Positions 1-64,000 of a stretch of 64,000 bases of DNA are shown here, piece after piece. This stretch comes from Microthyrium microscopicum (taxonomy: Eukaryota): positions 1,433,784-1,497,783 of the forward strand of contig MU004231.1 in the NCBI GenBank assembly GCA_010405405.1, given 5' to 3'. Made by a program: the position numbers and the translations under genes. The notes beneath the pieces are model-generated. The model was not told where the DNA came from. It searched no databases and was given only the letters and a program-made list of their open reading frames with translations. Within the stretch, counting starts at the first letter, position 1. The number at the start of each line of letters is the position of its first letter.

Positions 1-36
1 CTTTGACTTTAGACAATTTCACTGACAATTTCATAG

Positions 37-204
37 ATTCTATACGCCTACGAAGACGAAACAGGCGATGATGTTATCGCCAGCATAGATTTCTGGGGCA
101 GTAAGGACAATCAACCACAACAGTCTGGTCCTACGCAACAGCGCATCGCCATCAACGCTCCACCAAACGCCGCGCCAACCTACGGTAAAGAATATCGGCA
201 CTAA
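37..204 (+). CDS. Last exon of a gene that starts upstream of the window (product not identified)
   Basis: Branch site and acceptor (cactgac...catag at 20-36), then an open frame ILYAYEDETGDDVIASIDFWGSKD...GKEYRH ending in TAA at 202-204. Confidence 0.6.
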   Translation: MLYAYEDETGDDVIASIDFWGSKDNQPQQSGPTQQRIAINAPPNAAPTYGKEYRH

Positions 205-1195
205 GCCGGTTCTTTTGCCAATGTACTATCACAGTCTTCTGGATACTCGTGGTGTCCATCGTTCTTGAGGCGTTTTTGCTTAGCGGGCGTGCAAATTGCG
301 TTGCATTATTTAGGCGAAGGAGGCCTGTCTTTTTGGATCGAAAATAGGAACTGGTGTTTTCTGCAAAGCTTTGTTTTCTAGACGGGCATTGGGATCAAGG
401 AGTTTCGTGTTCGTCATGTTGCAGCTTGTGGGCCTTGTATCTCGAAGGCTTGTTGAGTTTATGAGCGTTCTAGGTGTTTTTGTTTGCGAATGGGGGTTTT
501 TGATGTAGCCTTGTACTTTGTGCAGAATGAGTGTGACAATATACTTCAACTTGGCAAGACCAGAAATCGTGGTTTCAAAGAATTATTGATTGCCTTTGTG
601 AATACGCAAAGCCTACATGCTTAAAAAGGTCAAATGGCCTTTTCATGATCAAACCGATAATGATCAAACCGATAACATCGCATCTCGCATTCGATGGCAT
701 CCATAGCACTCGATCAAGAACATTTTCTATGGGGGTCATCGAAAGCAATCGGAGATACATGTTTCTATCGGTTTCATTGCATGTTGTTGAGATACAAGGC
801 TGAAAACACCACTTCATCTGTCTAAGATCAATCCACAAAACGTCGTATTTCCAGACGAGTTTGATAGAAGGCGTTCATGGTCGAGTGCTATGGCTGCCAT
901 CGAATGCGATGTGAAACACGATATTTTTCATGCTTCATCGGATATCCTCAATGAGTGCGTGTTTGCACGGGGAATATTCGCCCCGACTTCTAAGAAATAA
1001 GAATGTATTTGCAAGTAAACCAAGGGGTATGTTGGTATCAAAGCCAACTCCTCTGCAACATGCTTGCCGTAAGACACGCCAAACACCAACGAAATCCAAC
1101 AATCCTCCACATCATAGCCAGCCGAAGCCCGCTGCCCATATACTCAATGGGCATTACTCTTCGCCCAACGTAAGGCTATTCAAAGCTTGATACTA

Positions 1196-3380
1196 CTAAG
1201 GCTGTGTATTAATCTCATAACCCAACAAGGTCTCCGTCGTCATCCCCTCCCAACCCCTATTCCCCGCCGTGCTAATCAAAAACCTGCCCGTCGGATCCAG
1301 GAACAAGTGCGACACCACGCCAGTTCGATGACCCGGTACGATCAAGAACGGCACCACTGCCGCCCCCTTGCCACCCTCACCTAGCTCGTCGTTGCGCAGA
1401 TCGTACAGTCTGAGAATGTCATGGCTGGCACAAATTAAGTGGCGGCCATTCGGCATGGCCCGTAGCGCAGAAACTGCTTTGGAGCTGCCTGGTAGTTTGA
1501 GCGTGCGTACAGGCTCACGTAGTGATTTGTGGAGCGAGTATTCCTCGACGCAGTTGTTGCGTCGGCCGGCGTAGATGAAGTTTCCGTCGGGAGACCAGCA
1601 GGCGGACATGCACCAGGGTGGTGTTCCCATGCGGGGAGGGAGAGTTGTAATGGGGTTCTGCATGCGGCGATCCCAGATGCGGAGAGTTCCAGAGATGGAG
1701 GCGTCGAGAAAGGTTGTTTCGGATGAAGGGGTTATATCGTTATTGGTGTCGGGGAGGGAGGGGTGCAGGGTTGATGTTGTTGAGGCTTGTTCGTCGGAGT
1801 GTGGGAGGGATTGAGCCACGGTTTGATTCGCTGATGGTGCTTCTGATGGTTCTGCGACGGCGGTGGGCTGAGATTCGGCGGGTGGTTCAGTGTCGATGTC
1901 CATTTGAGTATCGGAGGGGGCTTTGGTTTCTATATCGAGTGTATCCAGGGGGTTGTCTTCGACAGTTTGTTGTTGGGGCGCGCTTGCGATGGCTCGACTG
2001 AATTCATCGTCCTCGTCGTCTCCAAGAACTGGAGCGAGAGTTCCAGCGTCGTCGTCCCCGAATAGCGAGTCAAGATCAGGCGATCTAGCGTCATCTTGTA
2101 CGCCGTTCGCTTCTGAGGCTATATTGGCTCCTTTGTCTGTCCCGTTCAGCAAGGCACCGGCGCTTTTCGGTTTGTCTGCATTATTGGATGAAAATAATGC
2201 AGATGGTGTGGTGGCTTCTTCCGAATACTGCGGGACTGGCAGGGCAGATAGAGGTCGCGGTTCGATAGCGGATATCTGACTGGCACTTCCGCCATAGGCT
2301 CGTCTGACCTTTCCGGTATTCAGATCCCAGTCGTTTATCGCCTTGTCCCAGCCTCCGGAGAGAACGCTCTTTTCGTCTGGAGCAAGTACGAGTACAGAAA
2401 CAGCGGACGTGTGCGAGCGGAGAGTAGTTATCCGCTCTCCTTCGCCAAACCGGACCGATTGCATCTGGATTGCTCCAGTTTCGTCTCCCGATAGCAGCCA
2501 AAGAGCTTGTTTCTCCACGGCAAGCGAATAGACTGGAGAGATTGGTTTTGCTGCATCTAGGGATTTGACAGGTGTACGGACTATAAATCAATTGGTCAGA
2601 TATTTAGTTTTTTGAGAGCCAAAACATACCTGTTGCGTCCTCATTCTCCCAATAACTTTGCAATACTCCTGCTTTGATAACGCTGTCAACGAAGGGGTGT
2701 CTTTGCGCAACTGTAAGCATAAGCTTTGAGTTAACTGTGTCTACCCAATTATATTTCCGAATGTATCCATCAGTACCGCCTGTGAATACCCAGCGCATAT
2801 CTGGCAGCGCAGCGATTGCGTTGATTGATGTACCCTGGGGAGCAGCAATAGTTGGTACAATATCGTATGTCTGGGCTGTAATCATCTCAGGACGCATGAC
2901 CGGCCGAAGGCGAACTTTGAGGCCACGACCAGAAGGTGCATTTGGCGAAGATATACGAGTGTCTGATTGTTCAGTGATCTGTTCTTGAGCGTGTGACACA
3001 GATGCACCTTCACCATCGCGTGCTGGCGGTCCAGGGGCTTTACTTCGGCTGCGTTTTTGTGGACGAGGTAGAGATGGGGAGTCTGGAGCTTCTTGATCAT
3101 CGTCGTTATCGTCTTGTTCGTCGTCATCTCCACCATCATCACCATCCTCATCATCGTCGCCTTCGTTGTCATTATCATCGCCATCGGGATCGCCGTCGTC
3201 GTTATCGTTATCGTCGTCTCCGGCATCCATGTCTACATCTTGATCTTCTGCGTCTTCCATATTCTCGTCAACGTCGTTTTCCGAGCTGTTGTCGCCAGAT
3301 GCTATACGCTTTCAGTATCAGACTATCTTCACAAGGCTCCAAAGCGTACCATTATCATCATCGTCGTCGAAGGAAGGCAT
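1196..3380 (-). CDS. SPT8: SAGA complex subunit Spt8 (WD40 protein with acidic N-terminus), 3 exons
   Basis: ATG at 3380 (MPSFDDDDN); introns about 3349-3302 and 2629-2581 (GT..AG). Acidic N-terminus followed by the Spt8 motifs YDIVPTIAAPQ, TGGTDGYIRKY, PPWCMSACWSPDG, PFLIVPGH and STAGNRGW. Confidence 0.93.
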
Positions 3381-3790
3381 TGTGATAGTATGCTAGGAGC
3401 TCTAGCCAGTTATATCAAATATCAGAGGTGCAAGTAGTGGTGTATCACGTAGGACGTATTCAGATAAATTATGTGTACAGCTGAGGAAGAAACAATGTCG
3501 AGGCCCGAGTATCCCGAGTATCAGGGTATGCCAAAGACAATAGAGTATTGATGATAGCCAATAGTCCAGATGGGAGGTTTCATTCCAGCGCCTGCAATAT
3601 ACAATGCTCAAATGTTCATGAGCTTCATTTTTGGAGCGGCAGCTTGTTGACAGCTCTAGAGGAGACGACCCCTGCACCCCACACCAGATCAAGATCAATC
3701 AATTGATTGATGTGCAGCCTCCGCACGTGCACTAGTCGGATCGGATACTGCACGCACTACATATCGGCGTTTCGGCTTCTTCTTCACACT

Positions 3791-3819
3791 CATTAGCGTC
3801 CGTATAGGGCAAAATATAA
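3791..3819 (+). repeat. Left terminal inverted repeat of the CACTA-like element
   Basis: cattagcgtccgtatagggcaaaatataa matches the reverse complement of 15612-15640 at 27/29 positions. Confidence 0.92.
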
Positions 3820-4249
3820 TGATTATCTAAGGATTACAGAAGAGTTAGCAAGTAGTAATGGTTGTAGTGTTACAGGCGTTAGAGATGCATTATTTCTCAC
3901 AAGTCTTTAGCTCAATAAACATTACGACGCCACTAATCTTAGATCGTACAAGTCTTAGTACAAAATAAACATTAGGCGCAGTCATAATAGTTGACTAAGG
4001 GTTATCAATTAGCTAAGACTTAGTACTAACCTGCTTCTAATTAGACTATTAACATCTTACAGCCGCCATACTACAAAGATCAGGCGCGCACGCTCCCACC
4101 ATTAGGCGCCCCATCGCGCTTACTTTCGCTTACTACACGTATCAAAAGCACTTAGATCTAGATGAATTCATTTATTCCACGCTACTATATACTACATTGC
4201 ATTGCAGATTAGTACATAACAAGTACTATATTAAAACCCAAAATACACT

Positions 4250-6880
4250 AACATACTTTACTATCCATAGCCAACCCCTTCCCCTTACCATCTAGACCTT
4301 CTAAATAGTTAGTCAAATCATCTGCCAATAGGAAACTTACACTAAATCGGAAATAACGAGGACTAATAAGGTGTTACATAAACCTATTTTAAGCTTAGGG
4401 GCATTACAATTTGCTAAGAGACTACAGCCCCTTACCTTTAGCCGAAATCTTTAGCTAAAGTAACATAATCAAAATCGTATAAAAGCCAAAGAATAGTCTC
4501 TAGCTCAAAAAAGCTCTATAAGAGTAATATAAGGCAGCTATAGGGTTAAACGATTCAGCTTTGAATAAATATAAATCCGTCAAGAAGAGATACTAAGATT
4601 TAGACGCTACGATTTGTAGGGGTATATAGAAATTCATCCAATAAGAGAAGAAGTATTTCTTAAGCTTTAGCTTGCATATCTAGCGTATTAGCCACAGCGG
4701 AGTCCTCCAAGAATCGTAACAATATAACTTACAGAGCCAAGAGGTAAATTATATCTTTGCTACCAAAGTAAGCCCAAAAGCAGCTAGCTATATCTTTTCG
4801 CTATCTGGTATCTTAGCTGCCAGCGGCCTCATTCCATTCCAGCGCCCCAGCCCCTTGCTATGCTATCTAGCAACCATTTGAGTCCAAACCAACCCCAAAC
4901 GTAGATCCGATGCCACATCCGATCGGATATGACACTTACCAATCAAATAACCTACCTGCTTCGGGCTTAACGCTGGAACAGATAAGACAGCTAACCACTT
5001 CAGAGCTCGCAATGCGTAGCGCCATAGCAACGAAGGTAATATTTACTACTACCAAGGAAAGTCAGGGGTAGAGGTAATCTAGAGATGGCATATAGGGCCC
5101 TTAAAGTTAGCTGCAGTATCTAATGTTAATCTATGCAGTCAAGATATAAGGTTTAAATAGGAGCTTAACGTACTAATATTAGGTAAAATGCTAGTAACAA
5201 TGGCGTTCGTCGGCATAGACCTTAATATGCAAAGCGTTAAGGTTAGCAATAGCAATCTAGATAAACAGGAGTGTCAATACATACCTTATATTATTTCAGA
5301 TTAGTAACTTAAGACCAAAAGCCTAGGAAGAATTAGCTTAGCTATATATTAGACACTGTAGTTAACCCCTAGGAGAATATATAAGGGAAGACACAAGATC
5401 AGGCTAGGAGGCACGATAGTCATACTTCATACGTACCATAGATAGATCATAAGCGAGACAAGCACCTAAACTACCTTCGTTAGTACCGTAATCCTAGCAG
5501 TGCCTTTAAAGTATATTAGGATCCATAACAGCACATTAGATTAATAGAAAAGAAACTTATCTTAGAGCTCATAGTACTAAGTATATCCAACACCCATTCA
5601 TTCCTTTCATAGTTAGCTATAGTAGTATAACTATTAGGATAATCTTACTATGCCAGCCAATACTAAGTCCGCCCTACTAATATACAGATAGCATAAAGTT
5701 AGCATAATCTATTGGTTCATAGGCCTAATAACTTACCTATATATTATAAGGATGGCCATCTAGCTTCTACTTACACTATAAGTATCAGCAACAAGTCAAG
5801 TTGTGGTTCTATGTAATAGGGGCAGCGATATCACAGTATCAAACCAGGCTCCAACAGCATTCTAATAGGATTAATACCGCACCAGGTAAGGTAGTAGTAT
5901 AGTATTTGCAGTCGAGATGAAGAAGGACTAGATAGAAAGAGGAACTAATCGATAGCTAGGCAGTAGCCTCAGTGATAGAACAAGCGGATAGTAGGATAGG
6001 ATGTATCTGCTAAGGAGCATGGAGAGCACGAGGAATAGAAGGAAGAGATTGCAAGCCGTAGCTCGAGTAATAACTACTAGAATCTATAGCATAAGTAAGT
6101 AGACGAGCAAGACGTAGAGAAGTGTTAGAATTACAGTTACTTAGCATTTAAAATAATTCAGTGTGGGTAATTAATCATCCTAGTGGCATATTAGCACCTA
6201 TCTTCGTATATAGTTAGAGCAATTCATTAGAGAAGAATAACTATGTCGTCAAGGGGAAGAGATAAATAAGTTTGAACTTTAAGAGGCTTTATGCCTAGAC
6301 TCTAGAGTGGCAGAGCTTTCCTATCGTACAAGGTTAGTTTTCAATACATATAAGGGACATCATCGACGTTTAGACGGAATAATATAAGACTAATACTTAA
6401 TTATCTTATATCAATTAATAGTAGTCTATTAGAAATGCTATTAGTTAGCGACGTATTAGAATTGCCTTAGAAGTACTTAGCATAAGCTATAAGAGTGTGC
6501 AATATACGTGTCTTAGAGAAGAAGGGAGCCACTATCCTATGTAATATACCGTTAGCCCTAGAATAAATTAGAAGTAGGATCAAATCATTAGTCCCGCATA
6601 AAGGAAGGTTATACACATATATATACCCAAAGCCTAGTATTTACTAGTTCCGCGAATAGTTCAACGTAGGTAATTAAAATAGCTAGTCTAGTAGGCTATA
6701 CATAGAAGGGATTTCACAGCCTCAATAGGATTAGAATAGTACCTAAAAGCCTATTAGAGCATATCTCTACGAGTCTTAGTAGCACAATAGAGATTTCAGA
6801 AGTAATGAGACAGAATGCTTAATATATAACGATAAGTCGTTAATTCTAGGAGGCGCATCTTAAGTTTTAAACAATTATGG
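4250..6880 (-). pseudogene. One or two further decayed ORFs downstream of the transposase inside the element (limits approximate)
   Basis: Protein-like readings broken only by RIP-type stops, e.g. RLFFGFYTILIMLL*LKISAKGKG...SFLLADDLTNYLEG (4500-4270) and AFCLITSEISIVLLRLVEICSNRLLG (~6820-6740); donor-like GTAAGT near 4938 and 5736. Confidence 0.35.
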
Positions 6881-7189
6881 AATAAAAGTGATAAAGAATA
6901 GACAGAGAAGAAAGAGATAAAGTTAAATTAAAAGCAAGGCGCCAGTCTATGTAGTAAGAGATGTCTAAGCAGGAAGTCACGATAGACAGATATCTAACTT
7001 CATCTCATCATTTATAGTGTATTAGCACGAGCAATATTAATTTTAAGAGACGTCAAATAAGAATAGAACAATAATTTATACTATCTAAATACAAGTAGAG
7101 AACCCATAGTGTTCATCTATAAGCAGTAATATCTATAAAAACAAGTCAATAGGCTTTTAAGGAGTATTAATGCAAGCAAACAATATCCG

Positions 7190-10100
7190 TTTAGTAATAT
7201 AAATACAGGTTAAAGATTACACTATAAAGCTAAGGCGATACGGTAGATTCAGTACAGAGAGAAGCAATAAAGGTAAAGTATAAATAATAGAACAAAACCC
7301 AATGCAACGCTGCCCCTAATAAACACCACCCAGCTTACATATAGCTAAAGTCCTAGTCAAGGTAGAGATAACCCTAGATCTTAGAGTCTTCGTGGGTTAG
7401 AACCAGGCGATTACCTTCAGCTTTATAAGGAAGCATGTAAAGATAAGTTAGTGAGACGCTTTAAATACTAACAAGCTCAGTCCGAGGTTTGCCATCAGCG
7501 TCTATAATACGGTAGAAGAAGATACCACTAGTAACAGGATCAACACCACCACCAGACTTCCCTAAGATCTCAACAAGAAGGAACACGCGCAGACGCTTGG
7601 ACACTAGTTCGTGGACAAGAACCTGTTAGATAATTCCATAGTACTTCTTACGGAACAGGATAGCTATATCACAACTAAAAGTCATGCATTTCTCAGTATT
7701 ACTATATCCAATTAGCCTTAAGTCAACGAAAGAAGAGAGTATAACTTACGGATTAGTGAAGGATACCAACTTACTCTAGTGCAGTAGATCTAGACAACTA
7801 AACTATACGCTAGGCTCTAAGTAGTCCTTTTCATATGCTGTGAACAGTTTGTCCTCAACGGCAGCCTAATACAGATCTTAATTAGTAGTCTTCGCTAGCA
7901 GGCTGTAATCATATACGCTTTTGGTTATTAGAGATAATGCTACCTTAATAGCGTAGTAGTTAGGATCTAAAATAATGCCACCTTCAAAGGCCTAGCTAGT
8001 ATAAGAGACTTCAAGGGAATTAATATACTCTTATTATTCGGACTTAGGTAGCATATAAATAAAGATAACTAAAATCTCCTGTTAAAGCTCTTAAAGCTAT
8101 GTAGTAATCGCCAGCGCAATGTCTTTTATAGCACCACCAAGGGTAAACCAAAGAGACTACTACTCTGCATCTTGGACCAAAAAATCACGATCTAGTAAGC
8201 AATAATTAGTTCCATATATAGCTGCCTTCTTATCGCTATGTTCTTTTTTCACTAGGGAAGGTAACGACATTCAAAGGCTTCAAAAACTACTCAAGTATTA
8301 TATCGTTATATAATCTAATATGGATATTAAGGCGACCTTTTAGCACTCAGTACGCTGCAGCCTTTACTAAATCAGGCTTAATAACAGGCACTGTACCAAC
8401 TAGATCTGCCGGCTAATCGCTAATCAAACCAGGTATTGTTAGTAGCGCCATCAAGCCAGGTATAGATACTAATAGCAATACTAATGGCGGAGCCTACTCT
8501 ACAGTAGTCAGAGCCCAATTACCAGCACAGCTTAGACGTTAGCTTCTAGCTCAACTAGCAGGACGACTAAAACTACGTGGATTCATAGTATAAGCACGTA
8601 CAGCGGCTTTATAAAGCTTTTACTAGTAATAGCGTACTAGGATTATAGTCCATTTGAATGCTTAACGATCCGCAGCAGTAATAGACTCTGCTAAGAATAG
8701 CAAATTCAATTTCGCTAATACTATAAACACATGCGCCATAATAGCTTCAACAAGCTCATCATTCAACAAGCGACGTCTAGGATTTATCTAATTGCGAAGA
8801 AGAGTGCCAAATTCAGCCATAAGAGTTTAACGGAACAGCTAATTTATATATTCAGCTCATAGCCATAAGCGATACATACTAATAAACACAATTGCCCACT
8901 AACCATGCTCCTACATAGTATAGCTGCTAAGATAGTAGATAGGATTTTAAATACAGCCCCACGAAGGTAGGAATAGAAAGCCACAAAAAGCTAAACTATA
9001 AGCCTCTTACTTTAACGATAATAGTAGCCTATTAAGAAACAGGTTATAAGCTAAGTTTGTAAGACCATTAAGCTTAGAATAAGCTAGATTAGATAGTTAA
9101 GATATAGTTAGATCTAAAACAGGCGAGAGTTAAGAAATTAACAGAACGCCAATAAGCATAAGTCTAGTAGCCATTAAATATTTGCCTTAAGTAGTAATTC
9201 CCAATGTCTATATATAATTAATTATACGTTCAATCTCGTAATAATAATATCCCTAGCAGAGAGTATCAAAATTAAGGTTAGAACGTTCCTAGCCTTCATA
9301 ATTACAGAATCAGCAAGCTTTAGTAGAACTAATAGCTCAAAATCCTAAATTCTAATATTACTAAAGCATATCGCTAGTATACGCAAGAATAAATACACAT
9401 AGTTAAACCTTTTTACTAAAGGACACCTTTATAACCACACCACGCTCTAAGGCATAAAGGTAGCCTTTAACAACATTAATAATACTAGTTATCTAGCTAC
9501 TATAAGGGCCAAGCATAAAAGGTAGAATATTAGCAACACAATTACGTTTATAAGCTTTTAAACCTGCTAGGAATTAGTAGAAAGCGGTAATAGTTCAGTA
9601 CATATTCCAATAAAGACTAAAACTATCAATGTAGAGTAATAAAGCTAAAGACACAACTAGAATATTAGAAAAACAAAAGTTCTTCTTAAGGATATCACGG
9701 CTAAAGTAACGAATCTCCAACTCTGTACGCAGAATTATACGCTAAAATAAAGGACATAATCTAAACTAAGGGTAGTAGATCTATTAAATGTAAGGATTTC
9801 CCTTATAATCAAATTCAATATAATTAGCCAGTTTATGCTACATATTAGAGCTAAAGTAATTATCTATAAGGAAGGCTCCTATAGCTAAAGCAGAGATACA
9901 AACATGAATAGCTTTGTTAGGTAGAATGTATCAGATATTAGTATTATAGAGGAAGTATTCCTATCTAATCAGACCCACTAGGAAGAAAGGCTTACAAATC
10001 AAGAAACCTTAAGCGTCCCAAGGTGCGTATATAATTCCTAAAGACGCTAGAGGAGGCCATCATTTATTTGTCCATACAACCTCGTTATGAAGTATCATAA

Positions 10101-11527
10101 TACCTTACGCAAAGGCTTACATTTGCGCAGTTTGCGAAGCAGAGAGTACAAAGGTATTCAAGTTATTACTATATGTCTTAATAGCAGACACCTATATAAT
10201 CACCTTGATCTTAAGAACGGCGCAGCTATTTAGTCCGTTATAGTCGCAAACTGTTCGATAATCCTTTCCAAAGGCAACGACAAGTTCGATATGCCCTTTA
10301 GCACCCCAAATAGCACAATTTAGACAATCTTCTACTCTATAACGGTAGGCAATAATATCTAATGGCATCACAGTATATATCTTATCTAGACTAGGAAGCA
10401 ATAGATCTTTAATCTTAATCGTCTTACTAGATATAGCGCAAATCGAAGAAGCCTACGCTTCGCCGTAGTAGAGCTCTATAGGCTCGTCCATAAAGTGGGC
10501 CATTCTAGTATAGAGCTTATCTCAAATGGCTTCGCTTTTAATAGCAGCTATAAATAGCTTAATTAGGTTAACGAAATAGATATAATCTAGAATAGGAGCT
10601 TATTTCCTCTTCTTCTATTTAGCTTGCTTATTTAGTAGCTTAGTCTAAGTCAAAGCAAGCTTTTAACATCAAACCTATATAGTAGGAATTTAGATCTCAA
10701 CGTAACGCTTTAAGGTTCTAAGAGTTACTAGAAGAGACTCTAACTCTAGAATCTCGTAATCCTTAATTTTTAGCATTAAAAGGACTTAATAAAGTCCACG
10801 CCAATCAAGACAAGATAGACCAACTAATTTAGCCTATAAACCCATAGCTAGCTTAAATTTAGTAATTAGTACAGTAGTAAACTCACGAGCAAGTAGTTTA
10901 GAAGCATCGTTAGCAACCTCAATAGTAAGTATATCGCCAATCTTAATTTCAGGCTCTAATTAACTAAATACATCTTAATTTAGCTTAACCTCATCGTCAT
11001 CATCAAAGAAGTTATTAAAGTTGTCATTTAGATCGGCAAGATCTAGTAGTTCTTTAAGAATATTCTCCTTAACAGGCTTAACGATTGCTAGGTCTTCTAG
11101 ATCTAGATCGTCTATTAGTTCTTTAAGGCGACCTTACAATACATTAAGACGCGTAGTAAGTTGCGTAAGAGACTAAATATTAAGTTAATATCTATAATAA
11201 TTACACTACGAATAATAAAGGTTTTAAGTTACTTACTAGTTTAGACAAGTCTACAATTTCTTTAGGTTCCTCTACGCTCTCTATAATTTTATTAGCATCG
11301 TTACTAAAGCTATGACCATTATTATTGAAATCTTTATTACTACTATAAAGTAGCATATCAATGTCCCCAGACCCTACAGACTTTCTAGGCTAGTGATAGA
11401 TAATTAGGCGAGCGGCAGATCTAGTCGCTAATGCTCCCTCTAGAGGTATAGTATCTTAATATCCGCGACGACGCTTTGGCACAGGTCCAGCCTTAGCAGC
11501 CAGAACAAAGTAGCTACGACGTGACAT
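7190..11527 (-). pseudogene. RIP-mutated CACTA/Tnp2-like DDE transposase (3' end approximate)
   Basis: ATG at 11527 (MSRRSY...PVPKRRRG, NLS-like). In one frame: ELYYGEA*ASSI (~10476), YIDSFSLYWNMY*T...LPFMLGPYSS (9660-9500; de-RIPs to DGFGLYRNMYR...LGPHGS), YTSDML**Y*NLGF...AC*FC (~9372; GDMPQQ..NSGF..CRFC) and SNLAYSK (~9090; DPAHSE). These correspond to the DGF, DxP and DxxH motifs of CMC transposases. The stops are CAA/CAG/CGA/TGG-derived transitions. Confidence 0.8.
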
Positions 11528-12099
11528 GCTATACAGATCCCTATATTACACTAAGCAATAGTAGTTAGCAATGAGGCTCTGCGGGAATATCCAAACCAAT
11601 GACTTAAAAGCAGAAAAGTTTTATCTCGCACGTACTACAGGTTCGCAAGCAAGAGAATTATTTCAAAGATAATAGTTAGGCAATAGAGCTCATATTTTAA
11701 GCAACAATTTGAAGACAAGAGGGAGAGAATAATAAAGATTTTAGAGATAGGGAATTAAGAGTTAGAGATAGTTTTATAGCCTACAGTAGGGTCAAAAAAG
11801 CAAAGGCCTCTACCAAATTGCTACAGCCAATCAACACAAGCAAACACTTAGCCATACTACGATTAATAAGGGTCAACACGTGTCAATTAAATCTAGATCT
11901 TAGATTCTTAGTTATATACGTTTACAATCTTTTCTAAGTCCTAAAAAGAAGGACAGCAATTATTTATATTTACCATAACAACCAATCAGTGTTTTCATAA
12001 ATAGAGGTAAGCAGACTAGAAAGGCATCTAGGTTTATGTACTATCAGTTTAGGCATTGTAGATTTATTTTAGTTTATTAGATCGTATCGCATTAGCATT

Positions 12100-12470
12100 G
12101 AAAATTATAGACTTACTTATCTAGTAACCATTAAAGTATCATCATCATCAAATGCATCTTCCATAGCTTCTTCCTATACTCTAAGGTACAGCTTCGCTTC
12201 GACTTGTGCTTTAAATACGCAAGCCTTTAACCATACCAGATTCTTAGTCTCGCCGGACCATTCCATCCTCAGAATCAGACTCATCGCCTCTTCCAAACGA
12301 CCAATTGCTTCCTCAGCTATACTCGGTTAGTTATACGTTAGCAGTAGTAAGTAGTATATAGCAATTACTAGTTAGTAGTAGCGGCGGCGGATGCTCATTA
12401 GCAAACTCGATCGTAAGATTGCCATAGTCTAGATTATCTAGACCAGCAGGCGATAACGAGCCTAGTAGAG
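12100..12470 (-). pseudogene. Decayed small accessory ORF inside the CACTA-like element (limits approximate)
   Basis: Protein-like reading AEEAIGRLEEAMSLILRMEWSGETKNLVWLKACVFKAQVEAKLYLRV*EEAMEDAFDDDD followed by a GTAAGT donor near 12117. Confidence 0.5.
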
Positions 12471-13399
12471 AAGAGGAAGGAGGAAAAGGGGCTTGTAAGG
12501 ACATAATTATAGTTGATAAATTTAGATAGCACTTATTTAGTATACACTATTGTAATGAAGTTGGTTGTATTAAAAAAAGAAATTAACAGCGCGACGCGAC
12601 GTCACGCGAAATTAGAAGCTCATCGTGACTACTTATTGTACCTCCACGCGCTCTGCCCCACGAGATCCCAAGATCTCGACAACACAGCTACTCTACGTTA
12701 AGATCCTCTAGCAAGTAAAAATAGGAACCACTAGTCATCTCTAGATTAGTCGTTATGCTCAGAGGGTCCAGGCTTTGTTATATCTATTTAAGCTAAACGG
12801 CGCTCATTGCCAGAAATAGTCACTAGGGCTCGACGTAGTAGACGGATTGGACGAGTAGGTCTAGCAACACTTAAGGGCCCAACCATTCATGTTAGCGCGA
12901 TGTTGTCCTAATAGGTACCTCAGAGAAGTAATCAAGGGTCGATTAAAAATACAGGATCTAGAGGTCTACAGTCTAGGTGCGTAACCTCTAGGGTTGTGAG
13001 ACATAGAGGTTTATCTTATAATATTAGTACTAAAAAGTATTCAGATCTCCCGACGCCGTAAGCAAAATAAAACCATCAAGCCGTATAGAAGGGCTATGTA
13101 TGTATCTACTCATTAGCTAGTACTTAGTAGCAACGAGAATAGAAACACCCAATATTTTATCAAAATATACCCTAGCTATCAAATTGAGAGCTAAACTACA
13201 TTGTCTAAGAAGACAACTATGACTCTATAAACCCTCTAGCAGTAAATAAACTACGAGCAGTATAGTACGAAGCACAAGATTAAAGAGAACTATTAGCTAA
13301 ACATATAGTTTATTAGCTATATAACTAAAAAATAATAATAAGAAGTACAGGAACGAAAAGAAGATATATAAAAAGGTTTACAGGATTAAAGAGAAGTAA

Positions 13400-25214: not shown

Positions 25215-26324
25215 TCATGACAACACCAAACAGAGAACCGCGATCAACATCGCTATCTGAACTCCCTTGTTCTCTCTGGGACGACCAGCACTACCATCAT
25301 AAGTTATCGGAGTGGCTTTACTTGGGTTTTCTGTGGACACACTTGTCCGCCCGTCTGGGTCGATTATTCCGTTTGCTGCGTCTATCGCCGATATTGCCGG
25401 ACCCATATTGAACCAATCTACCAGCACAAAATTTGGTGATCGCCCATAAACTGCACCGCAGGTATTTAATTCTTTGCCCAGGCTGCCAGTGAGATCGGGA
25501 TCCGGCGAATTGGTGTTGGCAGCGTTGTCTCGATCGGGAATTACAATGTTGAGGAGCTGCTTCTTATCGAGAAAGTGGTTCATGAGGAACAAACGCCCCG
25601 AGCTTTGAGCCTGGCTGACTTTGTCTTTCAGATTGGTCGGTCGGTCTGGCATACAGCTAAAGTTGTTCGGCGAAGTAACCTCAAATTGGTTCTCGAACAC
25701 ATAGCTGAATTCGTCCAGCAGGTATGGCGCGCCCGTATTGTCTGGCAGACTGGATATGAATGTTACCAGTCGAGTCTTTGCTTGAATCATCTCGCCCAAG
25801 GTTGGCCATACTGTCTTAGCACCTAGCTTGGTCGCAGGGACATATGCATGCTTTGTGATGCCAGATGCTCGGAAAGAAGCGCCAAGCAGTGTCGAATTCG
25901 CATTCACGGAATTGACAAGCAGTAACGTGACAACGTCGTTAGGGTGCTCATCCATCCAGTACGACACATCTTTCAACCATTTTATCATTGATCCACCATC
26001 GTACAAGTCGCAATCAGTGTGGCAGAGCCGCAGTTCTATTCCCGTGGCGTTCGTTGTGTGAAGCTGGCCGGAAAGCAGTCTTACGCCCGCATCAAGCTGC
26101 GTGTCGGTTCCATAGAATTGATTGCCGGAAACAGTGAAAGAATTCGACGTGTTGGCTACGAACATGCTGTCATGAGCGCCGAGGTGGGTAATGTTGCCGT
26201 ATGATCGGTTGCATAACGCAGGGCAGTTGTTGCAAGCATCAGGAGATGACCATAATGATTCTTGAGCAATCGACAGCCATATTTGACAGAACAGGAATAT
26301 GAGGGCCAGCATCCTTCTCATCAT
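25215..26324 (-). CDS. Secreted, probably GPI-anchored PI-PLC X-domain (PLC-like phosphodiesterase) protein
   Basis: Signal peptide; ACN..LCNRSY.NITHLGAHDS, QLDAGVRLL, LCHT.C, HPNDVVTLL, LMNHFL, PNFVLVD motifs; hydrophobic C-terminal tail. Confidence 0.88.
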   Translation of the reverse strand: MMRRMLALIFLFCQIWLSIAQESLWSSPDACNNCPALCNRSYGNITHLGAHDSMFVANTSNSFTVSGNQFYGTDTQLDAGVRLLSGQLHTTNATGIELRLCHTDCDLYDGGSMIKWLKDVSYWMDEHPNDVVTLLLVNSVNANSTLLGASFRASGITKHAYVPATKLGAKTVWPTLGEMIQAKTRLVTFISSLPDNTGAPYLLDEFSYVFENQFEVTSPNNFSCMPDRPTNLKDKVSQAQSSGRLFLMNHFLDKKQLLNIVIPDRDNAANTNSPDPDLTGSLGKELNTCGAVYGRSPNFVLVDWFNMGPAISAIDAANGIIDPDGRTSVSTENPSKATPITYDGSAGRPRENKGVQIAMLIAVLCLVLS

Positions 26325-27117
26325 CCTCGCATGGATGGGTTATCTTGAGATCGATTCCCGAGAGATTGAACACGCGTAGGATTACCAGCAATGTGCTGAA
26401 TCCAACAGTGGGCTTCGAACGTGTCCATCGGGAGGTTCATGCACGAGTAAAGACTCTTCGCGGCAAACCGAAAGTAGTGAAACGCGTTTGATTAATCTCT
26501 CCAATGGCTATATCAATAGATCGTTTGGAGGTGAGAAACAAGCCTGCCCTCGTGCCTAAACTTGGCTCTGAGGAACCAAGAATTTAGTTGCCGGTAACGA
26601 GTAGACCAAACAGTCTACGTGTAATTCAGTTGTGATTTGGTATAACAACATAGTAACCAAAGTCTATTCATAGTATCAGTCATTCTTTCTGAGTATTGGA
26701 GCATGTATTCAGTTGTGCCTGACACTTAACCAGTATAGTAGGCAAATACGGGTATCACTACGTACTGCAGTCTTAGTGGATGATACTCTAATGTGTTACA
26801 ATTTACATCATCGTCACTCCAGATTGAGGCTCTGGAGCCCTTCCAAAGCTTTCCTTTCCAGAAGAATTTCACAAGTCGCATCTTTTGACTTTTATGCATG
26901 AGATTTCCAGTTCGTGGAGAAGAAGTGCCCAGGCCCCATGCCTTGCCTTGCCATGCCTTGGTGCCGTCTTGAAACACTATTCGCTACAACGCGCCTCTGA
27001 CGTGACGTGACACCCCTTTTTAACTGGTAAAACAGACAAAACAATCACCCTTTACCTCACAACAACCTCTTACTATCGATAAAATAGAACAACATACACA
27101 ACAAACAATACATAAAG

Positions 27118-27717
27118 ATGCAGATCACGATTCGTCCACCTTCTTCGCACACCTTGAAGGGTTCTCCAGCAAATGCGTCAGATGGGGCAAGTGTGCCAGC
27201 GCCAACATACGACTGGATCTCTGGTACCTGGCATGTTTCCTACTCCAGCTTGCCACTCTGGAAAGGCAAGCAAAATGTGCGCATCAGCTACAAGGCGCTA
27301 GCAGGAAGCGACTTAACGTCAGTAAAGATGCCCGACCTGGATGACTTTGTCGAATACCAGAAGCAAGGAGCCACCAAGACTAGCACTGTTAGCGGCATCT
27401 CAAGGCCTGTTCAGGTGGGAGGCTTGCCCGAAGGACTGGCTTACGCTTGGAGAGGGAAGGGGTTGCTCATGATCGCATCATCAAATTGGGAAATACTGGC
27501 ACATGGAACGGACACTGCTGCAGCGGAGCCCAATGATTTTGTGGTTACTTATTTTGGCAAGACGCTGTTCACGCCTGCAGGTCTTGATATCTATACGCGC
27601 ACGACATCAAGTTTATCAGACGTTACGCTAAATGCTATTAAGGCTGCTCTAGAAGGCCAGAGTGAGCAAGGCCTTGGGACTTTGGCCAAATCGATGTTCG
27701 AGATCCCAAGAGTTTGA
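27118..27717 (+). CDS. Conserved fungal protein, possibly calycin/lipocalin-like fold (199 aa)
   Basis: Intronless ORF with good start context; GTWHV..SSLPLWK, WRGKG.L.IASS.WE, FGKTLFTPAG.DIY motifs; N-terminal GxW as in lipocalins. Confidence 0.7.
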   Translation: MQITIRPPSSHTLKGSPANASDGASVPAPTYDWISGTWHVSYSSLPLWKGKQNVRISYKALAGSDLTSVKMPDLDDFVEYQKQGATKTSTVSGISRPVQVGGLPEGLAYAWRGKGLLMIASSNWEILAHGTDTAAAEPNDFVVTYFGKTLFTPAGLDIYTRTTSSLSDVTLNAIKAALEGQSEQGLGTLAKSMFEIPRV

Positions 27718-28011
27718 TGGCGAATTTGCTTCTTTGAAAGCATTTCTGGATATGATTGTTGCGAGTAATCGTTCATGTTTCTGGTCAGCTTCTCTGCAAA
27801 GCACCAAACTCGTTCGTGCCTACATGGTTCATATAAAGGTCGAGTATATTAGCCAAGTCTTATACCTTATAGTTATTAACTTAAGTCAGCACAAATCACG
27901 AAAGAACCATATAAACCCTTGTATTAGTCACTCAAATATGCTCACCTATGGCATACGTCTTAAAATGATCCAGTCTCCAGCGTCTTTGAGTTTGATAGCA
28001 TCAAATTCAAA

Positions 28012-28816
28012 ATGTTTACCAATATTCTGGTCGTCACTCTGACATTTCTTAGCTGCGCCCTGACTGCTGTAGCGCTACTTCCTTCTTATCCAACACGGGT
28101 CATCGCTGGAGTCACTGTGATCGACACTCCAATAGTTCGATCAGCTATAGACTTCGCTCGATCTCATATGGATGATGATATCTTCAACCATTGCATGCGA
28201 GCTTGGGTTCTCGGAGCACTCATGATAAGCAAGAACAGCATCCTTCGAGAAGTAGTTGATGTAGAAGTTCATGCAGTGGGAATCATTCTTCATGATCTCG
28301 GATGGGACAGACGACCAAACTCGGATACAGTCAGCAAAGATCGACGTTTCGAGGTTGATGGTGCTATCGCAGCACGAGAATTTATTCGACGACATGAAGA
28401 CGGGAAGAAGTGGGAAGAACGCCGAGTTCAATTGGTGTGGGATTCGATTGCGTTACATGCAGAGCGCAAGATAGCATACTTCAAAGAGGAGGAGGTTCAA
28501 GCAGTCAGCAAATCTTCTGCTCTCGATATTGGGGGAGCTGACTTCGGCATCACCCAAACTGAATATGCGCTGATTGCCAAAGAGTTCAAGAAAGATGGAC
28601 TAAGAGCAGCACTCAACAGCAGTATTGTATGGCTTTGTCAAACAAAACCTGCCAGTACCATGGGTAAGTTGATTCTCGCTGGTCATCATGTTTACTCGCG
28701 CTTATTTCTTTGTAGATAACTGGATGATGGCCTGGGGAGAAAGATACGTTGCCAATTATTCAACTGCAGCGGGTCCACGAAGAATCGACGGAATATTCAG
28801 TAACCTGCGGTCATAG
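28012..28816 (+). CDS. HD-domain metal-dependent hydrolase (cyanamide hydratase-like clade) with N-terminal signal peptide, 2 exons
   Basis: FNHCMR...ILHDLG...RFEVDGA...VWDSIALH motifs; intron 28664-28715 (GTAAGT..TAG); second exon DNWMMAWGERY... to TAG 28814-28816. Confidence 0.85.
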
Positions 28817-29597
28817 CCTGATCTTATCAATAATTCGAGCGAGTTTTGTCAGAATAGTTATAAGAGACACAGTCAACATAAAAGTCTGAAGAGGCTGTTG
28901 TCAAATCAGACAATCTTCCTTCCTTCAGCACTTGATAGCGACCGTCAATCCATTGAAGTCCTGAGTATCTTTCCTCACTAAATTTGAAAGTCTACTTTGA
29001 GCCTTGACGAGGGTCGGCCATAAATCGTCGGATATCTCTCACGGTAATATGTCTGACATACGGAAAAGCGGTTGTGAGAAGCAGATGAATTGTCGCGGGT
29101 GTATAGTTGTCTCGTCGCATGTCTTGAATCATTGGTATCATGAAAACGGGGACCACGAAAGATCCTGGGCGGTCTGGCATTCTGCTTTGAGACTCGATAA
29201 GACCTGAGCTGTGGAGGTTGACAAAATTGGTCGACACTACAGTCTTTCTGGTTTATATATGAAGCAGAACTACGGAATATGGAATCCTATATATATCAGT
29301 TGGCAATGCCAAATACCTCAACGTTTTGCCCCCATCTTTTGTTTGACAAACCTCTGGCAAACCTGAGGAAAGGAGTGTCTTGGGTGATAAATGACTGCTG
29401 AATCTGACTTATTGACCAGCAAACGTCCGGTAATTTCAACCTGTCAAATTGTAGTGAATTATAATCTAGCAAATAGGTGTGTTATCAAGCATTAATACGT
29501 GTTAAGACACAGACTGATATGGACGACTGTGGTTCAGTTCGCATTGGCTGGTATCTAGGTACATTTCATGGTCTAATTGGGTTTTCAGAAGTCAAGG

Positions 29598-31124
29598 TCA
29601 TAACGCATATTCGACATCCGTCCGAATGACATACTTAGCACCTTTTCTTACACCAGTGCCTTCATGCAGCAAAGCCCCTTTTGTTTCTCCATGCGGGAAC
29701 ATTGCGACAGATCCCATGACGGGATTGACAGGATACGCGTTCATCACACCCTCAACAACACTTGGGATGAAAAAGGTCGTTTCTCCGCCTTCAAACTCGT
29801 CATTGAGGTAGATGAGAAATGTAAAAAGCGATGATTGCTTGGCGTTGGCAGGGGAACTGTCATATTGGTAGGCCTTGGTGACTGGATGTATGCCCGAAGG
29901 TGGCCATGCGCCATCAATGTGACAGCGGTATTCAGCTCCGGGCACATAGCGATATACTCGGAAGCGGCGGTTAATACTCAGCGCTTTCTTGCCAGCTACT
30001 TCAGGAATGAATGGTTGCACTCTTTCCCATAGTTTATCGTGAAAGGCCTGATCTATCATCCAGTAGACGTTGTGGGCTAGAATGCTGGACTCGGATCCAT
30101 CGTCTTTGATTGGAGCATCGGGAAGGAAACCGATCGTTTCAGTGGCGGCGATAATTGACCGGCATTCTTCTGTGGACAGGACGTTTTTAAGAAGTGAAAG
30201 GTTTGGAACATGCGGATGTTTGTTATGGGTGGTGCTGGGTTTGGTGTCTGATAGTGGAACCGTATTATCGCTGGTAAGGTATACTATGGCAGGGTGGTGA
30301 TTTGGTGGCTTTCGTTGAGGTCCTGGAGTCTCCTCAATATTTTGAAATTTGTCTGCGTATGACTGCTTCTGAGATGCAAATATCGACCTGTCCAAGACGC
30401 TCTCCCGTACATGGAGGCGTTTGGTTCCTTCATCTCTGAGATTCCAAAGTTTTTGTTGTACTATTGGATTCGATGTAGAAAAGGAGGAGGAATGTGTGTC
30501 TAAGGGCCCAGTGACTCGCAATACCGCATCTAGTACTTTCATTCTTTTGAGATCATTCGTGGTTCTTGAAACTGACACCTCGGAGCTGTTGTCTTGCACG
30601 CAAACTCCACTAACAACATCCAGATCTCGCACCCACCGACACAGGGCTCCCAGCTTTGGTGCTTCTCCACGTATACGCATTTCGGCCAACAGGATAAGTG
30701 CATCGGTATATTTGCCGTCCGTTAAAGCGCCGGAAATTCGGGCGGTGAGGCTTGTATCGGCTGTTACTTGGTTAGCAAAGAACTCATCTCTCATTCGGGA
30801 TCAATTGACATTACCAGAAGCGTTGGCACCAGTTGTACAGGCTTGCTTGAAATCATAGACAGCGGCCCTTAAGTTTTTGCAAGGCTTGGATTTTATGATA
30901 GCAGGGTATTTGGCCAAGGTCAAGAGTGTATCCACTGTCAATTCCATTTCCTCATCCGATATTAATGTCTGAAGATTTTTTGGCGCAATCGTTTCTTCTG
31001 CGCTTGAGGGAAGCGATGGATCTGGAGATAGTGGGGCAGAGCCAGACACCTTTTGGATCTTAGGAGCTGGGACATTGTTTTGAGCATTCCTCTTCCTCTT
31101 TTTCGAAGCTTTTGTATTCGTCAT
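29598..31124 (-). CDS. 2-oxoglutarate/Fe(II) dioxygenase (prolyl-4-hydroxylase-like), 2 exons
   Basis: ATG at 31124 (MTNTKASKKRKR, NLS-like); intron 30814-30761; RFRVYRY, HID (HxD), FLIYLNDEFEGGET, LLHEG (distal His), KYVIRTD. Confidence 0.88.
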
Positions 31125-32248
31125 TGTAACAATTGGTGATGTAGAAAATGAGTGTGAAAAAAGTTCCCCCACAATTGGAGTTGGAGAGATTTGCCACCAA
31201 AAAGCTTACATGTTTTAGCTCGCCGCTAAGCTATAGTCTAGTACGGTAGAGGCTAGCGCGCCACGTTCTTGCTGTCCTTTCTGCTTTCTTGGTGCATCGG
31301 AGTTACCTCCGCCTCATTTTGATTCTATGTTCTTAATTTCTTATGACTTAGTACTATCCTTCAACATCTAAGTCATTAGCCCAGAGTCATGGATAAGGCT
31401 TATGGGTCAATAGTTTGACTGTGCTCCTTATTCTACGTTACGAAGTGCTCTCAAGAAGCTCAAGTCGATTGGCGATATATGATGGAGCGATTCGGCTCAT
31501 TCAACAGAGCCTTAGCTGGCAACAATCGGGGGACGCGCTCCAGGAAATTGCTCTAACAAGAGATGGCGCAATGCCAGCAAAAATCGGCGGAAATAAGGGT
31601 TTGGTTTGCAGGGTGACAAAATAGGACCCAAAGCGGAAGTGCGAAATCCTAACTGGGCAGGTATTCGAAAAGGACCTGTTCGCACTGCTGATCGGAACCG
31701 GTTCTAGACTGTTCAGTGAAACAAGATATTGGCCAAGCATCTACTAAACAAGCGAAGCTTTACCATTATTTCATTTTGTTGAAGGCAAAATCCAGCCGTT
31801 TGCTGCATGAGCTTGTGGGGAGTCTCATGGATTGCGGCATATCAGAGGACTTTCCAGGCCTACCATTGGTCAGCCTTGTGTCCTTATCTCTTCGACCATA
31901 CCACAACATGGGGGGCTTCTAGTCCATGAATGCTCAACTGATATGCTCTCGACTTGTAGTTGGCTGGCTCTCCGAAAGAACAGGCCAGAACGAGTTGGTG
32001 GAGAGCAATGTTCAAAATGATCGGGAACTCACACAACTCTGCCTTCAAACAGTCCAATCATGCGTGTATGAAGCTCGGATCCCGGACAAGTAGGCAAGGT
32101 AGGCTGACCTTTAGTGATGAATGTAGAGCCTTGTACTTTGCCTATTTCAATGTGGCAAGTCCTTCTCTATTGCAAAAAACACACAAGCAAATCTCTCCTA
32201 GATCTCTGTCAACCACTTTCAAAACTACCAATATAAGATAACGCCGAA

Positions 32249-32598
32249 ATGGAGCGAAGTACATCTTATGGAATCGGTGGTGCTGGCAACATGAGTAAGT
32301 ACCCTCGAAATCCTTGTCCTTTCATAGGCTGACTCAAGCTCTAGGAAGTGCCAGTGAAATCAAAGCCATTGAAGAACGATTGGCAAAAGGACAACGTAAG
32401 TTTGGAACCACACCCTTCAGAGATCTTTACCTGTACTGATACGGGATCCTAGATAACGATGCGCGACGCAGAGACAGCATCTTTTCTCTTTCATCTTCTC
32501 CCGACGGTCGACGCAGCTCCTTCATGCAAAGCGTGTCAAATGTCTTCCGCCGCAACAGCATTGTAACAAGTGGTACAGAAAGCCCCAAGGAAGAGTGA
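32249..32598 (+). CDS. 80-aa Par32/DUF3602-like microprotein, 3 exons (absent from the ORF track)
   Basis: Exons 32249-32294, 32345-32395, 32453-32598 with GTAAGT donors and CTGAC/CTGAT branch sites give MERSTSYGIGGAGNMRSASEIKAIEERLAKGQHNDARRRDSIFSLSSSPDGRRSSFMQSVSNVFRRNSIVTSGTESPKEE*. Confidence 0.8.
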
Positions 32599-32798
32599 TC
32601 AAATTGCTTAGGCTTTGGAAGGAAACTGAACGAGACCGACGCGAATAACGAGAAACGCCCAAAAAATGTGAAAATACAAAGCCTGGTAATCCTTAGTGAT
32701 GTTGACCTAGGCCATGCTCTATGGTACTGGTAACTGATAGTCAATATACTTCGTATTTGGACCTTCATTTGCTTTCGATTGATATCATGATAACCGAG

Positions 32799-34525
32799 CT
32801 ATGTGCCTGGTTGTGTGTAAGGAATGCTTGCAAAGAATCTTCTCTCCCATCCACGGTCGTCGGAATGTATCTCTGATGCCGGAAGATCGAAAATCATTGA
32901 TAATCTTTCCCCAAGTTCATACCTTGGCCAGTACATATCACTACCTTCTATCTTCGGTGTTCCAGTCCTCGCGAAATGAACCAATGCCTTACTGACAGTT
33001 TCAGCCATGACTTCGGCACTCTCGAAGCCTCGCATCTGTCGGAAAGCGTCTGGATTGGCAAAGACGAGAGGAATATCAAAGCCATGTGCGGCTCCCATCC
33101 GGCCATCTTCAAATGGAGTCTTCCATCGCAAATAATAGACCCAAAGTGGACTGTCTGGGTGTTTTGCTCGGATATCTGATTCCACCAGCATACTTTTCCA
33201 TGATCGAGCGGCAGTAGTTGCAGCGAAGAACACGTCGGATGGCGAATAGCTCGGATAGTGCTTCCGATATTCTGAGACGATTGTTTCTCCGGAGAGATTT
33301 CCGATGAAGTTCTTGACACTTTTCTCCAGCTGCGATGGCACTTGATCCCACGTCAGATTGAACAGACGCCCCTTGGAACCACCGATTAGATTCCTTGTTT
33401 CGCCGTACGTATTTCCAATCACCATAGGAATATTCCTCGATTGTTCATTGGCGGTAGGAAAGAAAGGATCTTTCGGAAGACTCGATGTACTTGTAACTGG
33501 AGCCCATCGCTGTCCTCCTCCAGCCAGAGTCGTTTGAAGCTCTGCCATTGGCATATTCACTAATTGTTCCAATTTTTCCGCATCTGATTCTCCCTCAATC
33601 TTGCTTAGAACTTCCTGTGCTGTTTGTTTCGCATGTTCTAGAGTTCGACCAGTGATCTGTTGTCCGCTCATGGTCCAGACGCGATGAAAGAGCCCCTTTG
33701 CTTCTGGCATTGCCTGTTGAAATATCAGTAAACTTATGACTATCGAACGGTCATTTTCGTATTTGCTAAATATGGAGCGAGGTTCAAAATCTTACCATAA
33801 GAGTAGCACATTTAGCGCCTCCACCAGACTGCCCAAATATTGTAACCGAGTTCTTATCACCACCAAACCGCTCGATATTGTCTCGGACCCATTTCAGGGC
33901 CAGGATTAAATCTAGCTGTCCAGGATTTCCAGTCTCGTAATCTTTGCTTATCCCACCAAGATACATATAACCTAAGCCGTTGATACGATGGCTGACAGTA
34001 ACAACCACCACGTCTCGCTTTTGTGCCAGTCGGCGGCCATCGTATGTATCCTCGTTGACTGTTCCACTGTCATATCCACCTCCATGAAAATATACTAGCA
34101 CTGGGCGGGTGTTGTTGTCTGATGCTGGGGTCCATACATTCAAGTTTAGACAGTCCTCGGATCCTTTGTGGCCACTTGATTCTTTGTCACTGCCCGGTTG
34201 AGGAGCTATTGGTCCATATTTTGTGCAATGCTTAGGCTCAGTCCAGGGATTTGGCGGCTTAGGAGCTTTGAAACGCGTTGTTGATGTGTCCGCACCGTAT
34301 GGGATATTCTTGAAAACCTGAATACCAGAATCTTGAAAGCCTACTATTGGACCATGTGTTGTTGTGACGGCCGGGTCTGTAGCCGTCAGGGCCCCAGGAA
34401 CTATGGTCATGAAAGCCAGCACAATCTAAAGGCGAATTAGAGACCAAAAAGGGCGAGGTGAGCGAGTTACTGACGTGTAGCATCACTAACCTGCCGACAA
34501 AAATCGAGCTATGTGACTTGCGCAT
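32799..34525 (-). CDS. Type-B carboxylesterase (COesterase family), probably secreted, 3 exons
   Basis: ATG 34525; introns ~34474-34426 and ~33795-33714; SEDCLNLNVW, HGGG, NIERFGGD, GQSGG (catalytic Ser), GET (Glu), AAHGFD (His). Confidence 0.92.
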
Positions 34526-34986
34526 GGCTGAAATTCTCCATAGACCAGGTGTCTACGTATTCGTAGACTTCCAAATGATACCACTGGCATCCGAAATTAC
34601 TTTGGCCAGGCACTATAGACCAAGGATATGTATATTTTCCTTCACTGTGTAGATTGGATTAGGGCCTCCCATCTTGTAAGCACCCAACAACATAACATTT
34701 GAACTGCAAAGCTCGATGTTTGCCTACGTACTGCTTCAAGAACATAAAATTGCTCAGTTCAATCTGGGGTGCTCGCCCATCAGGAACCGAAGTAGTCAAC
34801 GATTGCTGCCTCGATAGCATAAGCACAAAACATCTCGGGCTTTGTGCCTCTCCTATATGTGTCTTTCACGAGTAATTAGGAAATTAAAGAAACAGAAGCC
34901 AGCTAGTGGTATAAGAAAAAAAGACGTTGGTTTTGGTGCTTCTACAAAACCGAAAACTGCTCGCTATGCAATGCTAACCAAAAAGT

Positions 34987-36610
34987 CTATGCACTCTTCT
35001 TCTGGCCCTCTTGGTCTTTCTCCTCCTCTTTCATGCGTCTGAGCTCATCAGCGCGCTCTTGATCTTCATCACTATCCGACTCGCTACGATCGTCAACTTT
35101 CTCTTCACCACCAGTCCGTGCCATTCTCCAGAGAATACGGAATATCAAATACAACCAAAAGAGATTGAGACATTGCAAGGCGCCTAAGAGTAGAAAAGAT
35201 GTCCATTGACTTGCGGCGCATTTGTATTGCTCGGTCGCCCAATCCAGTCCGAATGGACCTATTGTGGCGAATTGCGAAGCAGGCCAAGGACCATGCAATA
35301 TGCGCGTAAGTAGACCTCCCGTAGATGGCGAGATGTTACTGATTGTTGCTACAAGAGGATCTAATCCTTTAACAAATGCTGTGTACACCGGCGAGATATA
35401 TCCATTTATAGCTTCCGGTAAGATTGAGGAAAGTGGCAAGATTGACAGGAGTATGCGAATGTTTTGATAGTGGCGTAGATATGTCCATGCACCTATGAAG
35501 ACGATGAAGAATGGTATAACAATCGGTGAATCCATGTAGTTAAGGATGATAGATGTCTATATGAGTTAGCGCGTCATCTTGGAGCACAATCAGAAGTCAT
35601 ACCGCTAGGAAGAAGTCCGAGATATCATGAGTGATAAATACTGGTAGACCCATCTTGGTGAAGTGGAACACATAGCTTAGCAAGATCAGCGACAAAGTAA
35701 TGATATGGTGCGCAACCAATTCTTTAAAGTCCTTTCGAGGCTTTTCTAGCATAAGGAGCAACACGATCATCTGTTGTGCCCAGTAGCTAGCCTGAAATAG
35801 ATAGTAGCCCTTTACAAAGTCAGCCATTGCGACTAGCATAGTTCTATATCAGTACACACCTTGAGAACTCCAGAGTTTGTCAAGTGCGGATACCCTTCGT
35901 ACATGGCGGTGGTGTTGAAGTACCACAAATTGCTCTTACTCATGACATATAGTCCGAATGGCCCAAGTATAACAAAATATAAGGCCGTATATGCTTGCTC
36001 CATAAATCTGGCCTGCTTACGAGGAGTCCATCGAATTGCAAGAGGTCTGAGAAGCCGCTGCATAACGAACTCGCGAGTAAAGGAAAGAAACACGGTGTAA
36101 AAAGCCACAAAGATCAGGTCTTTTCTTCCTTTGCCATATTGTATAGGTTCCGAAGAATCCGCATTTCCTGGTCGAGGTACAGGGTATGAGACAAAGAGCG
36201 CAGGATAGACGGGATTTGAAGGAGATGGATTGACCAGATAGACGGACACGACAGCCAGACATATCATCAGAGGGTTGAGCCATGTATGTTTTAGGGAGAG
36301 GTGTTTCCATCGTTGGACGTATGACGGAGTCTTTTGCTGAGTATTGGGCAATACGGATTGGTCGGAAGATGTGAAAGTATTCTGCTTCAACTTGACAATT
36401 AGTATCGATTTCAATGCGGTATTCAATACTCAGTATCAGAAAGGGACTTGCCTCGTTATTCCCACGAGATTGGTTATACAAAGTTGCCAAAGCTGGAACC
36501 CCTGTGTCTCCACGCGGACGGCCGCGAAGTATTGAGGACTTCCTTCTATGGCGGACTTTGACCCCGTCGGAGACCGGCTCTGAACCCTTTGTGGGCGTTT
36601 TGGTATCCAT
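34987..36610 (-). CDS. lagA: Ceramide synthase, yeast Lag1/Lac1 (Aspergillus LagA) type, TLC domain, 4 exons
   Basis: [43 protein letters not shown]ag1 motif; introns 36451-36391 (GC-AG), ~35859-35810, ~35602-35557. Confidence 0.9.
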
Positions 36611-37265
36611 TCTGCAGAGGAGTAGTGAAGTGCAGCAACGTTGAAGAAGTTGAAAATGTTAAACGCGTTTGGTGTCCAGGAGGACGAGATACAAGAGGAG
36701 CTTGGAGGCGACGACGAAATTGGACATTAAGGGGTATGCGCCACAGACAGAAGCGAAGAATCTCAGGCGACTGATTTGGATTGGATGCTATTGACCTACG
36801 GAAAGTATTAAGAACCTCAGTACGACTGGATGATCATATTCATTGGTATAGCTCGTTGTCCACTCTCGGGAGACATTCTTCATTATTCGCTCCCCGAGCC
36901 CCGACATCGATGGACATCTTGATGCTCTCTGTTCAAAGGGGCATGCAAGGTATTGGTCGTACTCGTACTGTCCACTGCAACCAAAATACTTTCCGCTGCC
37001 AGATTTTCGAACCAAAGGCTAGGTATCACTTTAATCACAATAACAGAGAAACATGCGTCAACGTAATTGGAGTAGTGAGTCGTGGATGCAACTGGAGATG
37101 AAGTTGGCTAAACCTTCCTTCTGACTGTTGACTCTTGAGACCCTGAAGTTGCCGCAACCGCCAAACACAACCTCGGTTCTCAACCTCAACTGTTGCTCTG
37201 AACATGTAAACACAACTTCTGCCATCGATGGTCATGTAGTCGATTCAATCATTTTGTGTGCCAAA

Positions 37266-38210
37266 ATGTCCTTCAGTCGGCCAGGTGCTTTGCCTACCGC
37301 CAGCGGCTCAGAACTACCACCCCCTTTCATCACAGTCCCTTCTTTGGGAAACCTACGCGACGTTGGCGGTCTTCAATCCTCAACACCATCACCTTCCGCG
37401 ACCGCCCAATCCATACGCTCCAAGATCCTTTACCGCGCCGCAGACCCTTCAAACGTACCACTCGAGGGTCTCTCAAAGCTTCACAACGAATTGCGCATTC
37501 GAACCATCTTCGACCTTCGCTCTGCTCCTGAAATCAGCAACGCAGGCGGAGTTTCTGACTGGGAAGGACGGATCGCACAATTCAATTCAGCGCACGGCGG
37601 GCCTAGCAATGCTGTCACGCGCTACTGGACACCGGTCTTTCGCGCCGAGGACTATGGACCAGAAAGCGTTGCCCTGAGGTTCCGTGACTATGGCCATTCT
37701 GATGTGACAGTCGGTTTTGTCAAAGCATACGAGGCCATTCTGGAGAGTGGAGCACCCAATTACGGCATCATAATCAAGCATTTGGCACGCGATGGCGAAA
37801 ATTCTGAGAATGAAGGAACGCTAGTTCATTGTACAGCCGGCAAGGATCGTACGGGGGTGCTGGTGGCCGTAATTTTGGCTATATGCGGAGTGCCAGACGA
37901 AGTCATTGCGGAGGAATACCAGCTCACGGAATTAGGTCTGTCAGAGAGAAGACCAGCGCTTATTGCGCGATTGGTCTCTACCGGAGCCTTTGGCGAGGGG
38001 AAGGAAGCTGCTGAAGCTGCGGAGAGAATGACAGGCGCGAGAAAGGAGGCCATGCTTGCAACTCTAAGATTGATTGAGCAGAAATATGGCGGTCCTGAGC
38101 AATATGCTATCAAAGAGTGCCGGCTCACAGATGATATTCTCACGTCCTTACGGAAGCGAATGCTCTTCACTGGTCCAGCAGGCTCTACTGGTGGTCAAGC
38201 CGTCTTGTGA
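37266..38210 (+). CDS. Tyrosine/dual-specificity phosphatase (IphP/Y_phosphatase3-like)
   Basis: ATG at 37266 (ccaaaATG); PPFI.V..L.NLRDVGG, IFDLRS..E, catalytic HCTAGKDRTG, EEYQLT. Confidence 0.9.
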   Translation: MSFSRPGALPTASGSELPPPFITVPSLGNLRDVGGLQSSTPSPSATAQSIRSKILYRAADPSNVPLEGLSKLHNELRIRTIFDLRSAPEISNAGGVSDWEGRIAQFNSAHGGPSNAVTRYWTPVFRAEDYGPESVALRFRDYGHSDVTVGFVKAYEAILESGAPNYGIIIKHLARDGENSENEGTLVHCTAGKDRTGVLVAVILAICGVPDEVIAEEYQLTELGLSERRPALIARLVSTGAFGEGKEAAEAAERMTGARKEAMLATLRLIEQKYGGPEQYAIKECRLTDDILTSLRKRMLFTGPAGSTGGQAVL

Positions 38211-38636
38211 AGAGGCAAAAATTCACGATTCTACGATGTATGATATGCTAATCCATTGTTTAGACCCGTTTAGATCTATGATCAATACTCGTTTAATTCT
38301 TAACGTACTCGAGCCATGTGAACAAGGCGAGCTTATTCACTCGATCCGCAACAATACATTTTCATGTGACATCTCCTCTTTGTCCCGTACAAAGGTACTC
38401 GCATCGTGATAAAGATATCTTTGTGTCTTTTTATGCCAAAGCCATTGTGTCCTAATCGTGAATCAATTTACAAGATATATGTATGAACTCGGTTCTAGAT
38501 ATGATGGTGACTTTGAATGCTAGAACATATCGTATAGAGTACGATCTCAGCTTTGGTAATATCAACCCATTGAGTATACCACTCTAGTATTTATATTCCA
38601 TCAATAGAAAGCCTGAAAAGTTATTGCTAACTGATC

Positions 38637-39986
38637 ATGGAAGAATATTTCTCGACCAAACAGTGTCAAGAATTTGAATTGGCTCGTCAAGATCTTCCAC
38701 GATATATATTCAGAGGCTACACAGAGCACTCTGGACGATTTATCAATTATGACGCTAATGGTAAGCCAGACTTTCAGCCGCTGAATACCGCAGATGAAAT
38801 CCGCCCACTGGCATTTGCCTTAAAACCGCTGGTTGAAACCCCATTTGCTAAAAGGGATATAAAAGACATACAGAACGGGCCTTGGCAAGTCTCTAATCAC
38901 TTAAACTATGCTTCAGATTGGGTGCCAACAGAGTTCAGTAGTTGGACAGCCAGCCTACGCGTAGCTATCCATTATGCGCTGAAACAAACAAATGCAGATC
39001 CTAAGTCTGTCTTCTTAGCTGTACTTGATACAAAGCATCCTGAGTGTCGAGTAAAAGCTTACCCGTCTAGAAAGCTTGATAAAGGTACCAACTACTATAT
39101 GGAATACCTCGTACACGGAGTAGTCAGTGGACCTGCCTTGAGAGTCGTCCGCTGGGAAGACTGGTCCAACGCTTTCCCACATCCTATGTGGGAAGCTTTT
39201 CGGTACAATATCTTTGTCGGCCCACTCGATATCGACAACATGGAGGAATTTCAAGGCCGTCAAGACCCGTTACAGGCCAACTTCCTAGAGCAGGCTGCAA
39301 AAGTCACTCGCCTCGTTGCTCGGCCAGATGAGCCAGACCTTGCCTTCGTAATCTTCAGTGCCCTGCTCACGCAGGTAAAGAGAGATTGGTTCAGAGATTT
39401 GGCGTCAACGCGAAGAGCAGCACATGTACTGACTAACTTGCTAGCGTGGTATGGCTTCAATTGTCCGCGTTCTCTCCAGGGCTATAGTCAAAACTTGATA
39501 CCGGAATTCCCCCAAGATGCTGAGCTGTCCCCGGACGTCAACCAGCACTGGAACATCCTGCGAGCAATAACTAACGAATATCCATGGATCCACGAAGTCA
39601 TAGAATCGTTGTTCGCCGAAGATTGTGGGTACACATATCATTATTTTGAATTAATGGACCCTTGGACAGGCAAACCACCACCTGGTCTAGAAGAAGCGTA
39701 TGAGAAATGGCTAGAAGAGGGTGGCCCGGAAGCAAAGGCTCAGAAACAGGCTATGATGGATAAAAAGATGGAAGACTCTCTGCAGCTGCTCGAATGGCTG
39801 GCCATTACGCAGCCAGTGAATTTTACTGTCGAGCAGGATAACGAGTTTGCGGCTATGTCGTATTTCGATTACTGTGGTCTCTGGGACAAGTATGAATATG
39901 ATCTCTGGCTGCGTATGGATACCTCCATTGATAAAGAGACAAAGCAAGCAGACTTTCGGAGAAAAGAAGAATCCGGTGCTTGGTAA
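38637..39986 (+). CDS. Hypothetical protein with a possible ADP-ribosyltransferase-like N-terminal domain (5' end uncertain)
   Basis: 449-codon ORF; PRYIFRG, EFSSWTASL, MEYLVHG in R-S-E order. A gctaac branch-like motif just before the ATG means an upstream exon is possible. Confidence 0.7.
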   Translation: MEEYFSTKQCQEFELARQDLPRYIFRGYTEHSGRFINYDANGKPDFQPLNTADEIRPLAFALKPLVETPFAKRDIKDIQNGPWQVSNHLNYASDWVPTEFSSWTASLRVAIHYALKQTNADPKSVFLAVLDTKHPECRVKAYPSRKLDKGTNYYMEYLVHGVVSGPALRVVRWEDWSNAFPHPMWEAFRYNIFVGPLDIDNMEEFQGRQDPLQANFLEQAAKVTRLVARPDEPDLAFVIFSALLTQVKRDWFRDLASTRRAAHVLTNLLAWYGFNCPRSLQGYSQNLIPEFPQDAELSPDVNQHWNILRAITNEYPWIHEVIESLFAEDCGYTYHYFELMDPWTGKPPPGLEEAYEKWLEEGGPEAKAQKQAMMDKKMEDSLQLLEWLAITQPVNFTVEQDNEFAAMSYFDYCGLWDKYEYDLWLRMDTSIDKETKQADFRRKEESGAW

Positions 39987-40613
39987 TGATGATATCACTT
40001 AGTAGATGTATTGAAACAAGAGGAGGATCAGTTTAAAGTAGATACCATGGATAAGTGTTTAGGAAATGTTGAAGTATTCACCTCTACACGGGTAGACACA
40101 GATGAGAGACAAACAACAAGAGGGGTAGAAGCAAATAGAAACATTAGTTATACTTGTAGACTTAGATTCCTTCTCTTTCTCTCTTTTAGACAAAAATAAT
40201 CAGATGAAAATTCGTTCTTTTATTCAGCTATTCAATAGGAAAATGGAAACCCACTAACCTCATCTTTGCCAATTCTTTGATTCGGTCAAAGTCGTGACAA
40301 AGGAAGTAAAAGCATAGTAATAGTATTTCCTGAAATTCAAATCAACTCAAAGTAACAATATATTACAATCTCTATCCTTCTCTAAGATTCGTTATCAAAT
40401 GCTTTAACTCCCATCAAATGCGTGAAAGGGCGAGCATTTTATTGAATGTACTCGTAAATGCAGAATCTTGAGCGGTGCTAAGACAGAGAACTTGGTCTTG
40501 AGAGAACCATAATCGTTCAATGTATCATCAAGGCTCTTGATCTATTCAACTTGGTGATATTTAGGACAAATTTAGGCAAACCCGATGCAAACGCCTCGCT
40601 GACGGAAAGGCAG

Positions 40614-42367
40614 TCAGTTGCCTTCTTCGCTGAGATATGCCTTCCATCCAAGGCAGTGAAGACGCCAAGGGCGACCATCCGAAGATCCTCTCTCAATCTC
40701 ATACTTTTCCCATCGACCACCTCGTCCCGCACTCACCACAACAAGCTGGAGATCACCAATCCAGGCAATCTGACCCTTTGGTGGAGCGCCTTGAGCCATT
40801 GACGTTGGATTTAGAAGTCCACGAGTGAGTGTTTTGCCTTGGGGTGCAGACGGTATTCTGCGGTGTGATGATGAAGATGGGACGCCAATAGTCGGTGGTG
40901 GTATGGTTGGTGGAGGCGTGAATATGGCAGATTCGTCTAAAGTCGTGTGATGCACAGTCCGACCGGGTAATGTGAATGGTGCTGAGCAAACTGAGTACTG
41001 ATCCTTCATTATTCGTGGGGCGAAAGGAAGATTTGCAAGTGATCCATATTTCTTGGAGGGATTCGCGTTGACTGTGCCTGTGGAGGTTGTGCTTCCTGCG
41101 GTTATTGATGGTGGAGCATAATCTGATTGAGTATAGCCATAGCTATCACCAGAGAGTATTGATGTAGGAGGACGATCTTGGAAACGAGCAGACTTCTTTT
41201 GGGCTTGTGTGGCTTGGGAAACATGCGTCCATGTGGGCATACCCGGGTCGAAGTCTGCAGGATCTGGGGAGGTTAATACAGTCGATTGTGACATGTCATC
41301 AAGAGTCGCCGGTGGAAACGACAATCTTTTAGCTGCGTTGTCTCTCCGAATTTCGGATGGTCGTTTCGATGAGAAGCTTGCATGACGATGTGATGAGGCC
41401 TTGCTTGATGAAGTGTAATTGTCCGAAGGTCGTCGCTGATGTTCGCTGGACTTGCGTGGTTGTACAGATTCCACTTCTTCAAGCTCAAAGATGTGTATTG
41501 TGCCTTTGTCCGATGTGAGAGCGAGTAAACTTCTATCTGGTGAAAATGCTAGACTAAAGACGGCAGCTTCCTCTAGACCTCGTCGAAACTCTCTTATTTT
41601 TCCCTTGGTAGTCGTCGACCAGATTCGTACCAGTGTTCCTTTGTCGCTAGCAGTTGCAATGTATTTCTCATCTGCACTAAGAGCGATTGCTCGCAAGTGA
41701 GAAGTATGTGCATTCAGGATCGATGCTTTGATCTCAGCAAGATCGACTAGCTGAAGCTTGCCTTTAGAAATGCCTGGGAAGGCCAAGTATCGAGAGCCAA
41801 GCACAGCAACTGCGTGTGGATTTGATACGGTGGAATATGAGTGCACTAGTGATCTAGCAGTAAAATCCTCCATACGAGAGCTTAGAAGAAAGATGGCCAG
41901 TCCTGTTTCGCATACGGGAATGAAAAACTTGTCGCTGATCAGGACACGCAGTGGTCGGCTATGTCCATCTCCAACAGCAACGCCAACCTCATTAGTTGCA
42001 TTGTTCCAGATGACAACCTGGTCTTGTTAGCCAACTCAATAACAGATCGTACACTCTCAAACGTACTTCGCCTCTAGGACACTCCTTGGGAGCAGATTGT
42101 CTACCTCCCAGAAGTGCTAAGATATTGCTCTTTTTCAGAATAGTTGCATGTTGAAGTGGTCCAGAGAATTCACGAAAGCACAGTAAGCGAGAATCCGTGG
42201 TATCGTACACTTGCACAAAATTAGAGGAATGCCTTCTGATAAGCCAAGGGTGACAAACCTCGAAAGCCGTCTTCGCATGCAGCCACAAATGCTGTTTGGT
42301 CTCTGTTTACATCTACGCCATAGACGAGAATAGACGGGCTGGGATCAAAAGGTTTGCGGATGTTCAT
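40614..42367 (-). CDS. HSV2: PROPPIN WD40 phosphoinositide-binding protein, Hsv2/SVP1-like 2 (Atg18/WIPI family), 3 exons
   Basis: MNIRKPFD start; AHTSHLRAIALS, ATASDKGTLVRIW, EFRRG lipid-binding motif, TSDKGTIHIF; introns ~42259-42212 and ~42065-42018. Confidence 0.85.
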
Positions 42368-43170
42368 GTTGTACCTAGGACTCCGGAGGGAGAGACTGGA
42401 ATGCAACGGGCGGGAAAGTTATCTGCGAAAAAGTTCACAGGTTGGTGCTATAGACCAAGAAAAGAAGGCATGACTGGTAGTCCGGGTCCAAGTATAGAAT
42501 CAATCTAGGCGGCAAACGCGATGAGCCGCATCACTTATTGGTAAAGCATCTGGTGGGGCTCTAATGACTGTAGTAACCAAAGTTGTCCTGGAAACAGTTC
42601 CCAAGCTCTTGTGAAATTGCTGCACAGACCAGCTGGATGAAGCCGGTCACAGGTTGAAATGTATGGTGTAATTAGGTATAGTTGATATGAGACAGTTGAG
42701 GGCGGAGCAGAGACTCAACTGCATCTGATCTGCTCTGATGATGGGAAGTCATGGATGGCAAGTCAGGGTGAGGCTACAAGGCCAGAAGGGAACAAGGCAC
42801 CAACTTTATCTGAGGCTGCAAGGCGTGAAGAAACGCGCTGTCCCGTGATTTATGCCAAGACTCAATCCGTCCCTGCGCTAACCCTTTTAGCTCAGCGCCC
42901 CTTGCCTAATTTGTCTATGCACCAACCAACGGTCAATCTCCCTTTGCTCGCAGTCCAGTCAATCGCTGCTGCCAAATTCCCGTCCCCTCAACCTTTACAA
43001 TTATTCTCTCTCCCAATTCCATCCGCCATACCTCCTTTTCTATCTCCCTCTCTTGTCAATTCCATCTCTTTCCTCCATCTCGTTTTCTGTAAACCGAAAA
43101 GGTTGGCTCTCGCTATCGCAAGAACCGCAATCCTCAGTCTCGCGACTCATACACACCCCAATCCGCCAAT

Positions 43171-44661
43171 ATGATGTCCTCGTCGTCAATGAGCGCTGTA
43201 TGCTTCCTTTTCTCTTGCTCCTGTCATCGCTACTTTCTGCGCCATCTGTCGCTGACCCTCGCTAACATTAGAACAAGATCCGCCGGAAGAAGAATGTCAA
43301 GAAGGGAATTCAATTCTGCCTGATGGTCTGTGGCGCGTCGGGCACTGGTACTTTACTCCTGAACTACCGCCCAACATCTCCCATATCTAATCATTCCCAT
43401 TAACTAGGCCGGACAACTTTCGTAAACACTCTCTGCGGCAAGAAGGTGCTACAGCACAAAGATTCCGATGACCCAACAGCGGCGCATGTCGAAGAGGGCG
43501 TCAAGATTAAGCCAGTCACTGTCGGTATGGACAACCTTCCTCCCTCGTTACCATCTCGGAAGGCACACTCGGCTAATTTATTCATGGCAGAACTCGATGA
43601 AGAAGGCACTCGTATTTCATTGACCATCGTTGATACCCCAGGCTTCGGCGATCAAATCGACAATGAGGCTAGGTAGGCGCATATCTATCATCCTTGCGAT
43701 CATCCACTAACTACAAAAGTTTCTCCGAGATCGTTGGCTATCTTGAACGACAATACGATGATATTCTTGCTGAGGAATCGCGTATCAAGCGTAATCCTCG
43801 TTTCCGGGACAATCGTGTTCACGTTCTCCTCTACTTCATTACCCCAACCGGCCATGGGTGAGTGCCTCTGCCAACCCTATACATATTCTTCTAACGTTTC
43901 TTTGCAGTCTTCGTGAATTGGACATCGAGCTCATGAAGCGTCTCTCCCCTCGTGTCAATGTGATTCCAGTCATTGGTAAGGCTGATTCTCTCACACCCGC
44001 CGAGCTTGCCGAATCCAAGAAGCTTGTCATGGAAGACATTGAGCACTACCGCATCCCAATCTACAACTTCCCATACGATATCGAGGAGGATGACGAAGAC
44101 ACCGTGGAGGAAAATGCCGAGCTGAGGGGACTTATGCCATTTGCCATTGTAGGCTCTGAAGATGTCATCGAGGTCAGCGGTCGCAAAGTCCGCGCACGAC
44201 AATACCCATGGGGTGTTGTCGAAGTCGATAACCCACGCCACTCCGACTTCCTTGCAGTTCGCAGCGCTCTCCTCCACAGCCATTTGGCCGATCTGAAGGA
44301 GATCACCCACGATTTCTTGTATGAAAACTACAGAACCGAGAAGCTCAGCAAGAGCGTCGATGGTGGCTCCAATGCGTAAGTCTCCAATTTTCCATAAACT
44401 CAAACAAGGTACTAATGTCTTCACAGCGAAGCTTCCATGAACCCCGAAGACTTGGCATCCCAATCTGTTCGCCTAAAGGAAGAGCAGCTTCGCCGCGAGG
44501 AGGAGAAGCTGCGCGAGATCGAAGTCAAGGTCCAACGCGAAATCAACGAGAAGCGACAAGAACTCTTGGCCCGCGAAAGCCAGCTGAAGGAAATCGAGGC
44601 ACGAATGCAACGAGAGCAGAGCAACCAACTCACCTCACACAACGAAGAGCCAGAAGAGTAG
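43171..44661 (+). CDS. CDC11: Septin Cdc11 (AspA), 7 exons
   Basis: Splices to MMSSSSMSAIRRKKNVKKGIQFCLMVCGASGTGRTTFVNTL...DTPGFGD...GKAD...RQYPWG...C-terminal coiled coil. GTGRTT P-loop and polybasic region typical of Cdc11. Confidence 0.93.
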
Positions 44662-47600
44662 ACTGTTCCCAGTCATCAGCAAATCAGCCTCAAGTGCATA
44701 CCGTAACTCATGTCTTTTACCTTATACCTAATGGAGCCGGTGTTCAAATGTGGTTGTCGGATGGCTCGAATTCCCTGTTACTCGATTAAAAACCATAGAT
44801 TGTGGGGCGGACTGGCCGATGTCTTGGGAAAAAGGAACATGGCTTCGATAGGTGGATAGCATCAGTATTCTGAGGCTATGAGGGTGAAGGAAGAGAGACT
44901 CATGTTTCTACTTCGTTTGTCCTTTGATTATCAGCATTAGCGGAATCAGTTTTACAAGCCTTGTCTTGCCAGCCATCCGAAAGCTCTGGCGTCTTGGTTC
45001 TTTCTGTTACAGCGACTATCAAAATATACCTGGTCAAGTTTTGCTCCCAGCAAATGTCTATTCCCTCCCATCGTTTGTCCTCATACCCATCCCGCTGGTC
45101 TTTTTCATCCTGCCTTGCTAATCAAACGCTTGGCTGGGATGGTGTTTGTCAATGTATCGAAAATCAGCAACTGCTGTTTTCCTTTTTTCGCTTTGGCGAG
45201 CGGGCAAAGAAAAAGGAGACGGGTCTGTTATCACAGCATTGTTCCCATCTGACTTCCAATGTTATATGTTCTTTTCGTTTCTCATAGGCTGCTACTTGGC
45301 TCGGCCTGTTTATTTTTGAGTAGTCTATATTAGTACCCCAAATTCCAAGAATAATGTCCCCCAATGTTAATCATTTCACTCATGTTTACGCTTACTTATC
45401 GAGTCAGGTGGCTGGTGCGATGGCTTATTCTGTTTATGGTCTTTGCTCAGAGTCTTTCTCGTTTATAGGAAGATGAGCCTGATAGTGTTTCTGGATGTGC
45501 TGTCGGCCGACAGCGTCTTTACGCTATGCTGATGAAAGCTAGACGCTGGTCAAAAGCGTCAAAGCAAAGTGTGATCCCGGGAGGCAGACAGAGAGTATGT
45601 CGTCTTCGAATAGAGGACGGCGCTCACTGTCGAGTCCTCTTCCTTGATTGCTAGGAAAGTGTGAATGTGATCTTCTGTGAGTTTGTTATTCGACGTTTGA
45701 TATTCCTTGCTAACTATCAGGTAGTCTTCGTATTTCGATATCATGTTATTACTCGGTCGAATGACCACGCTCATTATTTATCTAGGCGCAGTATGCACAC
45801 TTGATTCTCCGGACCGCGAAATTGGGACCAATTGGCTAATCCAGGATCTTTTCTGCTAGAATACTGTTACGATTCTTGTGGGAATCCTGGTCACGTCGTG
45901 TAACTACTGTTGAAAGGTTGTTAACACTGACAAATCGAAAGCATTGAGGGATTCCCAGTTGACATGCAGAATGTTGCTGTGAGCGAGGGTAAACGAGCAA
46001 GGCGAGATCTTGGGCTTGTATTACGCCCTGGAGAGGCCTTCAGGGAACCAGGCTCTGAAGTGATCCCAGGTTGCTTCGAAATCCACAGACAGATGGTATT
46101 ACACCCGCTATTTCAGCGTTTGAGACGGCGGTCTGACAATCGCATTCAAGGTACGTATCATCCCTATGAGTCGTGTAACCGATTCGAGGCTAATGACCAC
46201 CACAGTAAGCATTAAGCTGATGCCCATATGCTTTCTAGGACATGAGAGGTCTATCTTTGCGATCCACTGGCATGCATAGCTGAGCCTAAATCCCTAATAC
46301 TCTTTCGACGTTCCCTTTCGGCCAAAGTTTTGACTGTTTCGATTGAACAACCATCTCTGCGCATGATATAGTGGAAGTATAGGGTAGCGATATGCAGCAT
46401 GGTCCAGCAGTGCATCTGAGGTACTAGACTGACAGGCTGATCTGCTGCAGTGGCACACGACAATGCCACATTATATGCATTGAGCTCACTCTAGGTCCGA
46501 TTTCAAGTTCCAGGGTTGCGAGTTGTTCACTCCAGACTGACAGACGGTGTGGGCAGTTGCCGAGACCAATACTCTCTGTTTTCTCTTTGACAATTGAGTT
46601 CGCATAGGCCACAGCGAGAGAAGAGGTTGATCCATTTCAGATCCTGCGAGCATATTTCGTAAGTCGCATGCCGATTGTCCGGTTGTCTGTACCGAAGTAT
46701 GGCTTAGTGTCCCCAGGTCATTATTGCTTACGTTGGCTCTAGGTGGCACGTTATGCGCAGGTATTTACAACGAGATCTACAAATCCATCATTACCATGAC
46801 CATTATTGCATGGCTGGATGAAACAAGTGGCATCCTCCGACGGCCATGATGTCTATCGCAGCACTTCATGATATTGGTAACACGTCAATTCTACGAAAAC
46901 ATACCAGGTCCAGGAGATTCCAATCGCACGTGGTTAAGAATTTCTCACCGAAGTTGTCAACTTGTCAGATTGCGTTGACAAAACGGCTACTATGTAATGA
47001 AGACTTCACACCCACTATGACAGCCATTGAACGAACTCACAGACATATTTGCTGACACGAAATAGATCAACCCATGAAGTTCTTCATATACCGCAGGAGT
47101 GACATACTTAACGTTTTGTCGCGTGAATACGTATTCAATGACAATACTAGAAGTGAGTCTCTACCTATCAACACAGGAGATCCTATCCTTCGAAAACTAT
47201 TTGAAAACTATTTGCTTCTAGCTCACAGCCAAGTAGAACTTATCACAACACCTTGAGATCCTACGAAGCTCAACAATGATGAAGCTGGATACGATAAATC
47301 TTAACTTGCTACCGAAGACCAAAACTACCTAACAATATGCTACGACTTGACATGATCGAGTCATTGAAACCATAGTTCACCGGGACTAGAACTCTCATAC
47401 CTCGCCTTAGCTCACTCAAATGTCCAAATCCTAGGTCCGTTATTGTCAAACTTTGGCAAGGAATATATAGCGGCGCGTACGGCGGAAGTGTTAAATCAAC
47501 AACTCCACTTTGATGATATCTGAGTAACACTCGGCCCGTCTAGTTGAAGTTCGATTTTGCCCCAAGGCTAGACCCAGTTGATCGTAAAGTGACTGGGCAG

Positions 47601-49787
47601 GCTGTATGGCGGCTCCGGCGCGAAATATTGATATCCTGGCTGTGATTCTTGCGAGGGTTGTGTTGATCAAGGATGACTTGCAGATGGTTTTTGAGCCAGT
47701 GAAAGTAGTCACTGCAAGCTAATTCGGCAAACCTTAAAATGCTAGTCCTGATTTTCACAAGTTCAATCATCTGACTGGAAATACATGTAAAGAGGATCCT
47801 TTGGTTAGTCTGGTTCATGGAAATCAGTGGTCACAAAAGGGGCCAGCTGAGGCCATCTGGGAAGTTTATGGATGAATTTCTTGCCATGCCGTCTATGAAG
47901 TCCACGAAGGAGGTCTCCTTGATAATACAGAATGAGAGAACTTTCCAGAGCGAGCACACGTGAAGTGCATAGATTTCCCAGGCTAGAGAATCCTACAGCC
48001 AAACCACCGGTCTTCCCTCCCTCCCATCTGCGCAGATGGAGAACCAAAGAGCTATGAAATATGCACTATAGCGTACGGGCCAAAAAGTGCTCCCTGATGC
48101 CTCCGATGGATGTGAGATGTCTCCGCCATTCCCCGCCAATGAGGATTTCAGAACCACTTCGCATTATGCGGAGCGAGACCTGGTTCTCGACGTTCTGCAT
48201 GGCATTAACGAGATTCAGTTAGCCCATCCCCACCACGAGAATTGTCCTTGTGTTTTTTTGATAATAATCGCGCTGCATTAGAGAGTATCTCACAATTTGA
48301 CAATCGAAGGTACAATAAGCTGTTTCTCAGCCCGGTTGTACTGCTACAAGAGCCTAATGTGCTGGTTGCCTCACCGTTTACGGTACTAGGATCTTTTCCC
48401 AGCTCAATGACTTGGTTGTCTTGAGAAACGCACATTAGTTTGGCCTTTTTACAAACCATCATGCCACTGGTTGTTTCCACCAACCGGCCCTGACTTGGTA
48501 TAGACACTAGAGTACCCAGCCTTGCACAAGCTCTTTTGAGTTTGAATGGCGGTTGGCGCGTTCAAATTTATATCTAGAAGGCATCGCTAGGATGAAATGC
48601 TCTATTGAATGAGAGCACTAGAATAAATCCGCAGCTGTCCCAACAGTTGCCAAAGTACACTTCAACCGAATCACATCGTTCAATTCTAACGTTCGGTGCC
48701 GAGTCTACTACCAAATGCAGCTATGGAAAGTACACATAATTTACTATTCTCTCGACGACATTACAATCAGAACATGGATTGCCACCCTGAAACTTTCGGT
48801 TCCGGGACATCTGTCGACTTTCGGTTCACGGAAAAGTGCATGCATCGTACTTCATGCATGTATGAACACACTGCCATCTCAATCACTCACCGGGGGCAAA
48901 CCGAACTTGCTGGCAAGTGCCGCATGTTTCTAAAGGTAGGATATATGCCTGTCGATTTTCAGCACGCAGAACATGCAGAGACTTCCCATGCAAACAACCT
49001 GCACGCAACTCGTTTCTGGACCAGTAATGAAGTAATCCTGGTACTAAATGAGGCTCTTGTTTGTGGCTATTTCCACATAGATCGCCCGTTTGATTGGATA
49101 AGTCTTCCAAAAACTACCCACACACAGAAGTCGGTAAGCACACCTTTTGGGCCTAGCAAATACAGAGAGAATTGGTCTACATGGCATCTCAGGTCGCCTT
49201 CGTAATCCTACTTGCTCAAAACTCAAGTCTACCTACCTGTTAGCATGCACACGGAATTTCCCTCGCTCTGCCATGTACATGATCGACAGACCGGATTGAC
49301 GTATTGAGACTCGTTCCGGATCCACTCACCTTGTTTCTGTTCGAAGGACTAGCCCATAGACCCGATCAGGAAGCATTTTAATATTTAGCATGACCTTGTA
49401 GACCCGTTAGGTTGTACACACAATATGTGCGCAGTACAGTAGGCTGCTAGACTGCTTCCATATCGCAAGTAAGGAGAGACAAGCCAACAGCACTTCTCTA
49501 GTATCGGTTATGCGGGCCGCATCCGTCAACCTTGTAGTTGACAAGCTGAACATAGCAACTTGAAAGACACTAGTTATGTGAGCAGTTCTTTTAAGGGCCT
49601 CTGGGGTCTTTTCTCGAGAGACATTGAGTTTCTATAAATTCCTTCTATTCTCTCATCAACCGCACATAACATCATGTAAGTTTAAAGATCCAGATCAGGC
49701 CAATCCGAAAGAAACCTATATGTAAGGCCTACAACGCTAAACCTTACAGCAGATTGCTTTTCCCGGAGGCCGCTTGCTTGCGTTTCA

Positions 49788-51263
49788 ATGGCTCCCCAAA
49801 CTGATATTCCATTAGTAAGTCTTTGCCTAGACAGTGAGACATCATACTGATACCGCCAGACAGCCAATGTGCTGGGAGTATGTACTCTTCCTTCGTCTGG
49901 TCAGCAACAACTAATCATATTGTTTGCCTCAAGATAATAGGAACTGGTAAGTGCCTCTAACCCTTGGAAGAGTGTATTGTAACTTCATTGCGTAGTGTAA
50001 GTGCTTATAAGATATCTTGGAGATTTAATTGGCTGAACATATCATAGGCTTTGGTGCATTCAGGTAATTAACAAGCTGCTGATCATATCTTACAAGTGCT
50101 AACGTTCCCAGCTCGTGCCTCAGTGAGCAAAGTTTGTAACTTTTCAGGAACAAAGCGCTCATGTTTCTAGAATATGGAAAAACTGGAAACGTCAGAGCAC
50201 AGAAGGCGCTACAGGTACCATGTTTCTTATATGGGCGATATGTAAGTTGTCCATGTACCCTAAAGTACTGCCCGTACTTTCTCCTACAGGTACCACACTG
50301 GCTGATCAGTGATAGCATGTCCACCAGCCGGAGCATATGCAATAATACAGGTATTTCAGGAAGTACATCAAACTCTATTATACTGACAATTTACTCCATT
50401 AAGAACTTTAACATACCAATTCAAATCCAGCCCAACATTTTATGTGCTCTAGCATTTGTTGCGTGGAGTCAAACGCTGTTCTACCACAAGTTCGTCCCTG
50501 GACCTGTTGTCATTGACAGGACTGACCAACATTCAGCAAGTTCAAGATATGGAAATCGGTCACTTTAGCTTTCAGTGTAGCAGTCGTCAGTAGTGGTGTT
50601 GAATTACTGCTAGTTTTTATCATACAGGTTAGCAGTAATTGAGAGCTAGGTTTCCACTGTTCCAGTACTCCACTGACAGTATCAGCGGTACTATCGACGC
50701 GGAGTTATCTGGCCTGTCACATTTCTTGGAATCGTTTCCGATATTGGAATCCTAGTAGGACTCATCCCACCATATATCGAGTTGTCCAAGAGGGGCGGCC
50801 AGTCTGTAGGCATAAGTAGCTCTCTCAAACTTCACTGCATAAGATTAAATTACTAATCTCTTCCGACAGGCTTTCGATTCCTCGCTGTCGACATGAGTGG
50901 AGCATTGTTTTCGCTTCTTGCATTAGGTAATCGAATATCCAATGGTTCCAAGATCGTACAACACTAATCAAACAAAAGCTGCGCAACACACTTTTGACTT
51001 TCTTGGAGGTATCCAATATATTCTCGTGTGAGTCCATAATCTGCAAGACATACATATATTCTGATTTTTGCTACAGCATAACAATGGAAACCGGCATTAT
51101 TTTAGCACATCTCATCTGGTTCATGCGACCCAAAGACGATTTGAAACCTTTCAAGAGCAAAGACAAGAGAAATTGTGAAATTATCCAGCACGATTCAACC
51201 AGATGCTCACCCGGGGAGCTCGAAGCGTCAAAAACAATGGAGAGTCCAAAGTCAATTTTCTGA
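49788..51263 (+). CDS. PQ-loop family membrane transporter, 14 exons including a predicted 1-nt exon
   Basis: Splices to MAPQTDIPLTANVLGIIGTVLWCIQLVPQIWKNWKRQSTEG...WAISCPPAGAYAIIQNFNIPIQIQP...GLIPPYIELSKRGG..VGISFRFLAVDMSGALFSLLAL..QHTFD; 13 short GT-AG introns, most with recognisable branch sites. Confidence 0.88.
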
Positions 51264-51688
51264 TCAAGCTAATGTTTGTGGGAATATCAGTACGTTTTTA
51301 CTTTCACATTATTCATCGTGCTTTTGGCTTATCATAGTCATTTCCGATGTCTTTTTCCTCCGAAGACGCTTCATCTCCTCTCTGAAATTTTCAAAGGGTA
51401 GTAATGCAGGTACTGCTGTCAACTACTGAAAGGTATAATGTCGGATGTAGCACTCAAAATGTTGGAAAATCTACAATTCTGATAGCATTCCGGTGATTTA
51501 GAAAACTGTAATACACTCCATTGTAGTCTTTCTTCAGGGACTGCTTTGGCAGGTGTCGAAGTTCATGTAAATTGCTTTTCAACGATTTAGCTTTGGACTA
51601 AGAAAGAGCTCCTAATCACTTCGTATCTTGCCCTTCTGGAGGTGTCACAACGTCAAATGAGGACCATAGGCATTTTTGGACCCATTCT

Positions 51689-52098
51689 TTAATCCATAAT
51701 ACCGGTCAATAAAGTACCAAGAACCAGTCCCAAAGGCGCATGGCTCCAGTGATTCCATTCACCCTTTTCTTCTGACCAGCACACCAAGCCATCTCCCACG
51801 ACAACAAAACTTGCTGCGAGAGGTTCCAGCCAAGTGCTTTTCGGCTGCCAAAATACACAGTGGCATAAACTGACAAGCCCATGGAAATGTCTCGGATGCC
51901 GTATATTATCATGAGATTGTTGATCAACTTTTTCTCCACTGAAGTTGTTGGCATGTCAAACTCGAAGAATGTTGGAGCATGGGCTGGTCATAAGATGGCA
52001 TTGATTCCAAAGCCTATGGCAATTGTGCCCATTGCGGTGGCCGCAATGGTGAGAGCATAAGAATGAGATAGTTTCTGAGATGTCGCAGCCGTCGCTAT
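51689..52098 (-). pseudogene. Disabled DUF4267-type small integral membrane protein gene
   Basis: GFGINAIL*PAHA.TFFEF...IYGIRDISMG...ALGW then a frameshift to AASFVVVGDGLVCW...WNHWSHAP. ATA instead of ATG at the expected start (52098), in-frame TGA at 51990-51988 (likely from CGA), 1-nt frameshift near 51820. Confidence 0.75.
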
Positions 52099-52503
52099 TT
52101 TCTGGTACGGAGATGGATCAATGGAGACGATCGGAACAATGATTGAGATAGCCGGAATGAAGATCTTGAAAGCTTTCGATAGTGTGCTACACAAGGGTTT
52201 CTGTGTTGAGGGATCGCTGGAGAGGAAACGCGCTGAAGCGCGCGTTGTCGCCAGCAAATCAGCCTTGCCAAGCATGCATTGTTGTCACAAGGCTAAGATA
52301 TCCCAAATCAGGTCGGCGCCATCCATGGACCATCAGGCTGACCTTCCGCGCACGGACACATAGCGATCCGAGCGTCGCTTCGCCTCATCTACATCACTCA
52401 TCAAAGGATCATTTCCTCCCCGCTTAACGACCAACAAAGAACTTCTTCCTCTCCAACCTTTTCATCCTGTCGCTCCTGGCAACCTCTTCTATCAGCCGCA
52501 GCC

Positions 52504-53432
52504 ATGTCAAAGACCGCTAAGTACACGCCTGTCCCCTCGCGCGACTCGGTCGACGAGCCGTCGTCTGCCTACTCTCAGCCGCCACCCAGTTACCAGCAAG
52601 AAGCTCAAGAAGGACTGTTGGCAGGAGCTCGCACTGAATATGACAACGTTCCGGATGACTTCAAGGTGAGACTTTTAATACTCTGTTCCCTCTGGGAAAC
52701 TAGTGCTAATGCAGATGGTAGTTTGGCGGAAGTGTTGCGGAGGCAACTTTGGATATCCGAATGGCATTTGTCCGCAAGGTCTACGCCATCTTGTGAGTAA
52801 CCACAGATCTTATACGGGATCCTAAGGCTAACAATGTTAGAACTGTCCAAATTCTCCTTACCGTCGGCGTCTCCACGATTTCCTTCCTAAGTACCGGCTA
52901 TAAGAACTGGATTCAAACCAACCAGTGGATGTTATGGACCTCGCTCTTCGGCTCGATCGCATTCATGCTCCTCACTTTCTGGAAGCGCAAGTCCTACCCT
53001 ACGAACCTCCTCTTTCTCGGTATCTTCACGGCCCTAGAAGCGTACACCATCAGCGTTATCACCAGCTTTTACGACAGCAAGATCGTTCTCGAAGCGCTCA
53101 TCTTTACACTGGGCATCTTCGTTGCTCTGACGCTGTTCGCCTGCCAGACCAAGTACGACTTTACAAGCTGGATGCCATATCTCTTTGGCGCACTCTGGGT
53201 TATGATTCTGTTTGGCTTCATGGCAGCTTTCTTCCCATACAGCAGCAAGATGGAGCTTGGATACGGAATTGCAGGCGCACTGATCTTTAGCGCCTACATC
53301 CTCGTCGATACGCAGCTTATCATGCGACACTATCACGTGGAAGAGGAGATCGCGGCCGCCATTTCGCTCTACCTTGACATCATCAACCTTTTCCTTTCCA
53401 TCCTCCGTATCCTCAACAGCCAGCAGAACTAG
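52504..53432 (+). CDS. BXI1: Bax inhibitor-1/TMBIM family protein Bxi1, 3 exons
   Basis: Exons 52504-52665, 52722-52792, 52841-53432; PDDFKFGGSVAEA, IRMAFVRKVY, SYPTNLLFL, QTKYDFT, YILVDTQ, SLYLDIINLF motifs. Confidence 0.93.
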
Positions 53433-54299
53433 GCAGTACGATACGACGGTTTTAGCGATTTGGATTTTACCAGGGGAGAACAGGCATAATCGACTACAAG
53501 TTTCACAACCTAGCATAACATTTCCTTCTCTTTGTCACGATATGAGATTATGGATTACAAGCGCGTTCTTTTGATTGACCTAGTTTCAAGGATTGGAGTT
53601 AGGCACCTTATTAGTTAGTTCTCAAGTTAATTGAGAAATACATCAGTGTTGAAATAAAGTCAAGTGAATACCTTGGAGCCTCGCGCAATGTCGACGAACA
53701 GAGGCTACTTCTCAAATGTTTTGCATGAAGCAATGCAGGGTCTTGCTATTATCGTGGGCCGCAACGTGCAGTGCGCTTCATACGACTATTGGTTGGAAAG
53801 TGGTGACATGCCCGCTTGTATGCATTGGCACTATCAAATTTCCAGCCCCTCAATTAATGCTTTGGGTATAGGTTTCCCCGGATCTACTTGTAGTGGGGAT
53901 AGTCCGGTTTATGTTCAGAGGAAGTACACAAGAACTTTACAGGACGAATAAGGGCTTGCGATGTCTACAACCCCTTTTCGAACCAAACATGCCAACTTGG
54001 ACATGGCTTCTCGATGAACCCGTGAACTCGGAACGTCGTTCATAGCAAATAAAGCACTCGATGGGAAATATCGCACTCGATGAGAGCTTGGCGTTGTATT
54101 TCAATCGCCCCACCACAATAGATTTTGATGGAAGCTCTTGACCGCCTCGGCCTTCTTGATGTTTTGTTTCCACACCATTCATTCTCCAAACATGACCTGA
54201 TTCTTCGATCGCAATTTTATCTTATTCTATGTTTATTTCCATCGTTCAATCTTGTCCTTGGTCTCTGCATTAAAATTTAAACTTGGGTGGACTGAAAAG

Positions 54300-55043
54300 C
54301 TATTCTTAATTGCAAGATACTGTGGACTGCTGCAGATTCTTAGCAACCAAAAAAACTACCAATATGAAATCTGCTAGAAGGTAGTTTTTGACGTTTAGAC
54401 CCGCCCTTCTACTAAAACATAATTTAATTAAATTCTAACTTTAGAATAAGTTATTGGGTCCTTTCCTTTATAACTTATGGCTTTAAAATATTTATTTACG
54501 ATCTTTATTAGTAGAGTAATTTGCTTTAGAAACTTACTAATGGTTTTTAAGGTTTTTTGGCAATAAGACCAAAAGTCTTAGCAAGCTAAAACCAAGATTC
54601 TTAAGATTCTTAAGGACTAACTACGGTTAACTTCTAAGGCAATTTACTCTATTAATAAAGGTCATAAATAAGAATTTTAAAGCTATAAGTTATAGAGGAA
54701 AGGACCTAATAGCTTATTCTAAAGTTAGAATTTGATTTGCTTCTAAAACTACTTTATAATGAGTTATTAAAGTAAGGTCAAGATAGCTAAAGATAGCTAA
54801 CTTTAACTTAAAGCTACGTTACTAAAACCTTATATAATTAAATTCTAATTAAAGAATAAGCTATTAGGTCCTGTCCTCTATAACTTATAGCTTTAAAATT
54901 CTTATTTACGACCTTTATTGATAGAGTAAATTGCCTTGGAAGTTGACCGTAGTTAGTCCGTTAACACTTGAAATTGTGATTTTGGCTTTTATTCCTTGCC
55001 AAGACTTAGCGCGCAGTCCACAGTATCTTGCAATTAAGAATAG
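54300..55043. mobile_element. Non-autonomous MITE / fold-back element (744 bp)
   Basis: Perfect 31-bp inverted repeat CTATTCTTAATTGCAAGATACTGTGGACTGC (54300-54330, 55013-55043). TSD is either TA (inside the IR) or AG (outside). No ORF; three internal copies of a ~120-bp unit; RIP-like TpA richness. Confidence 0.85.
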
Positions 55044-55899
55044 AGGCACGACTACTCCGTACTGAGCAGGGTTGTGATTTAATTTAGTACTTTTTAATTA
55101 ATTTCGAATTAATACTAATTAAATTAATTTTAATTCTTGATTTTCAAATTAACTTAGTATTAATTTGGGGTCTGTACTAATTAAATTAATTAGGCTGAAT
55201 TAAGAATTAATTAAATATATTAATTTAAATTAATATATTTATAGTTATATATTTATTTATAGTAAAGTTATATACTTTACTATTCCATTTTCTTCGTAGA
55301 ATTCAAATCTATTCTTAGAATTTTTATATCTATTATAGTTATAACGATATGAATAGATTTAGAAAATATTTAATAATTATTATTAGTAAAATAAGAATAT
55401 CTAAATAGTTATAATAGTTATAAAAATAAGAATAATATATCTAAATTCCTTAAGTTTTCTAGATACTAAATATATATAATAGCTTATATAAAACCTAAAT
55501 ATACTAATAGTTATTAGCTTTAGGTTAAAAGTTAGTAAAATTTATATACTTCTTAATTCTTTTAATTACTTAAAAACAAGATATATAGCTACTATTCTAA
55601 TTATAGCTATAATATAATAAAAGTATATATTAAAATACTCGTTATAAATCTAGGAATATAAATATAATAATAATTTAGCTTAATATTATATATTTATTAC
55701 GTAATTAATATATTTAGAAAAAGAAAATTATAATTTATTAGTTTTATAGTATTTATAATATTATATATAGTATATTAGCTTTAATTACTATATATATATA
55801 CTTATTATATACTAGGAAGTAGTATATAGTAAGTATATTTTCTTATTTAGTTATATATATTATATAAACTTAAAATATTTAACTATTTAATATAGTTTA

Positions 55900-57610
55900 T
55901 TAAAAAATAAAGTTCTAAATATATTATATATAATTATTATAAGCTATAAGTGTTTTTTTATACTTATAATAGCTATAGAAGATTATTAGAAGTAGTAATA
56001 TAGCTTTATATAGTTAATATATATTATTAATAGTATATTTACTATTATTTTATAAATATTAAAAAAGCTAAAATATTTCTATCCTTTATATACTTAGTAT
56101 AATATTATTATTATAATACTAAAATTACTTTAAACTAATTAGAAAAATAAGCTCTATAAAATAGCCTATTTAGATTTGCTTATCTAAGCCTTAATAAAAT
56201 AATTATATAAAGAAATTTAAAATAATAAACTATTATTTATTAGTAGAACTAGACTTAGATAAGATAAGAAAAGTATAGCGTTATAATTAGAAAAAATAGC
56301 TCTATCTACTAGTATAATTAGTTTACTTATATAAGCTATATTAATAAATTTTAGAATTCAAACAAGAGAATAAAAATTATATTTCTAGTCTCTATAAATA
56401 TCTAGATTATAATTATTAAAATCTACCGTATCTTCTACTTCTATAGTATCTACTATACTATTATCTTATATTATAGCTTCTTCTTCTATAATAGTAGGAG
56501 TAGTTTATAGACTATAAAAAGGGCTAGAAGAATAATAGTTAGTAAGTCTAGTTCTTTCTAGATTAATTCCCTTTTTAGCTACTATTCTTCTTCTATTAGC
56601 CTAAATATAATTAGTATAAATATTAATTAATATAGTAATTACTTACTATAGTAGCTATATATCTTTTTATAGTTTCTTTTTATCGCTTTTTTTTGTCTCT
56701 TTTTTGCTAAATTATCTATTCTAAATAGCGTAATTCTAATATATTGTTTTTATTAGTTCTAGCTTTAGAACTATAAGGTGTTTTTAGCTAAGAAAGCGTT
56801 TTTTCAAAAGGAAATTTAGTAGTAGAATTAGCCTATTTAGGCGATTAATTTTTAGGCATGTCTTAAAATTCTTTAGGCTAATCGTTAATACCTTATAGAA
56901 TCCTATTAGATATTAGCTTAATAATTAATAAATAGTAGTTATTTATTACTTACATTTAATTATTATAGCTAGAAATAAAACTAGACTATTTTGGCTATAA
57001 ATCGTAAAGATTTCCTTCTAATTTTAGTAGTAAAATATATTAATATTCTCTAATACTAGACTAAACTGCTAGTATTTTAAATACGACTAGAACGGTAGTA
57101 TCTCGCTAATTAAGCTAAAAGGTATGTTTATAGTTTAGTTCCTTTCGTTATAGAATATAAAAAATATAGAATATATCTAGTTTAATACTATTTAGTTAGA
57201 TCTTTCGTTCTAGAAAGCTTTAATAATAAAGAAGCTTGCTTTCATCTTTAAAGAAGATTACATAGCTATAAGTATAGCTAGTAGGTAAGCTATTCTTCTT
57301 TAGGAGGAAGATTTTACTAGAATGTATTCTTTTTAAAGAAATAAAAGTAGTAGTATAATCTAAAAACTCACTAACGAATCTCTAAGCTTTACTAAGCTAA
57401 TCTTAAGTCTAAGGGACTACTAGACTTATTAGAAATAACTAAAAAGAGTATTTATTACTTATAGTATAATATACTTTCCTTTAGTGCAACTTATATATTA
57501 GCTATTCTAAAAATAATTAGTTAATTAAAAAAAAAGTAAAAAAAAAACAATATTAGAAAACAAGGTATAACTTACTTAAAAGTGCAACTTAAGAGAAGCT
57601 AACACTATAG
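55900..57610 (-). pseudogene. Possible second, divergently oriented decayed ORF inside the hAT element (limits approximate)
   Basis: Minus-strand GTAAG donors (57575, ~56646) with branch/acceptor motifs and codon-like text broken by TAA/TAG; product not recognisable. Confidence 0.35.
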
Positions 57611-57896
57611 CTAAAAAGAGCAAAAAAAACTAAGTAGAAAGGTATATTACATAATTAAATACTAGTAGGCGAAGTACTAGAAAAGTAGAGGTAAATATAT
57701 TAAGTTAGAAAATAGTTATTAGGGTAGAAATAGGCATATAAGTAGATAACCTAAAGGGCTAGATTACTATGCCAAGGCCCTTATTATCTATCAGCCCTTA
57801 GTACAATTATATGTATTATAAATTAGATTAGTATAGTTACATTACTATTTAGGTTATTAAGTAAGTTAATATAGATTAAATACTAGGGTCTACACG

Positions 57897-58537
57897 TATC
57901 TATTTATAATTATAAGGGCTAGATTACGAGTAATTATAAGAACCCTATAAGATAAGCATATATTAAGGGCTAGATTACGCGTAATTACTAAGAATAGATA
58001 AACAAGTAAGCAAGTATAGATCTAAAGCTAGGATAATAAACAAGTTAAGTAAGATCTACGTTCTAGATTTACGTTATCTATTTATAATTACAAGGGCTAG
58101 ATTATAAGTAAATAGATCTAGACCTAGATCTACGCTTATTTACTAGGATACTTATTATTACTCATAATCTAGCCCTTATTATTATAAGTAATTAAGTAAG
58201 ATCTACGTTATAGATCTTACTCAACTTACGTATTATCCTAGCTTTAGATCTACACTTGCTTACTCGTTCATCTATTCCTAGTAATTACGCGTAATCTAGC
58301 CCTTAATCTATACTTATCTTATAGGGTTCTTATAATTACTTATAATCTAGCCTTTATAATTATAAATAGATAACGTAGATCTAGAACGTAAATCTTACTT
58401 TACTTACGTATTATCCTAGCTCTAGATCTACACTTGCTTACTCGTTTATTTATTCCTAGTAATTACATATAATCTAGCTCTTAATCTACGCTTATCTTGT
58501 AAGGTTCCTATACTTACTCGTAATTTAACCCTTATAA
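57897..58537. repeat. Internal inverted/direct repeat array (~160-bp unit, orientation + - -) in the hAT element
   Basis: 57897-58056 is the reverse complement of 58212-58371; 58391-58537 is a further direct copy of the latter. Recurring motif AAGGGCTAGATTAC / GTAATCTAGCCCTT. Confidence 0.85.
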
Positions 58538-59399
58538 ACATCTTGTATTTAGCTTATATTTAAACGTAGATTAAACGGTCTAGAAACACTTGCTTATTAA
58601 ACAGTTAGATTAGTAATAACTATTCCCTAAAATAGTAGTAGGGGTAGTAAGATAAGAAGAACGTTAGCGTAGTAAACTAGCTCTTTAAATTATATATAAG
58701 TAGTAGTAGTTCTCCTCTAGAAATAATTATATTCTATCTTATCTCATCCTATTCTATCTTATTCTATCTTATACTCTTCTACTTTCTATTATATTAGTAA
58801 TACTATTAGTAGTACTACTAGTTCTTTATTTCTATTACGTCTACTATATTTTATAGTTATACTAGCCTTTTATAGTTATAAGTAAGTTATTTTCTACTTA
58901 ATTTACTTAGTAAATTAACTAACTTTATTTTTAGAAATCTTATTATTTATTAGTATTTCTATAGAAATACTAATAATATATAGATCTTATTAATAATATA
59001 TTAATTTATCTTTATATAATTACTATTATCTATTAGCTTTATAGCTATTATTACTAGAATTATTTATAATTTTAGTATTTTACTAGAAATTTTCTAGTTT
59101 ATTATATATTATTAATTAGAGTTATTCTAAATAATTCTAAATAGTATATATACTATCTAGCTATTTATAGCTATAATAGTATTATATTATTTAATATATA
59201 GTACTAGATACTTTATACTATATTTTTCTAAGATTTATCTTAGAATTTATAATATATTAGGAAATTAAAGGGAAATAATTTTATTTTATAGTTATATTAT
59301 AGCTATAAGATAAAATAAATATAGTTTTATACTATATTTTATACGCTCTATAAGACTATCTATTTAGATTCTCTTATCTAGCCTTAAAAAGATATAAAT

Positions 59400-61920
59400 A
59401 ATTACTATAAAAAGAATAATAACTAATTCAACTATTTAAATAAAAAATAATCCTAATAATAATAATAGCGAGATAATAGATAATATAGATTTATCTAGTT
59501 TACCTAGTAGAGATAACTATAGAATTACTTTTAGAAGTAATTCTAGAAGTAATTCTAGTTTTTAAGAAGACTTAGTAAATTTAACTACTTTTATTAATAA
59601 TAAATCTAATAAATCTAATTTTAGTCTTCTTAAACCTAAAGACGATCTAATTTATATTTTTAGTTAGGGATTATATACTTATAAGCTATATCCTATTAAT
59701 TTAAGAGAGCTACGATCCTATAAAATATAATATTCTTTATATAGTTATTCTAAAACTAAGATTAAAGTAGACGAATTTATATCTTCTAATTATATTTAGT
59801 ATTATAAATTAAAGTATCCTGCTATAGCTTATAATAAGAAAACAGAAAGAACTCTTACTAAGCTTACACTAGCTATTATTAGTAGTAGAAATAGTTCTAA
59901 TTTCTTTAATTTAGCTAAATCTAGTAATCCTAATAAATAATTAAGATCTTCTACTTTAACTAAATTTATAGAAGAAGAAGCTTTAACTAAAGTACTAAAC
60001 TTTCTTATTAAAAATAATCTATCTTTTAATATATATAATTTAGATTCTTTTCAATCACTTTTAAATTACTATAATAAAGCTACTCCTACTATTAATAGAT
60101 AGAAAATAAAAGAGTTATTAGTTAAAACCTTTAATTTAGGTCTAGAGGAATTTAAATTATCTATTAAAAGAGCTAAAGAAGCTAATAGATCTTTTTCTTT
60201 AGTATTAGATAGTTAGACATCTAATACTAGTATAGCCTATCTAGGTATAATTCTAGTCTATATTAATATAGATTTAAAAACTAAATATAACTTAATTAGT
60301 TTTACTAAATTAATAGAAAGTAAAACTAGTTTATATATATATAATAAATTACTTAATATTATTAGTTTATATAATTTAGATTTTACAGATATTATTTCTA
60401 TAACTAGAGATAATACTACTAAGAATGATAAACTACTAGAGTTTATATTTAAAAATCTAGCAGAAATATAAGAAACTAAAAATATTTTAATATTTAATAA
60501 ATTATTTAATATCCGCTATGCTACTTATATTATTAATTTAGTAGCTAAAGATATATTTACTCGTTTCTTATTAGATAAAAGCGTTAAAGAAGAGTTTTCT
60601 AATTATATTAATAAAACTAAAACTAAGAAGTTTTTAAGTAATAGACATAAAACTTTAGGTATAAATAAACGACTTACTTATAATATTATTCTAACTACTA
60701 GCGATTACCCTAGAGGTAGAATAGCTATATAAATAACTACTACTACTAGTAATAAAGAACATAGTAGTTTAATATTTAAAGTATATAAAGTAGTTTCTTA
60801 TATTAAATATAACTAAGATCCTAAAAAGTTATATTTAGAAGGCCTTAAAAAGTTTAAAGAAGAAGGTTTAATTCTTAAAGATTATAATAAAACTAGAATA
60901 AGTGGTAATAATATAACTAGATAGAATTCTACTTATAATATGCTACATCTTTTAATTATTACTAAAGATATAGTAGATTATATTAGTAATAATACTAAAG
61001 ATAAAGAATTTAAAGAGGTAATTATTACTTCTAAAGAATAGCTTATCTTAGAAGCTATTAGAGATATTCTAGAAATATTTGTTAAACCTTCTGTTAGTTT
61101 ATAAGCACAAGTTTATACTACTATTAATACTAGTTTATTACATATTATAAATATATATAAAAAACTAGAAGAAAAGCAATATTATATACTTAATAATTTA
61201 GATTAGCTTAGTTTAAGTTAGTCAGTAGATATAGATAATCTTAGAAGTACTATAAATAAAGGAATTACTAAGTTAGAACATTATTTCCCTAGAAATATTA
61301 CTCCTAAATAATTTAAATATTTAAAACCTTACTTAATAAGTACTATTTTAGATCTTAGATTTAAATTAGAGCATTTTAAAGAAGGAGAAGGTCTTTTATA
61401 TAAACTATCTAGTACTATAAAAGAAGATATAAAAGAACTACTTAAAGAAGAATATAGAAAGCTTAAGACTATATTCTTTACTATAGAATCTAATACAAAT
61501 TTATCTAATTTAAATAGTAGTAATACTACTAGTAAAAAGAAGAGTCTAAATAATAATATTCTTATTATTACTAATAGCGTAGTAGAAGAAGAATATACAC
61601 TATATCTTTAAGAACCTTCTTTACCTAAATCTAAACCTTTAGATTATTAAAAAGTAAATACTTCTAGATTTCCTATTTTATTTCTTTTAACTATTAGATA
61701 TCTTACTATACCTTTTACTTCAGCTTCTATTAAAAGTATTTTTAGTATTAGTAATATAGTTATATCTAAAACTAAAAATAGAATGAATCCTAATATAGCT
61801 AAGATACTTTTATTATTAAAAAGCTAGAAAATTATAAATTATAATTTATTATATTCTTATAAAGAAGAGATATTAATAGAAGAACTAAATATTAATAGTA
61901 ATAAAGAGGAATTTAGTTAG
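59400..61920 (+). pseudogene. RIP-mutated hAT transposase (5' end approximate)
   Basis: In a single frame: LVLDS*TS (60208; DxWT), ITRDNT (60403; TxDN), IRYATYIINL (60511; RCxxH), TR*NST (60916; TRWNS), and PLDY*K...RFPIL...IPFTSASIKSIFS (61630-61746; hAT C-terminal dimerisation domain). Confidence 0.9.
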
Positions 61921-62889
61921 TTATTAAATTTAGAATAGTACTTAAATATAATTATTATAAAACTAAATTATTTAATTTCTAAATATTAAAAGTAAGTTAT
62001 AAGTATTTAATATATTGGTTAAAATAATATAAGAATTAAAGATAAAGCTAATAAATAGTTATTATATATAGAAGTATAAAGTATTAGAATAGATAAATAT
62101 ATAGATATAAGTAAGTAGTAAGTAGTAGATTAATAAAATTATTTTAAATAAGTAGTAATATTAATTATTAATAGTTATCTTTTATTAAATACTTTATATA
62201 GAGTATATAATATAGAAATCTAGATATATCTAATATAGAATTACTATCCTAATATAGCTATCTAACTCTAGCTCCTTATTCACTTTTAGTTATTTAAATA
62301 GTTAGTAAAATAATAAATAAATAATATTATATTTATTTCTAAATATCTAAAGAACCAAAAGCGAATAAGAAAAACTAATAACAGATCTAAAACTAGCGAA
62401 CCTAGACGAAGAGATTAATATAATTTTTATAGCTTAAATAGTATATTTCTATTTTATTAATTTAAATTAATTATTAAAATTAATTAATATTATCTTAATT
62501 AATTTAGTATTAATTCAAGGTAGGCATTAATTAATTAATTTTAGTATAAGCTAGCATTAATTAATTTTAATTTGGCATTAATTAATTAAATTAAATTAAA
62601 TCACAACCCTGGTACTGAGCCAAGAGCTCCCCTGCCGTGTTCGGGAAAATCTACAGGGGTAACAACCACTACGGGCACTAGTAATTCTGCTCCAAACAGT
62701 TGCATTGCTCCTACTCCAACCCTTCATATTCACTTTCCCACTACATGATACCAATTGCCTGAACAACTCGACCCTCTTACCCACTGGTCGCTTGAGAAGC
62801 AGTGAGACTATTTCCTCGGCTTTGCTGGCCTCCGACTACCTCCAGCCAGCTCCGACCTCCTCAATTTCGCTATTGAGGATTATCTGATC

Positions 62890-64000
62890 ATGACAGCCGA
62901 GAAAGATACCCTCCTGATACGGGAGCAGTTTGTGCCGCCTCGCTCCAAAGTCACCACACGCCGTAGATTCGTAGCTCGTAAAGCAAAGCGGAAGGAAGAA
63001 AGTCTGTTCGCAGTTCTGTGTGCCTGGATTGTGGATCAGCAGATTGGTATATATCTTCCCATTGACACAATAATGACAATGGAGCATCCTAGCTAACGAG
63101 GCTCTGTCAATAGGAATATGCGTCAATCTCCTTATTCTCCTCGGCCTCGTACACTTTGCTTTCCCTAGAGCTCGGCAATACACTCGCAAATTCTACGAAT
63201 TGTCATATTTTGACTCGGAATCGGGCAACTATGGCCGTGGCTGGGACGATGTCTACTTCATTACACTATGGGCTGTCATTTTCACGGGATTACGGGCTAT
63301 GGTTATCGACTACATTCTGAAACCGTTTGCTCGATGGGGCGGAATAGAGTCGAAAAAGCTACGTACTCGATTCGCTGAACAGGCCTGGGCTGTCATCTAC
63401 TACACGGCATCATGGTCATTGGGAATGGTATGTCTGGCTAAGGAAGTAACTACAAAAGGCGAAGACTAACAATGGCATAGTACATCATGTACAACTCTTC
63501 ATATTGGCTCAACACATGGGAAATGTGGACACACTGGCCCACATGGCAGATCGCGCCTCTTTTCAAGCTATATTATCTAGCTCAAATCGGCTACTGGATC
63601 CATATGCTCGCCGTTATATTCATTGAAGAGCGGAGAAAGGATCACTGGCAGATGTTCACCCACCATGTCTTCACCTCGCTTCTCTTGATCACCAGCTACG
63701 GTCATTACATGAACAAGGTTGGCAACGTGATCTTATGCATTATGGACTTTGTCGATATTGTCCTCGCCGTCGGTGTCTCCGAATCTCTTTGCTTTGCAAA
63801 CACTGACTATTTCTTAGACCGCCAAAGTCCTCAACTACTTTCGCTTCCGTCTCGCTTGCGACATTGCGTTTGGTGTCTTTCTCGTCTCATGGTTCGTCAC
63901 ACGCCATGTCCTCTATAACCGCGTCTTCTGGTCTGTCGCCGTCGACCTCCACGCCGCAACTCCATATGGCTGCTACGAGACTACGACAGGACGTCAAGTC
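62890..64000 (+). CDS. barA: Ceramide synthase, BarA/Bar1 (glucosylceramide-pathway) type; 3' end outside the window
   Basis: Exons 62890-63046, 63114-63427, 63481-63768, 63818->64000; YGRGWDD, RFAEQAW, EMWTHWP, EERRKDHWQMFTHH, GNVILCIMDFVD motifs of the BarA clade. Confidence 0.88.

Follow-up and report, generated by a model that had tools for sequence, protein, structure and literature searches.

The 64,000-nt stretch of DNA analyzed in this study (the window) carries on its + strand a gene for a PQ-loop membrane protein, with 14 coding exons, 13 introns of 45–74 nt in the coding region, and one intron in the 5'UTR. The model of this gene was built on the + strand of the window and then corrected by the joints seen in RNA contigs, and gives an open frame that starts with the ATG at 49788, spans 263 codons, and closes with a TGA whose last base is 51263. 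Its first 33 codons are shared among seven exons of 27, 18, 13, 1, 16, 11, and 71 nt, with the five consecutive exons of 18, 13, 1, 16, and 11 nt forming a run of micro-exons. The features of the gene are as follows.

49676..49752, + strand: 5'UTR intron with alternative acceptors 3 nt apart (CAG/CAG/; end at 49749 or 49752); RNA joints 49675 to 49750 and 49675 to 49753, both GT..AG, skip 74 or 77 nt.
49788..49814, + strand: coding exon 1 (ATG, MAPQTDIPL), from the gene model; the fit of one RNA contig stops at 49814.
49815..49859, + strand: intron 1, 45 nt, from the gene model, with a probable in-frame acceptor CCAG/ at 49859.
49860..49877, + strand: exon 2, 18 nt (TANVLG), from the model; an unplaced contig end at 49877 runs on into exon 3.
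49878..49933, + strand: intron 2, 56 nt, GTATGT..AAG, from the model; absent from RNA contigs, where GGGA directly abuts ATAATAGG in the unplaced ends.
49934..49946, + strand: exon 3, 13 nt (IIGT plus G, the first base of a Val codon), ending ...GGAACTG, from sequence, model, and RNA.
49947..49995, + strand: intron 3, 49 nt, phase 1, GTAAGT...GCGTAG, from sequence and model; gone from all contigs reading across.
49996..49996, + strand: exon 4, consisting of one T, which is the second base of the Val codon G-T-G; unplaced contig ends read ...GGAACTGTG and TGTGCTTTGG..., and the T is also present in 11 related loci.
49997..50047, + strand: intron 4, 51 nt, phase 2, GTAAGT...CATAG, from the model; gone in a mature contig (unplaced end at 50171) and kept in the contig called record 1 (49995–50060).
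50048..50063, + strand: exon 5, 16 nt, GCTTTGGTGCATTCAG (third Val base plus LWCIQ), followed by the donor GTAATT, from model and RNA.
50064..50111, + strand: intron 5, 48 nt; RNA joint 50060 to 50109 (cut +3), GT..AG.
50112..50122, + strand: exon 6, 11 nt (LVP plus the first two bases of Q), from the model; unplaced contig end at 50171.
50123..50170, + strand: intron 6, 48 nt, GTGAGC..TAG, from the model; gone in the mature contig and kept in record 1.
50171..51263, + strand: exons 7–14, with the TGA stop ending at 51263, from the model.
50242–50315, 50351–50403, 50490–50536, 50628–50685, 50816–50869, 50927–50978, and 51028–51076, + strand: introns 7–13, all seven being GT..AG RNA joints.

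Inspection of 49934–50063 finds, in order, the G at 49946, a GT..AG intron of 49 nt, the T at 49996, a GT..AG intron of 51 nt, and the G at 50048, which matches exactly the sequence and positions on which the initial annotation had based its proposal of a one-nucleotide exon. The T stands as TAG/T/GTAAGT between two complete introns, both with GTAAGT donors, and a branch-like TGTAAC, called by inspection in that annotation, lies near the 3' end of intron 3. The two introns are also sized like the others of the gene, as had been remarked, their 49 and 51 nt falling within the range of 45–74 nt. The longest intron of the gene, intron 7 (50242–50315, 74 nt), contains an internal ...CCTACAG/GTACCA, and the RNA joint takes out all 74 nt as one piece.

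The RNA evidence at the site comes from assembled contigs of the public run X1, one run of one study, which were aligned to 49650–51350. The run record does not state that this is RNA, and it was taken as such from its GT..AG joints; ten of these lie in the gene, namely the two acceptors of the 5'UTR intron, intron 5, and introns 7–13, so the contigs derive from spliced RNA of this organism. Each of the 15 aligned contigs has a likeness of 99% or more to the window and shows no other letters. As the aligner cannot place exons of 1–18 nt, the micro-exon region shows as unplaced contig ends, and inclusion of the T was read from these ends in a comparison by eye with the spliced model. The end left unplaced after 49814 holds the last 14 nt of exon 2 (starting CCAATG), exon 3, the T, and a G, and the end after 49877 holds exon 3, the T, and a G. 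Before 50171 there are 55 unplaced letters, and the 30 that are displayed read ...TG, the T, exon 5, and exon 6. The unplaced ends agree base for base with the spliced model, so that the mature mRNA reads GGAACTGTGCTTTGG, the very sequence that the initial annotation had predicted. The single base is thus present in the mature mRNA at the level of contigs from one run, from which no isoform proportions can be obtained. A second run, X2, whose status as RNA is a guess, has cover limited to 51077–51268, away from the site.

A partially spliced intermediate, which had also been anticipated, was found among the X1 contigs as record 1 (184 nt), in which ...exon 2 and exon 3 (...GGAACT) are joined to 49995–50060 and then to 50109–50200. 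Introns 2, 3, and 5 are spliced out of this contig and introns 4 and 6 are retained. Removal of intron 3 is thus possible before the abutting intron 4 has been spliced, which leaves ...ACTG-T beside an intact GTAAGT donor, and introns parted only by micro-exons are not all removed together. The reverse intermediate, with intron 4 out and intron 3 in, is not among the X1 contigs, which cannot show absence; the bins at 49878–49991 (introns 2 and 3) have zero X1 cover and were not used as evidence on the order of splicing. One further X1 contig joins exon 1 (49814) to 49864 (ACAG/), 4 nt downstream of the CCAG/ at 49859. Use of this acceptor shifts the frame and leads to a stop after 'PMCWE', so some transcripts of the gene are unproductive. 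The aligner finds too little sequence in exon 2 for an anchor, so that the in-frame junction of exons 1 and 2 was not directly seen.

The protein supported by the RNA reads IIGTVLWCIQ across the site, i.e., TANVLG-IIGTVLWCIQ-LVPQIW, which fits the family consensus TIGT[VI]xWC[IV]Q. The Val assembled around the T aligns with the V/I of TIGT[VI]xWC, the IIGTVLWCIQLVPQIW of the gene model agrees with the consensus in the alignment, and so does the peptide GTVLWCIQLVPQIW that had been expected for the first helix. Exon 7 alone gives a match of 23.8 bits to the Pfam PQ-loop profile (PF04193). One PQ-loop repeat is above threshold; the second (PPY...) half was read by eye.

A search with the 43-residue exon 11 found one deposited protein at 100% identity, P0001 (255 aa), named by its source as a hypothetical protein of Microthyrium microscopicum, a Dothideomycete. 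It scores 50.7 bits against PF04193, for which the cut-off is 22, and so belongs to the family. P0001 reads TANVLG-EL-LVPQIW, with "EL" in place of the RNA-supported IIGTVLWCIQ, from which it follows that the deposited model lacks exons 3, 4, and 5. It covers positions 17–60 only of the PQ-loop profile, against 2–59 and 2–60 in the intact relatives P0015 and P0019. There were 138 homologs above threshold, and the figures given here rest on the 120 listed, 111 of which show the N-terminus. Among these matches listed, the canonical xxGT[VI..]xW[C]xQxxPQ is found in 94 of the 111 N-termini, and 17 of 111 (P0001 and 16 of the 110 others) are aberrant exactly between NVLG and PQIW, with residues missing or intron-like sequence read through. 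The deposited protein of Chaetomium fimeti, P0107, reads through the site with the insert 'TIGT-G...PKCKL...PS-R-LWCIQ', and from these protein letters the insert can be back-translated to a putative phase-1 donor, AAG/T/GTAAG, and a phase-2 acceptor.

Related loci were obtained from metagenome contigs scanned with an alignment of 25 homologs, which gave 80 loci; 76 of these carry the region and the other four are contigs without the N-terminus. The one-nucleotide layout is present in 11 of the 76 (L015, L023, L024, L039, L044, L047, L053, L062, L076, L078, and L080), nine of them distinct, since L023 is nearly a copy of L024 and L078 of L080. Recurrence of both intron positions in the one codon, which the initial annotation had suggested looking for, is thus seen among the related loci. 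All carriers have the form GGN-ACN-[G or A] / GT..AG / T / GT..AG / N-xxx-TGG-..-..-CAR, with first introns of 49–61 nt and second introns of 48–93 nt, and in 11 of 11 the single base is a T, in the middle of the codon GTC, GTT, GTA (Val), or ATA (Ile). The intron sequences differ among the carriers and cannot be aligned between the more distant loci, so the carriers are not copies of each other. No intron interrupts the stretch in the remaining 65 of 76 loci (64, and L072 with in-frame stops), and none of the 76 has just one of the two introns. The ratio of 11:65 is not a frequency, since one of the two retrieval patterns (LWCIQLIPQ-like) hits only loci without an intron after the Q, which biases the sample, and some short metagenome contigs may be cDNA. 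The copy at L072:3001-3601, on a lichen-type contig, is intronless with several in-frame stops in its N-terminal half, and is probably a pseudogene.

Placement of the carriers rests on 42–66% identity to named proteins and on a rough tree. By tblastn, the nearest relatives of L015, L023, L024, L039, L044, L047, and L053 include Polyplosphaeria and Pleomassaria (Pleosporales), and L062, L076, L078, and L080 are nearest to Apiospora, Apodospora, Niveomyces, Madurella, and Thozetella (Sordariomycetes). The tree, made with FastTree, has 111 rows, of which 65 are pseudo-proteins assembled from tblastn segments, 45 are named proteins, and one is the window model; loci below 200 aa and exact duplicates were left out. 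Its label 'cont' covers all rows without the one-nucleotide layout, including L031, L049, and L058, which lack the region, and for some of the named proteins, beyond those looked up, the class is the one to which we take them to belong. One clade holding carriers groups the window with Trichodelitschia, Patellaria, Delitschia, Mytilinidion, Polyplosphaeria, and Pleomassaria, all Dothideomycetes (support 97), and a second is a Leotiomycete and Sordariomycete clade (support 95). The clades of lichen-former, Pezizomycete, yeast, and Alternaria type hold contiguous loci only. The window itself sits on a long branch, and an unsafe flag marks its pairing with L033. Matching of homolog names to the tree places 15 of the 17 aberrant models, among the matches listed, in the two clades that hold carriers, the other two being those of Xylona and Thelocarpon. 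Besides Chaetomium fimeti, the species with an aberrant model include Apodospora peruviana, Niveomyces insectorum, Sporothrix spp., Mytilinidion resinicola, Delitschia confertaspora, Patellaria atrata, and Xylona heveae.

The label for the one-nucleotide layout requires at least four changes on this tree. Its occurrence across distant relatives points to an old, conserved feature. Since a phase-1 and a phase-2 intron are very unlikely to have arisen twice in one codon, we infer one origin before the classes split, which would have been followed by losses of both introns together. The divergence of Dothideomycetes and Sordariomycetes is estimated to be hundreds of millions of years old.

Introns 3 and 4 of the window gene are the most alike of its 78 intron pairs, sharing their first 8 nt and a CTTGGA block (p 0.0085 with 2000 shuffles; 0.002 with 500 shuffles). 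The corresponding pairs in L044 and L078 have z values of about 3, similar to the window, and those of L062 are identical over their first 9 nt; no excess likeness was seen in the tests of the pairs in L023, L039, L047, and L053. Intron pairs within a locus are more similar than pairs across loci (permutation p 0.0002). With other introns of each gene as controls, the pair comes out on top in only four of nine loci (the window, L044, L062, and L078), and the combined p of 0.066 is not significant; L015, with its upstream intron off the contig, was excluded from this test and from that of pairs within and across loci. The likeness is therefore only suggestive of an origin by tandem duplication or gene conversion, and the abutting introns may have undergone gene conversion with each other or re-duplication.

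The bare motif of an intron-like stretch, one nucleotide, and a second intron-like stretch occurs twice in the window; 100 block shuffles gave 1.38 occurrences on average and 6 at most, so there is no enrichment over shuffles in the 64 kb. As the bare motif is not rare, what speaks for the exon is its context, made up of the open frame, the conservation of the protein, the RNA contigs, and the recurrence of the layout in 11 related loci. The second match, at 6095 on the + strand (67 nt, T, 51 nt), lies inside an AT-rich block and is probably due to chance. There are two such AT-rich tracts, at 4001–16000 (GC 0.34–0.38) and 54001–62000 (GC 0.19–0.25), compared with about 0.46 elsewhere in the window, and they look like repeat-rich or RIP-type isochores.

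The alternatives that have to be weighed differ in what the mature mRNA should read. All single GT/GC..AG introns in 49934–50063 that keep the frame without a stop were enumerated, and one candidate resulted, a 97-nt intron from the donor GTGCCT at 49951 to the acceptor at 50047, which would give GTGKLWCIQ, with one extra residue and no need of a one-nucleotide exon. The initial annotation had held that the T is needed for the frame and that no other splice site rescues it; the first part stands, as the frame of 263 codons is open only with the T, but the second does not, although this intron is unused in the RNA. As the sole stop-free single-intron solution it deserves consideration, yet the contigs read ACTGTGCTTTGG, with the T, and not ACTGGTAAGCTTTGG, the product of the 49951 donor (skipping of the T would give ACTGGCTTTGG). 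Its donor is weak, the extra residue is absent from the family consensus, and the related loci keep the AG/T/GT layout instead, making this solution highly improbable. Shifting the exon by one base, to the GT at 49995–49996 or the TG at 49996–49997, was rejected, as it would require GG..TA or TA..GG introns. The one-nucleotide exon is the only canonical solution at the site.

Stwintrons are frequent in Pezizomycotina (Fekete et al., 2017, PMC5587772), and removal of intron 3 does leave G-T-GTAAGT, in which a GT formally precedes the real donor by two bases. A [D1,2]-type stwintron could be read into this, with intron 3 as the internal intron splitting a G/T donor and a second reaction taking out the G, the T, and 49997–50047. 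However, this path would give ACT/GCTTTGG and a frameshift, which is not what the contigs read, and the new donor, GTGTAA, is poor. Introns 3 and 4 each have complete splice signals of their own, both GTAAGT donors are intact, and the mRNA retains the T, so we consider a stwintron every bit as improbable as the 97-nt intron.

The remaining objections concern the state of the gene and of its sequence. The T-containing mRNA might be a minor product of a gene decaying in this species, with most transcripts frameshifted or intron-retaining. The contig that retains introns 4 and 6, the one that uses the frame-shifting acceptor of exon 2, and the long branch of the window protein in the tree are in keeping with this. 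Against it, the 263-codon frame is open with the T, the conserved motifs of both PQ-loop halves are intact, the layout is kept in 11 related loci, and contigs with the mature junction exist; decay is thus an unlikely explanation, if somewhat less so than either of the spliced alternatives above. An assembly error at 49946–50048, where a missing or extra base would disguise a plain intron, has nothing in its favor other than the rarity of one-nucleotide exons. It is scarcely conceivable given that independent RNA contigs fit the window without other letters, including across 49995–50060, and that the layout recurs in 11 loci of other assemblies. Taken as a whole, the best explanation, and one in which we have high confidence, is that T49996 is a genuine single-nucleotide exon of an old layout, probably constitutive or at least included in the dominant mRNA, and probably spliced by separate, intron-defined reactions.

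Exons of one nucleotide have been described before, and the statement in the initial annotation that APC11 of Arabidopsis is the known case is out of date, as fungal cases are in print (PMC12940212; PMC12230235). In Fusarium CYP621A a 1-nt exon is reported in 20 orthologs, with support from archived reads, the base being a G in AG/G/GT, and is called the second case ever and the first in fungi (Nelson and Syed, 2026, PMC12940212). The two cases are alike in being nuclear genes of Pezizomycotina, in having one base between two short GT..AG introns in the middle of a conserved codon, in being missed by predictors, and in being backed by public reads and conservation in orthologs. They differ in that the Fusarium exon is a G in a P450 gene of one genus, whereas that described here is a T, fitting neither splice consensus, in a PQ-loop gene, occurs in groupings with two classes, and lies within a run of five micro-exons. 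Nelson and Syed (2026) invoke the preference for G at donor position -1 and acceptor position +1 for their exon. The T fits neither preference, so that its identity is set by coding, through its place at the center of a Val or Ile codon, and not by splicing.

The exon of APC11 in Arabidopsis thaliana is constitutive, is mis-annotated in databases, and was studied with GFP fusion constructs (Guo and Liu, 2015, PMC4674806). It likewise lies between two spliceosomal introns, but it belongs to a plant gene that was tested with such fusions, whereas the fungal exon is known from sequence and RNA contigs. Long-read annotation of Coprinopsis cinerea gave 13 exons of 1 nt in 13 genes, along with many micro-exons of 15 nt or less whose omission broke gene models (PMC12230235), which indicates that exons of one base are a recurrent, if rare, fungal feature. 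That fungus is a basidiomycete, and what is available of the report presents a genome-wide count without the gene-level or evolutionary analysis given here. Stwintrons and the 1-nt intron shift of Pezizomycotina (Fekete et al., 2017) resemble the present layout in having two introns within one nucleotide of each other, with consecutive reactions in the former and positions 1 nt apart in one codon. In the stwintrons described there, however, a splice signal of the external intron is split by the internal one, with no nucleotide remaining between the two, whereas here both introns are complete and a coding base is left; in the intron shift the two positions are occupied in different species, and here both are occupied at once.

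No paper on microexons in fungal PQ-loop genes was found in the literature, and no further fungal nuclear case was found in that on one-base exons, as judged by title. At the ratchet points of Drosophila, recursive splicing takes place at zero-length exons, which subdivide one long intron and leave no nucleotide behind. There the acceptor immediately precedes a donor, so that a long interval is taken out in successive steps, and an intermediate with an intact downstream donor is formed as in record 1. The site in the PQ-loop gene is unlike these in that a coding base, the T between AG and GT, is retained, and in that both introns are about 50 nt long. The class to which T49996 belongs is thus known, if very small, and the exon is a new member of it, with RNA support and unusually wide conservation. 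What it adds is conservation over lineages that group with two fungal classes, and a dense cluster of micro-exons.

As to mechanism, T49996 is bordered directly on both sides by complete, canonical introns of the U2 type (49 and 51 nt), which occupy phases 1 and 2 of a single Val codon, and G-T-G is put together from three exons. Each intron possesses its own GTAAGT donor, branch-like element, and YAG acceptor, and neither interrupts a splice signal of the other. Complete signals in both introns would allow each to be defined alone, as expected for fungal introns of about 50 nt, and the two may thus be removed in separate intron-defined reactions. These are probably successive, since at a spacing of 1 nt the intron-3 acceptor and the intron-4 donor share the same few bases, and record 1 proves that the upstream-first order does occur. 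The micro-exon cluster encodes the first helix of the first PQ-loop repeat, and the layout may have persisted because the frame would shift if the gene lost the T or lost either intron imprecisely. A fuller scenario would combine one origin before the split of Dothideomycetes and Sordariomycetes, retention in one PQ-loop lineage, loss only by clean removal of both introns, a fixed upstream-first order, and introns kept alike by gene conversion in some lineages; that all of these hold together is rather doubtful.

These results are chiefly of interest to specialists in splicing and intron evolution, and have practical value for genome annotators. Aberrant models, including the one deposited for this gene, lose or scramble the first helix of the PQ-loop domain, and a rule for out-of-phase intron pairs is needed in gene predictors. 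For splicing, the study adds an RNA-supported one-base exon, and, as its T matches neither splice-site consensus, the identity of the exon cannot matter and the introns would be recognized wholly from within. The five micro-exons, within about 400 nt, offer a compact substrate for experiments on the order of splicing and its steric limits in a fungus that defines its introns. For evolution, a layout present in groupings with two classes and without single-intron intermediates provides a natural series on the gain, persistence, and loss of abutting introns. If the single ancient origin is true, no one-nucleotide exon of greater age or wider conservation would be known.
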